Shown here one piece after another: positions 1 through 64,000 of a stretch of 64,000 bases of DNA; the stretch's first letter is position 1, and each line of letters begins with the position of its first letter. The notes beneath the pieces were generated by a model that saw only the letters and a program-made list of their open reading frames with translations, was not told the origin of the DNA and did no database searches. A program made the position numbers and the translations under genes. Location: NCBI GenBank assembly GCA_015062545.1, contig SUUL01000001.1, positions 96,375 through 160,374 on the forward strand, in the 5' to 3' direction. This DNA comes from Alphaproteobacteria bacterium (GTDB taxonomy: Bacteria; Pseudomonadota; Alphaproteobacteria; Rs-D84).

Positions 1-299
1 CGCTGCAAAAATCCAAAGAAATTTTACTGTATTCTTATTACAGCAACAATATTGAAATTGCAGAATTTAATGACGGGCATATAAAGTACTTTGACCGCAA
101 GGGAGATGCAGATTTTCCACACAAATTGGCAACATGGCTGATGGACAAAACGGGGCATGCGTGGGAACTGATTCGCGCCCAAGAATCTGTGCATGCAAAT
201 ACAATCAATGAACAAAAACAGGAAGAATTAGTTGCAGACCCACTGGTCGCCAGCGCAATGAGCTTGTTTGAAAACGCAGAAATCGTAGGAGTAAAATAA
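1..299 (+). CDS. 3' end of an upstream gene (partial), unknown function
   Basis: Frame 3 is open from the window edge to TAA at 297-299 (98 codons, no stop). Its stop overlaps the next ATG as TAATG. No recognisable family. Confidence 0.4.
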   Translation, partial: LQKSKEILLYSYYSNNIEIAEFNDGHIKYFDRKGDADFPHKLATWLMDKTGHAWELIRAQESVHANTINEQKQEELVADPLVASAMSLFENAEIVGVK

Positions 300-757
300 T
301 GACACAACAATCCGGACGTTCTTTGATAGAAGTTATTGGGGTTATGGCCATCGCGGGCATTATGACAATTTCTGCATTGAGGGCATATAATATCATGCGC
401 ACAAATCAAAAACGCACCATCGCAGATGCAGAATTAGAACAAATTGCACAAAATACAAAACTGTTGATGGAAATGCGTGGCGATTATACAGGGGTATCTG
501 TTGACTATCTGGTCAAAGCCGGCGCATTACAATCTGGGCGCGCACCAATCGGGGGTGAAGACTGGTCAATTACCGCCAGCACAGATGGCACATCTTTTTT
601 AATCAACTTGGTCGATCTGACATCCGGGGAATGTGATTATTTTTCAGCCATAAAAAAGAAATGGGTCAGTCAAATACTGGTCAATGGATTTGAAACAGGT
701 TATTCAGAAAACTGTTTTAAGTCTGATACAAACCAAGTGTCTTTTGTAGTAAAATAA
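299..757 (+). CDS. prepilin-type N-terminal domain protein (type IV pilin/pseudopilin-like)
   Basis: N-terminus ...GRSLIEVIGVMAIAGIMTISAL has Gly at -1, Glu at +5 and a hydrophobic helix, typical of the prepilin cleavage/methylation domain. Translationally coupled on both sides. Confidence 0.55.
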   Translation: MTQQSGRSLIEVIGVMAIAGIMTISALRAYNIMRTNQKRTIADAELEQIAQNTKLLMEMRGDYTGVSVDYLVKAGALQSGRAPIGGEDWSITASTDGTSFLINLVDLTSGECDYFSAIKKKWVSQILVNGFETGYSENCFKSDTNQVSFVVK

Positions 758-1432
758 ATGCGACAATTAAAATTATTTTTGGCTTTATTTTTTCTGGGCG
801 CATGTGCGCAATATATCAGTCCTGCCCGCGATACATGGTCGCAATATTTGAACGGGGTCAGCTTTACCGACATGACAGAAATTTCCAGGGTTGCAAAACG
901 TCCTGTATATCTGGGGGCGGGTGGACAGCTGATAGAAAATGCCGTCAAGACCGCAGATGCATTTGACTATGGCGACAAAATAACAAACGACAACATGATT
1001 GCAAAACAATATATGGCACAGTTGGAATATGAACTGTATGACGCATTACGCAAGCCAGGGATTTCTGTTCAACGCGCAGGAACAGATGTAGTTATAATCT
1101 TGGTACGTGACGCAATTATGGAACTGGATGTGGCAAACATATCACAAACAGGCGCAGATACATTAAGTATTATTACCAAAATTTTGAAAAAGTATAATGC
1201 AACATTTATGGAAATCGCGGGTTATACCGATGCAATGCGCGACATAAATGGGGCACATGCGTTGTCATTAGACATGGCAAAGCGGGTCGGTGTATATTTT
1301 GCACAACACGGTATTATAACCGCACGTATGTTCATTGTCGGACGTGGCGCCGCCAGACCAATCGCGGCCCAAGACGATATAGGACGACTGACCAATCGGC
1401 GTGTGGAAATACGTCTTAGCCCGGCACGATAA
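758..1432 (+). CDS. OmpA/MotB C-terminal domain lipoprotein
   Basis: Signal peptide plus lipobox (FFLGAC). C-terminal OmpA-like peptidoglycan-binding motif ...GYTD...NRRVEIRL. Confidence 0.7.
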   Translation: MRQLKLFLALFFLGACAQYISPARDTWSQYLNGVSFTDMTEISRVAKRPVYLGAGGQLIENAVKTADAFDYGDKITNDNMIAKQYMAQLEYELYDALRKPGISVQRAGTDVVIILVRDAIMELDVANISQTGADTLSIITKILKKYNATFMEIAGYTDAMRDINGAHALSLDMAKRVGVYFAQHGIITARMFIVGRGAARPIAAQDDIGRLTNRRVEIRLSPAR

Positions 1433-1498
1433 CTTTCACTTTTCATTTGAAAATTTTATTGTTATAGTGTGGGTACTAACAAACAAAAGGATGGAAAA

Positions 1499-2161
1499 AT
1501 GGCAAAAAAATCTACTGAAAACTTGGCTGTAAAAAATTATAAAAAAACCGGAATTGTTGCGGCGATTGTTATCACAGTGGCAGCACTGGGGGTATGGGGC
1601 GTGGCCAGCCTGAATTCCAACAGCGCGTCTGTTGCAGATGCAATGGAAGTGGTAACTACAGATGCGGCAAATGGTGCAAATTTGCGTATCGCAGTTATCA
1701 GAATGGATGCAATTCAAAATGATGCAAAAGCATTGGCTGATTTGCGCAAACAAAAAGAATCTTATGAAAATAAATTGCGCGATGAACTGACAAAAAAACA
1801 AAAAGAATTAGAAAAAGAAAAAGCAGAAATTGAAAAGTCACAAGATGTATTATCACGTGAAGCACTGCAACGCCGCGTTGTTGATTATCAAAACAAAGTA
1901 ACAAACCTGCAACGCGAATTAACAGAACGCGCACAAAGTGTTGAAATGTCTTTCCAAAAGGCATTGAATGACCTGCAAGTAAAGCACCTGGATCCCGTAA
2001 TAGAAGGTATCATTGACAAGAAAAAGTTGTCTTTGGTAATTGATGGCCGCATGGCACGTACAGGCGCAGACGCAGAAAACTTGGATATAACAAATGAAGT
2101 TATCCAGGCTTTGGATAAAAAAGTTTCCAAAGCAAAAATGGAAACACCAAAAGGTTTCTAA
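1499..2161 (+). CDS. OmpH/Skp-like periplasmic chaperone
   Basis: N-terminal hydrophobic anchor, then a long coiled-coil (KQKESYENKLRDELTKKQKELEKEKAEIEK...) typical of the Skp/OmpH family. ATG at 1499 is preferred over GTG at 1469 because of the AAGGA SD 7 nt upstream. Confidence 0.65.
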   Translation: MAKKSTENLAVKNYKKTGIVAAIVITVAALGVWGVASLNSNSASVADAMEVVTTDAANGANLRIAVIRMDAIQNDAKALADLRKQKESYENKLRDELTKKQKELEKEKAEIEKSQDVLSREALQRRVVDYQNKVTNLQRELTERAQSVEMSFQKALNDLQVKHLDPVIEGIIDKKKLSLVIDGRMARTGADAENLDITNEVIQALDKKVSKAKMETPKGF

Positions 2162-2190
2162 AAAAAAGCCCCGTTTGGGGCTTTTTTTAT
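2162..2190. terminator. bidirectional intrinsic terminator (gccccgtttggggc + T-run)
   Basis: GC hairpin flanked by an A-run and a T-run, between convergent genes. Confidence 0.7.
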
Positions 2191-2825
2191 TTATTAGGAA
2201 TAATTTTTATTTCTACACGTCTGTTCAAACTGCGACCATTTGGCGTATCGTTTGACGCAATCGGATTTGATGACCCTAATCCCATAACCTCAAACCTGGA
2301 TTCTTTGACACCCTGCCCTTGCAAATACGCCGCAACAGATGCCGCACGTTCACGCGATAAATTCAAATTATATTCCGCAGAACCTGTGCTGTCAGTATGC
2401 CCAGACACCAACACGGTGGAATTGTTATATTTATTCAATACACGTGCCACAGAATTTAATACAGGATAAAATGACGAATTTATATCAGCAGAATCTGTTT
2501 TAAATGTAATATTTCCAGGCATAATTAGACGAATATTGTCATCAGATTCAACAACCTGAACCCCCGTTGAAACCAATTCTGCCCGCAATTCTGCCGCTTG
2601 GACATCCAGATAATAACCAACACCACCACCAACCGCACCACCGGCCAATGCACCAATTAATGCGCCTTCGCTGCTGTTACGACTGCCAATCAAGGCACCT
2701 GCCGTTGCGCCAATCGCAGTACCCCATGTTGATTTTGCCGTTTGTGTTTGACCCGTATATGGATTAACGGTTGTGCATCCTGCTATTAATCCAGTTAATA
2801 CAAACAAAGAAATAATTTTTTTCAT
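2187..2825 (-). CDS. OmpA-family outer-membrane lipoprotein with glycine-zipper (Pal/YiaD-like)
   Basis: Start MKKIISLFVLTGLIAGC (lipobox) at 2825 with an AAGGAG SD. Gly-zipper GATAGALIGS.. and a C-terminal OmpA domain (GHTDSTGS..NRRVEIKI). Confidence 0.75.
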   Translation of the reverse strand: MKKIISLFVLTGLIAGCTTVNPYTGQTQTAKSTWGTAIGATAGALIGSRNSSEGALIGALAGGAVGGGVGYYLDVQAAELRAELVSTGVQVVESDDNIRLIMPGNITFKTDSADINSSFYPVLNSVARVLNKYNNSTVLVSGHTDSTGSAEYNLNLSRERAASVAAYLQGQGVKESRFEVMGLGSSNPIASNDTPNGRSLNRRVEIKIIPNK

Positions 2826-2879
2826 TTTTTCTCCTTTTGGTAACAGTGGCATTGTAGAACATATTTTGTGAAATATCAA

Positions 2880-2905
2880 AAAAAACCGTCCCTGTCGGGA
2901 CGGAT
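2880..2905 (-). terminator. intrinsic terminator (ccgtccc-tgtc-gggacgg) downstream of the 2906..3883 gene
   Basis: Perfect 7-bp hairpin followed by a T-run on the minus strand. Confidence 0.6.
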
Positions 2906-3883
2906 TTATTTCGTCTTGATTTTACGCTTGTTCATACATGCCACTTGTAACATTTGCATATACTTATTCTTTGACAGATGCGGAATAACTAATGCGCCAT
3001 CCTTGTCATGAAACGTGTCGTACAAGATGTCGCGCGCAGGACGATACGGTTCTTGTACAGTATTTTTCTTTAACAAAACCTTCAAGTTTTCTATTTTAGC
3101 GGTAAATTTATCAATCATATACTGAATATGACTTATGGTTTGTTCGTTTGCTTTTTCGCGTATTGCATCAGTCATCGCATTCTTCCACCACTGCAACGGA
3201 ACATCTGTACATTTTTGTATCTCTTGTTCCAATTTTTTACACAGCTTTATTTGCTGTTGCCTCTGTTGCAGGTCATAGCTAATATCATTATACGGGTCAA
3301 TTCTTAACAGCTGCATTTTTTTACGATACAAGTCTTGGTAATAATTCATATTACATATCGACATAGATGCAAAAACAGATTCTATTGCATACCATACATA
3401 TTTGTTAACATAGTCTTGCATGCGTTTTGATAAATTTTCTGGTAAAAATGCTTTGGAATCCTGCAACCCTTGAATCAATAACGCGTTCGTTTCCGGAAAT
3501 GCCATGTATGGTTTTCTTTTATAAATATCCATATAAGGTCTGATAATTGAACGATATATACGATATTTTGCATATTGTGCCTCGGCTGCTTGTTGGGTTT
3601 TAGCAAATATTGGTATCTGGGCAACGTCATATTCATGCATATTGTCTGCAACGGTTGAACCATGGTCTATGTTGGCAGAACGGCGCGTTAATAAGCCGCC
3701 AAACAACATGTCCAACATTTCAAATGAAAAACATGACACAAATGGCCCCGCAGGTTCTTGTTTGCCCGTAACATCCACCGCATATAATGCAATACGCCCT
3801 TCTTTGCCACGTGCAACAAACCTGAAACCTTTGGGCGCATATTTATTCATCTTGCGCAAAAACCAACCTTTTTCAAAAATCAT
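2906..3883 (-). CDS. hypothetical protein (325 aa), no recognisable family
   Basis: Long clean ORF with an AGGTG SD-like sequence upstream and its own terminator. Lies next to tRNA-Val(TAC). Confidence 0.5.
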   Translation of the reverse strand: MIFEKGWFLRKMNKYAPKGFRFVARGKEGRIALYAVDVTGKQEPAGPFVSCFSFEMLDMLFGGLLTRRSANIDHGSTVADNMHEYDVAQIPIFAKTQQAAEAQYAKYRIYRSIIRPYMDIYKRKPYMAFPETNALLIQGLQDSKAFLPENLSKRMQDYVNKYVWYAIESVFASMSICNMNYYQDLYRKKMQLLRIDPYNDISYDLQQRQQQIKLCKKLEQEIQKCTDVPLQWWKNAMTDAIREKANEQTISHIQYMIDKFTAKIENLKVLLKKNTVQEPYRPARDILYDTFHDKDGALVIPHLSKNKYMQMLQVACMNKRKIKTK

Positions 3884-3961
3884 ACATCACACCTTTTTGT
3901 TTACACATCTGTCGCGCCAATCATTGCACAGAATAAATTTTTGGCAACACCGTGTTTGGAT

Positions 3962-3990
3962 AAAAAATCCGCCGTTTGGCGGAAAAATTC
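3962..3990 (-). terminator. intrinsic terminator after tRNA-Val(TAC)
   Basis: Hairpin ccgccaaacggcgg plus a T-run on the minus strand, immediately 3' of the tRNA. Confidence 0.6.
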
Positions 3991-4067
3991 TGGTGGGTGT
4001 TGAGGGACTCAAACCCCCGACCCTCTCGGTGTAAACGAGATGCTCTAATCAACTGAGCTAAACACCC
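3991..4067 (-). tRNA. tRNA-Val(TAC)
   Basis: Reverse complement folds as a cloverleaf: acceptor GGGTGTT/AACACCC, D-arm GCTC..GAGC, anticodon stem TCTCG/CGAGA with loop TTTACAC (anticodon TAC), T-arm GGGGG-TTTGAGT-CCCTC, encoded CCA. Confidence 0.85.
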
Positions 4068-4110
4068 AAGGCTGACAGATAATATAATATATTTTTTTAT
4101 TTGTCCAGTA

Positions 4111-4839
4111 TTATTTGATATTTTTTCCATTTTTTACGGAAAAACCCTGTTTTCCAACAGAAATTATACCATCTTGATATATCGGCGCGACCATATTTTT
4201 GACATCTTGACACCAATATATATCGCCATTTTTCAATGACACCGCATATAAAACACGGTCTGTAGATACGACAAAAGCAAAATTTTCTGTGACAACAAAC
4301 GGAACACCAACACCGATATCCAAACACCACTTTTTTACACCAGATGCGGCATCAAGCTTGCAAAACGCATCGCCCAAACCACCAACATATACATAACGGT
4401 CAACCGGAACCACAGGGGCAACAATATCAACCATTGATGCGCCGCCTGTTAAATTACTGGCACGATATATGTCCGCAATCCAGATAATTTGACGATTCTT
4501 TGGGTTCAACTTTACCAATTCACCGGTGGTTAATCCCGCGTAAATATATTTGCCACTGCACACCGGTGACACATTACCAGAAACGGTATTAGATGTTGGA
4601 AAACCACTAAAAATCTTGCGAGTACCATCCCAAACTACATTATTTTTATCTTGGGTGTACGGACAATTACTGTTATCAATATTAACAATTTTAGTGGGGA
4701 CATCCAGGATGTCTTGCCCCAAAACATTTACATTCGCACCATCAAAAATCGCCGTGCGCACACCTGGCAATATCGGATCATGCTTGTCACATGCGACTAA
4801 TGCACCTGAAACAAAACAAAGCAACAACCATTTACGCAT
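4111..4839 (-). CDS. bamB: PQQ-repeat beta-propeller lipoprotein, BamB-like (unusually short, 242 aa)
   Basis: Lipobox LVAC and repeated PQQ-like blades (..YAVSLKNGDIYW.., ..KLDAASGVKKW..). Sits directly downstream of a YfgM-like gene, as in the yfgM-bamB arrangement. Confidence 0.55.
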   Translation of the reverse strand: MRKWLLLCFVSGALVACDKHDPILPGVRTAIFDGANVNVLGQDILDVPTKIVNIDNSNCPYTQDKNNVVWDGTRKIFSGFPTSNTVSGNVSPVCSGKYIYAGLTTGELVKLNPKNRQIIWIADIYRASNLTGGASMVDIVAPVVPVDRYVYVGGLGDAFCKLDAASGVKKWCLDIGVGVPFVVTENFAFVVSTDRVLYAVSLKNGDIYWCQDVKNMVAPIYQDGIISVGKQGFSVKNGKNIK

Positions 4840-4848
4840 GTTTTATCC

Positions 4849-5499
4849 CTATCTTAACATCTGGGCGTTACCAGAAATAACTGCAGGGGCATTTTTATCA
4901 TTTATAATCTTGTCCAACCACTTGTCTGCATTGGCTTTGTCCCCAACGGATAAATACTTTTGCGCAATCGTTAAACGTGCCGTATAACAAAATGGCGATG
5001 CATCAGTATCTAAATCTGATAAATATTTTTCAACATCTGATGCAGACATTTCGTCCCCCTGCAAGCCTACAATATGCAATTTTGCCAAGTCACGAAAATC
5101 ACGTGTATTGCCGGATTTTGCCAACTGTTCTAACTTAGTCACATCATTATCCAACAAGTATGATTGAAACAATGCCAAATCTGCAGTCGCCCCAGATGCA
5201 TTATCCGCCAATGCCGCCAACGCATTCGCATCAACATTTTCAATCGCTGTTTCATACGCAACCGCAGTTGCAACTTTATTTGCATGATATGTACGCATAC
5301 CAATCTGAAAAGCAGTCGCAACAATCAAGACCGCCAATGCGCCCGCCAAAATGTGACGTGAATATTTTTTTACAAACTGGACTGTTTTTTCATTGTTTAC
5401 ATCTTCCCATACTTCGCGGTACAGGGCATCTTGCGCGTGTTCTGCATATGTCTTTTTTGTGGGTTTGACATTTTTATTTCGTTCCAACATAGTTGCCAT
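4849..5499 (-). CDS. YfgM-like membrane-anchored TPR-like protein
   Basis: Cytoplasmic N-terminus, single TM (ILAGALAVLIVATAF), helical periplasmic repeat region. Synteny with the BamB-like gene. Confidence 0.5.
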   Translation of the reverse strand: MATMLERNKNVKPTKKTYAEHAQDALYREVWEDVNNEKTVQFVKKYSRHILAGALAVLIVATAFQIGMRTYHANKVATAVAYETAIENVDANALAALADNASGATADLALFQSYLLDNDVTKLEQLAKSGNTRDFRDLAKLHIVGLQGDEMSASDVEKYLSDLDTDASPFCYTARLTIAQKYLSVGDKANADKWLDKIINDKNAPAVISGNAQMLR

Positions 5500-5516
5500 T
5501 ACAATTTCTCCTGTGC

Positions 5517-5545
5517 TTGATAATTATTAATTTATGTTATACTAT
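5517..5545 (+). promoter_or_regulatory. candidate sigma-70 promoter TTGATA-17-TACTAT for rpoH (would give a near-leaderless mRNA)
   Basis: Hexamers at 5517-5522 and 5540-5545 with 17-nt spacing. ATG of rpoH is at 5553. Confidence 0.35.
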
Positions 5546-5552
5546 AGAAGTT

Positions 5553-6461
5553 ATGAGCAAGGAAATCAAGAACCCATTACCAGTAAAAAACAACACCAGC
5601 ATCGTGGCTGCACGCGGTGTTAATGATGAAACAGGGTTGGCACAATATATTCAGACCGTACAAAAAATCCCCGTTCTGTCTGCAGAACAAGAGTATGAAT
5701 ACGCAACACAATGGGTAAAAAAGCAAGATAAATTTGCAGCAGAAAAACTGGTGGCAAGCCACTTGCGACTGGTTGTGTCTGTGGCTTATGACTATAAGAA
5801 CTATGGAATACCCGTATCAGAACTGATTGCCAGTGGCAATATGGGACTGATGCAGGCATTACAAAAATTTGACCCAGACAAAGGGTTTCGTTTTTCAACA
5901 TACGCCATGTTTTGGATCAAGGCAGAAATATACGAAACTATATTGAACAACTGGTCTGTGGTTCGTATCGGAACATCTGCAAATCAAAAACGGGTTTTCT
6001 TTAATTTATCACGTGCAAAACGCGCGTTGGGGATTATGGATAACAACCTGTCAGACGAACAAACAAAACAAATCGCAGAATATCTGGATGTACCAGAACG
6101 TGATGTAGAACGTATGGCAACAAGAATCGGTGCACGCGATTTGTCTTTGAATGCACCAATAAATTCCGATGATGGCGCAAGTGACATACTGTCAAATATG
6201 ACGGATGGTCGCGACAATATTGAACAAGTTTTGGAACAAGTCGAATTTCGCAAACGTGGTTATGAACTGTTAAAAAAACATCTGGGCAAAATGTCCGAAC
6301 GCGACAGAGCAATCTTGACAGCGCGCCGCCTGCAACAACCTGTGGCAACATTGGAATCGTTGTCGCAAAAATATGGAATTTCACGCGAACGTGTACGGCA
6401 AATAGAAGAGCGCGCATACAAAAAACTGCGTGATGCGATTTTACAAGAAAGCGAAGGGTAA
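5553..6461 (+). CDS. rpoH: RNA polymerase sigma-32 factor RpoH
   Basis: Sigma-70 regions 2 and 4 plus an RpoH-box-like QKRVFFNLSRAKRAL. 302 aa starting from MSKEIK. Confidence 0.85.
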   Translation: MSKEIKNPLPVKNNTSIVAARGVNDETGLAQYIQTVQKIPVLSAEQEYEYATQWVKKQDKFAAEKLVASHLRLVVSVAYDYKNYGIPVSELIASGNMGLMQALQKFDPDKGFRFSTYAMFWIKAEIYETILNNWSVVRIGTSANQKRVFFNLSRAKRALGIMDNNLSDEQTKQIAEYLDVPERDVERMATRIGARDLSLNAPINSDDGASDILSNMTDGRDNIEQVLEQVEFRKRGYELLKKHLGKMSERDRAILTARRLQQPVATLESLSQKYGISRERVRQIEERAYKKLRDAILQESEG

Positions 6462-6467
6462 CATACA

Positions 6468-7496
6468 ATGCATTTATGGTCAAAAGTCGCACTGGTGGCA
6501 ATAATATCATCTGGTGCGCCGTACGCGGCGAACGCCTTGCAATACGATGCAGGAAAATTGTCCTTGAAACTGACAGGATATGCAACAGGCGGTGTTATTG
6601 AACCTGACTTTGAATCAACATTATTTATCGGTGACTGGCGCGCACGCGCACAGGCATCATACAACGCATCAGATAACTATAAGTTTGGGGCGGTTTATGC
6701 ATTAGACGAAGCAGCATTAGACAAAGGGAACTTTTCGCGCGAAATATTTGGTTTTATGGAAATAAAAAACATTGGTCGTATCGAGGTTGGTTTTACAGAT
6801 TCCATTGCGCGCAAGTTGGGAATTGGATTGCCTGATGTTGGGGGACTGCGTATTAATGACAGACCAATATTTAATGAAAAAATCGTACCAGATGGCCCCG
6901 TAATCGCAGATACAACACTGACCAGCGGGCGCAGCAAATCATTGCGTATGAACGTGGCAAGCGCACCAACAAATGGTGCACAATATGGTATATCTGTCGC
7001 GGGATTAACCGACAATTATGACTGGGCCGTGGACGCAGGATTAAAAATCCGCCGCCCGTCTGGCAAAATAAAAACCGCATATTCATTTGGTGCGTCTTTT
7101 ATGGACAACCCAAAAAACTTTGACAACGAGGTATATACCCCAGGTGTCACCGCAGATTGGCGCGCCCAAATGTCTGCGGGCATGAACGTACAATACAACA
7201 GTTGGATTTGGGGTATAACGGGACGTATAATTTATGACGAAAACCCAATCGGCCCAATATCAGACGGTTTCGTTGTTGGCACCGGTGTCAGCTATGATTT
7301 ATTTAGATACAGCGTATCTTTGACATATATGTTTTCAGATACGGGCGTGTGGCAATCTGATGTCAAAGATTTTCACGACAATATGATTATTGCTTCTTTT
7401 AGATATAAATATACAGAATTTATTGATGGGTGGATATCTGGCGGGATTACATCAGATACACCATTTATATCCGCAGGGTTGCGTGCAACTTTCTGA
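6468..7496 (+). CDS. outer-membrane beta-barrel protein (porin-like)
   Basis: Signal peptide (..SSGAPYAANA), alternating amphipathic beta segments, C-terminal ...GLRATF ending in Phe as in OM beta-barrels. Confidence 0.55.
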   Translation: MHLWSKVALVAIISSGAPYAANALQYDAGKLSLKLTGYATGGVIEPDFESTLFIGDWRARAQASYNASDNYKFGAVYALDEAALDKGNFSREIFGFMEIKNIGRIEVGFTDSIARKLGIGLPDVGGLRINDRPIFNEKIVPDGPVIADTTLTSGRSKSLRMNVASAPTNGAQYGISVAGLTDNYDWAVDAGLKIRRPSGKIKTAYSFGASFMDNPKNFDNEVYTPGVTADWRAQMSAGMNVQYNSWIWGITGRIIYDENPIGPISDGFVVGTGVSYDLFRYSVSLTYMFSDTGVWQSDVKDFHDNMIIASFRYKYTEFIDGWISGGITSDTPFISAGLRATF

Positions 7497-7502
7497 TAAA
7501 AA

Positions 7503-7524
7503 ACCGCCATGCGGCGGTTTTTTA
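7503..7524. terminator. bidirectional intrinsic terminator (accgcc-atgc-ggcggt + T6)
   Basis: Hairpin with flanking A/T runs between the convergent porin-like and virD4-like genes. Confidence 0.7.
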
Positions 7525-9768
7525 TTTGATTACGACATCCCTGACTTGCTTGGTTTGCGGATCGTATATCTTTGGCGCACCTTCGTAACGTAATGCACGA
7601 TGGTGTTTTGGCACCAAGTATTCTGGAATTGGTGTTGCAGGCGGTATTTTTACCTTGTCATTAGCTTCAATCTGTATTTTATTTTTACGCAAGAAATGCC
7701 ATTCCCCATCCGCCTCAATCGGGCGATTATAATACCCCTGATACAACACAATCTGTTTCCCGTTACCCAAGGTCATCAAGTCCATTGGTGTAAACAAGTC
7801 TTCTTCTTTGTCCACTTCAACTTCTTTGCCGTCTGGCCCCTTTTCCTTTTTCTTGGTTTTTTTCTTGCCAATCATGCGGGTAAAGCGTTCCGCAGTTGCA
7901 GGGTCGTTAACGCGCAAGATAACCTTGGCCGCGGTGTTGGCGATAATTGTATCTGCCGCCTTGTCGCCGTATTTGTCCGCAATTTGGCTGATGTCTTGAC
8001 CAACAATCAGGTAAGACACCTTTTGCCCACGACCAACGGCAGGCCCTTGGATAATCGCTTCCAATTTATTCATTGTTGGCATTTCATCCAATACAAACAA
8101 TGTTGGATATGGGCCCAATTTTTGACCGTGATTAATCTTTTCTGGGGGATTTGCAATCAAGAATTTTGATAACAATTCAATAAACATAGATGTAATCGCA
8201 CTGAACGCCGGTGCATCCGCAACATTCATAGACAAATATACCGTTACAGGCTTTACCTTGCCGTCACGCGGATCAACCATCCCGCGCAAATCACCAAAGT
8301 GCAAGTCAGAATGACGCGTATGTTTATTTACCGCAGGATGACGGAAAATATTTAACCCCGCGTTCATGGTTGAAATTACAGAACCGCGTTCTTTGTCAGG
8401 TGTATTCGACAGGTTAATCAGTGCAGATATTGCATCGCTGTCATAAGAATACAGTTGCGCTTCGTTAATAGCTTCGTTCAAGAAGTCTTTCATCGGGTCG
8501 GCCATCATGACCATCTGGTCACCTTGACGTTTACGTTCTTCTATTTGTTGGGCAACCTTTATCTGACCTTCGACATACCATGCCAAGAACATTGGGATTG
8601 ATGCCTCAGCCCCATGCCATTCAGTCGGTAACCCAGCCCAGGTTCCAACATGAACATAGTTGTCTTTGTTTAATTCGCCCCGCTGCAGCAAAGACATCGC
8701 CGCATACGCATTTGGATCAGACGACATTGTCATATAATAATCCATCAAAACAGCCGCATCTTGGGAATCAAATGTGCCAGTGTGCAGACGATTGTAAAAA
8801 TAATCGTTCGCCTTGGCACGTTCAACCTTGGACACAATAAAGTTAATAAACCCGGTTAATGCCGCACGCGCAGTATTTGACCAGTGTGGGTCTTTGGCAT
8901 TTTCTTCGATAATAGAATTAACAATAACCTGAATATATGTGCTGCGTTCTTCGTCTGTGTCGGGCAAGTTTTCCGGCGATAACGGATTCCACGCAGGATA
9001 GTATATGCCGTTTTCAGGTTCGTCACGGGCGGCCCAATTCAATATAAATACAGGCCCAACCGTTGCACGATACCCAGATGTATCCCTGTCCAGTTCAGGC
9101 TTTGGGTCGTTTACAATCATAGAAACATTGTCGCACCCCAGAATCGTTGGGATAACAACACCCTGGGTTTTACCGGTTCCCGCAGGCGCTAACAACAATG
9201 CCGATAATGTTGTATCCATTTTTAATGGCTTGCCCTTGAAATACCCCAAAACCATCATAAAACCACCAAACAACCCCTCTTTATTTTTGTGATCTGATCC
9301 CATTTTCTTGATATCTTCGGCATTGGCCTTGCGCGAAGACTTTTCATCAAATTTGTCTTTGCTGTGCGGGTTAAATTCATCTGTCATTGTGGCATCAGAT
9401 AAAAAGAAATACCCAATAATTGGCAACAGCGGTGTTATGCATGGAATATCAGGACGCGCAACACAACGTATCAGCCAATACGGAATCTCGGCAAAAACGG
9501 ACATACCACATGTCATAAACGCTTGTTGAAAATAAACATATATCCAATGCTGGGTCGCAGGCGACCAACCATATCGCCAAATATGTTCAACCGGAAAGGC
9601 ACACACAAACATCAACGCCGCAATTATCCAGATTAAAATCGTCCATCTGATTGACCAAAATTCGCGGGCCAACGGTGTCTGTTCGTGTTCTTTGTAAACA
9701 CTGGAACGGAATATACTTATCCCTTTGCCCTTGCCCGATGCCGATAAAAAGTTGAATTTAGCTGCCAT
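7522..9768 (-). CDS. virD4: VirD4/TraG-family type IV secretion coupling protein ATPase (748 aa)
   Basis: N-terminal TM helices, Walker A LLLAPAGTGKTQGVVIPTIL, Walker B LFVLDEMP, conserved VGQDISQI..AKVILRVND region, Lys-rich C-terminal tail. Confidence 0.75.
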   Translation of the reverse strand: MAAKFNFLSASGKGKGISIFRSSVYKEHEQTPLAREFWSIRWTILIWIIAALMFVCAFPVEHIWRYGWSPATQHWIYVYFQQAFMTCGMSVFAEIPYWLIRCVARPDIPCITPLLPIIGYFFLSDATMTDEFNPHSKDKFDEKSSRKANAEDIKKMGSDHKNKEGLFGGFMMVLGYFKGKPLKMDTTLSALLLAPAGTGKTQGVVIPTILGCDNVSMIVNDPKPELDRDTSGYRATVGPVFILNWAARDEPENGIYYPAWNPLSPENLPDTDEERSTYIQVIVNSIIEENAKDPHWSNTARAALTGFINFIVSKVERAKANDYFYNRLHTGTFDSQDAAVLMDYYMTMSSDPNAYAAMSLLQRGELNKDNYVHVGTWAGLPTEWHGAEASIPMFLAWYVEGQIKVAQQIEERKRQGDQMVMMADPMKDFLNEAINEAQLYSYDSDAISALINLSNTPDKERGSVISTMNAGLNIFRHPAVNKHTRHSDLHFGDLRGMVDPRDGKVKPVTVYLSMNVADAPAFSAITSMFIELLSKFLIANPPEKINHGQKLGPYPTLFVLDEMPTMNKLEAIIQGPAVGRGQKVSYLIVGQDISQIADKYGDKAADTIIANTAAKVILRVNDPATAERFTRMIGKKKTKKKEKGPDGKEVEVDKEEDLFTPMDLMTLGNGKQIVLYQGYYNRPIEADGEWHFLRKNKIQIEANDKVKIPPATPIPEYLVPKHHRALRYEGAPKIYDPQTKQVRDVVIK

Positions 9769-9824
9769 AGTGATATGATTATATCAGAAAAAACATAATT
9801 TATAAATCAGGAAAATGTAAAAAT

Positions 9825-10478
9825 ATGAAAAATATTCCAAGAATTTTTATAGATGAAAAACTATCTGCCGGTATTCAGATACCACTGCCACGTGAAACAA
9901 TGCATTATTTGACGCACGTTATGCGCACAGATAAATGCCTGGTGTTTGGAAACGGTGTTGAATATAACGCACATATATCAGACAACCAAAAATTCTTGGT
10001 TATTGACAGCAAAACAAATCATACAGACCCATCTGGTAATCTGACACTGATGTTTGCACCAATAAAACGCACAGACGACCTGATTAATATGGCAACACAA
10101 ATGGGGGTGGCGGTTTTGCAACCGGTTATAACCGACAGAACAAATGCCACACATATAAACTGGGAACGGATGAAAAAAATCGCGACCGAAGCCGCAGAGC
10201 AATCAAACCGTAACAGCGTACCAAAAATTATGCCACCTGTAAAATTTTCAGATTTAGACTTGTCAAAAATAATATATGCAGACGAACGTGTGGCATACGG
10301 AAAATCTGCGCCAAACAAAATTATATCAAACCATATACTGGTTGGGCCCGAAGGGGGATTTTCAGATTCGGAATTTAATGCACTGGATGCGGCGGGGGCA
10401 TGTGGTATATCTTTGGGCAAAACAATTCTGCGCGCAGAAGTTGCTGCCGTTGTTGCAATCACAAAGGTCATAGAATAA
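9825..10478 (+). CDS. rsmE: 16S rRNA (uracil1498-N3)-methyltransferase RsmE
   Basis: N-terminal PRIFIDEKLSAG..HYLTHVMR and C-terminal SLGKTILRAE motifs of the RsmE family. Confidence 0.7.
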   Translation: MKNIPRIFIDEKLSAGIQIPLPRETMHYLTHVMRTDKCLVFGNGVEYNAHISDNQKFLVIDSKTNHTDPSGNLTLMFAPIKRTDDLINMATQMGVAVLQPVITDRTNATHINWERMKKIATEAAEQSNRNSVPKIMPPVKFSDLDLSKIIYADERVAYGKSAPNKIISNHILVGPEGGFSDSEFNALDAAGACGISLGKTILRAEVAAVVAITKVIE

Positions 10479-10480
10479 GC

Positions 10481-11179
10481 ATGTCTGTACGTATCGCAAA
10501 ATTTATCGCAGATTCTGGGGTCGCATCACGCCGCGCCGCAGAAGAAATGATTCTGTCTGGACGCGTTGCTGTCAATGGTACAAAAGTTAACACACCGGTT
10601 TTCTTTGTAGATGATGGCGATATAGTATCTGTCGATGGCAAAGACATCTGTAAGCGACAGACGACTGAACTGTATGCATTTCACAAACCAATTAACACAA
10701 TGACAACGCTGCGTGACCCAGATGGGCGCAGAACAATATATGAATGTATGCCAGACGAATATAAACATTTGAAATATGTTGGGCGATTGGATTATAAAAC
10801 AACCGGATTATTACTGATGACAAATGATGGTGAATTGGCGCGCAAGTTAACAATGCCATCATCTGGGATTCCGCGTGTATATTTGGCAACTGTGACACGT
10901 GTGGATATATCTGGATTAAAACGCGCCAGGCAAGGAATTACCGTTGATGGTATTAAATATGCACCAATGAAAATTGATATTTTACCAGAAAAAAAATTAC
11001 GTGTCACAATTACCGAAGGAAAAAAGAACGAAGTACGAATTGTACTGCGTGCATGCGGATGTCCGGTGGTAAAACTACATCGTGAAAAGTACGGAAAAAT
11101 TGCCTTGGGAAAACTGCCCGTTGGAAAAATTGAAAAATTATCGCAGAAAGTGATTGACGAAACATTAAAATCTCTCTAA
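10481..11179 (+). CDS. RsuA/RluB-family pseudouridine synthase (S4 domain)
   Basis: S4 domain (RIAKFIADSGVASRRAAEEMILSGRVAVNG) and catalytic GRLDYKTTGLLLMTNDGELA motif. ATG at 10481 immediately after the rsmE stop. Confidence 0.7.
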   Translation: MSVRIAKFIADSGVASRRAAEEMILSGRVAVNGTKVNTPVFFVDDGDIVSVDGKDICKRQTTELYAFHKPINTMTTLRDPDGRRTIYECMPDEYKHLKYVGRLDYKTTGLLLMTNDGELARKLTMPSSGIPRVYLATVTRVDISGLKRARQGITVDGIKYAPMKIDILPEKKLRVTITEGKKNEVRIVLRACGCPVVKLHREKYGKIALGKLPVGKIEKLSQKVIDETLKSL

Positions 11180-11208
11180 TATTCCATTAAAAGGAAGGGA
11201 GATTTGAT

Positions 11209-12351
11209 ATGAAAAAAACACCTGTCAAAAAAACAAGCAACTCTAAAAAGTCTGTAAAAGTGCGTCCTGTGGCATCTAAGCCAACGGTAAAAACTGTCAC
11301 CAAGAAAACTTGTGTCAGTCCGTGGTCTTTATCAATTTACGTTTATTGGTTCGTGATTTTATTCTTTATTGCGGCAACTTTTTATATCTTGGGTCGCACA
11401 CATAATGCGCAACCAGAAGTTGCAAATGTTGAAATCACCGAAGAAATCTTGTTGCAAGCGGGTGATTATTACGAAAGCGGTAAAACAAAATTATTAGCAG
11501 GCAATGTTGACGAAGCATTGGCAGACTTGACCGCGGCGATTGATGCGGGGGCTGCATCTGTAGATACATACGTATTGCGTGGCGAAGCATTTATGCAGGC
11601 CGGCAACTATCGCGATGCACTGGCAGACTTTAACACGGCTTTGTCAAAAGACCCTTCCAGCGCAGTGGCATATTACGACCGCTCTTTGTTACACGCACGT
11701 TTGGAAGACTATGCTGCGGCATTAAATGATATTAACAATGCATTGGCCGCAAATGTTTCAAACCCAAGTTCTGCTTTGCAGATGCGTGACCTTTATGCAA
11801 AACGTGGCCAAATAAATCTGTGGACAAAGAACTGGGAAGGGGCAGTTGCAGATTATACAAATTCTTTGGCACGCCCAGAAGGGATTGTATCACCAGAAGT
11901 TTACGCAGAACGCGCAGAAGCATACACCGCAATGGGAAATTATGACGATGCAGTCAAAGACTATGCATCCGCCATACGCGTTATATCCGAACAAATCCAA
12001 GGTTTACCAACCAAGGCAGAACGCGAATCTTTGTCCAGTCGTGCAATGAACTATTTTGAAAAATCTGCGGCATTGAATTTGCAACAGGGTTTAACCGAAG
12101 CTGCACGTACAGACTTGGAATCTGCATATACAATCGCAATCGCATTGAAAGATTCAGAATCTATCAGCAGATTGAAAGCACTGATTACAGAATTGGTATC
12201 GCCAACACTGCCTGCAGAAGCAGTCACAGAAGAAGCGACCGCAGAAACAGTTGTCCAAGAAAGTGTGACACAGCCAGCAGAAGCACCCGCACCAGTTCAG
12301 CCCGATGTGGCCGGTACGGATGCGCCAACAGAACCTGTGGCACAGAACTAA
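11209..12351 (+). CDS. membrane-anchored TPR-repeat protein
   Basis: Lys-rich N-terminus, one TM, multiple TPR-like repeats (..AYYDRSLLHARLEDYAAALNDINNAL..), acidic Pro/Ala-rich C-terminus. Confidence 0.6.
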   Translation: MKKTPVKKTSNSKKSVKVRPVASKPTVKTVTKKTCVSPWSLSIYVYWFVILFFIAATFYILGRTHNAQPEVANVEITEEILLQAGDYYESGKTKLLAGNVDEALADLTAAIDAGAASVDTYVLRGEAFMQAGNYRDALADFNTALSKDPSSAVAYYDRSLLHARLEDYAAALNDINNALAANVSNPSSALQMRDLYAKRGQINLWTKNWEGAVADYTNSLARPEGIVSPEVYAERAEAYTAMGNYDDAVKDYASAIRVISEQIQGLPTKAERESLSSRAMNYFEKSAALNLQQGLTEAARTDLESAYTIAIALKDSESISRLKALITELVSPTLPAEAVTEEATAETVVQESVTQPAEAPAPVQPDVAGTDAPTEPVAQN

Positions 12352-12382
12352 TAATCGCCCGTTTGGGCGATTTTTTTTTACA
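12352..12382 (+). terminator. intrinsic terminator (cgcccgtttgggcg + T9)
   Basis: Hairpin plus a long T-run directly after the stop codon. Confidence 0.65.
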
Positions 12383-12401
12383 AAAAATTATTAATAATTA
12401 T

Positions 12402-12429
12402 TTGCAAAGGTATAAATATCTTTTATAAT
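12402..12429 (+). promoter_or_regulatory. candidate pnp promoter TTGCAA-16-TATAAT with a ~105-nt leader containing a ctgcag hairpin
   Basis: Hexamers at 12402-12407 and 12424-12429. pnp genes typically have structured, autoregulated leaders. Confidence 0.4.
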
Positions 12430-12540
12430 TGGCACGGCGCGAAGATGAAATTGTTCTTTTGTGCAGTTTTTGGCGACTGCAGAAACGAATAATTTTTCTT
12501 CGCAATATGATTAAACTTAATTAAAAAAAAGGAAAAACAA

Positions 12541-14709
12541 ATGGTATTTGGTTTGTTTAAGAAAGACGAAAAAACAAAATTAAATAATCCTGTTATTGTT
12601 GAAATTCCATACGGTGATGAAACACTGCGTTTGGAAACAGGTCGTATGGCAAAACAGGCAAACGGTTCTGTATTGGCAACAATGGGCGGCACAATGGTTT
12701 TGGCAACTGTGTGTGCAGAAAAATCCGCGGTCGAAGGGCAAGATTTCTTTCCATTGACGGTTGATTACCAAGAAAAATTCGCATCTGCGGGTCGTATTCC
12801 AGGTTCACGCGATCGCCGCGAAGGCAAGGCATCAACTGCAGAAACATTGACGGCACGTTTGATTGACCGTCCAATTCGTCCCCTGTTCCCAGAAACTTTC
12901 AAGAACAAAGTTCAAATTATCGCCCAGGTATTTTCTTATGACAAAGTAAATCAGCCTGACATTTTGGCAATGATTGCGTCATCTGCGGCGTTGGCATTAA
13001 GTGGTGTTCCATTCCAAGGCCCCATTGGTGCGGCACGCGTTGGCTATGCAGACGGTTCTTATATCTTGAACCCATCCAAAAAAGCCGTTGAAGATTCTGA
13101 AATGGACTTGGTTGTTGCGGCAACCAAAGACGGCGTGCTGATGGTTGAATCTGAAATCGGTGAATTGGATGAAAAAACAGTTTTGGGCGCGGTTAAATTC
13201 GGTTTTGATGCACAGCAAACTGTTATCAACGCAATTAACGAATTGGCAGAAAAAGCCGGTAAAGAACGCTGGGCAACACCAGAAAAGACCGCCGAACAAA
13301 TCACAATGGAAGCAGACTTTGAACAATTCGCAGGTCAAATTGAAGAAGCCTTGCAGATTAAAGAAAAATTGGTTCGCTTGGAAACATTGGGCAACATTCA
13401 TACTGCTGCCAAGGCACGTATTCCAGAATTGTTCCCAGAAACAGAACGCGCACAATCAACATTGGAATCATGGGCAGATGAAGTTATTGAAAATCTGACT
13501 GCACGTATTATGCGCGGCAACATCTTGGCGGGCAAACCACGTATTGACGGTCGTGATAATAAAACTGTTCGTCCAATTGAAATTGAATTGGGTGTATTGC
13601 CACGCGCACATGGTTCTGCACTGTTTACACGCGGCGAAACACAGGCGTTGGTATCATTAACATTGGGCGGTGGCAAAGATGCGTTACCTATTGAATCATT
13701 GGATGGTGCCGAAGAACGCGACTTTATCTTGAACTATAACTTCCCAGGATATTCTGTGGGTGAATGTAAAGGTTTGAAATCACCAGGTCGTCGTGAAATT
13801 GGTCACGGTAACTTGGCATGGCGCGCAGTTCACCCAATGGTACCAAGCCGCAGCGAATTTGATTATGTAATTCGCATTGTGTCTGATATTTTGGAATCAA
13901 ATGGTTCTTCATCAATGGCGACAACATGTGGCGCAACATTGGCAATGATGGACGGTGGCGTTCCAATGAAACGTCCGGTTGCGGGTATCGCGATGGGTCT
14001 GATTAAAGAAGGTGATGATTACGCAATTCTGACAGACATTTTGGGTGACGAAGATCACTTGGGCGACATGGACTTCAAAGTAACAGGTACAGACCAAGGT
14101 GTAACAGCCTTGCAGATGGATATTAAAATCACATCTATTACGTTTGAAATCATGGAACGTGCATTGGCACAGGCAAAAGATGGTCGTATGCATATCTTGG
14201 GCAAAATTGAAAAGGCGATTAAAAAGCCACGCACATCTGTGTCTGAATATGCACCACAGGCATATACCATGAAAATCAATCCAGACAAGGTTCGTGATGT
14301 TATCGGCAAGGGCGGTTCTGTTATCCAAGCCTTGGTAAGAGAAACAAACACAATTATTGATTTGGAAGATGATGGCACAGTAAAAATCATGGCAACAACC
14401 AAAGAAGAAGCCGATGCAGCAATCGCACGCATCAAAGATATTGTTGCAGAACCAGAAGTTGGTCAAATTTACAAAGGAACTGTATCTGGGCTGAAAGATT
14501 TCGGTTTGTTTGTAAAAATCATGAATGGTTTCGAATCCATGGTTCATATTTCTGAAATCACAGGTGAACGTATCGCAAAAATTGAAGACACAAAAATCAA
14601 AGAAGGCGATACAGTTTACGTTCGTTTCTTGGGCGCGGACAAGCGCGGAAAAACTCGTATGTCTATGGTTGGTATTGACCAGAAAACAGGCGAAGAAATC
14701 AAGAAATAA
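12541..14709 (+). CDS. pnp: polynucleotide phosphorylase/polyadenylase
   Basis: Two RNase PH domains, KH domain and C-terminal S1 domain. Conserved motifs throughout (e.g. ..DILGDEDHLGDMDFKV..). Confidence 0.9.
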   Translation: MVFGLFKKDEKTKLNNPVIVEIPYGDETLRLETGRMAKQANGSVLATMGGTMVLATVCAEKSAVEGQDFFPLTVDYQEKFASAGRIPGSRDRREGKASTAETLTARLIDRPIRPLFPETFKNKVQIIAQVFSYDKVNQPDILAMIASSAALALSGVPFQGPIGAARVGYADGSYILNPSKKAVEDSEMDLVVAATKDGVLMVESEIGELDEKTVLGAVKFGFDAQQTVINAINELAEKAGKERWATPEKTAEQITMEADFEQFAGQIEEALQIKEKLVRLETLGNIHTAAKARIPELFPETERAQSTLESWADEVIENLTARIMRGNILAGKPRIDGRDNKTVRPIEIELGVLPRAHGSALFTRGETQALVSLTLGGGKDALPIESLDGAEERDFILNYNFPGYSVGECKGLKSPGRREIGHGNLAWRAVHPMVPSRSEFDYVIRIVSDILESNGSSSMATTCGATLAMMDGGVPMKRPVAGIAMGLIKEGDDYAILTDILGDEDHLGDMDFKVTGTDQGVTALQMDIKITSITFEIMERALAQAKDGRMHILGKIEKAIKKPRTSVSEYAPQAYTMKINPDKVRDVIGKGGSVIQALVRETNTIIDLEDDGTVKIMATTKEEADAAIARIKDIVAEPEVGQIYKGTVSGLKDFGLFVKIMNGFESMVHISEITGERIAKIEDTKIKEGDTVYVRFLGADKRGKTRMSMVGIDQKTGEEIKK

Positions 14710-14759
14710 TAATTTTGCGCCCCGTCATGGGGCGCATTTACGCAACGGGGGATATTCAA

Positions 14760-15059
14760 ATGGATATGGAAGCATTAATGGCACAGGCCGCAGAATTACA
14801 AACCAAGGTTAACGCCGCACAAGAAACATTGGCAAAATCTGTTGTCAAAGGTATTGCAGGTAACGGTGCGTGCATTGTTGATATGACGGGCAAATATGAT
14901 TTGATAAAAATGACAATCCGACCGGAAATTTTGTCACAGGGCGCAGATGCGGTTTGTGAAATTGTATCTGCGGCATATATGGATGCCAAGACCAAGGCAG
15001 ACGCATTAATAGACCAAGTTATGGGCGATGCCACTGCAGGTATGCCAATGCCAAATTAA
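14760..15059 (+). CDS. ybaB: nucleoid-associated protein YbaB/EbfC
   Basis: About 100 aa with the YbaB-family pattern (MDMEALMAQAAELQTKVNAAQETL..). Start at 14760 preferred (GGGGG SD 8 nt upstream); the longer ORF would overlap a hairpin at 14717-14735. Confidence 0.7.
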   Translation: MDMEALMAQAAELQTKVNAAQETLAKSVVKGIAGNGACIVDMTGKYDLIKMTIRPEILSQGADAVCEIVSAAYMDAKTKADALIDQVMGDATAGMPMPN

Positions 15060-15062
15060 CCA

Positions 15063-15087
15063 GAACCGCCGATTGGCGGTTTTTTAT
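15063..15087. terminator. intrinsic terminator (aaccgcc-gatt-ggcggtt + T-run)
   Basis: Hairpin plus T-run after the ybaB stop. Confidence 0.65.
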
Positions 15088-15200
15088 TACCCCCACCCCA
15101 GAATTCCAACGTCAATAAATTGTCGGGAATTCTGACCCGCCCCACAAGGGGGCAGGGGTAAAAGCATATTTCCCAACACACACGGGGGGCGGGGGTATGT
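15087..15200 (+). repeat. GC-rich repeat copy R1 (72-bp core TTACCCCCACCCCAGAATTCCAACGTCAATAAATTGyCGGGAATTCTGACCCGCCCCACAAGGGGGCAGGG plus ~40-bp tail ..CAACACACACGGGGGGCGGGGGTATGT)
   Basis: Near-identical copies at 15749-15819 and 15939-16076. Contains the internal inverted repeat CAGAATTCC/GGAATTCTG. GC-rich in an AT-rich background. Confidence 0.7.
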
Positions 15201-15255
15201 AGATTTTACTTGACCATGATTGCCAGATAATAAACAATTTTTTTAGGGGTTGTTA

Positions 15256-15639
15256 ATGGTAATACATTCTGCACAAATAAATCGTGCGAAATCGTTGCGA
15301 AAAAATATGTCTGATACCGAATTGAAATTTTGGTACAGGATAAATCGTAATCAAATGGGGGTAAAATTCCGGCGGCAACAACCTATTGGGCCTTATGTTG
15401 TTGATTTTGTATGTCATTCATTAAAATTGGTAATCGAATTAGATGGCGATCAACATCTGTTTAATATTGAATATGATAATAAACGAACGCAATATATTGA
15501 ATCCCAAGGATATATGATAATACGAATACCGAATGCATATTTAACGTGCACGGGGATAGATGATGTAGTGCATACGTTATATCGATGTATAAATGAAAAT
15601 TTAGATTATTATGAGTTTTTTGTGTCCAGATACCAATGA
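15256..15639 (+). CDS. DUF559 domain protein (Vsr/restriction-endonuclease-like fold)
   Basis: ..LKFWYRINRNQMGVKFRRQQPIGPYVVDFVCHSLKLVIELDGDQH.. matches the DUF559 signature. AGGGG SD 6 nt before the ATG at 15256. Confidence 0.65.
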   Translation: MVIHSAQINRAKSLRKNMSDTELKFWYRINRNQMGVKFRRQQPIGPYVVDFVCHSLKLVIELDGDQHLFNIEYDNKRTQYIESQGYMIIRIPNAYLTCTGIDDVVHTLYRCINENLDYYEFFVSRYQ

Positions 15640-15658
15640 ATTTATAGGTGTTGTTATT

Positions 15659-15681
15659 CCCTGCCCCCTTTGTGGGGCGGG
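15659..15681 (-). repeat. inverted partial copy of the repeat core 3' end (CCCTGCCCCCTTTGTGGGGCGGG)
   Basis: Reverse complement of CCCGCCCCACAAGGGGGCAGGG (as at 15138-15159) with one extra T. It lies just past the DUF559 stop, so the gene is bracketed by inverted copies. Confidence 0.6.
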
Positions 15682-15723
15682 ATAGTTTTACTTGCGGGAA
15701 CGTATGTGAGTGCATAGTAAAAC

Positions 15724-15819
15724 TTGGGTGGGGGGGGTATGTGTGTTATTACCCCCACCCCAGAATTCCAACGTCAATAAATTGCCGGGAATTCTGACCC
15801 GCCCCACAAGGGGGCAGGG
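15724..15819 (+). repeat. GC-rich repeat copy R2 (GGGTGGGGGGGGTATGTGTG leader + 72-bp core)
   Basis: Core 15749-15819 is identical to R1/R3 apart from 1-2 substitutions. Preceded by a G-run/TATGT segment resembling the R1/R3 tail. Confidence 0.7.
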
Positions 15820-15880
15820 AATATCAGCATGTTTTTTTACCATAATTACTTACTACAATTTTTTTATAAAAAAATTGTCA

Positions 15881-15901
15881 TTCTGGGGCTTGACCCCAGA
15901 A
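15881..15901. repeat. perfect 8-bp inverted repeat TTCTGGGG-cttga-CCCCAGAA between R2 and R3
   Basis: Shares the CCCCAGAA / TTCTG motifs of the repeat core. Confidence 0.45.
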
Positions 15902-15938
15902 CCTAGGTGATACATCTTTGTTATTTGTGCGCGCGACA

Positions 15939-16076
15939 TTACCCCCACCCCAGAATTCCAACGTCAATAAATTGCCGGGAATTCTGACCCGCCCCACAAG
16001 GGGGCAGGGATAAAAGCATATTCCACAACACACGGGGGCGGGGGTAAAAGCATATTTCCCAACACACACGGGGGGA
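15939..16076 (+). repeat. GC-rich repeat copy R3 (core + duplicated tail)
   Basis: Core 15939-16009, then the tail ..TAAAAGCATATTCCACAACACACGGGGGCGGGGG.. is present twice (16011-16045, 16046-16076). Confidence 0.7.
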
Positions 16077-16097
16077 TGATAAAGACACAAATTATCC

Positions 16098-16126
16098 TTG
16101 CCAAGAAAATTTGTTTTTAATATGAT
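16098..16126 (+). promoter_or_regulatory. candidate sigma-70 promoter TTGCCA-17-TATGAT driving leader A and the Cys-rich protein gene
   Basis: Hexamers at 16098-16103 and 16121-16126. Predicted TSS about 16133. Confidence 0.5.
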
Positions 16127-16132
16127 ATAAGC

Positions 16133-16345
16133 AACCCATGGGGCAACCATGGGCCGAGGACTTGAAACCTCTTCATACAACGTAGGTGTCGCGTGAAGAC
16201 ACTTGGAAAAATCTCCAACCTGATTCGGTTGGAGGGTGGCGATATATTTAAATAAGCCCGCTATTTTGTATGATAGTTTCAAGCCTCCAACCGCTTTTGT
16301 TTTCAAATGCGGTTTTCTTGTTTTAATACACAGGGGGCGTTGGGA
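16133..16345 (+). promoter_or_regulatory. structured 5' leader A, attenuator-like: hairpin CTCCAACC(16213-16220)..GGTTGGAG(16227-16234), second CTCCAACC(16285-16292) overlapping terminator hairpin AACCGC..GCGGTT(16289-16314) + U-tract, then SD/ATG
   Basis: The same architecture and about 75% sequence identity is found in leaders B and C on the minus strand; leader D has a covarying version. The alternative pairing GGTTGGAG:CTCCAACC(2) would prevent the terminator from forming. Confidence 0.5.
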
Positions 16346-25671: not shown

Positions 25672-25694
25672 GCCGGCATTTGCCGGCTTTTTTT
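25672..25694. terminator. bidirectional intrinsic terminator (gccggcatttgccggc + T7)
   Basis: Member of the CCGGCAtttGCCGG hairpin family, between convergent radical-SAM and parB genes. Confidence 0.7.
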
Positions 25695-25701
25695 AACATT
25701 T

Positions 25702-26580
25702 TTACTTGGTCAAATTGTCCACCAATTCATACATTTGTGTGCGTGTGGCAAACGACAACACTATCTGCCCTGCCCCGCCACGGCGTTCAATCAATTTGGC
25801 TGATACGCCCAAAGCAGACTTTATCCGCGATTCGATTTCACGAACAGTGGACACATCTATCGTTTTTTGACTGTGCGAACGCGTTGTCTTGGCACGTGGC
25901 GCAGATTTTACCAGTTTATCTGTATCAGATACCGATAACTTGTTTGCAATAATTTTGTGAGCCAAATCTTCGGGATTTTCAGCAACCGCAATCGTGCGCG
26001 CATGCGATGCAGACAATTCGCCCTGTTCTACCAGTCCTTGGACAGATTCTGGCAACGATGTTAAACGCAACATATTACGAATGTAACTTTCAGATTTACC
26101 AATTAAACGCGCAACATCTGGCAATTCATAATCGCAACATTCCATCAGATTCTTATAGGCACGCGCCTCTTCTATAGGATTCAGATTTTCGCGCTGCACG
26201 TTTTCAATCAATGCAATTTCCATCGCATTATTGTCATCCAGTGTTTTTACCAAGGCAGGAATCTCATTTAATCCAGCCATTTTGGCAGCACGAAAACGGC
26301 GTTCACCAGCAACAATCTCGTAAGAATGACCCTTGCCAGAAACATTGCGCAACAAAATTGGCTGTAATACGCCCTTCTCTTTTATAGATGCCGCCAAATC
26401 TGCCAATTCCGATTCTGTAAACGTCTTGCGTGGCTGATCAGGATTTGCACCAATTTGTACCAATGGTATTTGCCGCACAACAACACGTTCGGTCGGTGTT
26501 AACAATGATATATCCGGTATCGTACCGCGCGCAGATGCCAAATCTGCCAAACCACGCCCCAATCCAAATTTATTCGCCAT
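25702..26580 (-). CDS. parB: chromosome partitioning protein ParB
   Basis: ParB N-terminal box (..GERRFRAAKMAGL..) and HTH. Overlaps parA. Confidence 0.9.
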   Translation of the reverse strand: MANKFGLGRGLADLASARGTIPDISLLTPTERVVVRQIPLVQIGANPDQPRKTFTESELADLAASIKEKGVLQPILLRNVSGKGHSYEIVAGERRFRAAKMAGLNEIPALVKTLDDNNAMEIALIENVQRENLNPIEEARAYKNLMECCDYELPDVARLIGKSESYIRNMLRLTSLPESVQGLVEQGELSASHARTIAVAENPEDLAHKIIANKLSVSDTDKLVKSAPRAKTTRSHSQKTIDVSTVREIESRIKSALGVSAKLIERRGGAGQIVLSFATRTQMYELVDNLTK

Positions 26581-27352
26581 ATTCGCCCCCTGATGTTCTT
26601 TGAACTACTTCGGTTGCCACACGCAAATATGCCTGGGCCCCCGCGGAATTAAAATCATAAAATAATGCAGGCTTGCCGTGACTGGGTGCCTCGGACACAC
26701 GAACATTACGTGGCACAACCGTCTTGAATACCAAATCGCCAAATGTATTTCTGACATCATCATCAACCGCACGTGTCACAGAATAACGCCGTTCGTACAT
26801 CGTTAATAAAACACCAAGAACAGATAATGACGGATTCCACTTTTCTTTGACAATCGATATAGTATCCATTAACTGCTGAATACCTTCTAATGCAAAAAAT
26901 TCACATTGCAACGGAACAATTACACCATCGGCTGCCGCCAATGCATTTATCGTCAAAAAACCCAACGCAGGCGGGCAATCCAACAAAACATAGTCATAAT
27001 GTGGCAAAATTGGTTGCAGCGCATCACGCAGACGAAATTCGCGATTTTCCATATCCAACAAATCAATATCTGCACCCGCCAATGCCTGGGACGAAGGCAA
27101 CAAGTGCAACCCAGGCACCGCAGTGCTGAGAATATTATCAGCAGCATTTGCCGTCCCCATAATTACACCATAAACACTTTGGCGATGCGCCGCACGCGAA
27201 AACCCCAAACCGGTACCTGCGTTCCCCTGCTGATCCAAATCAATCAACAAGACACGCTTTTTTATTGCCGCCAATGACGCACCTATGTTTATTGCAGTCG
27301 TGGTCTTGCCCACACCACCTTTTTGATTTGCAAACGCGATTATCTGTGTCAT
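26570..27352 (-). CDS. parA: chromosome partitioning ATPase ParA
   Basis: Deviant Walker A KGGVGKTTTAINIGASLA and ParA/Soj family motifs. Confidence 0.9.
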   Translation of the reverse strand: MTQIIAFANQKGGVGKTTTAINIGASLAAIKKRVLLIDLDQQGNAGTGLGFSRAAHRQSVYGVIMGTANAADNILSTAVPGLHLLPSSQALAGADIDLLDMENREFRLRDALQPILPHYDYVLLDCPPALGFLTINALAAADGVIVPLQCEFFALEGIQQLMDTISIVKEKWNPSLSVLGVLLTMYERRYSVTRAVDDDVRNTFGDLVFKTVVPRNVRVSEAPSHGKPALFYDFNSAGAQAYLRVATEVVQRTSGGEYGE

Positions 27353-27489
27353 TTTTCACCCTTCACTTTCAACGTAAGATTATAAAAACCAACCGATTCA
27401 GTCAAGAAATTAAAATTCACAACAAATTATTACGTAAAATCAACACAATACAACAAATTTCACATGAAATATCTTTTTTGACACAACAA

Positions 27490-27523
27490 AAAAATCACCG
27501 GCTTTTGCCGGCTTTTTTGAACA
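27490..27523 (-). terminator. intrinsic terminator downstream of rsmG (caccggcttttgccggc-like hairpin + T-run)
   Basis: Hairpin of the same family in the rsmG-parA intergenic region. Confidence 0.55.
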
Positions 27524-27576
27524 CTTTTATTAAAAACCAAGTAATTTCAACAAAATCCATTCAATTTCACATGAAA

Positions 27577-28137
27577 TTACCGGTCAAAACACACAGAAAT
27601 AATAAACCCATCGCCGGTTTTTGACGGCGTTAATTCATAACTGAATTTATATTTACGTTTTGCATCTGCAACCTCGGCCGATATTTCCCGGCCTTTTAAT
27701 AGAAAAAGCTGGTATTTTGTACGTGCAACATAGTCCATAATTTTGGTCAACGATGCAAATGCGCGCGCAGTAAATACAAATTTATCGGTTTTTGCCGGCA
27801 AATGCCGGACATAATCTTCAACGCGACCATGATAAATTGTCAAATTATCCAATTTCAATTCTTCTTTGACCGCCGTCAAAAATGCAACTTTCTTGCCAAT
27901 AGATTCTATACATGTGACACGCCATCCCAAAATCGCCAAAACAACCCCTGGAAAACCCGCACCAGACCCCAAATCAATTATTTCAACATCGCGTGGTAAT
28001 ACGTCTGCCAACTGGGCCGAATCTGCAATATGACGCGTTTCAATATCAGATAATGTACTGGGGGCAACCAAATTCATGCGCCCAGACCATTGGCGCAATA
28101 AATTTGCATACTGTTCAAATTTGACATTAGTGCTCAT
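27577..28137 (-). CDS. rsmG: 16S rRNA (guanine527-N7)-methyltransferase RsmG (GidB)
   Basis: SAM-MTase motifs (IIDLGSGAGFPGVVLAI). Start MSTNVKFEQYANLLRQW at 28137 preferred over the longer upstream ORF. Confidence 0.75.
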   Translation of the reverse strand: MSTNVKFEQYANLLRQWSGRMNLVAPSTLSDIETRHIADSAQLADVLPRDVEIIDLGSGAGFPGVVLAILGWRVTCIESIGKKVAFLTAVKEELKLDNLTIYHGRVEDYVRHLPAKTDKFVFTARAFASLTKIMDYVARTKYQLFLLKGREISAEVADAKRKYKFSYELTPSKTGDGFIISVCFDR

Positions 28138-28159
28138 AAAGGTTATTCTAGCATATACC

Positions 28160-29779
28160 ATGAGAAAAATCGATAATTTATTTGTTACAATATCTTTGAT
28201 TGCCGCGATTGCGGTATCTGGGACAACAATATGGAAATATACACACACATCGGACAGCACGCAAATAAAACACCAAATGCCAGATACGCAATTTGGTAAC
28301 TTCTTGGCTGCGCAACATGCGATTTACGTGAATGATTTTGTGTCTGCAAATAATTTGGCAGATAAATTAAACGATGTGCAATACCCAGTTGTACAAAACA
28401 CCAAGTTAATTTCTGAGTTTTTAGGCGGACATTTGCCGTACGATGCAAAACTGTTAAAAAATGAAAAGGGTATGCCCGCACAGCTGATTTACGATGCATA
28501 TTTGATAAAAAACAACGATTGGAAAGAATTACATAACAGACATAAAAATGACGAAGGTGCGCTGACCGCGCCGTTGCGAATATGGTCTGCAATCGCAAAC
28601 GATTGGCGAACAAATACTTTTAAATTTATCGATAAACTGCCAACTAACGATTCTTGGAAATCTTTTGTGCGCGGGCAAATTTACGCAGAATTAAAAAAAC
28701 CAGAAGAGGCCGCAAAACACTTTGACAAGGTTAGTATAGATTTTATCAATATAAATGACTATTTGTATTTAATGTCGTTCTATACGCATCATAATATGCC
28801 AGATGCCGCACAACAACTGTATGAAGACTTTACCAGCAGACCTGGCGGAATGTTTATGCAAGGATACGATAACATTCCCGACTGGGGATTATATACAGGT
28901 TATGCAAATGCGTTGGCGTTCAGCCTGGTACAAAATGTATCACACACACAATTTTTAATGTATTCTGATTTGTCTATGCTGTTGTTACGATTTGCACAGA
29001 TTACCGCACCAGAATTTGCCGCGCACAACAATACAGTCGATTATTATATCGGACAGTATTTCTTTAACAATGTGGGCGATTGGGAATCTCATTTTGAAAA
29101 AATAAACCCACAAAGTCCGTTTTATTTATTTGCCATTATGCGGGCATCTGAAAAAACAAATGATATAAAGAAACTGCAGGCGGCATTGGACGCACATCCA
29201 CTGTTTGTGCCGGCAATCAACAAAGTTGTTGGATATTATGTTCAACACGGAAACAAACGTGCCGCACTGCGTACAATTAAGCGCGCATTATCACAAGACG
29301 GTTTAGACGATGCGGGCAGGGCATTCTTTTTGAAAAGCCGCGCATACGTGCATTTTGCGTTTGGCGATCTGAATGCAGCACAAAACGATTTGCGCGATGC
29401 ATCAGACATACTGATTGTAGATACAGAAATATTATCGTTGCAGGCAAAAATATGGGCAGCACAAAATCGTGAAATAGAAAATGCTTATGAATACGCAATG
29501 ACGTTGGTTGCAAAAAACCCGTCAGATATTCTGGCATGGGACACGTTGGGATATGTGGTGGCAACACGCGAAGGGGTGGATGCCGCACTGGATGTTTTGG
29601 AACGTGTAGGCGAAGTTTCAGAAACATGTTCATCTTTGTTTATGCACTTGGGGGACATGTATGCAGAAATTGGCGAAAATCAAATGGCCATTGATGCATA
29701 TATGCGTGCAATAGATTTATCTGATGATGGATTAGTCGTAGTCCCCGAAATCGAAAGGAAAATAAGGAAACTGAAATGA
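28160..29779 (+). CDS. membrane-anchored TPR-like repeat protein
   Basis: MRKIDNLFVTISLIAAIAVSG TM anchor, then a long helical repeat region. Its stop overlaps the gpsA start (ATGA). Confidence 0.55.
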   Translation: MRKIDNLFVTISLIAAIAVSGTTIWKYTHTSDSTQIKHQMPDTQFGNFLAAQHAIYVNDFVSANNLADKLNDVQYPVVQNTKLISEFLGGHLPYDAKLLKNEKGMPAQLIYDAYLIKNNDWKELHNRHKNDEGALTAPLRIWSAIANDWRTNTFKFIDKLPTNDSWKSFVRGQIYAELKKPEEAAKHFDKVSIDFININDYLYLMSFYTHHNMPDAAQQLYEDFTSRPGGMFMQGYDNIPDWGLYTGYANALAFSLVQNVSHTQFLMYSDLSMLLLRFAQITAPEFAAHNNTVDYYIGQYFFNNVGDWESHFEKINPQSPFYLFAIMRASEKTNDIKKLQAALDAHPLFVPAINKVVGYYVQHGNKRAALRTIKRALSQDGLDDAGRAFFLKSRAYVHFAFGDLNAAQNDLRDASDILIVDTEILSLQAKIWAAQNREIENAYEYAMTLVAKNPSDILAWDTLGYVVATREGVDAALDVLERVGEVSETCSSLFMHLGDMYAEIGENQMAIDAYMRAIDLSDDGLVVVPEIERKIRKLK

Positions 29780-30636
29780 AAGCAGGTATTATTGGCGCAG
29801 GGGCGTGGGGAACCGCGTTGGCGCACGTTTCTGCACGCGGCGGTGCAGATGTGCATTTATGGTCTTATGACGGTGAATACAAACATTTCGAAGGCTTGGA
29901 TTTACCACAAAATATTCGTGTGACCGCGGATATAATGGAATTAAAAAATACAGATGTATGGCTGATTGTTACACCCGCAGCATATTTCCGCGAAACATTG
30001 CGTAATGCGCGAAACGCATATAACGGACAACCCATTATTATTTGCACCAAAGGCGCAGAAAGCACAACAGGTCAATTTATGTCTGAAATCTTGCAAACAG
30101 AATTACCTGAATGTGTCGATTTCGGCGTGTTATCTGGCCCACAATTCGCAGGTGAAGTCGCACAAGGGGTGCCAACGGGTTCTACACTGGCGGGAACAAA
30201 CAACGCATTGAACGCAGGACACGAACTGTTAAACAAACTGTATCTGGTTGACAGTAATGACGTTATAGGCACCGAAATTTGTGGTGTTGGAAAAAATGCA
30301 GTTGCGTTGATTTGCGGATACAACAGCATCGTTGCACAAGAAAATGAACGCGCGCTAATCTTTACGCGTACATGGAATGAAGTTGTTGACCTGGGCTTGG
30401 CTGCAGGCGCAGAATTGAGAACATTTTTGGGGCTGTGCGGTATTGGCGACTTGTTCTTGTCCGCAACCAGCGCAACCAGTCGTAACTTTGCCGGTGGAAT
30501 GGCAATCGCCCAGGGCACGCCACCCCAAGGTACAGTCGAAGGTATATTTGCATTAAACGGACTGATTAATCGTGCACAAGATTTAGGTATTCAGATACCT
30601 GTATTGCGTGAAATGAAGCAAAAAATGAACATATAA
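29776..30636 (+). CDS. gpsA: glycerol-3-phosphate dehydrogenase [NAD(P)+]
   Basis: N-terminal Rossmann GIIGAGAWGTALA and GpsA family motifs (..ICTKG.., ..GDLFLSATS..). Confidence 0.8.
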   Translation: MKAGIIGAGAWGTALAHVSARGGADVHLWSYDGEYKHFEGLDLPQNIRVTADIMELKNTDVWLIVTPAAYFRETLRNARNAYNGQPIIICTKGAESTTGQFMSEILQTELPECVDFGVLSGPQFAGEVAQGVPTGSTLAGTNNALNAGHELLNKLYLVDSNDVIGTEICGVGKNAVALICGYNSIVAQENERALIFTRTWNEVVDLGLAAGAELRTFLGLCGIGDLFLSATSATSRNFAGGMAIAQGTPPQGTVEGIFALNGLINRAQDLGIQIPVLREMKQKMNI

Positions 30637-30640
30637 AAAA

Positions 30641-30662
30641 GCCGGCATTTGCCGGCTTTTTT
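30641..30662. terminator. intrinsic terminator (gccggcatttgccggc + T6)
   Basis: Same hairpin family. Confidence 0.7.
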
Positions 30663-30672
30663 AACAATTTTA

Positions 30673-31269
30673 TTACAGCAAGCATGCCAATGTCGCACTG
30701 GTGTTCTTTAACATAAACCAACCAATACGATAATCAGTTGCATAAACAGTCACCATAAACAAAGCCAAAATACCAATAACAACGATTACATTACCGCGCT
30801 TGCCACGCATGCAATACAACGATATGTTATAAAACAAGAACAAAACATACATATCAACCAACAAACTGATTATCCACATAGATGTACAATTAAACGCCAA
30901 TGCGTTCAAAACTAATATCACAGGATAGATAAAGAATATTGATGCCAACCCCTTGATTGCAATTTCCCAATCACGTTCGCCACCAGTTATTTCTGAAACC
31001 AGCATCATCAATCCGCCCATAACAAACAGCATCGCCACCGCCAATACAGGCACAATTATACCAGCTGTAAAAACAGCCCCCAAAGTTATTGTCGCACCAC
31101 CCAACAATCTGATTAACAAAACCAAACATCCACCCAACAGACCGTACAAAAATGCCTTGAGCATGGATTCTTCCATGTTTCCGTCTGCAACAATTTTGGT
31201 AAAATATCGCTTTGGATTAATTATTAAATTACGAATACGCTTGAACGCGCCCTTGAATTTCTTTTTCAT
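30673..31269 (-). CDS. Yip1-family integral membrane protein
   Basis: Five predicted TM helices. Yip1/DUF1282-like topology. Confidence 0.5.
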   Translation of the reverse strand: MKKKFKGAFKRIRNLIINPKRYFTKIVADGNMEESMLKAFLYGLLGGCLVLLIRLLGGATITLGAVFTAGIIVPVLAVAMLFVMGGLMMLVSEITGGERDWEIAIKGLASIFFIYPVILVLNALAFNCTSMWIISLLVDMYVLFLFYNISLYCMRGKRGNVIVVIGILALFMVTVYATDYRIGWFMLKNTSATLACLL

Positions 31270-31338
31270 ATTTACGCCCCTGGGTTTGATTATTTATATT
31301 TTTGCTTTATAATTACAAAAAATCAATGGAAAAAAAGC

Positions 31339-32673
31339 ATGATAAAAATTGTTATAGCAGGACGACCAAATACAGGAAAGTCAACATTATTTAATGCGCT
31401 GACCGGAACACGAGATGCGTTGGTACATGATAGACCCGGGGTCACACGTGATACTATTTCGGGCGTATTTCGCGACCGCCCATATCAGCTGTATGACACG
31501 GCAGGCTTGGAACGCGCCAATTCTGGAATCGCCGCAGATTCCACCAATATGGCCATAGATGCCATCGCAAATGCAAACGCAGTGCTGTTTGTCGTAGATG
31601 GTCGGGTGGGGTTGACCAGTGAAGATATTGATTGGGCCAAATTGGTACGCAGAAAAACACGCGCACCTGTGTTGTTGTTGGTAAATAAAAGCGAATCGGA
31701 AAAACGTCTTAGTAATATTCACGACTTTTATAAACTGGGGTTTGGCGAACCCATTATGGTGTCCGCAGAACACAAACGTGGTTTTGGCGATATTTATGAA
31801 TTCTTGGATAAAATCGCCGGCGATGATGCAACACAAACAGAACCCGTCAAAGAAAAAGACAACCGCATCAAAATCGCAATACTGGGTCAACCAAATGTTG
31901 GAAAATCTACGTTTGTTAATCGGGTACTGGGCGAAAAAAGACAAATTGTTATGGATGCGCCCGGCATTACACGCGACACGGTAAAAATCCCAACAAAATT
32001 CTATGGTCGTGACATTATCTTGATGGATACCGCCGGATTGCGCCGCAAAGCAGGGGTTACAGATGATGTAGAAACACTGTCGGCATTAAAATCACTGGAC
32101 GCGATTGACAAGGCAGATGTTGTTATATTGATGGTGGATGCAACACGCAATATTGAAAACCAAGCACTGGGGATTGCTGCGCGTGTTTATGATGCTGGAA
32201 AAATCTTGTGCGTGGCACTGAACAAGTGGGATTTGGTGGAACCAGAACTGCGCGATGAAAAACTGTTGAAATTAAAACATCAGTTTTCTAATTCTTTCCA
32301 TCAGATTATTAAGCCAATGATACTGGCTGTGTCTGCAGAAACGGGTACCGGTGTACAAAATATGTTCCGCAGAATATATGAACAGTGGGATATTTCAACC
32401 GCACAAGCACCAACCAGTCTGATAAACAGAATCGTAGAAAAACTGGTCGCGGAACGTCAGCCACCTTTGTCACGACTGAAGCGACCAATGAAAATCAAAT
32501 TCGCACGTCAAACAGGGCGACATCCAATGCGCATAACAATCAATGTTGGTGGTGCATCAGATATACCGGAATCTTATACCAGATATTTACGCCGCGGATT
32601 GGCAACTGCATTAAAATGGGAACATTTGCCCATCGTTATTGAATATGACAAAGCAGAAAACCCATACGATTAA
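31339..32673 (+). CDS. der: ribosome-associated GTPase Der (EngA)
   Basis: Two tandem GTPase domains (GRPNTGKSTLFN; GQPNVGKSTFVN) and a C-terminal KH-like domain. Confidence 0.85.
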   Translation: MIKIVIAGRPNTGKSTLFNALTGTRDALVHDRPGVTRDTISGVFRDRPYQLYDTAGLERANSGIAADSTNMAIDAIANANAVLFVVDGRVGLTSEDIDWAKLVRRKTRAPVLLLVNKSESEKRLSNIHDFYKLGFGEPIMVSAEHKRGFGDIYEFLDKIAGDDATQTEPVKEKDNRIKIAILGQPNVGKSTFVNRVLGEKRQIVMDAPGITRDTVKIPTKFYGRDIILMDTAGLRRKAGVTDDVETLSALKSLDAIDKADVVILMVDATRNIENQALGIAARVYDAGKILCVALNKWDLVEPELRDEKLLKLKHQFSNSFHQIIKPMILAVSAETGTGVQNMFRRIYEQWDISTAQAPTSLINRIVEKLVAERQPPLSRLKRPMKIKFARQTGRHPMRITINVGGASDIPESYTRYLRRGLATALKWEHLPIVIEYDKAENPYD

Positions 32674-32676
32674 AAA

Positions 32677-32701
32677 CACCGGCATTTGCCGGTGTTTTTT
32701 T
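32677..32701 (+). terminator. intrinsic terminator (caccggcatttgccggtg + T7)
   Basis: Same hairpin family. Confidence 0.7.
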
Positions 32702-32768
32702 GTAAAAAAATGCCCAACTGTGTGATATAATGTTTCAGATATAATTTACGTGCAAGAGAGAGAAAAAA

Positions 32769-33491
32769 ATGAAGAAATCACCAGAAATTATTATCTCTTT
32801 ACAGAAAATTAATAAAAGTTTTCCATTGGAAATAGGCGGCGAACAACAAGTTTTGTTTGATATTGATTTTGACGTGCGGGCAGGGGAATTTGTGGCAATT
32901 ATGGGGCCATCTGGATCTGGCAAGTCAACGTGTATGAATATTATTGGCGCACTGGACACACCAACATCCGGGGTTTATGAATTGTATGGCCAGGATGTTA
33001 CAGGGCTGACCCCAGATGAATTGGCCGTGGTCAGAAACGAATATATCGGATTTGTGTTTCAGCAATTTAACCTGTTGCCAAAACGCAGCGTGTTGGACAA
33101 TGTAATGTTGCCGTTGATGTATCGTGGATTGCCAATGGATGAACGAATTCGGCGCGCACGCGAAATGCTGAGACGGGTTGGATTGGAAAAATTTGAATCA
33201 TATTTGCCAACACAATTATCTGGCGGTATGAAACAACGTGTCGCAATCGCACGCGCGTTGGCAGGAAATCCAAAATTAATTCTGGCAGACGAACCAACAG
33301 GGGCCCTGGACAGTAAAATGGGCAACGAAATCCTGCAATTCTTCAAGGAACTGAACCGCGATTTGGGAATTACTATTGTTATGATTACGCACGAATTTGA
33401 TATTGCAAAATATGCCAACAGACTGATTCATATTCGTGATGGAAAAATAAACTATGACGGAAAAATTCCAAAAAATGATGATAAATTATAA
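32769..33491 (+). CDS. ABC transporter ATP-binding protein (MacB/LolD-type)
   Basis: Walker A GPSGSGKST, signature LSGGMKQRVAIARAL, Walker B ILADEPTGALD. Confidence 0.8.
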   Translation: MKKSPEIIISLQKINKSFPLEIGGEQQVLFDIDFDVRAGEFVAIMGPSGSGKSTCMNIIGALDTPTSGVYELYGQDVTGLTPDELAVVRNEYIGFVFQQFNLLPKRSVLDNVMLPLMYRGLPMDERIRRAREMLRRVGLEKFESYLPTQLSGGMKQRVAIARALAGNPKLILADEPTGALDSKMGNEILQFFKELNRDLGITIVMITHEFDIAKYANRLIHIRDGKINYDGKIPKNDDKL

Positions 33492-33513
33492 TATGGCAGA
33501 CAGGGGATAAATA

Positions 33514-34731
33514 ATGACATTTAATGATATCTTGAAAGAATCTTGGGTTTCAATAAGCGGAAATAAAATCAGGTCTTTTTTAACCGTGTTGGGAATTATT
33601 ATCGGTGTTATGGCCGTGGTGATTATGGTCGCCGTTGGTGAAACTGTGCAAAAACAAATTACAGACCAATTCTCGTCATTGGGAACAAATACAATTATGA
33701 TTCGCGCAGGCGCAGCCCAACAAGCAGGTGTCAGAACAGGTAACAGACAAACCTTGACCATTCAAGATGCGGAATTTATTGGTAAATTGCCTGATGTTAT
33801 GGCGGTAACACCGGTACAAAACAGTGGCGCACAGGCAATTTATGGTAATAAAAACTGGGCAACATCCATGGTTGGGGTTTATCCTGATTATACAACCGTG
33901 CAAAATGTTGAAATGGAATACGGGACTTTCTTTGACATGTCCGCTGTCAGAAACGCATCAACGTATGCCGTAATCGGGCCAGAAACAGCCGAAGAATTAG
34001 GATTGCCAGAAAATCCCATTGGCGAAGTTATTCGCGTAATGAACACACCTTTTGTTATTGTCGGTGTTACCAAAGCAAAAGGCGATTCCGCCATGGGCAG
34101 CCAAGACGACATGATTATTATTCCAATTACAACACTAAAAAAAAGACTGCAGGGGTCGCGCTTTCCAAATTCTGTAAATATGGTGGCGTTAAAACTGTTT
34201 CCTGACGCAGATAATAATCTGGCAATAGAACAGATAACGTTGCTGTTGCGCCAAAGACACAGATTGAAAGAAGATGCGGTGGACGATTTCCAAATTATGG
34301 ATATGAAGCAGATTATGGAAACAATGACGACCGTTACTGGATACATGAAGTTATTATTGATTGCGATTGCGGCGGTGTCGTTATTGGTTGGTGCAATCGG
34401 TATTATGAATATGATGTTGGTATCGGTGGCAGAAAGAACGCGCGAAATTGGCATTCGCAAAGCCATTGGCGCACGCGAAAGAATGATTATTATTCAATTC
34501 TTGTCCGAATCTGTTTTGATTTCTTTTATCGGTTCAATGATTGGTCTGATTATCGGGGTCGGATTATCCCAAGGGGTGGGGCGATTCGTGTTGGGGTATA
34601 ACGTACCTTTTAGCATTTGGCCCGTTGTTTTGTCTGTTTCCGTTGCGGTAATTGTCGGGTTGGCATCTGGGGTTATGCCTGCAATGAAGGCGGCAAAATT
34701 AAACCCAATAGACAGTCTGAGATACGAATAA
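33514..34731 (+). CDS. ABC transporter permease with MacB-like periplasmic domain and FtsX C-terminal domain
   Basis: N-terminal TM, large periplasmic domain, then three C-terminal TM helices (FtsX-like, ..IGIRKAIGAR..). Confidence 0.8.
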   Translation: MTFNDILKESWVSISGNKIRSFLTVLGIIIGVMAVVIMVAVGETVQKQITDQFSSLGTNTIMIRAGAAQQAGVRTGNRQTLTIQDAEFIGKLPDVMAVTPVQNSGAQAIYGNKNWATSMVGVYPDYTTVQNVEMEYGTFFDMSAVRNASTYAVIGPETAEELGLPENPIGEVIRVMNTPFVIVGVTKAKGDSAMGSQDDMIIIPITTLKKRLQGSRFPNSVNMVALKLFPDADNNLAIEQITLLLRQRHRLKEDAVDDFQIMDMKQIMETMTTVTGYMKLLLIAIAAVSLLVGAIGIMNMMLVSVAERTREIGIRKAIGARERMIIIQFLSESVLISFIGSMIGLIIGVGLSQGVGRFVLGYNVPFSIWPVVLSVSVAVIVGLASGVMPAMKAAKLNPIDSLRYE

Positions 34732-34745
34732 AACCACAAAAAAAC

Positions 34746-34768
34746 ACCGGCATTTGCCGGTATTTTTT
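34746..34768. terminator. bidirectional intrinsic terminator (accggcatttgccggt + T6)
   Basis: Same hairpin family, between convergent permease and mreB. Confidence 0.7.
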
Positions 34769-34772
34769 AACA

Positions 34773-35864
<1,092 letters not shown>

Positions 35865-35940
35865 TCACGATATGCGAAAAATCAAGGTGCGCACACAAAT
35901 TTATTTGACATTGACAATATTGTGGTATGATACACAGGCT

Positions 35941-36288
35941 ATGAAACGAGATACAATAAAAAAACACGAAGATTTTGCCGGGACCACCAGTGACCCAACG
36001 GCACGTTGTGCATACTTTTTAATTCGCGCCAAGAATACCTTGTTCCCAGGGGATGCGCGTTTTGGATTAATTGTTACCAAGAAAACTTTCAAACATGCAG
36101 TGGACAGAAACCGCGCAAAAAGATTACTGCGCGACTGGATTGAATTTAATCAGGATATGCTGCGCGATGATTGGGATTATGTATTTATCGCACGGCGCGA
36201 CATACTGGACGCAAGCAGATTAGATGGTCGGGTGGCAATGAAAAAAGCATTAAACTACCTGCGCAAACAAGAAATTAATGTCGAATAA
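35941..36288 (+). CDS. rnpA: ribonuclease P protein component
   Basis: Small basic protein with an RnpA-like ..FGLIVTKK..RNRAKRLLRD.. region. Followed by yidD, as in rnpA-yidD-yidC operons. Confidence 0.7.
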   Translation: MKRDTIKKHEDFAGTTSDPTARCAYFLIRAKNTLFPGDARFGLIVTKKTFKHAVDRNRAKRLLRDWIEFNQDMLRDDWDYVFIARRDILDASRLDGRVAMKKALNYLRKQEINVE

Positions 36289-36514
36289 TTTGTCTTTTTT
36301 TCAAAACTTGGCTGTGAAATTTGTACGCATTTATCAATGTGCGATATCGCCATTTATCGGTGGAAATGCCGCATGTCGCTTTACCCCCAGCTGCAGTGAA
36401 TATACACGCACGGCGATTGAAAAATATGGATGCGTTCGTGGTACATTAATGGGCTTGCGCAGAATCAGCAAATGTCGCCCCGGTGGCGGGTACGGATATG
36501 ACCCTGTGCCTTGA
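36278..36514 (+). CDS. yidD: membrane protein insertion efficiency factor YidD
   Basis: ..YQCAISPFIGGNAACRFTPSCSEY..RISKCRPGGGYGYDPVP matches the YidD family. Confidence 0.75.
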   Translation: MSNNLSFFQNLAVKFVRIYQCAISPFIGGNAACRFTPSCSEYTRTAIEKYGCVRGTLMGLRRISKCRPGGGYGYDPVP

Positions 36515-36583
36515 CAACGCGCTGTAATATGGTACAATTTATAAGATATACAAGACAATTAATTATAAAATAAGGATATAAAA

Positions 36584-37027
36584 ATGTCTTTTCGTGCAAC
36601 CGTTGAATCTATGTCAAAAATCATGGATGATATGGGGATTACAGAACTTGATTTAGAACGCCAGTTTTTATTTGGTGTGTATCGCAAGCATATTCATTTA
36701 TCTAAACAACAAGCGGTCGCTGTGGCCAGTGCCGCCCCAACAGGGGAAGGGCAAAGTAACCTGGGGCCAAAGAAAAACACACCACAAATTAATGGGCATG
36801 CATTGACATCGCCGATGGTGGGGGTTGTTTATCTGGCACCAGAACCAGGTGCAGAAACATTCGTTTCGGTCGGTAAAACTGTCAAGGCTGGGGATACAGT
36901 TGCATTGGTAGAAGCAATGAAAACCTTTAACCCAATCAAGTCTGACAAAGATGGTGTCGTCAAGGAAATCTTGGTGCAGGATGGGGCCGCAGTGGAATTT
37001 GAACAACCATTAATCGTTATTGAATAA
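36584..37027 (+). CDS. accB: acetyl-CoA carboxylase biotin carboxyl carrier protein
   Basis: Biotinyl domain with an EAMKTFN biotinylation motif. AAGGA SD. Confidence 0.85.
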
Positions 37028-37029
37028 TT

Positions 37030-38373
37030 ATGTCACAAATTAAAAAAGTTTTAATCGCAAATCGTGGTGAAATTGCACTGCGTATTATTCGCGCATGTCG
37101 TGATATGGGCATTCGTACAGTCGCTGTGTATTCAACCGCAGATCGCGATGCAATGCATGTACAGTTGGCGGATGAATCTGTATGTATTGGACCGGCGGCG
37201 GCACGTGAATCTTATTTGAACGAATCTGCAATTTTAACCGCGGCATTACTTACAAATGCAGATGCAATTCATCCGGGATATGGATTCTTGTCTGAACGCG
37301 CAGACTTTGCACACAAGGTGGAATTACATGGCATGATTTGGGTTGGTCCATCGCCAGACATGATTACCAAAATGGGCGACAAAGTTAATGCGAAAAAGAC
37401 TGCCATAGAATGTGGTTTACCCGTTGTCCCAGGATCTGATGGCGCAGTTGAAACATTAGAAGCGGCATTGGAATGCGCAGAAAAAATCGGATACCCCGTC
37501 ATGCTAAAAGCCGCCGCAGGTGGCGGTGGACGTGGTATGCGCCCAGTTATGTCTGCAGACGATATGGCCGAAGCGTTTCAATTAACCAAGAACGAAGCAA
37601 AATCTGCGTTTGGTGATGATACACTGTATATGGAAAAATTATTAACACATCCCAGACATATTGAATTTCAGGTGTTGGGCGACAAACACGGTAACGTTGT
37701 CATCTTTGGCGAACGCGACTGTTCACTGCAACGCCGCAATCAAAAGGTTATGGAAGAATGTCCGGCCGCGGTACTGACACAGAAACAACGCGATGATATG
37801 ATAGAAGTCTGCAAAAAAGCCGCCAAGAAAATGGGCTATACAAATGCAGGCACATTTGAATTCATGTTTGAAGATGGTAAATTCTATTTTCTGGAAATGA
37901 ACACCCGCCTGCAGGTGGAACACCCGGTTACAGAAATGGTATATGGTGTTGATTTGGTACGTGAACAGATTCGTGTGGCCGCGGGTGAAAAATTGGGTTA
38001 TACACAATCAAATGTTATACCAAATGGGCATGCGATTGAATTTCGTATTAACGCCGAAGACCCAGAAACATTTATTCCAAACCCTGGACAAATTACATTG
38101 TATGCGCCATCTGGTGGGATGGGGGTTCGCGTGGACAGCGCGGTTTACACCGGATATACAATTCCGCCAACGTACGATTCAATGATTGCAAAATTGATTG
38201 TACATGCACAAAACAGACCGGCGTGTATTATGCGTGCGGCACGTGCATTGGATGAATTTGTTATCGAAGGGATAAAAACAACAATACCATTGCAACAAAA
38301 ACTGTTAAATAATAAAGATGTAAAACAGTTAAACTTTGATAACAAATGGTTGGAAAATTTCTTGAAAAAATAA
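37030..38373 (+). CDS. accC: acetyl-CoA carboxylase biotin carboxylase subunit
   Basis: ATP-grasp fold with conserved GGGGRGMR and ..[14 protein letters not shown].. motifs. Confidence 0.9.
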
Positions 38374-38382
38374 TCAATAAAT

Positions 38383-38405
38383 GCCGGCAAATGCCGGTAT
38401 TTTTT
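38383..38405 (+). terminator. intrinsic terminator (ccggcaaatgccgg + T-run)
   Basis: Same hairpin family. Confidence 0.65.
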
Positions 38406-38436
38406 AACAAAATAATTTGCCCGTATTTTATATGAA

Positions 38437-38613
38437 TTACAGTGGATGTTTGGTTTCTGCGACAATCATACACAGCTGATATATGGTTGGCTGTAATTTA
38501 CCCATGATAATACGGCGATATTCTTCTTCGGTGCACCCCATAATATTACAAATCTCTAGGATGGATGCCCCACACTTTTTACGCAACTTTTCGATTCTGC
38601 GATTGTATTCCAT
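38437..38613 (-). CDS. small XRE-family helix-turn-helix protein (59 aa)
   Basis: MEYNRRIEKLRKKCGASILEICNIMGCTEEEYRRIIMGKLQPTIYQLCMIV fits the XRE HTH pattern. GGGGGAAAGG SD upstream. Start at 38613 chosen over the longer upstream ORF. Confidence 0.5.
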   Translation of the reverse strand: MEYNRRIEKLRKKCGASILEICNIMGCTEEEYRRIIMGKLQPTIYQLCMIVAETKHPL

Positions 38614-38806
38614 GCCTTTCCCCCATATTTGTGCAATAAAAAACCACCATAAGGGGTGGTTGGAGGTTAGTACTTTGCACAGTAACATGCTCAGCGATTT
38701 ATTCAACATATTCATCGCCCTCCAACCCGATGGTTGGAGCATTTAACGTCTGCGCAGACGGTTACTGGCGAGAGTACTAATCTCGCATAACAGGTCACCC
38801 ATTACA
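38614..38806 (-). promoter_or_regulatory. structured 5' leader B (sense on the minus strand), attenuator-like; homologous to leaders A and C
   Basis: On the minus strand: CTCCAACC (plus 38732-38739) - atcg - GGTTGGAG (38720-38727) ... CCTCCAACC (38658-38666) overlapping the hairpin AACCACC..GGTGGTT + UUUUAUU, then the SD and ATG of the XRE gene. Confidence 0.5.
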
Positions 38807-38812
38807 ACAAGT

Positions 38813-38842
38813 ATTATATCCCACAATAAATATTGTTTGCAA
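38813..38842 (-). promoter_or_regulatory. candidate minus-strand promoter TTGCAA-18-TATAAT for leader B and the XRE gene
   Basis: The -10 is the reverse complement of 38813-38818. The -35 TTGCAA (38837-38842) is palindromic and shared with the divergent tRNA-Val promoter. Confidence 0.45.
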
Positions 38843-38864
38843 TCTGTTTTTTCTTTGTTATAAT
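38837..38864 (+). promoter_or_regulatory. candidate tRNA-Val(GAC) promoter TTGCAA-16-TGtTATAAT (extended -10)
   Basis: Hexamers at 38837-38842 and 38859-38864 with TG at 38856-38857. The tRNA 5' end is 13 nt downstream. Confidence 0.55.
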
Positions 38865-38876
38865 CGGTGGCGCAAC

Positions 38877-38953
38877 GGGTGGTTAGCTCAGTTGGTTAGA
38901 GCGTTACGTTGACATCGTAAAGGTCGTTGGTTCGAGTCCAATACCACCCACCA
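38877..38953 (+). tRNA. tRNA-Val(GAC)
   Basis: Cloverleaf: acceptor GGGTGGT/ACCACCC, D-arm GCTC..GAGC, anticodon stem TTACG/CGTAA, loop TTGACAT (anticodon GAC), T-arm GTTGG-TTCGAGT-CCAAT, encoded CCA. Confidence 0.9.
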
Positions 38954-38966
38954 GATTATAAAAAAA

Positions 38967-38989
38967 GCCGGTAAATACCGGCTTTTTTT
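38967..38989. terminator. bidirectional intrinsic terminator (gccggtaaataccggc + T7)
   Basis: Same hairpin family. Follows the tRNA and overlaps the stop of the convergent 187-aa gene. Confidence 0.7.
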
Positions 38990-39551
38990 AACGAACTTTC
39001 ATTGAATACAAATGATGTTTCTTTTGATGAAACGCATGGCCTTCGCGTTTGATATTTGCAGGACTTAAATCCAACGGGCCCAAAAATGGGCTTTCACGCA
39101 TCAATGACAAATCGTGTTTGATAAAACATCCCAACTCAAACTCTGATGTAGATAGATAACGCATGCGTGCATCTTGAATTGACTGTAATATAGCTTTCTT
39201 TTCAGATTGATTAAATCCAACCATTCTGAATGTTGGAACTTCGCACATGTTTATTGCATCCAATATCTCTTTGTGTTTGTCAGAGAAAGTATATTCACCA
39301 ACACCACTATCCGTTCTATAAAAACGCAAATTACGTAATACAGAACGTTTTGGCAACTGATATTTATGATAGTGACTGGCGTATTCCAGCAAAAACAAAT
39401 ACAGAACATACGCTATCTTTGTTTTTGTGTAATCATTTGTGCCGGGCTGTCCAACCAGGTGCCCCACAATATACTTTAACATATTTGCTGTTTGTTCTTG
39501 TTGGGAAAGTTTTCCAACAGGGTGTCCGCTTATTTTGTAAAAGAAATGCAT
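38988..39551 (-). CDS. hypothetical protein (187 aa), no recognisable family
   Basis: Clean ORF convergent with tRNA-Val(GAC). No family identifiable from sequence. Confidence 0.45.
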   Translation of the reverse strand: MHFFYKISGHPVGKLSQQEQTANMLKYIVGHLVGQPGTNDYTKTKIAYVLYLFLLEYASHYHKYQLPKRSVLRNLRFYRTDSGVGEYTFSDKHKEILDAINMCEVPTFRMVGFNQSEKKAILQSIQDARMRYLSTSEFELGCFIKHDLSLMRESPFLGPLDLSPANIKREGHAFHQKKHHLYSMKVR

Positions 39552-39672
39552 AAGTATAATCCTTGGTTTTATACACTATTAACATAGTAAACATATTCCC
39601 AAAATCAAGTATCATATTGATTTATCAAAAAATTGCTTTATAATTGCCCTCAGCAATTAAGGAGCGTTGTGC

Positions 39673-41664
39673 ATGGCAAAAAAATATTTAATCACATCTG
39701 CATTACCGTATGTTAATGGTGAATTACATTTGGGGCATCTGGTTGGCTGTTATTTACCCAGTGACGTTTACGCACGTTTTTGCCGCGCAATGGGACGCGA
39801 TGTTTTGTATGTTTGTGGCGCAGACGAACATGGAACACCTGCAATCGTTGGTGCCGCCAAAGAAGGCATGTCGGTCATTGATTACAATAATAAGTATTAT
39901 GAAAAGCATGTTCGTGCAATGCATGACTTTAACCTGTCTTTTGATTTATATGGGCGTACACATACAGAAAAACAAGAAAAACTGATTCATGAATTGTTTT
40001 CCCGCTTGGATGCCCAGGGCCTAATCGAAGAACGCGAAACGATTCAGCCTTTTTCTGTTGATGACAACATGTTCTTGGCCGATCGTCAATTGGTTGGAAC
40101 ATGTCCAAAGTGTGGATATGAAAATGCGCGTGGCGATCAATGCGATAATTGCAGCGCAACGTATGAAGCAACAGAATTAATCAATCCACGCAGTACAATT
40201 TCTGGCAGTGATAAAATTGAAAAACGTGCGACCAAGAACTTATTCTTTTTGGCATCTAAAATGGAAGGTGCCTGGCGCGATTGGTTGCGCCAACATGCAC
40301 CAAAATGGTCCAAAACCGCATCTGCGATTGCGCGTGGGTGGGAAAACGAAGGATTGCGCGACACATCAATTACACGCGACCTGTCATGGGGAATACCTGT
40401 GAATAAACCAGGATACGAAAACAAAGTGTTCTATGTGTGGTTTGATGCGCCATGGGGATATGTGTCAATTTCACAGGCCGCAAATGAAAATTGGGCCGAT
40501 TGGTGGCATGGTGGCGATGATGTTCACTATGCACAATTTATGGGCAAAGATAATGTAAAATTTCATGCTGTATTTTTCCCAGAACAACAACTGGCGATGA
40601 ATAACAACTGGAAAACAGTTGATATGTTAAAGGCGATGAATTTCTTGAACTTTGAAGGTGGTAAATTTTCCAAATCACAAAAACGCGGTATATTCCTGGA
40701 TCAGGCCGTGTCTGATGCGCCATCTGATTGCTGGCGGTATGCATTAATGGCCAGCGCGCCTGAAACAGACGATACAGATTTTACAATCGCGCGTTTTGCA
40801 GATATTGTAAACAAAGACTTGAACGGTATGTTGGGGAACTTTGTGTCACGCGTGTGCAAATTAACCGCAAAAAACTTTGGAAACAATGTTCCAAAATCTG
40901 GCGCAAAAAACACAGAACTGGAAAGTGAACTGAATGCAAAAATCACTGAATTAACCGAAGCGTTGGACGCATGTGAATTTCGTAAATCAATCGTGGCTTT
41001 GCGTGGTATGTATGCCATCGCAAATGAATACATGACCAAATGCGAACCATGGGCGTTGGTAAAAAATGGTGACATGGATGGCGCAGCAGCATGCCTGAAC
41101 GAATGTTTCCAGATGATTGATTTATTCGCACGTGTGTCTGCACCATTTATTCCAATGGCCGCCGAAAAAATGCAGGCTATATTTGCACAGGCACAAGATT
41201 TGTCTTGGCCAACAAAGTATGAACATCGTATAGCAGACGGGGCGGAATTTGTTGTGCCTGAAAACTTGTTCAATCGTATTGATGACGAAACAGTTGCAAG
41301 GTTAATTGAAAAATACACACCAAAGCAAATTGACAACAGTCCAAAACCCATTGTTGCAGAAATTGTAGAGGTAAAAAAACACCCATCACGCGAAGATTTA
41401 CATATCTTGATGGTGAATGTGGGCGGCGCGGAAAACATTCAGATTGTTTGCGGTGCGCCAAATGTTTATGTTGGATTACGTGGGGTTTTGGCACCGGTCG
41501 GATGTAAATTGCCAGGTGCGAAAAAACCTTTGGCACAAAGAACGGTTGCAAATTATGAATCTTATGGTATGATGTGCAGCCCTGCCGAATTAAAACAAGG
41601 CAACGAAGACAAAAAAATAATTGAATTAAATGATGAATATAAGATAGGAACGGAATACTTATGA
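39673..41664 (+). CDS. metG: methionyl-tRNA synthetase (with C-terminal tRNA-binding domain)
   Basis: HLGH (ALPYVNGELHLGHL) and KFSKS motifs, zinc knuckle CPKCG..CDNC. AAGGAG SD 9 nt before the ATG at 39673. Confidence 0.9.
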   Translation: MAKKYLITSALPYVNGELHLGHLVGCYLPSDVYARFCRAMGRDVLYVCGADEHGTPAIVGAAKEGMSVIDYNNKYYEKHVRAMHDFNLSFDLYGRTHTEKQEKLIHELFSRLDAQGLIEERETIQPFSVDDNMFLADRQLVGTCPKCGYENARGDQCDNCSATYEATELINPRSTISGSDKIEKRATKNLFFLASKMEGAWRDWLRQHAPKWSKTASAIARGWENEGLRDTSITRDLSWGIPVNKPGYENKVFYVWFDAPWGYVSISQAANENWADWWHGGDDVHYAQFMGKDNVKFHAVFFPEQQLAMNNNWKTVDMLKAMNFLNFEGGKFSKSQKRGIFLDQAVSDAPSDCWRYALMASAPETDDTDFTIARFADIVNKDLNGMLGNFVSRVCKLTAKNFGNNVPKSGAKNTELESELNAKITELTEALDACEFRKSIVALRGMYAIANEYMTKCEPWALVKNGDMDGAAACLNECFQMIDLFARVSAPFIPMAAEKMQAIFAQAQDLSWPTKYEHRIADGAEFVVPENLFNRIDDETVARLIEKYTPKQIDNSPKPIVAEIVEVKKHPSREDLHILMVNVGGAENIQIVCGAPNVYVGLRGVLAPVGCKLPGAKKPLAQRTVANYESYGMMCSPAELKQGNEDKKIIELNDEYKIGTEYL

Positions 41665-41972
41665 TAGAGAAAGCAGATAGAAAAGTATTTATAACTATAA
41701 ATGGTATAGATAAAACAGCAGAATATCGTTTCAAATGTAACCAATGTAAACAAATAAATAATTGCGCTAATATGTCGGAATGTAAACATGTTAAATACCT
41801 TGCCGAACATGCATCTGCAACCGTTCAATGCGCGTCTTTGGATAAAAATAGTCATGTTGCCACGATTCCTGTAAAGGACGCAATAGAATTTGCAAAAATT
41901 CGTACTGTAATCGAAAGAACACACAGAAAGCGCATGTACCCATACGCAGAACTGTGTGTAAAAATAAAATAA
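41661..41972 (+). CDS. small hypothetical protein with CxxC..C....C motif (103 aa)
   Basis: Start overlaps the metG stop (ATGA). Ends 2 nt before queH. No family identifiable from sequence. Confidence 0.4.
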   Translation: MIEKADRKVFITINGIDKTAEYRFKCNQCKQINNCANMSECKHVKYLAEHASATVQCASLDKNSHVATIPVKDAIEFAKIRTVIERTHRKRMYPYAELCVKIK

Positions 41973-41973
41973 T

Positions 41974-42513
41974 ATGGCGGATATCAAATTAGTTTTGGTT
42001 TCTTGTTGCGCCCCATGCAGTGCGGGCGCAATTCGTCAATTATCAGACAATGGAATTGATGGTGTGTCTGATTTTATTGTCTTGTTTTATAACCCAAATA
42101 TTTTTCCAGAATCTGAATATAATAAAAGATTAAATGAACAGATTAAATACTGTGAACAATGTGGCGTAAAATATGCTGTCTTGGATTATGATCACGATGC
42201 ATGGAAAAATGAAATGCGCGGTCTGGAAACAGAACCAGAACGCGGCACGCGATGCACGCGATGTTTTGAATATAGATTTAGACGCGCAGTAAAATTTGCA
42301 CGCGATAATGGATATAATGCGATTGCATCTGTGTTGGGGGTTTCGCGCCACAAAGACCAGACCCAAGTTGATAAAGCCGCACAAAATGTTTGTGGCGACA
42401 TTCAATACATTCCCATCAAATGGGATGAAAATTTACGCGTAAAAATCAATCGCGAATCTGACTTTTACCGCCAGAATTATTGCGGTTGCGAATTTAGTAT
42501 TCGCAAAGTATAA
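41974..42513 (+). CDS. queH: epoxyqueuosine reductase QueH (DUF208)
   Basis: N-terminal LVSCCAPCS and C-terminal NYCGCEFS cysteine motifs characteristic of QueH. Confidence 0.75.
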   Translation: MADIKLVLVSCCAPCSAGAIRQLSDNGIDGVSDFIVLFYNPNIFPESEYNKRLNEQIKYCEQCGVKYAVLDYDHDAWKNEMRGLETEPERGTRCTRCFEYRFRRAVKFARDNGYNAIASVLGVSRHKDQTQVDKAAQNVCGDIQYIPIKWDENLRVKINRESDFYRQNYCGCEFSIRKV

Positions 42514-42543
42514 TATCCATATAAACATAACAAAGGACAATAT

Positions 42544-43419
42544 ATGTCATCAATTTTTGTTTTCCCAGGACAGGGTGCGCAAAGCGTTGGTATGGGAAAA
42601 GATTTATATGAATCTAATGCCGCGGCACGCGCCGTCTTTGACGAAGTAGATGATGCCTTGGGCGAAAAATTATCCGACATTATCTTTAATGGCCCAATGG
42701 AAGATTTGACATTAACTGCAAATGTTCAGCCCGCAATTATGGCAACATCCATTGCAATGTTACGCGCATCGGGGGTAAAGATTCCAGAATATGTCGCAGG
42801 ACATTCTTTGGGGGAATATACCGCACTGTGCGCCGCAGGCGCGTTGTCTGTTGGGGATGCGGCAAAATTATTACGCGCACGTGGAAACGCCATGCAAAAC
42901 GCCGTACCCGTGGGACAGGGATTGACCGCTGTGATATTAGGGTTAGACATTGACACAATACGCGAAATATGCGCAAAAACCAACTGCGATGTGGCAAACG
43001 ATAATTCAACCGGTCAAGTTGTGATTTCTGGGGTGACAGATGTTGTTGAACAAACAATGGCGGCCGCAAAAGAAGCCGGTGCAAAACGCGCAATGCCTTT
43101 GGCGTTATCTGTGCCGGTGCATTGTCGTGTGCAACAACCAGCGGCGGATGCAATGCGCACCGCGTTGGAAAGTATTAAAATGAACGCACCATCTGCACCA
43201 TTGATTTCCAATAAAACATGCACCCCATTGACAGATATTGATGAAATAAAAGACGCATTGGTATATCAAATGACACATGGTGTTCGTTGGCGCGAAAGCG
43301 TTTTGGCAATGGCAGAATTGGGCATCACAGAACAAATTGAAGTCGGGCCAGGCAATGTCTTAACAGGTCTGTGTTCACGTATTACAGATAAAATAAACGC
43401 AAAGAAGTTGGAGATATAA
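42544..43419 (+). CDS. fabD: malonyl-CoA:ACP transacylase
   Basis: FPGQGAQ..GM and active-site GHSLGEY motifs. Confidence 0.9.
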   Translation: MSSIFVFPGQGAQSVGMGKDLYESNAAARAVFDEVDDALGEKLSDIIFNGPMEDLTLTANVQPAIMATSIAMLRASGVKIPEYVAGHSLGEYTALCAAGALSVGDAAKLLRARGNAMQNAVPVGQGLTAVILGLDIDTIREICAKTNCDVANDNSTGQVVISGVTDVVEQTMAAAKEAGAKRAMPLALSVPVHCRVQQPAADAMRTALESIKMNAPSAPLISNKTCTPLTDIDEIKDALVYQMTHGVRWRESVLAMAELGITEQIEVGPGNVLTGLCSRITDKINAKKLEI

Positions 43420-43420
43420 C

Positions 43421-44149
43421 ATGTTTGATTTATCAGGTAAAGTCGCTTTAATCACGGGCGCAACAGGTGGTATCGGTGGCGCAATCGCGCGCAAGATGAA
43501 ACAAGCAGGGGCAACGGTTGTTGTGTCTGGGCGTAATGTCGCAAAACTAAATTCCGAATTTGATGATAATTATATCAAAATTCCTTGCGATTTGGCAGCC
43601 GATGGCGGGGCAGTTGAACTGATTATGGAAACTATTGAAAAGGCCGGAAAAATTGACATCTTGGTAAATAACGCGGGCATAACAAAAGACACATTGTTAA
43701 TGCGTATGAGCGATGAACAATTTGACGATGTTATAAACACTAACTTGCGTTCTTGTTTCAAGATGTGCCGCGCAGCAATTATGCCAATGATGAAAAATCG
43801 TTTTGGGCGTATTATTAATATGGCATCTATTATCGGCGCAATTGGTGGACCAGGTCAGGCAAACTATGCGGCAAGTAAAGGTGGCATGATTGCAATGACA
43901 AAATCAATCGCAGCCGAAGTCGGCAGTCGTGGAATTACCGCAAATACAATCGCACCAGGATTTATTAAAACACCAATGACCGATGTCTTGCCAGAAGAAT
44001 TGAAAAAAACATATTTGGCGCAGATTCCAGCAGGACGCTTTGGCGAACCAGAAGATGTTGCAAACGCATGTGTGTTCTTGGCATCGGATGAGGCGGCATA
44101 TATAAACGGGCAAACATTACATGTAAACGGCGGTATGGGACGTTTCTAA
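43421..44149 (+). CDS. fabG: 3-oxoacyl-ACP reductase
   Basis: SDR family: TGATGGIG cofactor motif and the YAASKGG.IA..KS catalytic region. Confidence 0.9.
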   Translation: MFDLSGKVALITGATGGIGGAIARKMKQAGATVVVSGRNVAKLNSEFDDNYIKIPCDLAADGGAVELIMETIEKAGKIDILVNNAGITKDTLLMRMSDEQFDDVINTNLRSCFKMCRAAIMPMMKNRFGRIINMASIIGAIGGPGQANYAASKGGMIAMTKSIAAEVGSRGITANTIAPGFIKTPMTDVLPEELKKTYLAQIPAGRFGEPEDVANACVFLASDEAAYINGQTLHVNGGMGRF

Positions 44150-44152
44150 AAA

Positions 44153-45796
44153 ATGCAAAAATACGATGTGATTGTTATCGGTGGGGGACATGCCGGAACG
44201 GAAGCGGCCGCTGCGGCTGCACGGCGTGGGGCAAAAACCCTGTTGATGACACAGGCAAAATCAGATTTGGGCGCATTGTCTTGCAACCCCAGTATTGGGG
44301 GGCCTGGCAAATCACAAATGGTGGCAGAAATGTCTGCAATGGGTGGTGTTATGGGGCGCGCCGCAGATAAATCGGGTATCCATTGGCGCACACTGAACGC
44401 AACACATGGCGCAGCAACACAGGCTTTGCGCGCACAGATTGACCGCAAGATGTATCACAATGCAATCTTGGATATTCTGGGCGAATATGACTGCTTGGAT
44501 ATTGCGTACGAAGCCGTTACTGATTTAGACATTGTAAATAAAACCATTAACAACAAATACTTGGCAGGCGCAATCGTTTTAACCACGGGTACTTTTTTGG
44601 GCGGGGTGGTTACGCGTGGATGCGAAAAAATTCCATCTGGTCGCCTGCAAGACGATGGCACATATCAGGCCGCAGATAACACAATATCTGGCGTGTTGCA
44701 AAATGCCGGTTTTAGAATATTACGATTGAAAACAGGGACACCTGCACGTATATATCGCGATTCTATTGATTTTAGTGTTTGCGAAATTCAACCGGGTGAC
44801 ACACCACACGATTGGTTTGATTTGGGTGATGAAAATAATAATTATGATTCTGTGTGCTTTATCACACACACAACCGAAACCACGCATCAGGTTATTCGTG
44901 ATAATATAAAAAACGCACCAATGTATAATGGTGATATTCGGGGAACAGGTCCGCGATATTGCCCAAGTCTGGAAGACAAGGTTATGCGTTTTCCAGAACA
45001 CACGTCACATCATGTCTTCTTGGAACCCGAAGGATATAACAGCGATTTGATTTACCCAAATGGTATTTCCACCAGTTTCGGCAGCGATGTGCAAGACATG
45101 TGGATTCGTACAATTCCAGGACTGGAAAACGCACGTATCGCGAAATATGGTTATGCCATTGAATACGATGCGATTGATGCACGCGCATTGAACGACAAAT
45201 TGCAAAGCAAAGATATTCCACACCTGTTCTTTGCGGGGCAAATTAACGGCACATCCGGATATGAAGAAGCAGCCGCCCAGGGATTGGTTGCAGGCGCAAA
45301 TGCCGCCGCATACGCATGTGATTTAGTGCCGTTGATTTTAGACCGAACAAATTCTATGATTGGTGTTTTGATTGATGATATAACAACATTGGGGGTTGAC
45401 GAACCTTATCGTATGTTCACATCGCGCGCAGAATACAGATTATCTTTGCGTGCAGATAATGCGATTGCGCGTCTGGGTAAAATGGCGGTTGAATTGGGAT
45501 TGATAACACCGGACAAGTACGAACAGATTTATGAATTAAAACGCGATATTATTGCCGAAAACGACAAATTCTATGCGGGATATATTGCGCGCAACGAACG
45601 CGAAATTGCGGCATACAAACGTGATGCGGAACAAAAAATACCAACCGATTTTGTATATGATAATTTGCCGGGATTAACCAACGAATTAATTGAAAAATTA
45701 AATGCGACACGTCCAGAAAATATCGCAGATCTGTCACGTATCCCAGGAATGACACCGGCCGGTATTATGGTTGTGTTAAGGAAGATTAAGAATTAA
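44153..45796 (+). CDS. mnmG: tRNA uridine-5-carboxymethylaminomethyl modification enzyme MnmG (GidA), shorter than typical (547 aa)
   Basis: FAD motif VIVIGGGHAGTEAA, ..FFAGQINGTSGYEEAAAQGLVAG.., C-terminal ..RIPGMTPAGIMVVL. Confidence 0.8.
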   Translation: MQKYDVIVIGGGHAGTEAAAAAARRGAKTLLMTQAKSDLGALSCNPSIGGPGKSQMVAEMSAMGGVMGRAADKSGIHWRTLNATHGAATQALRAQIDRKMYHNAILDILGEYDCLDIAYEAVTDLDIVNKTINNKYLAGAIVLTTGTFLGGVVTRGCEKIPSGRLQDDGTYQAADNTISGVLQNAGFRILRLKTGTPARIYRDSIDFSVCEIQPGDTPHDWFDLGDENNNYDSVCFITHTTETTHQVIRDNIKNAPMYNGDIRGTGPRYCPSLEDKVMRFPEHTSHHVFLEPEGYNSDLIYPNGISTSFGSDVQDMWIRTIPGLENARIAKYGYAIEYDAIDARALNDKLQSKDIPHLFFAGQINGTSGYEEAAAQGLVAGANAAAYACDLVPLILDRTNSMIGVLIDDITTLGVDEPYRMFTSRAEYRLSLRADNAIARLGKMAVELGLITPDKYEQIYELKRDIIAENDKFYAGYIARNEREIAAYKRDAEQKIPTDFVYDNLPGLTNELIEKLNATRPENIADLSRIPGMTPAGIMVVLRKIKN

Positions 45797-46007
45797 CACG
45801 TTTGGCGGTTGACGCATCTTGTTCTTCCGTTTGTTTTTGTCGGTCAAAAGAATCGCGTACATTATATATTGATTGGCGAACATATAACTCATTCATGTCT
45901 TCTATGATATATTTTAATCGCATATATATATCTGATAATGCACATGCCAATTCTGCACGTGTTGGACGACCTGTGCGTTTTTTTGTTTTGTGAATATATA
46001 ATCCCAT
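45786..46007 (-). CDS. small basic 'GRPTR'-motif protein (73 aa), putative DNA-binding; paralog of 60522..60698
   Basis: ..KKRTGRPTRAELACALSDIYMRLKYIIEDMNELYVRQ.. aligns with the 58-aa protein at 60522. AGGGGA SD. Convergent 11-nt overlap with the mnmG end. Confidence 0.45.
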   Translation of the reverse strand: MGLYIHKTKKRTGRPTRAELACALSDIYMRLKYIIEDMNELYVRQSIYNVRDSFDRQKQTEEQDASTAKRVNS

Positions 46008-46191
46008 TTATTTCCCCTTGTGATAAAAAAACCGCAATTAAAAATAAAAGCGGTTGGAGTTTAAACACTATCAAAGCGAATAGCGGGCTTATTCAATATA
46101 TTCACCACACTCCAACCAATGTTGGAGTATTTAATGCCCCTGCGGGCACGCCTTGAGAGGTGTTTAATCCCCGACACAACAACGTTGTATC
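46008..46191 (-). promoter_or_regulatory. structured 5' leader C (sense on the minus strand), attenuator-like; homologous to leaders A and B
   Basis: On the minus strand: ACTCCAAC-attg-GTTGGAGT ... CTCCAACC overlapping the terminator AACCGC..GCGGTT + U7, then the AGGGGA SD and ATG. Confidence 0.5.
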
Positions 46192-46197
46192 AAACGT

Positions 46198-46226
46198 ATT
46201 ATAAACATATAAAAAACATATTGCAA
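46198..46226 (-). promoter_or_regulatory. candidate minus-strand promoter TTGCAA-17-TATAAT for leader C
   Basis: The -10 is the reverse complement of 46198-46203. Palindromic -35 TTGCAA at 46221-46226. Confidence 0.45.
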
Positions 46227-46297
46227 ATAACAAATAATCGGACAAATAAAAAACTACTGGAAATTATATTTATGATGGATTATAGTCTTGTGCGTAT

Positions 46298-46373
46298 GCC
46301 GGTGTAGCTCAGCTGGTAGAGCATCTCATTCGTAATGAGGGGGTCGTAGGTTCAAGTCCTATCACCGGCACCA
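46298..46373 (+). tRNA. tRNA-Thr(CGT)
   Basis: Cloverleaf: acceptor GCCGGTG/CACCGGC, D-arm GCTC..GAGC, anticodon stem TCTCA/TGAGG, loop TTCGTAA (anticodon CGT), T-arm GTAGG-TTCAAGT-CCTAT, encoded CCA. Confidence 0.9.
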
Positions 46374-46382
46374 TAAATAAAA

Positions 46383-46407
46383 ATCCCCAAAAACGGGGGA
46401 TTTTTTT
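46383..46407. terminator. bidirectional intrinsic terminator (atcccc-aaaaac-ggggat + T7)
   Basis: Hairpin plus T-run after the tRNA. Overlaps the stop of the convergent gene. Confidence 0.65.
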
Positions 46408-46762
46408 ATTTCTGTTTTTGCTGCATTTCACGCAGAACAGATTCAAAATGATTGTTTAAGGCATCTGGGTTAACATTTACCCTGAATAAAAAGTTTCGCG
46501 CCATCGCAGGCAACTGTGTAATTGTTGTAAACGTTATCTTTAATACAGGCTGCGGATACAATGCGGATTCATATTTTTCCATCGGGATGCCATTGCGCTG
46601 AAAAACATAACGACATACATCCAAGTTTTTTTGATTCGCAGGTACATAATATACAACACGCGCACCATATCTGTCTGTGATGGTGTTCGTTTCTTTTAAC
46701 AGACGTTCCAATAATTTAATATCCATCTGTTGTGTTGCTGAAAAAAATCCACTTTTTGACAT
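46406..46762 (-). CDS. hypothetical protein (118 aa)
   Basis: Start at MSKSGFF (46762) with an AAAGGGGGA SD 5 nt upstream. Unknown family. Confidence 0.45.
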   Translation of the reverse strand: MSKSGFFSATQQMDIKLLERLLKETNTITDRYGARVVYYVPANQKNLDVCRYVFQRNGIPMEKYESALYPQPVLKITFTTITQLPAMARNFLFRVNVNPDALNNHFESVLREMQQKQK

Positions 46763-46965
46763 ATTGTCCCCCTTTGGGTTGTCTTTACACTGGACAATAT
46801 AATACAAATTATATATTTTGTCAAGTGTTTGTTATAATAATATTTTTTCTTTTCGCATAATAATAGCTTGATTTTTGCTTGTTTAGGTATTAAGCTGTGA
46901 ATTAATGAAACAAGCAACAATAATTATTATTAAATAATGGCTGCACGCGCTTTGGCGGTGGCTGG

Positions 46966-46985
46966 GGCGCATAGCGCCTTTTTTT
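46966..46985 (+). terminator. hairpin ggcgc-ata-gcgcc + T7 in the ileS 5' leader (possible attenuator)
   Basis: GC stem and T-run 24 nt upstream of the ileS ATG, in a divergent intergenic region. There is no upstream plus-strand gene for it to terminate. Confidence 0.4.
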
Positions 46986-47008
46986 AATATAAAAATCGGA
47001 GTAATATT

Positions 47009-50000
47009 ATGGCATACCCAAAAACAGATGTGCGCGTAAACTTTTCAGAACTGGAACACCAGGTGTTGGAATATTGGCGCGAAAATAACACATTCCACAA
47101 ATCGTTGGAACAGACCAAGCAAGGCCAACCGTTCAATTTCTATGACGGACCGCCCTTTGCCAATGGTTTGCCACACTGGGGACATCTGGGGGTAACTATT
47201 GTTAAAGATATGGTGTCGCGCTTTCAGACAATGAATGGACGCTATGTACGCCGCGAACTGGGGTGGGATTGCCACGGGTTGCCGGCGGAAAATTCCGTTG
47301 AAAAAAAGCAGGGACGCGCCGCCAAAGATATTGTTGCAACGGATGGTATTGATGCATTCTGTGATATGTGCCGGACTGACGTTATGACATATACCAACGA
47401 ATGGAATCGTTTTATCAAACGTATGGGGCGTTGGGTCGACATTGGTGATGGGTATGGATACAAAACCATGGATAAAAATTATATGGAATCCATGCTGTGG
47501 ACATTAAAGTCACTGTATGAAAAGGGCTTGTTATATAAAGATTACAGCGTTAATCCATACGACTGGGTCAACGGTACGGTTGTATCTAATTCCGAAGCAT
47601 CACAGGACTATCGCGAAATTGTTGATGATGCGGTAACCGTATGGTTTGAATTGGAAAATGGCGATCGTGCAATCGCATGGACAACAACACCGTGGACATT
47701 GCCGGCAAATTCTGCGCTGGCGGTAAATCCAAATATGGAATACGTGCGTATGCAAGACGAAGACGGTGCAACATACATCATCGCCGCAAGTCGCCTGAAG
47801 GCATACGAAAAACAATTTGCCAACGCACACGAGATTGGCCGCGTTCGTGGTGCAGATTTGGTTGGAAAACATTATACGCCATTGTTCCCATACTATGCAG
47901 GTACATCCGAATTATTGTTCCAAGTAATACCGGCAGATTATGTTTCCGATGGTGACGGAACAGGTATCGTTCATATCGCACCTGCGTATGGGGCAGACGA
48001 CTTTTGGGCGGCAAAAAATATTGATGCAAAATTCCCAGTACTGTTAAACGTGGACAACTATGGGAACTTTGATGAAAGTGTCACAGATTTCGCGGGTGAA
48101 AATATATTTGCCGCAACACCAAAAATCATTGATTGGCTAAAGACAAATGGCAAATTGGTAAAGAAAGAACAATACAAACACAGTTATCCATTTGGCGACC
48201 GCAGCCGCGAAAAATTGATATATCGCGCAACAGATTCTTGGTATATTGATGTGCCAAAAATCAAAGATAAATTATTGGCAAATAACGCAAAAACAAACTG
48301 GACATCCGCGGGTGAAAGATTCCGTTCTTGGATTGAAAACGCACGTCCTTGGTCAATATCACGCAATCGTTTCTGGGGGATGCCATTGCCAATTTGGGAA
48401 AGAAATGGCGAATACAAAGTATTCGGTTCAATCGCAGAATTGGAAGAATTCTTTGGCGTGGAAGTAAAAGACTTACACCGTCCAACGTTAGACAAACTGA
48501 CCAAAGACGGTTGGGTGCGTATCACAGATGTTCTGGACTGCTGGGTGGAAAGTGGTTCTATGCCATGGGCATCGTTGCATTATCCATTTGAAAACGTTGA
48601 AAAATTCAATACTTCATTCCCCGCGGATTATATCATCGAAGGACAAGACCAAACACGCGGTTGGTTCTATGCATTGATGGTATTGGCGACTGCATTGTTT
48701 GACAAGCCTGCGTTTATGAATGTTTCTGCAAACGGTATGATGGTTGATGAAAACAAAAAGAAACTGTCCAAATCGTTACGCAACTTCGTCAGCCCCGCCG
48801 ACCAGGTTGAAAAAACAGGTGCAGATACAGTACGCTTGTTCATATTGGGGTCAAATTTCCTGAAGGCAGAACCTGTGTCTATTGATATGGTCGGCAAGGT
48901 GTTTGTTGATACAACAAAAACTATTTTAACACCGTTGTGGATGGCGTATCACTTCTTTACACTGTATGCAAATGCAGGAAACGTTACTGCACACGAAATG
49001 CAAAATCCAACCAATCCGTTGGATAAGTATATCTTGGCAGAATTAAACGTTCTGATTGACGTTGTGACAGGCGCGTTAAACGAATACAAACCAGACGCGG
49101 CAATCAAAGAATTCGTTCGTTTCTTGGATATCTTAAACAACTGGTATATAAGACGTGGGCGCGCACGTTTCTGGGACGAAGAGCAAGATGCTTTTGATAC
49201 GCTGTGGACAGTATTAACCGTATTCTGTCGTGTAATCGCACCATTTGCGCCATTTGTTGCAGAACACGTATATCGTAACCTGACAGGGTGTGAATCTGTA
49301 CATCTGACAACATGGCCGGTGGCAGGTGACGCAGACAAAAAAATCGTAGAAGATATGCGCCGCGTACAATCCGTTGTGTCTGTCGGAAAACAGTTGCGTG
49401 AACAATATAAGTTGCGTAATCGTTTACCATTGAATTCTTTGACGGTGGCGGGGGCAGACATGCCAGAATACGCCGACATTATCAAAGATGAAATGAATGT
49501 AAAATCCGTTCAATTCCAAGATTCATTTGGTGACGTGGCAGACAGCTTTATATATCTGATTACACCAAAAATTGGCGCACGTTTGGGTGGGGCATTGAAA
49601 GATATTATTCCCGCCGTCAAACGTGGCGAATATGAAATTGTTGGCAACAACTTAATTGCAGCCGGTCACACATTAAACGCAGACGAATTTGAAAAACGTC
49701 TGACGGTGCGTGATGGGGTCAGTGGTGCCGCATTGCCTGATAACACCGCCGCGGTGGTATTAGATACAGATGTAACAGCAGACCTGGTGGCCGAAGGCTT
49801 GGCAAATGATGCGTTGCGCTTTATCCAAGACACACGTAAAACTGCGGGTTTGGATGTTTCTGACCGTATAATCTTGACATACACTGCAGATCCAGCATTG
49901 GCAGCCGCGATTGAACAGCATAAAAAACGCATAATGCGTGATGCGCTGATTGCGGAAATGGTAAATGGGAACGGCGAATACGAAACCGAAATCGAAGGGT

Positions 50001-50032
50001 ACGCATTAAATATATCTGTCAAAAAAGCATAA
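47009..50032 (+). CDS. ileS: isoleucyl-tRNA synthetase (type 2, 1007 aa)
   Basis: HLGH-type motif (PFANGLPHWGHL), KMSKS (KLSKSL), editing domain. GGAG SD. Confidence 0.9.
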   Translation: MAYPKTDVRVNFSELEHQVLEYWRENNTFHKSLEQTKQGQPFNFYDGPPFANGLPHWGHLGVTIVKDMVSRFQTMNGRYVRRELGWDCHGLPAENSVEKKQGRAAKDIVATDGIDAFCDMCRTDVMTYTNEWNRFIKRMGRWVDIGDGYGYKTMDKNYMESMLWTLKSLYEKGLLYKDYSVNPYDWVNGTVVSNSEASQDYREIVDDAVTVWFELENGDRAIAWTTTPWTLPANSALAVNPNMEYVRMQDEDGATYIIAASRLKAYEKQFANAHEIGRVRGADLVGKHYTPLFPYYAGTSELLFQVIPADYVSDGDGTGIVHIAPAYGADDFWAAKNIDAKFPVLLNVDNYGNFDESVTDFAGENIFAATPKIIDWLKTNGKLVKKEQYKHSYPFGDRSREKLIYRATDSWYIDVPKIKDKLLANNAKTNWTSAGERFRSWIENARPWSISRNRFWGMPLPIWERNGEYKVFGSIAELEEFFGVEVKDLHRPTLDKLTKDGWVRITDVLDCWVESGSMPWASLHYPFENVEKFNTSFPADYIIEGQDQTRGWFYALMVLATALFDKPAFMNVSANGMMVDENKKKLSKSLRNFVSPADQVEKTGADTVRLFILGSNFLKAEPVSIDMVGKVFVDTTKTILTPLWMAYHFFTLYANAGNVTAHEMQNPTNPLDKYILAELNVLIDVVTGALNEYKPDAAIKEFVRFLDILNNWYIRRGRARFWDEEQDAFDTLWTVLTVFCRVIAPFAPFVAEHVYRNLTGCESVHLTTWPVAGDADKKIVEDMRRVQSVVSVGKQLREQYKLRNRLPLNSLTVAGADMPEYADIIKDEMNVKSVQFQDSFGDVADSFIYLITPKIGARLGGALKDIIPAVKRGEYEIVGNNLIAAGHTLNADEFEKRLTVRDGVSGAALPDNTAAVVLDTDVTADLVAEGLANDALRFIQDTRKTAGLDVSDRIILTYTADPALAAAIEQHKKRIMRDALIAEMVNGNGEYETEIEGYALNISVKKA

Positions 50033-50092
50033 AAGGGGCAGGTTATGGCACAGAAATCCTGTATCAATTAACAGGCAAAAGAACAAAATAAA

Positions 50093-50740
50093 ATGAAACT
50101 GACACCGCAAAGATATTTTGAATTGGTACCAAATACAGTTGACATGACAATACGGTCGGAACTGTATCATACCAATGAATTTAACTTTGCGGTGGCGGTC
50201 ATTTTATCTGCCCAGGCAACAGATAAAAAAGTGAACGAAGTTACACCCGAACTGTTCCGGGTGGCACCAACACCAGAAAAAATGGTAAAACTGGGGCTGG
50301 ATGGACTGAAAGAACATATCCGCGTTATTTCTTTCTTTAACAACAAGGCAAAAAATATTATTGCACTGGCAGAAATTCTGGCGGGCGAAAATGTAACAGA
50401 TGTATTCCCAGACAAATACCATAATCGCGATGTGTTAATGAAATTACCAGGCATCGGACAAAAGACAGCAAATGTTGTTACGAATGTTTTATGGGGCGCG
50501 CCAAACATTGGTGTTGATACCCATGTTTTTCGTAACGCACACAGATATGGTTGGGTTGATGCATCCGACAATTCGCCAGAAAAGGTCGAAGCAAAGTTAT
50601 TACAAAAAATCCCAAAAAAATATCACCCCATCGTCAATCATGTGATGGTGTTGCATGGGCGATATGTATGCAAGGCCTTGCGCCCATTGTGTGACAGGTG
50701 CCCGGTTGCAAAATGGTGCCATGCAAAGCCAGATGTTTGA
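50093..50740 (+). CDS. nth: endonuclease III
   Basis: HhH-GPD motif LPGIGQKTANVV and C-terminal Fe-S cluster C..C..C..C. Confidence 0.85.
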   Translation: MKLTPQRYFELVPNTVDMTIRSELYHTNEFNFAVAVILSAQATDKKVNEVTPELFRVAPTPEKMVKLGLDGLKEHIRVISFFNNKAKNIIALAEILAGENVTDVFPDKYHNRDVLMKLPGIGQKTANVVTNVLWGAPNIGVDTHVFRNAHRYGWVDASDNSPEKVEAKLLQKIPKKYHPIVNHVMVLHGRYVCKALRPLCDRCPVAKWCHAKPDV

Positions 50741-50792
50741 TATGTTTATCTATGCCTTGAAAAGCATGAATTAATGCTTTATACTGCGGTAT

Positions 50793-51851
50793 ATGAATAT
50801 TCTGAACAAGTATTTTTCACGGCAGTTGGTGGCGATTTTCGTCATGCTGATGTTGATTCTGACGGGGCTGTCATGGATGATGCAGATTATGTCCATGATG
50901 AAATTCTTGTTAAAATACGGTGTTGATGTGGTCAGCTTCTTGGGACTGACCGCGTTGATGATTCCATTTATCGCATCAATTATTGTGCCGTTTGTGTGCT
51001 TTATTGCGATTATTTTCGTGTATAACAAAATGATTTCAGATAATGAAATTACTGTTATGGCGGCATCTGGTCTGTCACCACGACAAATTGCAAGTCCTGC
51101 ATTACGTCTGAGTGCGTTGTTAACAATACTAAATTTGGCATTGAATATTTGGGTCGTTCCCGCCAGCCAATCTTTGTTCTATGACACACAATGGGATATG
51201 CAATACGGTATGGCACACATGAAATTGCAAGAAGGGGCTTTTACAGAAATATCTGATGGATTGGTGGTATATGTTGAAAAAGTGGCCGGCCATGATTTAA
51301 GTCAGGTTATGCTGTCAGATATGCGTGACGAAAATACAACGAATACAATATTTGCAGAAAAAGGTAAACTGGTTACAACAATGCGTGGCCTGTCGTTGGT
51401 GATGACAAATGGTTCTTTGCAGACAGGTGGAAAACAAACAACAACTGGTACATTTGAAACATTTGATATGGATTTGAATGTTGTAGATAAAGATGGTTCT
51501 GCATCTTTTCGGGTCAGACGTGTTCCAACAATGCAACTGATGCAGATTGCGTTTGATGCCCAAACAAAAAAACAACATAAAATGATTTTGGCCGAATTGT
51601 GTAATAGGTTCTTGAGTCCAATTATGAACCTGATATTGGCAGCACTGTGTGCGACAATATTGTTGCGTTCATCATTGTTGCGCAGACGTGCCAGTTTTGC
51701 CCCAGTGGTGGCTGTGGCGGCAATGGCTGCAACAATGGCTGCATATATGTCTTTGTCAAACACAATCGGCAGTTTAACTGAATTTGTATTATTGGCATTT
51801 GGGTTGATAATATTGTTAATAATTATAATGACGGCTTTATCAAAAAAATGA
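50793..51851 (+). CDS. LptF/LptG-family LPS export permease
   Basis: YjgP/YjgQ topology: N-terminal TMs, periplasmic domain, C-terminal TMs. Directly upstream of lptD with a 4-nt overlap. Confidence 0.7.
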   Translation: MNILNKYFSRQLVAIFVMLMLILTGLSWMMQIMSMMKFLLKYGVDVVSFLGLTALMIPFIASIIVPFVCFIAIIFVYNKMISDNEITVMAASGLSPRQIASPALRLSALLTILNLALNIWVVPASQSLFYDTQWDMQYGMAHMKLQEGAFTEISDGLVVYVEKVAGHDLSQVMLSDMRDENTTNTIFAEKGKLVTTMRGLSLVMTNGSLQTGGKQTTTGTFETFDMDLNVVDKDGSASFRVRRVPTMQLMQIAFDAQTKKQHKMILAELCNRFLSPIMNLILAALCATILLRSSLLRRRASFAPVVAVAAMAATMAAYMSLSNTIGSLTEFVLLAFGLIILLIIIMTALSKK

Positions 51852-53860
51852 AAAAAATTATTGCGTCTTTGATTGCTGTGATGTTGTGCAAAAATGCTTT
51901 TGCACTGGCGGTTAATATTAACGAACCACGCACAATTACCGCCGATAAAATAGAATATGATTTGAAAAGCGATACAATCAAAACGTCTGGGGATACAGAA
52001 ATTATTAATAAATCTGGACAAAGAATGACCCTGACAGATTCATATATTACACAACAGGGAACAAATATGTCCGGGGATGATATAAAAATCTGGCTGGGCA
52101 GTCATGTATATATAGAATCAGATAACATTGTACGTGACGGTGATTTAACAATCGCACGGCGCGCGCTGTTTACCGCATGCGATGATTGTGATAAAATCGG
52201 CAACGCATGGTCAATATGGACGTATAAAATTATTCATGATCTGGAAGACAGAATGTTACGATTCTATAGCCCTGTGTTATACACATACGAAATTCCTGTG
52301 ATGTGGTTGCCTTATTTTGAAATGCCAGATCCTGGAATCAAGTACAAGACGGGTTTCTTGATGCCGGATTTTGGTTCAACAAATAAAATGGGAACGCAAA
52401 TAAATGTGCCTTTTTATGTTAACTTTTCCGACACACATGATATGACGTTGACATTTTCGTACCTGACAAAAGAAAATCCGCTGTTCCAAGTACAACACAG
52501 ACTAAATGCGGACCATTCAGAATACAGAACGTCCGCATCCTTTACACGAAATAAAGCAGGCGAAAATCGTTGGCACGTATTTAACGATGATGTCATAGAA
52601 CTGGGGGAAAATGCACGCGCAACCATATTCTTGGAACGCGCCAGTGACGAAACATATCTGCAAAAATATGGATTCTATAATGACCAGCCATATTTGGATT
52701 CTGGGGCAAAATTAGAAGTGTTTGGACAAAGTAGCTATGTCGTTGCGGATGCGCACGTTTTCCAAGAACTGCGTAAATATTCCAGAACACACGCGACACC
52801 TGATGGGAATATTTTGCCAAATATTCGCGCCACACACCAGACCGCACCACTGTTTGAAGAAACATACGCAACATTTTCTGCAGACGTGTTGGGAATATCG
52901 GGGGATGGAACATCAACACAACGTATGATTGGCGATGCCAGAATTACTTCGCCTTGGACATTATGGGGTGGCAATCGCCTGACGGCCAGTTTATCCGCCA
53001 GATATGATTTATACCACTTTAACAACACAGAAATGGTTAATGGGGGAATGTTCTCTGGATTCAAAAACCGTTTCTTGCCCAGCGGTTATTTAGAATGGGG
53101 GCTGCCAATGTTCCGCCCTGCAAAAAAATGGACACAAATTATTGAACCGCGTATAAGGTTGACCATGATGCGAAAGATGGATACCGAAGAATTTGCATTA
53201 GATAATGATTCTGCAGGTACAATTCTGACAGACGCAACACTGTTTTCTGATAACCGGTTCGCAGGTTTAGATTTGTGGGAAAATGGCACATACGCAGATT
53301 ATGGGGTGCGCTGGGTCGCGTTTAGCCGAGATAATAAATCCATCGAAGTGTTCTTGGGGCAATCTTATGATTTTACTGACCGACCTGCCATTGATTTGAA
53401 CAGCGGCTTTCATAATGGACTGTCAGACTATGTTGGACGCATAAGCTACAATAACAATAAATGGCTGAATTTTTCGACACGTTTCAGATTAAACCAAGAC
53501 AACATGGAATTACGTCATGTTGAATCATCCGCCAGAATCGGTAAAAGTGGTAACTTCTTGAATATCGGCCATATATGGTCACAGAATATGAATGTGGACT
53601 TAACACAAAATGTCGATATAAACGAAGCAATTATTGGGGCAGGGGTCAAGCTTAGCGACAGATGGTCTGTGCGATGGAACAGTGTTTATAATATAGAAGC
53701 AGAATTATTCCAAAGACACAGTGGTGGTGTGTTCTATAATCACCCATGTTATTATCTGTCACTGCAATACCGTCATGATAATGCAATCAAGGCAGACTAT
53801 GTTGGTAATACAACATTCCAATTCAAGTTCGGCATGGCGATTGACGGACAACAGTATTAA
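51848..53860 (+). CDS. lptD: LPS-assembly protein LptD (OstA)
   Basis: Signal peptide, OstA-like N-terminal domain, large C-terminal beta-barrel ending ...FKFGMAIDGQQY. Confidence 0.8.
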   Translation: MKKIIASLIAVMLCKNAFALAVNINEPRTITADKIEYDLKSDTIKTSGDTEIINKSGQRMTLTDSYITQQGTNMSGDDIKIWLGSHVYIESDNIVRDGDLTIARRALFTACDDCDKIGNAWSIWTYKIIHDLEDRMLRFYSPVLYTYEIPVMWLPYFEMPDPGIKYKTGFLMPDFGSTNKMGTQINVPFYVNFSDTHDMTLTFSYLTKENPLFQVQHRLNADHSEYRTSASFTRNKAGENRWHVFNDDVIELGENARATIFLERASDETYLQKYGFYNDQPYLDSGAKLEVFGQSSYVVADAHVFQELRKYSRTHATPDGNILPNIRATHQTAPLFEETYATFSADVLGISGDGTSTQRMIGDARITSPWTLWGGNRLTASLSARYDLYHFNNTEMVNGGMFSGFKNRFLPSGYLEWGLPMFRPAKKWTQIIEPRIRLTMMRKMDTEEFALDNDSAGTILTDATLFSDNRFAGLDLWENGTYADYGVRWVAFSRDNKSIEVFLGQSYDFTDRPAIDLNSGFHNGLSDYVGRISYNNNKWLNFSTRFRLNQDNMELRHVESSARIGKSGNFLNIGHIWSQNMNVDLTQNVDINEAIIGAGVKLSDRWSVRWNSVYNIEAELFQRHSGGVFYNHPCYYLSLQYRHDNAIKADYVGNTTFQFKFGMAIDGQQY

Positions 53861-53876
53861 AAAAAAGGAAAGAGAG

Positions 53877-54704
53877 ATGAAGTTCTGGGGTAATTTATTG
53901 GCATTAATATCGGTGTTTTTTATGATGCCTGCATTTGGGGCCAGCTTGGTCGCCACAATAAATGGCACACCAATTACCGATACAGATATTACCGCCAGAA
54001 CAAAACTGATGGCGCGCCAAGGACAAACATCTACTGACAATCGCAGGGTGGCACTGCAAAACATAATTGATGACAATTTGAAATTGGCGTACGCCGCGAA
54101 CTTTAATGCCGTACCAGATGAAAAAATCGTTGATGAAGAGTTCAAAAAAATGAATCTGGGCGATGTCAGCGCATCTGAAAAGGAAATGGCAAAAAATGCA
54201 CTGCGCGCAGAAATCGCATGGCAGATTATCGTTGCAAGAACCGTTTTACCAACGGTTGAAGTTACCAAAGACGATATTAACACAGAACGTATTAATCTGG
54301 CACGAGAGCAAGGACTGCCTGTTGAGATGACCATTGTGCGTCTGACAGATATTCCAGAAGATGTTGCAAAAAAATTAACAAAACCAAAATCTTGTGATGA
54401 TGCGATTGCAATCGCAGAATCTTTGGGCGGGATTCCACAAAAATTTACCGCGATGCAATACGAACTGTCCGCAGATATTCGCGCACGGGTCGCGGCTTTA
54501 CCAATACTGACATGGTCAAAACGCGAAGATAATTCCGTACTGTTGGTGTGCAGCACAAAAAATACAGATGAATATAAAAATCTGGATGAAATAATCAAAC
54601 AAAACACAACTTATAAACAAGCCATGTTCTTGGCGGACCAACAATTAAAGCAGTTGCGCCGCAAGGCAGTTATTGTAATTAACGATGATAGATATAAATT
54701 ATGA
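53877..54704 (+). CDS. SurA N-terminal-domain periplasmic chaperone-like protein (no obvious PPIase domain)
   Basis: Signal peptide MKFWGNLLALISVFFMMPAFG, SurA_N-like region. Downstream of lptD as in lptD-surA operons. Its stop overlaps the rlmN start. Confidence 0.6.
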   Translation: MKFWGNLLALISVFFMMPAFGASLVATINGTPITDTDITARTKLMARQGQTSTDNRRVALQNIIDDNLKLAYAANFNAVPDEKIVDEEFKKMNLGDVSASEKEMAKNALRAEIAWQIIVARTVLPTVEVTKDDINTERINLAREQGLPVEMTIVRLTDIPEDVAKKLTKPKSCDDAIAIAESLGGIPQKFTAMQYELSADIRARVAALPILTWSKREDNSVLLVCSTKNTDEYKNLDEIIKQNTTYKQAMFLADQQLKQLRRKAVIVINDDRYKL

Positions 54705-55807
54705 AACCAATATTATTTAATTTTACCGATGCAGAATTAGAACAGTTTATTGTAAACTTGGGACAGCCAAAATTTCGTGCAAAACAAATTCGCGAATGGT
54801 TAAATCGTGGCGCACCAGATTTTGCATCTATGAAAAATATACCAGAAGTGTTGCGTAACGACTTGGATAAAAGTGCGCAGACCTTGCCCGTAAAAATTAT
54901 AAAAAAACTGGAATCTGCAGACGGGGAAACAACCAAGTTTTTATTAGAACTGAATGATGGTGAACAAATAGAATGTGTGTTAATGCGCACAACTTATGGA
55001 AACAGTGTTTGTGTCAGTTCACAGGCAGGATGCGCCATGGGATGCAAATTCTGTGCCAGTACTTTGTTGGGACTAAAACGCAATTTAACCGCAAATGAAA
55101 TTTACGCACAAATCCTTGTTGCACAATGGGAACTGCGCGCAGATAAATTCGCCGACAAACCAATTCGTCCAAATGGTGATGCAAACAATGGGGATGTGTC
55201 ACATATCGTTATTATGGGAACTGGCGAACCGCTGCAAAACACAGAAAATGTTATCAGTTTTATTGAACGCGCAAATTCACAAATGGGTATTGGATGGCGC
55301 AGAATTACCGTTTCTACGTGCGGTATTGTACCTGGGATTGACAGATTAATAGAGTGGGGCAGACCAATAAATCTGGCAATTTCGCTGCATGCACCAACCG
55401 ATGAATTACGTTGCCAGATTATGCCAATAAACAACAAATATAAACTGAATGAAGTTTTAGATGCTGCGTGGCGTTTTACAGACCTGCATAATCGCCAATT
55501 AATGATTGAATATATTTTGTTGGGTAAAAAAGATGATAATGGCGAAACAGTTCTATATAACGCAACCGAAGAATACGCGCAAAAACTGTCGGAATTGTTA
55601 CAAGGTAAAAACTGCATGGTGAATTTAATCCCTTGGAATGCGGTTGATGAACGCGACTTTGCCGCACCATCTGGAAATGCCGTACACCGTTTCCAAGATA
55701 CCTTGATTAAGAATGGTATTCATACACGAATCAGGCGTGAACGTGGTACAGATATTGGATCTGCGTGTGGACAATTACGATTAAATAATGCACGTGGCAA
55801 AAATTAA
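54701..55807 (+). CDS. rlmN: 23S rRNA/tRNA (adenine-C2)-methyltransferase RlmN
   Basis: Radical SAM CAMGCKFCAS motif, RlmN N-terminal ..PKFRAKQIREWL.. and C-terminal GSACGQL. Confidence 0.85.
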   Translation: MKPILFNFTDAELEQFIVNLGQPKFRAKQIREWLNRGAPDFASMKNIPEVLRNDLDKSAQTLPVKIIKKLESADGETTKFLLELNDGEQIECVLMRTTYGNSVCVSSQAGCAMGCKFCASTLLGLKRNLTANEIYAQILVAQWELRADKFADKPIRPNGDANNGDVSHIVIMGTGEPLQNTENVISFIERANSQMGIGWRRITVSTCGIVPGIDRLIEWGRPINLAISLHAPTDELRCQIMPINNKYKLNEVLDAAWRFTDLHNRQLMIEYILLGKKDDNGETVLYNATEEYAQKLSELLQGKNCMVNLIPWNAVDERDFAAPSGNAVHRFQDTLIKNGIHTRIRRERGTDIGSACGQLRLNNARGKN

Positions 55808-55810
55808 CCC

Positions 55811-55833
55811 CGCCGGCATTTCGCCGGTTTTTT
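55811..55833 (+). terminator. intrinsic terminator (gccggcatttcgccgg + T6)
   Basis: Same hairpin family. Confidence 0.65.
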
Positions 55834-55889
55834 AATTGAAAATTAAGATTTATTTTTGTATCGTAAGACAACAATACAAAGGATATAAA

Positions 55890-56084
55890 ATGGAAGAAAA
55901 TAAACTGTCTTTTGAAGAAGCCTACAAACAATTAATGGAACTGGTAAAAAAAATGGAATCCGGCGAACTGCCGTTGGCAGATTCTGTGGCCGCATACGAA
56001 CAAGGAATCAAGTTAAAAGCATATTGTGAACAACTGCTGAAGGAAGCAGAATTAAAAATCGAAACATTAAAAGTAAATGCATAA
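55890..56084 (+). CDS. xseB: exodeoxyribonuclease VII small subunit
   Basis: 64 aa: LSFEEAYKQLMELVKKMESGELPLADSVAAYEQGIKL.. matches XseB. AAAGGA SD. Confidence 0.75.
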   Translation: MEENKLSFEEAYKQLMELVKKMESGELPLADSVAAYEQGIKLKAYCEQLLKEAELKIETLKVNA

Positions 56085-56104
56085 TTTAATAAAACGGATT
56101 TGTC

Positions 56105-58633
56105 GTGGCAGAAAAAAGTAAACTGACCCCTGTGATGCAACAATATGTGGATATGAAGGCAGAAAATCCAGATGCATTGCTGATGTTTCGCTTGGGGGAT
56201 TTTTATGAATCTTTCTTTGAAGATGCAAAAGTTATCAGTAACGCATTGGGTTTGGTGTTGACCGCACGTGGCACAGATGGCGATGGTGTCAGTATTCCAA
56301 TGTGTGGTATTCCATGGCATGCCGCAGATAATTATTTCGGACGACTGGTGCGGGCAGGGCACAAGGTGGCACTGGTGGAACAAATGGAAACACCCGCCCA
56401 GGCCAAGGCGCGCGGACATAAATTTATTGAACGCAAGGTTGTGCGCGTTCTGACACCGGGCACATTGACAGATGAAAATTTACTGACCCCGAAAAATTCT
56501 AACTTTTTGGTGGCGGTGGCACCAATCAGTGGTGGCAAGTTTGATGTTGCAGGTTGCGACATTTCGACCGGTGATTTTTTTGTTGGACAAACAAAAGATA
56601 TTATTGATGATTTGGTGCGAATTAATCCTGCGGAAATTATCTTTCCTTTTTCATGCGCCGAAGAAAAAAATATTATGAAGTTGCGCGAACTGTTCAAGGC
56701 AACACCCGTATATGAAAAACTGTATCACCGCAGTGATATTGACATGGTTGTTGCACGTGTATTTGGCGGAACGATTGATGCAAACACGGTAACAACAGAT
56801 ATAGATAATGCAATTTGTTTGTTGGCGGGATATTTATTTAATACACAACGTGATGCAACAATAACTTTCCGCGCGCCGTATGTGTATAAGTCTGGCAAGC
56901 AATTATTGATTGATTCTGCAACATGGAAAAGTTTGGAAATTGATGCACCAATTAATGATGGTGGCGCGTGTCTGATTGATGTGTTAGACGAAACAAAAAC
57001 CGCCGCAGGGGCGCGTAAAATGCGTTCTTATCTGCGCAGTTTATCTGGCGATATTAACGAAATAAAAACACGCCAAGGGCATATTGCACACTTTTTATCC
57101 AACCCTGATGTCACCGGTTTGTTATCGGGGGTGTTGGCAAATGTGCCTGATGTTGGACGCGCGCTGTCACGATTGATGTCGGGGCGCGGAACACCACGTG
57201 ATATGCGACATATATCAGATTTCTTGGGGGTGTTGCCACGACTGCAGGTTTTGGCTTCTAGATTAGACACATCGTTGGGGGTACGTTTTGAAAACATTCG
57301 TACACATCATGAATTGGCCTTGCGGTTAAAAAACGCATTGGCGGATGAATTACCAACTTTCTTTCGTGATGGAAATGTAATTCGTGACGGATTTGATGTC
57401 GCATTGGATAATATGCGAAAACTGTCACACGGCGCGCGCGAGACCATTGCGGGGCTGCAATCTGAATATATCAGTCAGACAGGTATAAATACACTGAAAA
57501 TAAAATATAACAATATATTGGGATACTTTATTGAAATCCCCAGCGCACGTGCAGACATAATGCTGAAGCCAGATTCAGGTTTTATACATCGTCAGACAAT
57601 GGCTGGCAATATGCGCTTTACAACATCGCGATTGATTGATTTAGATAACGATGTTCGCAGTGCCGCAGAAAAAGCCGCCGCAATAGAAGCCGAAATTATC
57701 AATGGTTTTATTTCCGATATACGCGAAGTTTCCGATAATTTGTTGGATACGGCGGATTTGTTGGCAGATACAGATGTATGGATTTCTTTGGCAACGGTTG
57801 CAGATAAATATTCTTGGGTGTGTCCAAAAATTAGCCAAGATTGCGCGTTTGATATTGTGGGTGGACGACATCCGGTTATTGAATCCGTTTTGCGTTCACG
57901 TGGGGATAATTTTGTAAAGAATGATTGTAACCTGAATCGGCGCGCAATCGCATTGTTGACCGGGCCGAATATGGCAGGTAAATCAACATACCTGCGCCAA
58001 AATGCAATTATCGTTGTGTTGGCGCATTTGGGTTCTTTTGTGCCGGCACAATCTGCAAATATTGGTATTTGTGACCAATTATTCAGTCGTGTTGGTGCAT
58101 CAGACAACCTGGCCGCAGGACAATCAACCTTTATGGTGGAAATGAGTGAGACTGCCAACATATTAAACCGCGCAACAAAACAATCGTTTATCATATTTGA
58201 TGAAATCGGACGTGGAACTGCAACGTATGACGGTATGGCAATCGCCCAAGCGGTATTAGAATACCTGAACGAATTAAACCCACGCACCTTGTTTGCAACA
58301 CACTATCACGAACTGACACGGTTGGCGTGTGGCGAAAACTGCAGTTTGGAAAATGTTTCTTGTCTGACGATTGATGTGCGTGAACACAATAATAATATTA
58401 TCTTTATGCACAAGATTATTAATGGTGTTGCAAATCGTTCTTATGGTATTCAGGTTGCAAAAATGGCAGGAATGCCATCTTCTGTGGTTGCACGTGCAGA
58501 ATCTGTATTGGGGACATTAGAATCCAGCAACATACAATGCGCAACCCAAACCAACGCGCCTGTACAACAAAAACAAAAAGTAAAAAACGCGGTGTCAGAC
58601 GGTACAAAATCGCAGTTAAACTTATTCGGGTAA
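56105..58633 (+). CDS. mutS: DNA mismatch repair protein MutS
   Basis: N-terminal mismatch-binding TPVMQQYVDMK, Walker A GPNMAGKST, ..STFMVEM.., HTH. GTG start. Confidence 0.9.
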   Translation: MAEKSKLTPVMQQYVDMKAENPDALLMFRLGDFYESFFEDAKVISNALGLVLTARGTDGDGVSIPMCGIPWHAADNYFGRLVRAGHKVALVEQMETPAQAKARGHKFIERKVVRVLTPGTLTDENLLTPKNSNFLVAVAPISGGKFDVAGCDISTGDFFVGQTKDIIDDLVRINPAEIIFPFSCAEEKNIMKLRELFKATPVYEKLYHRSDIDMVVARVFGGTIDANTVTTDIDNAICLLAGYLFNTQRDATITFRAPYVYKSGKQLLIDSATWKSLEIDAPINDGGACLIDVLDETKTAAGARKMRSYLRSLSGDINEIKTRQGHIAHFLSNPDVTGLLSGVLANVPDVGRALSRLMSGRGTPRDMRHISDFLGVLPRLQVLASRLDTSLGVRFENIRTHHELALRLKNALADELPTFFRDGNVIRDGFDVALDNMRKLSHGARETIAGLQSEYISQTGINTLKIKYNNILGYFIEIPSARADIMLKPDSGFIHRQTMAGNMRFTTSRLIDLDNDVRSAAEKAAAIEAEIINGFISDIREVSDNLLDTADLLADTDVWISLATVADKYSWVCPKISQDCAFDIVGGRHPVIESVLRSRGDNFVKNDCNLNRRAIALLTGPNMAGKSTYLRQNAIIVVLAHLGSFVPAQSANIGICDQLFSRVGASDNLAAGQSTFMVEMSETANILNRATKQSFIIFDEIGRGTATYDGMAIAQAVLEYLNELNPRTLFATHYHELTRLACGENCSLENVSCLTIDVREHNNNIIFMHKIINGVANRSYGIQVAKMAGMPSSVVARAESVLGTLESSNIQCATQTNAPVQQKQKVKNAVSDGTKSQLNLFG

Positions 58634-58647
58634 AAAAGGTGTAAGAC

Positions 58648-59088
58648 ATGGAAATAAAAACAGTTATAGAGGCGAGTGGAAATTTCGTTGATAAAAAATA
58701 CAGTAACGTAACCCTGAACAATAAAAAACAACTGCAACAATATTTAACCGAACAATTAAAATATGCATTTGAACGATTGTGGCATCACCCAATTATTGTG
58801 TTGCACACAAAACTTATCGGCACAATTAATGGGTACGAGATAAATTCTACTTTGTCGCAACGCGGATTGCCAATATATGTGGCAGATAGTTACAAACGTA
58901 AAGACGGTAAAAATATTGTATTCAACCCACTGCGTGGCACGGATTGTCATGTATCTGATGATTATGTCGTGATGGATTGTAATGGCGAACAACTGTGGCC
59001 GCCATTATCTGCAAACACACACAGCGAAGTGGAAAAATTCGCCAATCGCGCATTTAATACGATTTATAAGGTTGAAAAAGTACGATAA
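58648..59088 (+). CDS. hypothetical protein (146 aa) co-transcribed between mutS and truB
   Basis: AAGGTG SD. Its stop overlaps the truB ATG (TAATG). No recognisable family. Confidence 0.5.
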   Translation: MEIKTVIEASGNFVDKKYSNVTLNNKKQLQQYLTEQLKYAFERLWHHPIIVLHTKLIGTINGYEINSTLSQRGLPIYVADSYKRKDGKNIVFNPLRGTDCHVSDDYVVMDCNGEQLWPPLSANTHSEVEKFANRAFNTIYKVEKVR

Positions 59089-59960
59089 TGATATCTGGAT
59101 GGATTATCTTGGACAAAGACAGCGGACTGTTTTCACGAACAGCGGGGGGGCGTGTTGCGCGTATGTTGGGGGTAAAAAAGTTCGGTCATATCGGAACACT
59201 GGACCCAATGGCAACCGGTGTATTGCCCATCGCAATCGGGGATGCAACCAAGATGATTCCGTTCGTAGAAGAAATAAACCCGTCTGTCAAAGAATATCTG
59301 TTTTCGTGTCAATTTGGTTTTGAAACAGATACACTGGATATTACAGGGAATGAAACAGAACGCAATAACATCATTCCAACAGAATCCGATGTTGAAAGCG
59401 CAACAAAACAACTGATTGGAAAAATTAAACAAGTACCACCGGTATATTCTGCGGTACATGTTGACGGTGTGCGCGCGTATGATGCGGCACGGCGCGGTAA
59501 AGACATTCATATACCGGCGCGCGATATTGAGATTTACGAACTGGAATTCACAGGCAAGCATGGCAATTCTTGGCATTTTCGCGTAAAGTGCAGTCGCGGC
59601 ACATACGTACGTGCAATCGCACGCGATATTGCAAAAATCTGTGGCACAATCGCAACCGTTGATATGATAAGACGAACACAAACAAATGGGTTTGATATAA
59701 AAAATGCGGTAAAACTTGATTTTTTGGAAAAAGTATTTAATAATAGTGGAAATTTCGGGGATAACCTGAAATCGGTTGATTTTGGACTGGGGGACATTCC
59801 GGTTCTGAATCTGGATGACAGGGCGGCTGATTTTTATAAAAACGGTGGCTTTGTTAAAACGGACGCAAGTGACGGTTTGGTGCGTGTTTACAGCGGTGAC
59901 ATATTCATTGGTGTGGGCATGGTACAAGACGGACAACTGCGACCAAAACGAACAATATAA
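59088..59960 (+). CDS. truB: tRNA pseudouridine(55) synthase TruB
   Basis: Catalytic GTLDPMATGVLPIAIGDATK motif. Confidence 0.85.
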   Translation: MISGWIILDKDSGLFSRTAGGRVARMLGVKKFGHIGTLDPMATGVLPIAIGDATKMIPFVEEINPSVKEYLFSCQFGFETDTLDITGNETERNNIIPTESDVESATKQLIGKIKQVPPVYSAVHVDGVRAYDAARRGKDIHIPARDIEIYELEFTGKHGNSWHFRVKCSRGTYVRAIARDIAKICGTIATVDMIRRTQTNGFDIKNAVKLDFLEKVFNNSGNFGDNLKSVDFGLGDIPVLNLDDRAADFYKNGGFVKTDASDGLVRVYSGDIFIGVGMVQDGQLRPKRTI

Positions 59961-59977
59961 AAACAAAGGAAAATATA

Positions 59978-60250
59978 ATGTCCGTAACAAAAGCAAAAAA
60001 GTCTGAATTGATTCAGGAATACAAAGTTTCTGAAAAAGACAATGGTGGTTCAGTTGAATCACAGGTTGCTGTGTTAACAGAACGCATTCGCAACTTGACA
60101 GAACATATGAAGGCAAATCACAAAGACAACCATTCAAAACGTGGGTTGTTGTTGATGGTAAATCGCCGTAAAAAATTGTTGGCCTATATCAAGAAACGTA
60201 ACCCAGAAGATTACGAAGCCTTGATTAAAAAGTTGGGTCTGCGTAAATAA
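59978..60250 (+). CDS. rpsO: 30S ribosomal protein S15
   Basis: 89 aa; ..ESQVAVLTERIRNLTEHMKANHKDNHSKRGLL.. is typical of S15. Confidence 0.9.
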   Translation: MSVTKAKKSELIQEYKVSEKDNGGSVESQVAVLTERIRNLTEHMKANHKDNHSKRGLLLMVNRRKKLLAYIKKRNPEDYEALIKKLGLRK

Positions 60251-60253
60251 AAA

Positions 60254-60277
60254 ATCCGGCGTTTGCCGGTTTTTTTG
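60254..60277 (+). terminator. intrinsic terminator (ccggcgtttgccgg + T7)
   Basis: Same hairpin family, right after rpsO. Confidence 0.7.
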
Positions 60278-60297
60278 TGACATTAGACATGTGACAT
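60277..60297 (+). repeat. three tandem 7-bp direct repeats GTGACAT-TAGACAT-GTGACAT overlapping a candidate promoter (TAGACA-17-TATAAA)
   Basis: Seen directly in the sequence. Possible operator just upstream of leader D. Confidence 0.4.
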
Positions 60298-60352
60298 GAC
60301 ACGGCATATAAAATCACTGGCATTTTTTATATTTAATCAGTATAATCGTTTT

Positions 60353-60521
60353 GACATTTGTTAGTGAAAGGGCATGAACACCCTAATTCAGCAAAAACAA
60401 ATGCCCGACCGTTGGTCGGGATGCTGCGTGCCGAAAGGGCGTGGGGTTTTGCTGAATTAGACTGTTCAACTCCCGACCACTTTTCAAATGTGGTCTTTTT
60501 TTTATTACAGGAGTTTTTTTC
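60353..60521 (+). promoter_or_regulatory. structured 5' leader D: 13-bp P1 (60384-60396 with 60447-60459) enclosing two hairpins, then a terminator; covarying analog of leaders A-C
   Basis: CCCGACC (60404-60410) - gttg - GGTCGGG (60414-60420). A second CCCGACC (60472-60478) overlaps the terminator GACCAC-ttttcaaatg-GTGGTC + T8 (60475-60503). The terminator loop TTTTCAAATG also occurs in leader A's terminator loop. A TATAAT at 60341-60346 and a TTGACA at 60351-60356 lie upstream. Confidence 0.5.
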
Positions 60522-60698
60522 ATGTCATACATTTCTTATAAAGCCCAAGGTCGCCCCACACGCGAAGAAATTATCGAAGCCGTATTTGAATCTTACTTGA
60601 ACCTGACACGCACAATAAAAAAACTGGAAAAAATCTATAAACGCGAACTGAATTACAGAAAAAGAAAATATAAAAATTCTGTAGTAAATAATCTATAA
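60522..60698 (+). CDS. small basic 'GRPTR'-motif protein (58 aa), paralog of 45786..46007; below the ORF-track length cutoff
   Basis: MSYISYKAQGRPTREEIIEAVFESYLNLTRTIKKLEKIYKRELNYRKRKYKNSVVNNL. AGGAG SD 8 nt upstream (60509-60513). Own terminator downstream. Confidence 0.4.
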   Translation: MSYISYKAQGRPTREEIIEAVFESYLNLTRTIKKLEKIYKRELNYRKRKYKNSVVNNL

Positions 60699-60702
60699 AA
60701 AA

Positions 60703-60729
60703 GCCGGCAAATGCCGGTCTTTTTATTTT
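60703..60729. terminator. bidirectional intrinsic terminator (agccggcaaatgccggtct + T-run)
   Basis: Same hairpin family. Overlaps the sspB stop on the minus strand. Confidence 0.65.
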
Positions 60730-61187
60730 CTGTTTTTCCGAAATTCGTCCAACGATACAACACGCCCAGGATCGGGAACCGTGTCCGGTTTTTCATCCAA
60801 TGGCAATTCCATGTCGTTATCCGCAGATGCATTTTGGGGCTTTGGCTGAAAAGATAACATAAAGTCAACAGACGGATCCTTGAATTCAACCAGCGCAGAA
60901 AACGGAACACGAATAAAGAATGGACGACCGTCAAATGTTAACTGAACGCCAAATTCTTTGTCTGATACATGCAGATTGTTATACGAATACTGTAACACTA
61001 TTGTCATGATGTCTGGATATCTGATGCGCAAAAAGTCCGGCAACACAACACCATTATCGCGTGTGCGAAATGTAATAAAGAAATGTGTGCCATCCCCCAG
61101 GCCATTAAACTGCGCATGAACCAATGCGTCTTTGACAACGGACTTTAATGCGTTATCCAGTAATGTTTGATAATCTATACGTGCCAT
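60723..61187 (-). CDS. sspB: ClpXP adaptor SspB-like protein (alphaproteobacterial type)
   Basis: N-terminal ..YQTLLDNALKSVVKDAL..THFFITF..GVVLPDFLRIRYPDIMTIVLQY.. resembles SspB. Acidic C-terminal tail. Overlaps recF (ATGA). Confidence 0.6.
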   Translation of the reverse strand: MARIDYQTLLDNALKSVVKDALVHAQFNGLGDGTHFFITFRTRDNGVVLPDFLRIRYPDIMTIVLQYSYNNLHVSDKEFGVQLTFDGRPFFIRVPFSALVEFKDPSVDFMLSFQPKPQNASADNDMELPLDEKPDTVPDPGRVVSLDEFRKNRK

Positions 61188-61192
61188 AATAT

Positions 61193-62272
61193 TCACCCCG
61201 CCAATACTATATTACTTATTTCCCCATTCTGGCAAGTAACAAATGCAGCATTTGGAACATCACGAAAAACGTCTGCATCCAAACCTGTTGCCCAAACCTG
61301 GGCATTTGCATCACCAAGTTCCTGAAATAATTTTGCGCGCGCGGTCGCATCCAGGTGCGCAGCCGCTTCGTCTAATAAAATTAATGGCGTATATCCCATC
61401 TTGGTATGTAACAGGTGGGCATGCGCCAAAATCAAATCAAGCAAGACCATTTTTTGCTGACCTGTACTGGTGATACTTGCGGGTAAATTCAATTCCCGAT
61501 TAAAGACACCAAAGTCAGATTTATGCGCGCCATCTAAAACCATCTTGTCGCCAATTAATTCACGATTGGATTTCAAATATTCCAGATAAGAACGTTCCAC
61601 ATCACCCGCGGATACCCCACCCAACAACATCTGTTCCAATTTACCAGAAACAGATACCGCACAACGCGATAAAAAATAATTCAATTCGCCCGCATACTGA
61701 ATACGCGCAACAGATATTGCAACAGATGTTCCGGCAATCTGTGTATCCAATGCATCAAGCCAATGCGAATCAGCACCTGATTTTAACGCGTATGCACGTT
61801 CACTTAATAACTTGGACAGTTTTGCCATGCGGCCTGCGTGCGCGGAATCAAAACTGGTGGCAAGACGGTCAAAAAACGCACGTCTGTCAGATGCACTGTC
61901 CACAAACAATCTGTCTTCACGTGGGGTTAACCATACAACGTGTACATGGCGCGCCAATTCACACAAAGGGGCATTATCGCCATCAATCTTGGCACGGCGA
62001 TTTGTGTCGCCAGATGAAAACTGAACAGATAACTGTGTATCATCAGATAATTCTGCAAAAATACCAAAGCCGCCACCACCACCAAAACGCGCCATATCAG
62101 ACATTTGTGCGCCACGCATTCCACGTTCGCCAGATAACATAGATACCGCTTCTAGAATCGCTGTTTTACCCGCGCCATTTGGGCCGGTTATGATAATATT
62201 GCGCCGACCGTGTGTTGTTATGCGACACATGTTATGGTTACGAAAATCTGTTAAAGATAGGCTGCTTATCAT
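61193..62272 (-). CDS. recF: DNA replication and repair protein RecF
   Basis: LTDFRNH.., Walker A GPNGAGKT, signature/Walker B region LLDEAAAHLD. Confidence 0.85.
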   Translation of the reverse strand: MISSLSLTDFRNHNMCRITTHGRRNIIITGPNGAGKTAILEAVSMLSGERGMRGAQMSDMARFGGGGGFGIFAELSDDTQLSVQFSSGDTNRRAKIDGDNAPLCELARHVHVVWLTPREDRLFVDSASDRRAFFDRLATSFDSAHAGRMAKLSKLLSERAYALKSGADSHWLDALDTQIAGTSVAISVARIQYAGELNYFLSRCAVSVSGKLEQMLLGGVSAGDVERSYLEYLKSNRELIGDKMVLDGAHKSDFGVFNRELNLPASITSTGQQKMVLLDLILAHAHLLHTKMGYTPLILLDEAAAHLDATARAKLFQELGDANAQVWATGLDADVFRDVPNAAFVTCQNGEISNIVLAG

Positions 62273-62384
62273 AAGCAAAATCTTACAAGAAAAATAACCT
62301 TGTGACAATCAAATAAAAATTATCCTGTTCTTATGCCGCTGGTGAATCTTTGCTCCTATGCGAACCGGGCCGGTTCAATTCCGG

Positions 62385-62407
62385 GCCTAAAAAAAATCAC
62401 CCTTGCG
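62385..62407. terminator. bidirectional intrinsic terminator (caccc-ttgc-gggtg with A-run/T-run)
   Basis: Directly 3' of tRNA-Cys on the minus strand. Confidence 0.6.
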
Positions 62408-62481
62408 GGTGCTTTTTTGGAGGCCTGGGTCGGAATCGAACCGGCATAGAAGGATTTGCAGTCCTCTGCATAACCACTCTG
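62408..62481 (-). tRNA. tRNA-Cys(GCA)
   Basis: Reverse complement: acceptor GGCCTGG/CCAGGCC, 3-bp D-stem, anticodon stem GAGGA/TCCTT, loop CTGCAAA (anticodon GCA), T-arm GCCGG-TTCGATT-CCGAC with one C-A mismatch, discriminator U, encoded CCA. Confidence 0.75.
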
Positions 62482-62584
62482 CCACCAGGCCTGAACCGTG
62501 TTGCAATATTACGCAAAAAAAAATTGTAATTCAACATAAAAATAAGTAATATATAAAATATTATATATGTAAGAGGGAAAAATT

Positions 62585-63928
62585 ATGAAGAAACTGCCAT
62601 TATTGTTGGTATGTTGCCTGAATTTGCCGGCTTTTGCGGGGGTGGATGATTGTATGACGCGCACAACCGTGCCAGATGGAAAATTAAGTCTGCCGGAAAT
62701 TATTGACCTGGGGTTGTGCCGCAATCCACAAACCAGTGCATCTTATCTGGCGTACGAATCGGCACGTTTTTCCAAAAATGCAGGTTATGCAAAATATTTA
62801 CCAAGTGTTAGTGTTGGCGCAAACGCATCTTTGCCATATCGTAACGAAGAATGGGGCGATTGGTCTTATGGCGCGTCTTTGTCTGCATCTTATTTGATTT
62901 TTGATTTCGGCAAAAGACTGTCTGACCTGAATCAATCGGCGGCTTCTTGGCGGGCAGCCGGATTTGACTATGATGAAAGCGTGCAAAATTATATATTCAG
63001 CATTATCGGGTCTTATTACGCATTACTGAATGCAGATGCAGATGTAAAATCCGCAGAAATGCTGCGTACAGTGGCACAAACCGCACGCGATACAGCAAAA
63101 AAGAAATTTAATGCAGGCGCTGTTGCCAAGGCGGATGTGTTAAAGGCAGACACAACATTGGCCAGCCGTGATTTGGATTTGGAACGCGCAAAAAATAATC
63201 GCGAAATCGCAAAAGGAACTTTGCTTAGCAAACTGTCTTTCCCAGCAGACCAAAATATTGAAATCGCAGATATGCCTTCAGAAATCGGTACACCACAGGA
63301 AACAAAGTCTTTGGAAGATTTGTTTGCACAAGCACAAAAAACACGCCCCGATCTGTTGCGCGCAACCGCCAACAAGGATGCCGCATGGCACAGAAGAAAC
63401 AGTACTTTCTTGAGCAACTTGCCATCTATTTCTGCATCTGGTTCCGTGTCTTGGAACGACACCCCGTCTGAAACATTTAATGCAGGACAAGATAAAATCA
63501 GCGGCAGTATCGGTATTCGCGCGTCTATGCCACTGTTTGCAGGTTTTGCAAATATGTACAATTTGCGCGCTGCACAGGCAAACTATGAACGCGCAAAAGA
63601 ACAAGAAAGAAATATTCAAGATTCTGCATCACTGGATATTTTTAGTGCATATCAAAATTATAAAACTGCACAAACCGTTCTGAAGCAGACCGAAACATTA
63701 CTGAAATCCGCAACAGAAAGCGAAAAGGTAACCGCAGGTATGTACAAAGTTGGGCGCGCAACAATGTTGGATTGGCAAACCGCACAATCAGAATTAGTAA
63801 CCGCAGAAAAACAAAACAATGCCGCAAAATATGACTTGTTTACTAAACGCGCCGCAGTTGCGTTGGCGGTCGGTGAAATCAAAGCAGAATTAGAACAGGA
63901 GAGAGCAAATGCCCAAGAAAACAACTAA
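62585..63928 (+). CDS. TolC-family outer-membrane efflux protein
   Basis: Signal peptide, two tandem OEP repeats with helical and beta segments. AGGGAAA SD. Confidence 0.8.
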   Translation: MKKLPLLLVCCLNLPAFAGVDDCMTRTTVPDGKLSLPEIIDLGLCRNPQTSASYLAYESARFSKNAGYAKYLPSVSVGANASLPYRNEEWGDWSYGASLSASYLIFDFGKRLSDLNQSAASWRAAGFDYDESVQNYIFSIIGSYYALLNADADVKSAEMLRTVAQTARDTAKKKFNAGAVAKADVLKADTTLASRDLDLERAKNNREIAKGTLLSKLSFPADQNIEIADMPSEIGTPQETKSLEDLFAQAQKTRPDLLRATANKDAAWHRRNSTFLSNLPSISASGSVSWNDTPSETFNAGQDKISGSIGIRASMPLFAGFANMYNLRAAQANYERAKEQERNIQDSASLDIFSAYQNYKTAQTVLKQTETLLKSATESEKVTAGMYKVGRATMLDWQTAQSELVTAEKQNNAAKYDLFTKRAAVALAVGEIKAELEQERANAQENN

Positions 63929-64000
63929 GATAAAAATTAAAAAAAAGCAGCCTGTAAATGACACACCTGCACAAACAAAAAGACCTTGGTTAATATGGCG
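63909..64000 (+). CDS. 5' end of a downstream gene (partial), possibly an efflux membrane-fusion protein
   Basis: ATG at 63909 overlapping the tolC end. Lys-rich N-terminus MPKKTTKIKIKKKQ... Truncated by the window edge. Confidence 0.3.
   Translation, partial: MPKKTTKIKIKKKQPVNDTPAQTKRPWLIW

Follow-up and report, generated by a model that had tools for sequence, protein, structure and literature searches.

A gene for a DUF559 nuclease and the structured repeats around it appear to form one module, a conclusion supported by the presence of repeat units at homologues of the gene in all related loci examined, which represent at least five chromosomal contexts. We studied one such locus within a 64-kb stretch of DNA (the window). 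Judged by sequence, the window repeats are a local version of the BoxC/PIT/triplex-motif (TM) repeats; they have triplex potential, and ViennaRNA folds, which model hairpins but not triplexes, predict hairpins for them. Knowledge of BoxC/PIT/TM repeats dates back to the early 1990s; these repeats fold into triplexes in vitro and are markers of unstable loci. DUF559 is a very widespread nuclease family with the Vsr fold. To our knowledge, neither an origin nor a function nor a partner protein has been established for the repeats, and the DUF559 family has no assigned function. Our results suggest that these two orphans, the nuclease and the repeat family, may belong together. We favor, at somewhat under even confidence, the interpretation that the locus is a compact selfish cassette made of a nuclease gene and structured repeats, similar in its logic to REP/RAYT systems.

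Structure of the repeat units

The initial annotation of this DNA described three copies of a ~72-nt core and an inverted partial copy. Our repeat search confirmed the three direct copies, and a 21-mer and a 22-mer from the two ends of the core each had three exact matches in the window, versus none expected from shuffles. The partial copy (15659-15681) is inverted, as described, but it forms one end of a fourth, complete unit on the minus strand, which has the same two boxes as the Y-type units and a different central stem-loop. The window thus holds four units (R1, the inverted X unit, R2, and R3) rather than three and a fragment, and all of them are intergenic. In general, a unit is built from a C-run box (CCCCCACCC), a variable stem-loop, and a hairpin (CCCGCCCC..GGGGGCAGG). 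The internal inverted repeat containing the EcoRI sites, which had also been noted, is CAGAATTCC..GGAATTCTG and has an inner stem, and it folds better than shuffled sequences (z = -4.2 as DNA and -3.9 as RNA). The stem of the Y hairpin covaries, and the hairpins of the units form equally on either strand.

The ~35-nt tail follows R1 once and R3 twice (15143-15189, 15995-16041, and 16029-16075), in line with its reported duplication, and R2 has no tail. The minus strand of R1 carries a C block, a G block, a 36-nt loop, and a mirror G block, which is the grammar of a triplex motif. The G block of the R1 tail forms a second C-G-G motif with the A hairpin, on the plus strand, and forms terminal inverted repeats with the B box (TTACCCCCACCCC/GGGGCGGGGGTA). 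The fourth unit and R2 make up a gene-less inverted pair, X plus Y, with an 11-nt spacer. The terminator-like hairpin of ybaB directly precedes R1. We also recovered the reported G-run/TATGT direct repeats, and the background that had been called AT-rich is moderately so, with a GC content of 42% for the window. The palindrome at 15881-15901 had been considered related to the core; it belongs to a second, different family, which has related copies in loci L022 and L053.

Table 1. Features of the DUF559 locus, in window coordinates
Feature	Position	Strand	Evidence or remark
Terminator-like hairpin and T-run closing ybaB	15062-15086	+	RNA fold: 9-bp hairpin, then UUUUUU
Unit R1, Y type	15087-15158	+	Repeat search, exact matches, folds, C-G-G finder
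R1 B box CCCCCACCCC	15090-15099	+	Part of unit R1
R1 Y stem-loop with two EcoRI sites	15099-15131	+	Part of unit R1
R1 A hairpin CCCGCCCC-ACAA-GGGGGCAGGG	15136-15157	+	Part of unit R1
R1 tail	15159-15200	+	Repeat search, folds, C-G-G finder
G block GGGGGGCGGGGG closing R1 tail	15184-15195	+	Part of R1 tail
Candidate promoter TTGACC-17-AACAAT within conserved motif TTTTACTTGACC	15204-15238	+	9/12 match; putative promoter function
DUF559 endonuclease gene (Vsr-fold PD-(D/E)XK), 127 aa	15256-15639	+	Pfam PF04480, E = 6e-32
Fourth unit, X type, inverted	15660-15738	-	Inverted-repeat search, folds, C-G-G finder
A' hairpin CCTGCCCCC-TTTGT-GGGGCGGG of fourth unit	15660-15681	-	Terminator-like with following T-run
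X stem-loop AGTTTTACT..AGTAAAACT of fourth unit	15684-15722	-	Part of fourth unit
G block GGGTGGGGGGGG of fourth unit	15726-15738	-	Part of fourth unit
Unit R2, Y type, no tail	15749-15819	+	Direct-repeat partner of R1 (662-bp indel) and R3 (190-bp deletion)
Two adjacent palindromes, ACAATTTTTTTA/TAAAAAAATTGT and GTCATTCTGGGGCTTGACCCCAGAAC, of a second, unrelated family	15852-15904		Inverted-repeat search
Unit R3, Y type	15939-16009	+	Repeat search, exact matches
Two tandem tail copies after R3, each closed by a G block	16010-16078	+	Repeat search, C-G-G finder

The core is not a fragment of a known tRNA or other RNA by these searches: no Rfam family scored above its gathering threshold in 14900-16450 (also searched with E up to 10), and ARAGORN found no tRNA or tRNA fragment in the units or this interval. 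The best Rfam match in the interval, sRNA-Xcc1, scored 33.5 bits against a gathering score of 53 and lay outside the units.

We used a generic finder for C-G-G motifs, defined as a C block, a short loop, a G block that can pair with the C block by Watson-Crick rules, and a second G block that is mirror-symmetric to the first. The finder matched all four window units, with additional plus-strand motifs contributed by the tails, and nothing else in the 64 kb or in related control loci. The blocks of the window units are CCTGCCCCC, GGGGCGGG, and GGG(G)TGGGGG with a mirrored interruption (C opposite T); the interruption of the third block mirrors that of the first G block, as in the TMECO consensus (PMC4666352). 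The repeat had been proposed as undescribed, whereas its box grammar is that of the published BoxC/PIT/TMECO motifs (PMC4666352). Loop 1 is 4 to 5 nt, and loop 2 is 36 to 44 nt, forms a hairpin, and exceeds short-loop limits, so we consider the units a variant of the BoxC/PIT/TM motifs and not a canonical member. Loops were limited to 1 to 6 nt in the published ITxF search (PMC4666352) and to 0 to 10 nt by Hoyne et al. 2000, as cited there, and searches with such limits would therefore miss units like those in the window.

The DUF559 gene and its putative expression signals

The earlier assignment of the gene to DUF559, with a Vsr-like fold, held up. The protein matched PDB 3hrl (E = 2e-19), and its AF2 model (pLDDT 88.8) matched the folds of 3hrl, the I-Bth0305I homing endonuclease, PvuRts1I, and Vsr, and also those of RAP-type RNA-binding proteins of mitoribosomes. 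The catalytic motif is D..ExDG..H, and D50, E61, D63, and H67 are invariant across 62 homologues. The neighboring genes encode PNPase, YbaB, a Cys-rich secreted protein, and ComEC. PADLOC returned a single marginal PglX match, which points to no known defense system.

The conserved motif that holds the candidate promoter, TTTTACTTGACC, is the 5' arm of an X-type stem-loop and precedes all DUF559 homologues of the clade by ~45 nt; X units without a gene have TTGCGG in place of TTGACC. In five loci (L011, L014, L020, L022, and L030), a G block, GGGTGGGGG, lies 6 to 10 nt before the ATG and is complementary to a box after the stop codon. No B box follows the stop codon in the window, and this 5'/3' pairing is absent there.

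Distribution in related genomes

In the ~250 kb of DNA analyzed from related genomes, units occurred only within 3.3 kb of a DUF559 gene, with the farthest in L011, and ~66 kb of related DNA without a DUF559 gene contained none. Exact-match, unit, and C-G-G searches of the 64-kb window found no copy outside this locus; a genome-wide REP-like family had been envisaged, and there was no copy away from a DUF559 locus in the DNA searched. Units lie beside DUF559 homologues in L007, L011, L014, L017, L020, L022, L023, and L030, and the loci of the clade fall in at least five chromosomal contexts (ybaB/comEC, dnaK, a PBP gene, rarA, and rho). The gene sits exactly between inverted units in L011, L014, L020, L022, L030, and L031, its start and stop each only a few bases from a unit; overall, inverted copies flank the gene in most related loci examined. 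In the window (R1/R2), L017, and L023, the gene lies between direct repeats, and the arrangements as a whole are heterogeneous (inverted, direct, or mixed), with inverted the commonest. L011 has extra units 0.75 and 2.8 kb away and a 119-aa ORF between two direct units. The 62-nt ends of L014 differ from each other by 1 base yet are unlike those of L011. L014, L020, and L022 share synteny, and movement would therefore be rare.

We scanned 185,579 species genomes with the 19-mer ACCCCCACCCCAGAATTCC, a probe that picks up just one of the two copies known from L007, and obtained five matches, of which four were chance matches in GC-rich genomes and one was real (L007, Candidatus Enterousia sp.). 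Of two scans of metagenome_contigs, one gave no match and the other a single chance match, and this collection evidently does not include the organism. The locus is also carried by JGI contigs. None of the genes that flank other DUF559 loci is present in the window, so the window has no empty site for them; contexts of the PNPase homologue include ybaB loci without DUF559, but these are rearranged and are not clean empty sites. We saw no target-site duplication at the units and no genome with several cassette copies, and the units of this organism were seen at one locus only.

Indels and rearrangements at the units

L053 is 98.3% identical to the window in nucleotide sequence and lacks a 662-bp segment consisting of the tail, the DUF559 gene, the X unit, and one Y unit; the junction falls exactly at R1/R2. 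Its YbaB is identical to that of the window, the ybaB terminator is followed by a single unit, and the gene is absent from the same site in this MAG assembly. L053 is a within-species variant without the gene-bearing segment. In two other loci, L004 and L050, the 190 bp separating R2 from R3 are missing. The unit content of L007 and L017 differs by ~260 bp, and the module lies at a breakpoint of a seven-gene inversion relative to L028. These indels could come from host recombination or slippage between direct repeats of 70 to 110 bp, and the L053 and L004/L050 variants could be assembly artifacts in MAGs or metagenome contigs. Short-read assemblies tend to break at the motifs, as four of seven did here.

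DUF559 genes in distant bacteria

Inverted C-run/G-run hairpins bracket DUF559 genes in Rhizomicrobium, Azospirillum, Sphingomonas, Deinococcus, Pseudanabaena, and E. coli (ycjD). The inverted repeat is 53 nt in Deinococcus and a perfect 24 nt in Azospirillum, and flanking hairpins are found in Sphingomonas, Pseudanabaena, Photobacterium, and Rhizomicrobium. DUF559 genes are inserted inside operons in the opposite orientation; two Deinococcus species have the gene within the hpa operon, each at a different site. In some distant homologues, the ORF runs into the box, at the 3' end only. No bracket was found for the Sinorhizobium gene (L038), the Neisseria bracket is weak and distant, and 40 kb of Photobacterium DNA contain ~90 such hairpins, the majority of which have no relation to the gene. 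Hairpins are enriched 3- to 60-fold near DUF559 genes, part of which is an intergenic bias, because hairpins are generally intergenic in GC-rich genomes.

The E. coli DUF559 gene, ycjD, has the published TMECO #9 at 168 bp. The box beside it belongs to a dispersed family present at a median of 17 places per genome, and strains without ycjD still have this family. One nuclease gene with scattered repeats gives a REP/RAYT-like picture in E. coli. At the sapF-fabI site, ycjD alternates with the eef operon among E. coli strains (PMC12817139), and DUF559 genes are enriched among coding sequences overlapped by inversion-type inverted repeats (PMC9881135).

Proposed mechanism and alternative explanations

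On comparative grounds, we infer that the DUF559 nuclease acts on the boxes and drives the rearrangements. The unit is a potential intrastrand-triplex motif of the BoxC/PIT/TMECO type, with its second loop expanded by a variable hairpin, and the boxes would take a hairpin or triplex form when the DNA is unwound. The nuclease would recognize these boxes and nick or cut them, repair templated by other unit copies would duplicate or delete the DNA between units, and such repair may occasionally transfer the gene together with its units to another intergenic position. Solo units and inverted pairs that have no gene would be nonautonomous leftovers, similar to MITEs. The X unit may have been co-opted to supply the -35 box of the gene, and the A' hairpin with its T-run would be the gene's terminator, which together would make the cassette self-contained for expression. 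As far as we know, a PD-(D/E)XK nuclease alone cannot perform strand transfer, which counts against the cassette interpretation, as do the heterogeneous arrangements, the single locus seen in this organism, the missing target-site duplication, the Sinorhizobium gene without a bracket, and the E. coli strains that have the boxes but not ycjD.

A broader proposal seems possible to us, if rather doubtful: DUF559 proteins may be the cognate nucleases of BoxC/PIT/TM repeats across phyla, with the gene and its inverted motifs forming a class of minimal selfish elements and the gene-less pairs or solo TMs, such as those of E. coli, being MITE-like derivatives. If this is true, it explains the origin of BoxC/PIT/TM repeats and the genomic instability around them, and two long-standing orphans would explain each other. 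A PD-(D/E)XK nuclease with structured-DNA ends would then be a previously unrecognized class of minimal selfish element. We found no paper linking the repeats to the nuclease in the literature on DUF559, ycjD, COG2852, and intrastrand triplexes, the TMECO paper mentions no DUF559, ycjD, or any endonuclease (PMC4666352), and the link is apparently new.

A passive origin, in which recombinogenic non-B-DNA repeats of the BoxC/TM type arise and amplify locally by slippage and unequal crossing-over, and small genes acquired horizontally, DUF559 among them, land or survive at such permissive, unstable intergenic places while the nuclease takes no part, would fit several observations. TM loci are unusually rearranged among E. 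coli strains with no known protein partner (PMC4666352), boxes persist in E. coli genomes without ycjD, most Photobacterium hairpins have nothing to do with the gene, and the direct repeats that bound all observed indels are long enough for host recombination. We consider this origin unlikely, since it leaves unexplained why units in this AT-rich clade occur only at DUF559 loci in at least five contexts, why the gene sits exactly between inverted units a few bases from its start and stop, and why brackets of this kind appear again in other phyla, each lineage with box sequences of its own. The units might instead be a regulatory or insulating shell around a potentially toxic nuclease, in which the X unit supplies a promoter, terminators flank the gene, and a G block also acts as the ribosome-binding site and can pair with the C block in the 3' untranslated region; the protein may autoregulate by binding RNA or DNA. 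The conserved TTTTACTTGACC motif and its decay to TTGCGG in gene-less units, the terminator-like A' hairpin and T-run directly after the stop codon, the G block before the ATG in five loci with its complementary box after the stop, the covarying Y stem, and the RAP-type fold match all agree with such a shell. The window, however, does not preserve the 5'/3' pairing, the -10 elements are weak, and R2, R3, the tails, and the distant L011 units have no gene to regulate. Conservation of the primary sequence of the boxes across phyla is not required of a purely structural signal, and PIT/BoxC elements acted neither as promoters nor as terminators in E. coli (PMC4666352); a shell is, in our judgment, about as improbable as the passive origin. 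An RNA-only reading is likewise not favored, given that the hairpins form equally on both strands, that the window lacks the 5'/3' pairing, and that the putative promoter starts only downstream of most left-hand units.

Direct repeats around the gene in the window, L017, and L023, the precise unit-to-unit excision product that L053 represents, and the 119-aa ORF between direct units in L011 could also point to an att-site system, in which a hypothetical recombinase excises the 662-bp segment as a circle, unit by unit, and reintegrates it at another unit in the manner of an integron. This is very improbable: no integrase or recombinase gene lies near any locus examined, attC core sites (GTTRRRY/RYYYAAC) are lacking, the commonest arrangement is inverted rather than direct, and the arrays are short and hold DUF559 only. 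We give equally little credence to a literal REP- or RPE-like family dispersed through the species in hundreds of copies, with DUF559 in the role of RAYT. Inverted copies do flank a nuclease gene, and the related E. coli boxes are dispersed, but no copy was found in the rest of the window or in the ~66 kb of gene-less related DNA, the 19-mer scan found one relevant locus, the gene is not a Y1 transposase, and the units never lie in frame inside genes as RPEs do.

Comparison with known systems

Several identities were rejected. For an integron cassette, CRISPR, and a type III toxin-antitoxin system, the irregular spacing and mixed orientations do not fit; the neighborhoods contain no integrase or cas gene, and the unit sequence has no RYYYAAC...GTTRRRY core sites. 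Rickettsia palindromic elements (RPEs) are 100- to 150-bp palindromic elements dispersed in the genome and often in frame in protein-coding genes. The initial annotation had raised this kinship, which does not stand, as the window units are intergenic, were seen at one locus, and are never in frame. The protein shares with Vsr its fold (1vsr and 1cw0) and an acidic/His metal site; very-short-patch repair was rejected, as there is no Dcm-type C5-cytosine methyltransferase among the neighbors, identity is 15 to 17%, and the family is PF04480, not PF03852.

The fold clan of DUF559 includes a proven homing endonuclease (the Vsr/EDxHD enzyme I-Bth0305I, PDB 3r3p). Other likenesses to homing endonucleases are a small, self-contained nuclease gene that lies within operons or separates conserved housekeeping genes and presence or absence among close relatives (E. 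coli ycjD, and L053 versus the window, where the MAG caveat applies). Unlike these, the DUF559 gene here has no intron or intein context and encodes the motif D..ExDG..H, and homing endonuclease genes are not known to be flanked by inverted repeats. MITEs and modular repeats (Correia/NEMIS, ERIC, pneumococcal BOX, and RPE) resemble our units in size (70 to 115 nt), terminal inverted repeats, modular build, and gene-less copies beside a gene-bearing one, whereas our units show no target-site duplications, no dispersed copies in the DNA searched, and no classical transposase family and are never in frame within genes.

BoxC/PIT/TMECO motifs occur in E. coli, Synechocystis, H. influenzae, and >260 genomes (Holder et al. 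2015, PMC4666352), and TMECO triplexes were not detected in vivo (PMC4666352). The window units share with them the three-block grammar with its interruption at the matching place, a 4- to 5-nt loop ahead of the complementary G block, an intergenic location, association with local rearrangement, and frequent inverted pairs of two subtypes (A plus B in E. coli and X plus Y here) with 11- to 27-nt spacers. They differ in loop 2, which is 36 to 44 nt with its own covarying hairpin here and 3 nt there, and in the boxes (CCTGCCCCC/GGGGCGGG/GGGTGGGGG here and CCCTCNCCC/GGGNGAGGG there). In the DNA searched, our units are also confined to the DUF559 locus while theirs are dispersed, and no protein partner is named in the BoxC/PIT/TMECO literature.

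REP/REPIN elements with RAYT (TnpA_REP) genes were reportedly described by Nunvar et al. in 2010 and by Bertels and Rainey in 2011. The REP-RAYT-like module first proposed for this locus stands in that repeats and gene appear to be one module with inverted brackets and a gene-lacking variant. Membership in REP/RAYT itself does not: the gene encodes a PF04480 (DUF559) nuclease of the PD-(D/E)XK Vsr fold, matching 3hrl, I-Bth0305I, and Vsr, and not an HUH/Y1 transposase, and the units lack a conserved GTAG-type tetranucleotide. Hundreds of dispersed copies were not seen in this organism in the DNA covered (64-kb window, related DNA without the gene, and 19-mer scan). What the systems share is a single-copy nuclease gene flanked by inverted short structured repeats, inverted repeat doublets, and, presumably, a nuclease acting on hairpins. 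If the cassette interpretation is right, a third partnership of a nuclease and structured repeats would join REP/RAYT and IS200/IS605.

Structure of the repeat units

Sequence reading, a repeat finder and exact matching upheld the three direct GC-rich copies (R1, R2 and R3) of the initial annotation; each core end had three exact matches in the window versus zero expected from dinucleotide shuffles. The copies are spaced 662 and 190 nt apart, start to start, and a tail of ~35 nt with a G run at its end follows R1 once and R3 twice. A search for two conserved boxes found four units, not three, and the supposed inverted partial copy is instead a complete unit on the minus strand. The core comprises two hairpins, CAGAATTCC..GGAATTCTG and CCCGCCCC-ACAA-GGGGGC(A)GGG, and its folding outscored that of shuffles (z = -4.2 as DNA and -3.9 as RNA). 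Rfam and tRNA searches found no RNA family or tRNA in the repeats.

Every unit has a B box (CCCCCACCC), a variable stem-loop of several types, and an A hairpin (CCCGCCCCAC..GGGGGCAGG) with a variable tip holding inserts of 0 to 40 nt. The Y-type stem-loop is the EcoRI hairpin of R1 to R3, the X type (AGTTTTACT..AGTAAAACT) is found in the inverted unit, and relatives carry further types. On the opposite strand, the unit reads as a C block (CCTGCCCCC), a TTTGT loop, a G block (GGGGCGGG), a 36- to 44-nt loop and another G block (GGGTGGGGG), and the third block is a mirror image of the second, down to where the interruption falls. Across five lineages, the 14 pairs of the Y stem were 97.3% paired, with 5 pairs changed on both sides; none of 500 shuffles was as good, and slid controls collapsed. 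The interior of the Y hairpin keeps a pyrimidine-pyrimidine mismatch (T.T, T.C, C.C or C.T) in all lineages, and the flanking pairs covary. This mismatch is intriguing given the Vsr fold of DUF559, which is the fold of a mismatch-recognizing nuclease.

Coordinates of features in the window and in the compared loci
Feature	Position	Strand	Remark
R1 core	15087-15158	+	Direct GC-rich copy
R2 core	15749-15819	+	Direct GC-rich copy
R3 core	15939-16009	+	Direct GC-rich copy
Fourth unit	15660-15738	-	Complete, X type
Y-hairpin mismatch	15109/15120 in R1		Columns 23/34 of alignment A2
DUF559 gene (ORF)	15256-15639		Pfam PF04480, E = 6e-32
TTGACC-17-AACAAT	15210-15238		Promoter-like; promoter scan
TTGCCA-17-TATGAT	16098-16126		Promoter-like (10/12)
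Promoter-like site plus structured leader	16098-16345		Cys-rich gene ATG at 16346
Second palindrome family	15852-15904; L022 ~10595-10640, 10928-10956, 11599-11632; L053 4466-4516, 4560-4600, 4640-4680, 4745-4775, 4845-4895		
Cys-rich protein genes	16346-17068; L007 1371-2477; L011 7587-9878; L014 6725-9832; L020 1913-5443		By DUF559 cassette
Solo unit	L011 13196-13275		Between rpmG and SHOCT-domain gene
119-aa ORF	L011 10764-11123	-	Between two direct Y-type units
Inverted block	~15060-22630; L028 12860-18160		comEC-truA-x-x-fmt-def-rmuC
Assembly break points	L050 end 5112; L051 end 5084; L052 end 5021; L053 end 4895		Window ~15621-15838
ycjD flank features	L029 5200-5420, 5758-5802		

The DUF559 gene and neighboring elements

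The gene and its Vsr-like fold were confirmed. The protein matched PDB 3hrl (E = 2e-19), and its AlphaFold model (pLDDT 88.8) matched 3hrl, the homing endonuclease I-Bth0305I, PvuRts1I and Vsr. D50, E61, D63 and H67 were invariant among 62 homologues. The model also matched several mitoribosomal proteins of apicomplexans and ciliates (T. gondii 9i05 and T. thermophila 6z1p), which are probably RAP-domain proteins; the fold is thus used for RNA binding too. The left arm of the X stem-loop carries TTTTACTTGACC ~45 nt upstream of every clade homologue, and in gene-less X units TTGCGG replaces this promoter-like motif. Directly 3' of the DUF559 stop codon, the A hairpin of the inverted unit (A') and a T-run resemble a terminator. 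These features suggest that the X arm and the A' hairpin provide the promoter and terminator of the gene.

A second, unrelated family of small palindromes, GTCA(T/C)TC..hairpin..GA(A/G)TGAC (e.g., GTCATTCTGGGGCTTGACCCCAGAAC), is nested in the hypervariable intergenic stretches that also hold the DUF559 units, and its members are often preceded by the A/T palindrome ACAATTTTTTTA/TAAAAAAATTGT. A structured leader of ~210 nt separates the second promoter-like site from a gene for a Cys-rich secreted protein. Within it, CTCCAACC..GGTTGGAG forms a hairpin and AACCGC..GCGGTTTTCTTGTTTT resembles a terminator, and there is a weak, subthreshold Rfam match to sRNA-Xcc1 at 16227-16300 (33.5 bits versus a gathering score of 53). 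Its candidate roles are attenuator, riboswitch-like leader and small RNA.

Units accompany DUF559 in related genomes

An identical DUF559 protein occurred on 23 metagenome contigs with the arrangement unchanged. Scanning 185,579 species genomes with a 19-mer gave a single real match, a Candidatus Enterousia sp. MAG (L007), where a DUF559 gene 83% identical to that of the window precedes the same X unit and two Y units. Among further homologues (58 to 83% identity), no DUF559 locus was without units, and the loci fall into at least five chromosomal contexts: ybaB/comEC (window), dnaK (L007 and L017), a large protein with an MFS gene (L011) or a PBP gene (L014, L020 and L022), rarA (L023) and rho (L030). 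Strict and loose regex, a generic finder and nhmmer found no unit in the remaining 63 kb of the window, which does not support a genome-wide REP family in this organism, nor in ~66 kb of related genomes without a DUF559 gene in the sampled stretch. The metagenome_contigs collection gave no match for a pattern present in JGI metagenome contigs L001 and L003, so absence from that collection is not evidence of absence. The greatest distance from unit to gene was 2.8 to 3.3 kb, in L011; a solo unit there, 2.8 kb from the gene, was the only one seen not immediately at a DUF559 locus. L011 also has a 119-aa ORF with no Pfam match.

Inverted units do bracket other DUF559 genes: the gene lies exactly between such units in L011, L014, L020, L022, L030 and the distant L031. 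The bracketed order is A', stem-loop and G block, the gene from ATG to stop, then C block, stem-loop and A, with terminator hairpins on the outside. The 62-nt ends of the L014 cassette differ at a single base, yet are unlike those of L011, so that both ends of a given cassette evolve in concert. The window, L007/L017 and L023 have intact gene-less inverted pairs beside the gene, which is flanked by direct unit repeats. In the window, R1 comes first, with its C-block side leading, then the gene and then the inverted X unit; this orientation recurs around the Deinococcus and Azospirillum genes.

Clade cassettes repeatedly adjoin genes for large Cys-rich proteins with signal peptides (weak Ephrin_rec_like matches). 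The proteins may be variable and surface-exposed, and the cassette would then live in fast-evolving regions.

Polymorphism at the locus

We retrieved all contigs with an identical YbaB protein, and most matched the window fully over 15060-16345. The polymorphism that the initial annotation anticipated was found as repeat-bounded indels, all in metagenome or MAG assemblies, where they may be assembler collapse of repeats. L053, a MAG contig 98.3% identical to the window over 4.4 kb, shows a single unit past the ybaB terminator, continued by the sequence that comes after R2 in the window; it lacks a 662-bp segment (tail, DUF559 gene and X unit), with its junction in R1/R2. Against collapse, L053 carries SNPs of its own inside the unit, and its downstream DNA differs. 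In L004/L050, R2 is joined to the R3 tail, a 190-bp deletion, and between L007 and L017 there is a difference of ~260 bp in the units 5' of the gene. Of seven independent assemblies, four stop within the unit cluster, which could reflect strain heterogeneity, or drop-out of polymerase and sequencing where G-rich DNA forms triplexes or hairpins. Relative to L028, a seven-gene block, rmuC..comEC, is exactly inverted. The DUF559 module and the Cys-rich gene lie at one junction; the other (rmuC/infC) has ~26 bp only and no unit.

Distant DUF559 genes and E. coli ycjD

The bracket proved general among distant DUF559 genes. Rhizomicrobium (37% identity, GC-rich) has the same tripartite inverted shell with other boxes: ACCCTCCCC-TTGA-GGGAGGGT, stem-loop, GGGGAGGGG. 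For other taxa, a tblastn search of plasmid and chromid records gave 40 records, from which we examined 11 loci. The DUF559 gene has a 53-nt inverted repeat around it in Deinococcus proteolyticus, a 24-nt perfect inverted repeat in Azospirillum lipoferum, four CCCCTCCCGCCTGCGGGAGGGG hairpins in Sphingomonas, three CCCCCCAGAATTGGGGGG hairpins in Pseudanabaena, hairpins on both sides in Synechocystis, and several intrastrand-triplex motifs (TMs) in Photobacterium, whose genome is full of them. The Neisseria bracket is weak and distant, and the Sinorhizobium locus has no bracket. C-rich-arm hairpins were 3 to 60 times denser within 300 bp of DUF559 genes than in the ±20-kb flanks, of which up to ~8-fold may be intergenic bias, as such hairpins are intergenic anyway. 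Several DUF559 genes lie inside operons in opposite orientation. The gene occupies two different hpa operon sites in two Deinococcus species, a position inside the methylcrotonyl-CoA carboxylase cluster in Sphingobium, and the space between yqeY and dnaG in Sphingomonas. Among predicted programmed-inversion target coding sequences, which are those overlapped by inverted repeats, the annotations "DUF559 domain-containing protein" and "endonuclease domain-containing protein" are enriched, with odds ratios of 14.3 and 9.6 (PMC9881135).

The published TMECO #9 (1,351,239-1,351,204), an E. coli TM copy, lies 168 bp beyond the stop codon of the E. coli DUF559 gene, ycjD; by our estimate, adjacency to one given gene would be expected in ~0.2 to 0.4% of cases (18 TMECO sites, 4.6 Mb). 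In E. coli K-12 (L029), a perfect 17-bp hairpin covering the Shine-Dalgarno sequence and GTG start codon precedes ycjD. At its 3' end, ycjD merges into a degenerate inverted box, after which a ~45-nt duplicate of that 3' end lies between two inverted GC-rich boxes. The E. coli box family occupied a median of 17 places per genome and was present in 5,426 of 5,426 complete genomes. ycjD is at the sapF-fabI site only in strains without the eef operon (PMC12817139).

Interpretation

The core idea of the initial annotation is supported: repeats and nuclease gene form one module with REP/RAYT-like logic. The comparisons show the unit anatomy, the DUF559 association, its several contexts and the indels between repeats. 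Our tentative reading, to which we give slightly less than an even chance, is a selfish cassette. The nuclease would act on the folded boxes, as a fold clan that includes a homing endonuclease and the comparative pattern suggest; break repair between units would amplify, delete and occasionally relocate gene and units, leaving gene-less pairs and solo units as non-autonomous remnants.

A passive role of the units, as recombinogenic DNA in which DUF559 is a passenger, seems to us rather unlikely. Similarly doubtful is a shell with a regulatory or insulating role; it might involve recognition at the RNA level, given that RAP-type RNA-binding proteins are among the fold matches. Far less probable are an att-site cassette system with a hypothetical recombinase and, to the same slight degree, a literal REP/RPE family; the comparison with Rickettsia-type palindromic elements found no support. 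A nuclease-repeat partnership, if real, would give a function to two orphan families, DUF559 and the triplex-motif repeats, and would be directly testable in E. coli with YcjD and TMECO DNA.

Comparison with known triplex-motif repeats

Incomplete coverage of the literature on DUF559, ycjD and bacterial intrastrand triplexes revealed no systematic bracketing of DUF559 by triplex motifs, and an earlier description is possible. PMC12817139, PMC9881135 and the TMECO paper (PMC4666352) agree with the link without drawing it. The TMECO consensus is CCCTCNCCC-N3-6-GGGNGAGGG-N3-GGGNGAGGG (Holder et al. 2015, PMC4666352). E. coli MG1655 has 23 copies, and there are five inverted pairs that always combine two subtypes; BoxC/PIT/TMECO motifs form triplexes in vitro and mark unstable loci, and no functional class was reported for TMECO flanking genes, with endonucleases unmentioned (PMC4666352). 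Published searches were limited to loops of ≤6 or ≤10 nt and so could not find the window units. The repeat is not undescribed: the window units share the C-G-mirror-G grammar of BoxC, PIT and TMECO, potential intrastrand-triplex motifs, but unlike these have a hairpin inserted in loop 2. Within this known grammar, the form with the long loop is new, as is its subtype with a putative promoter.
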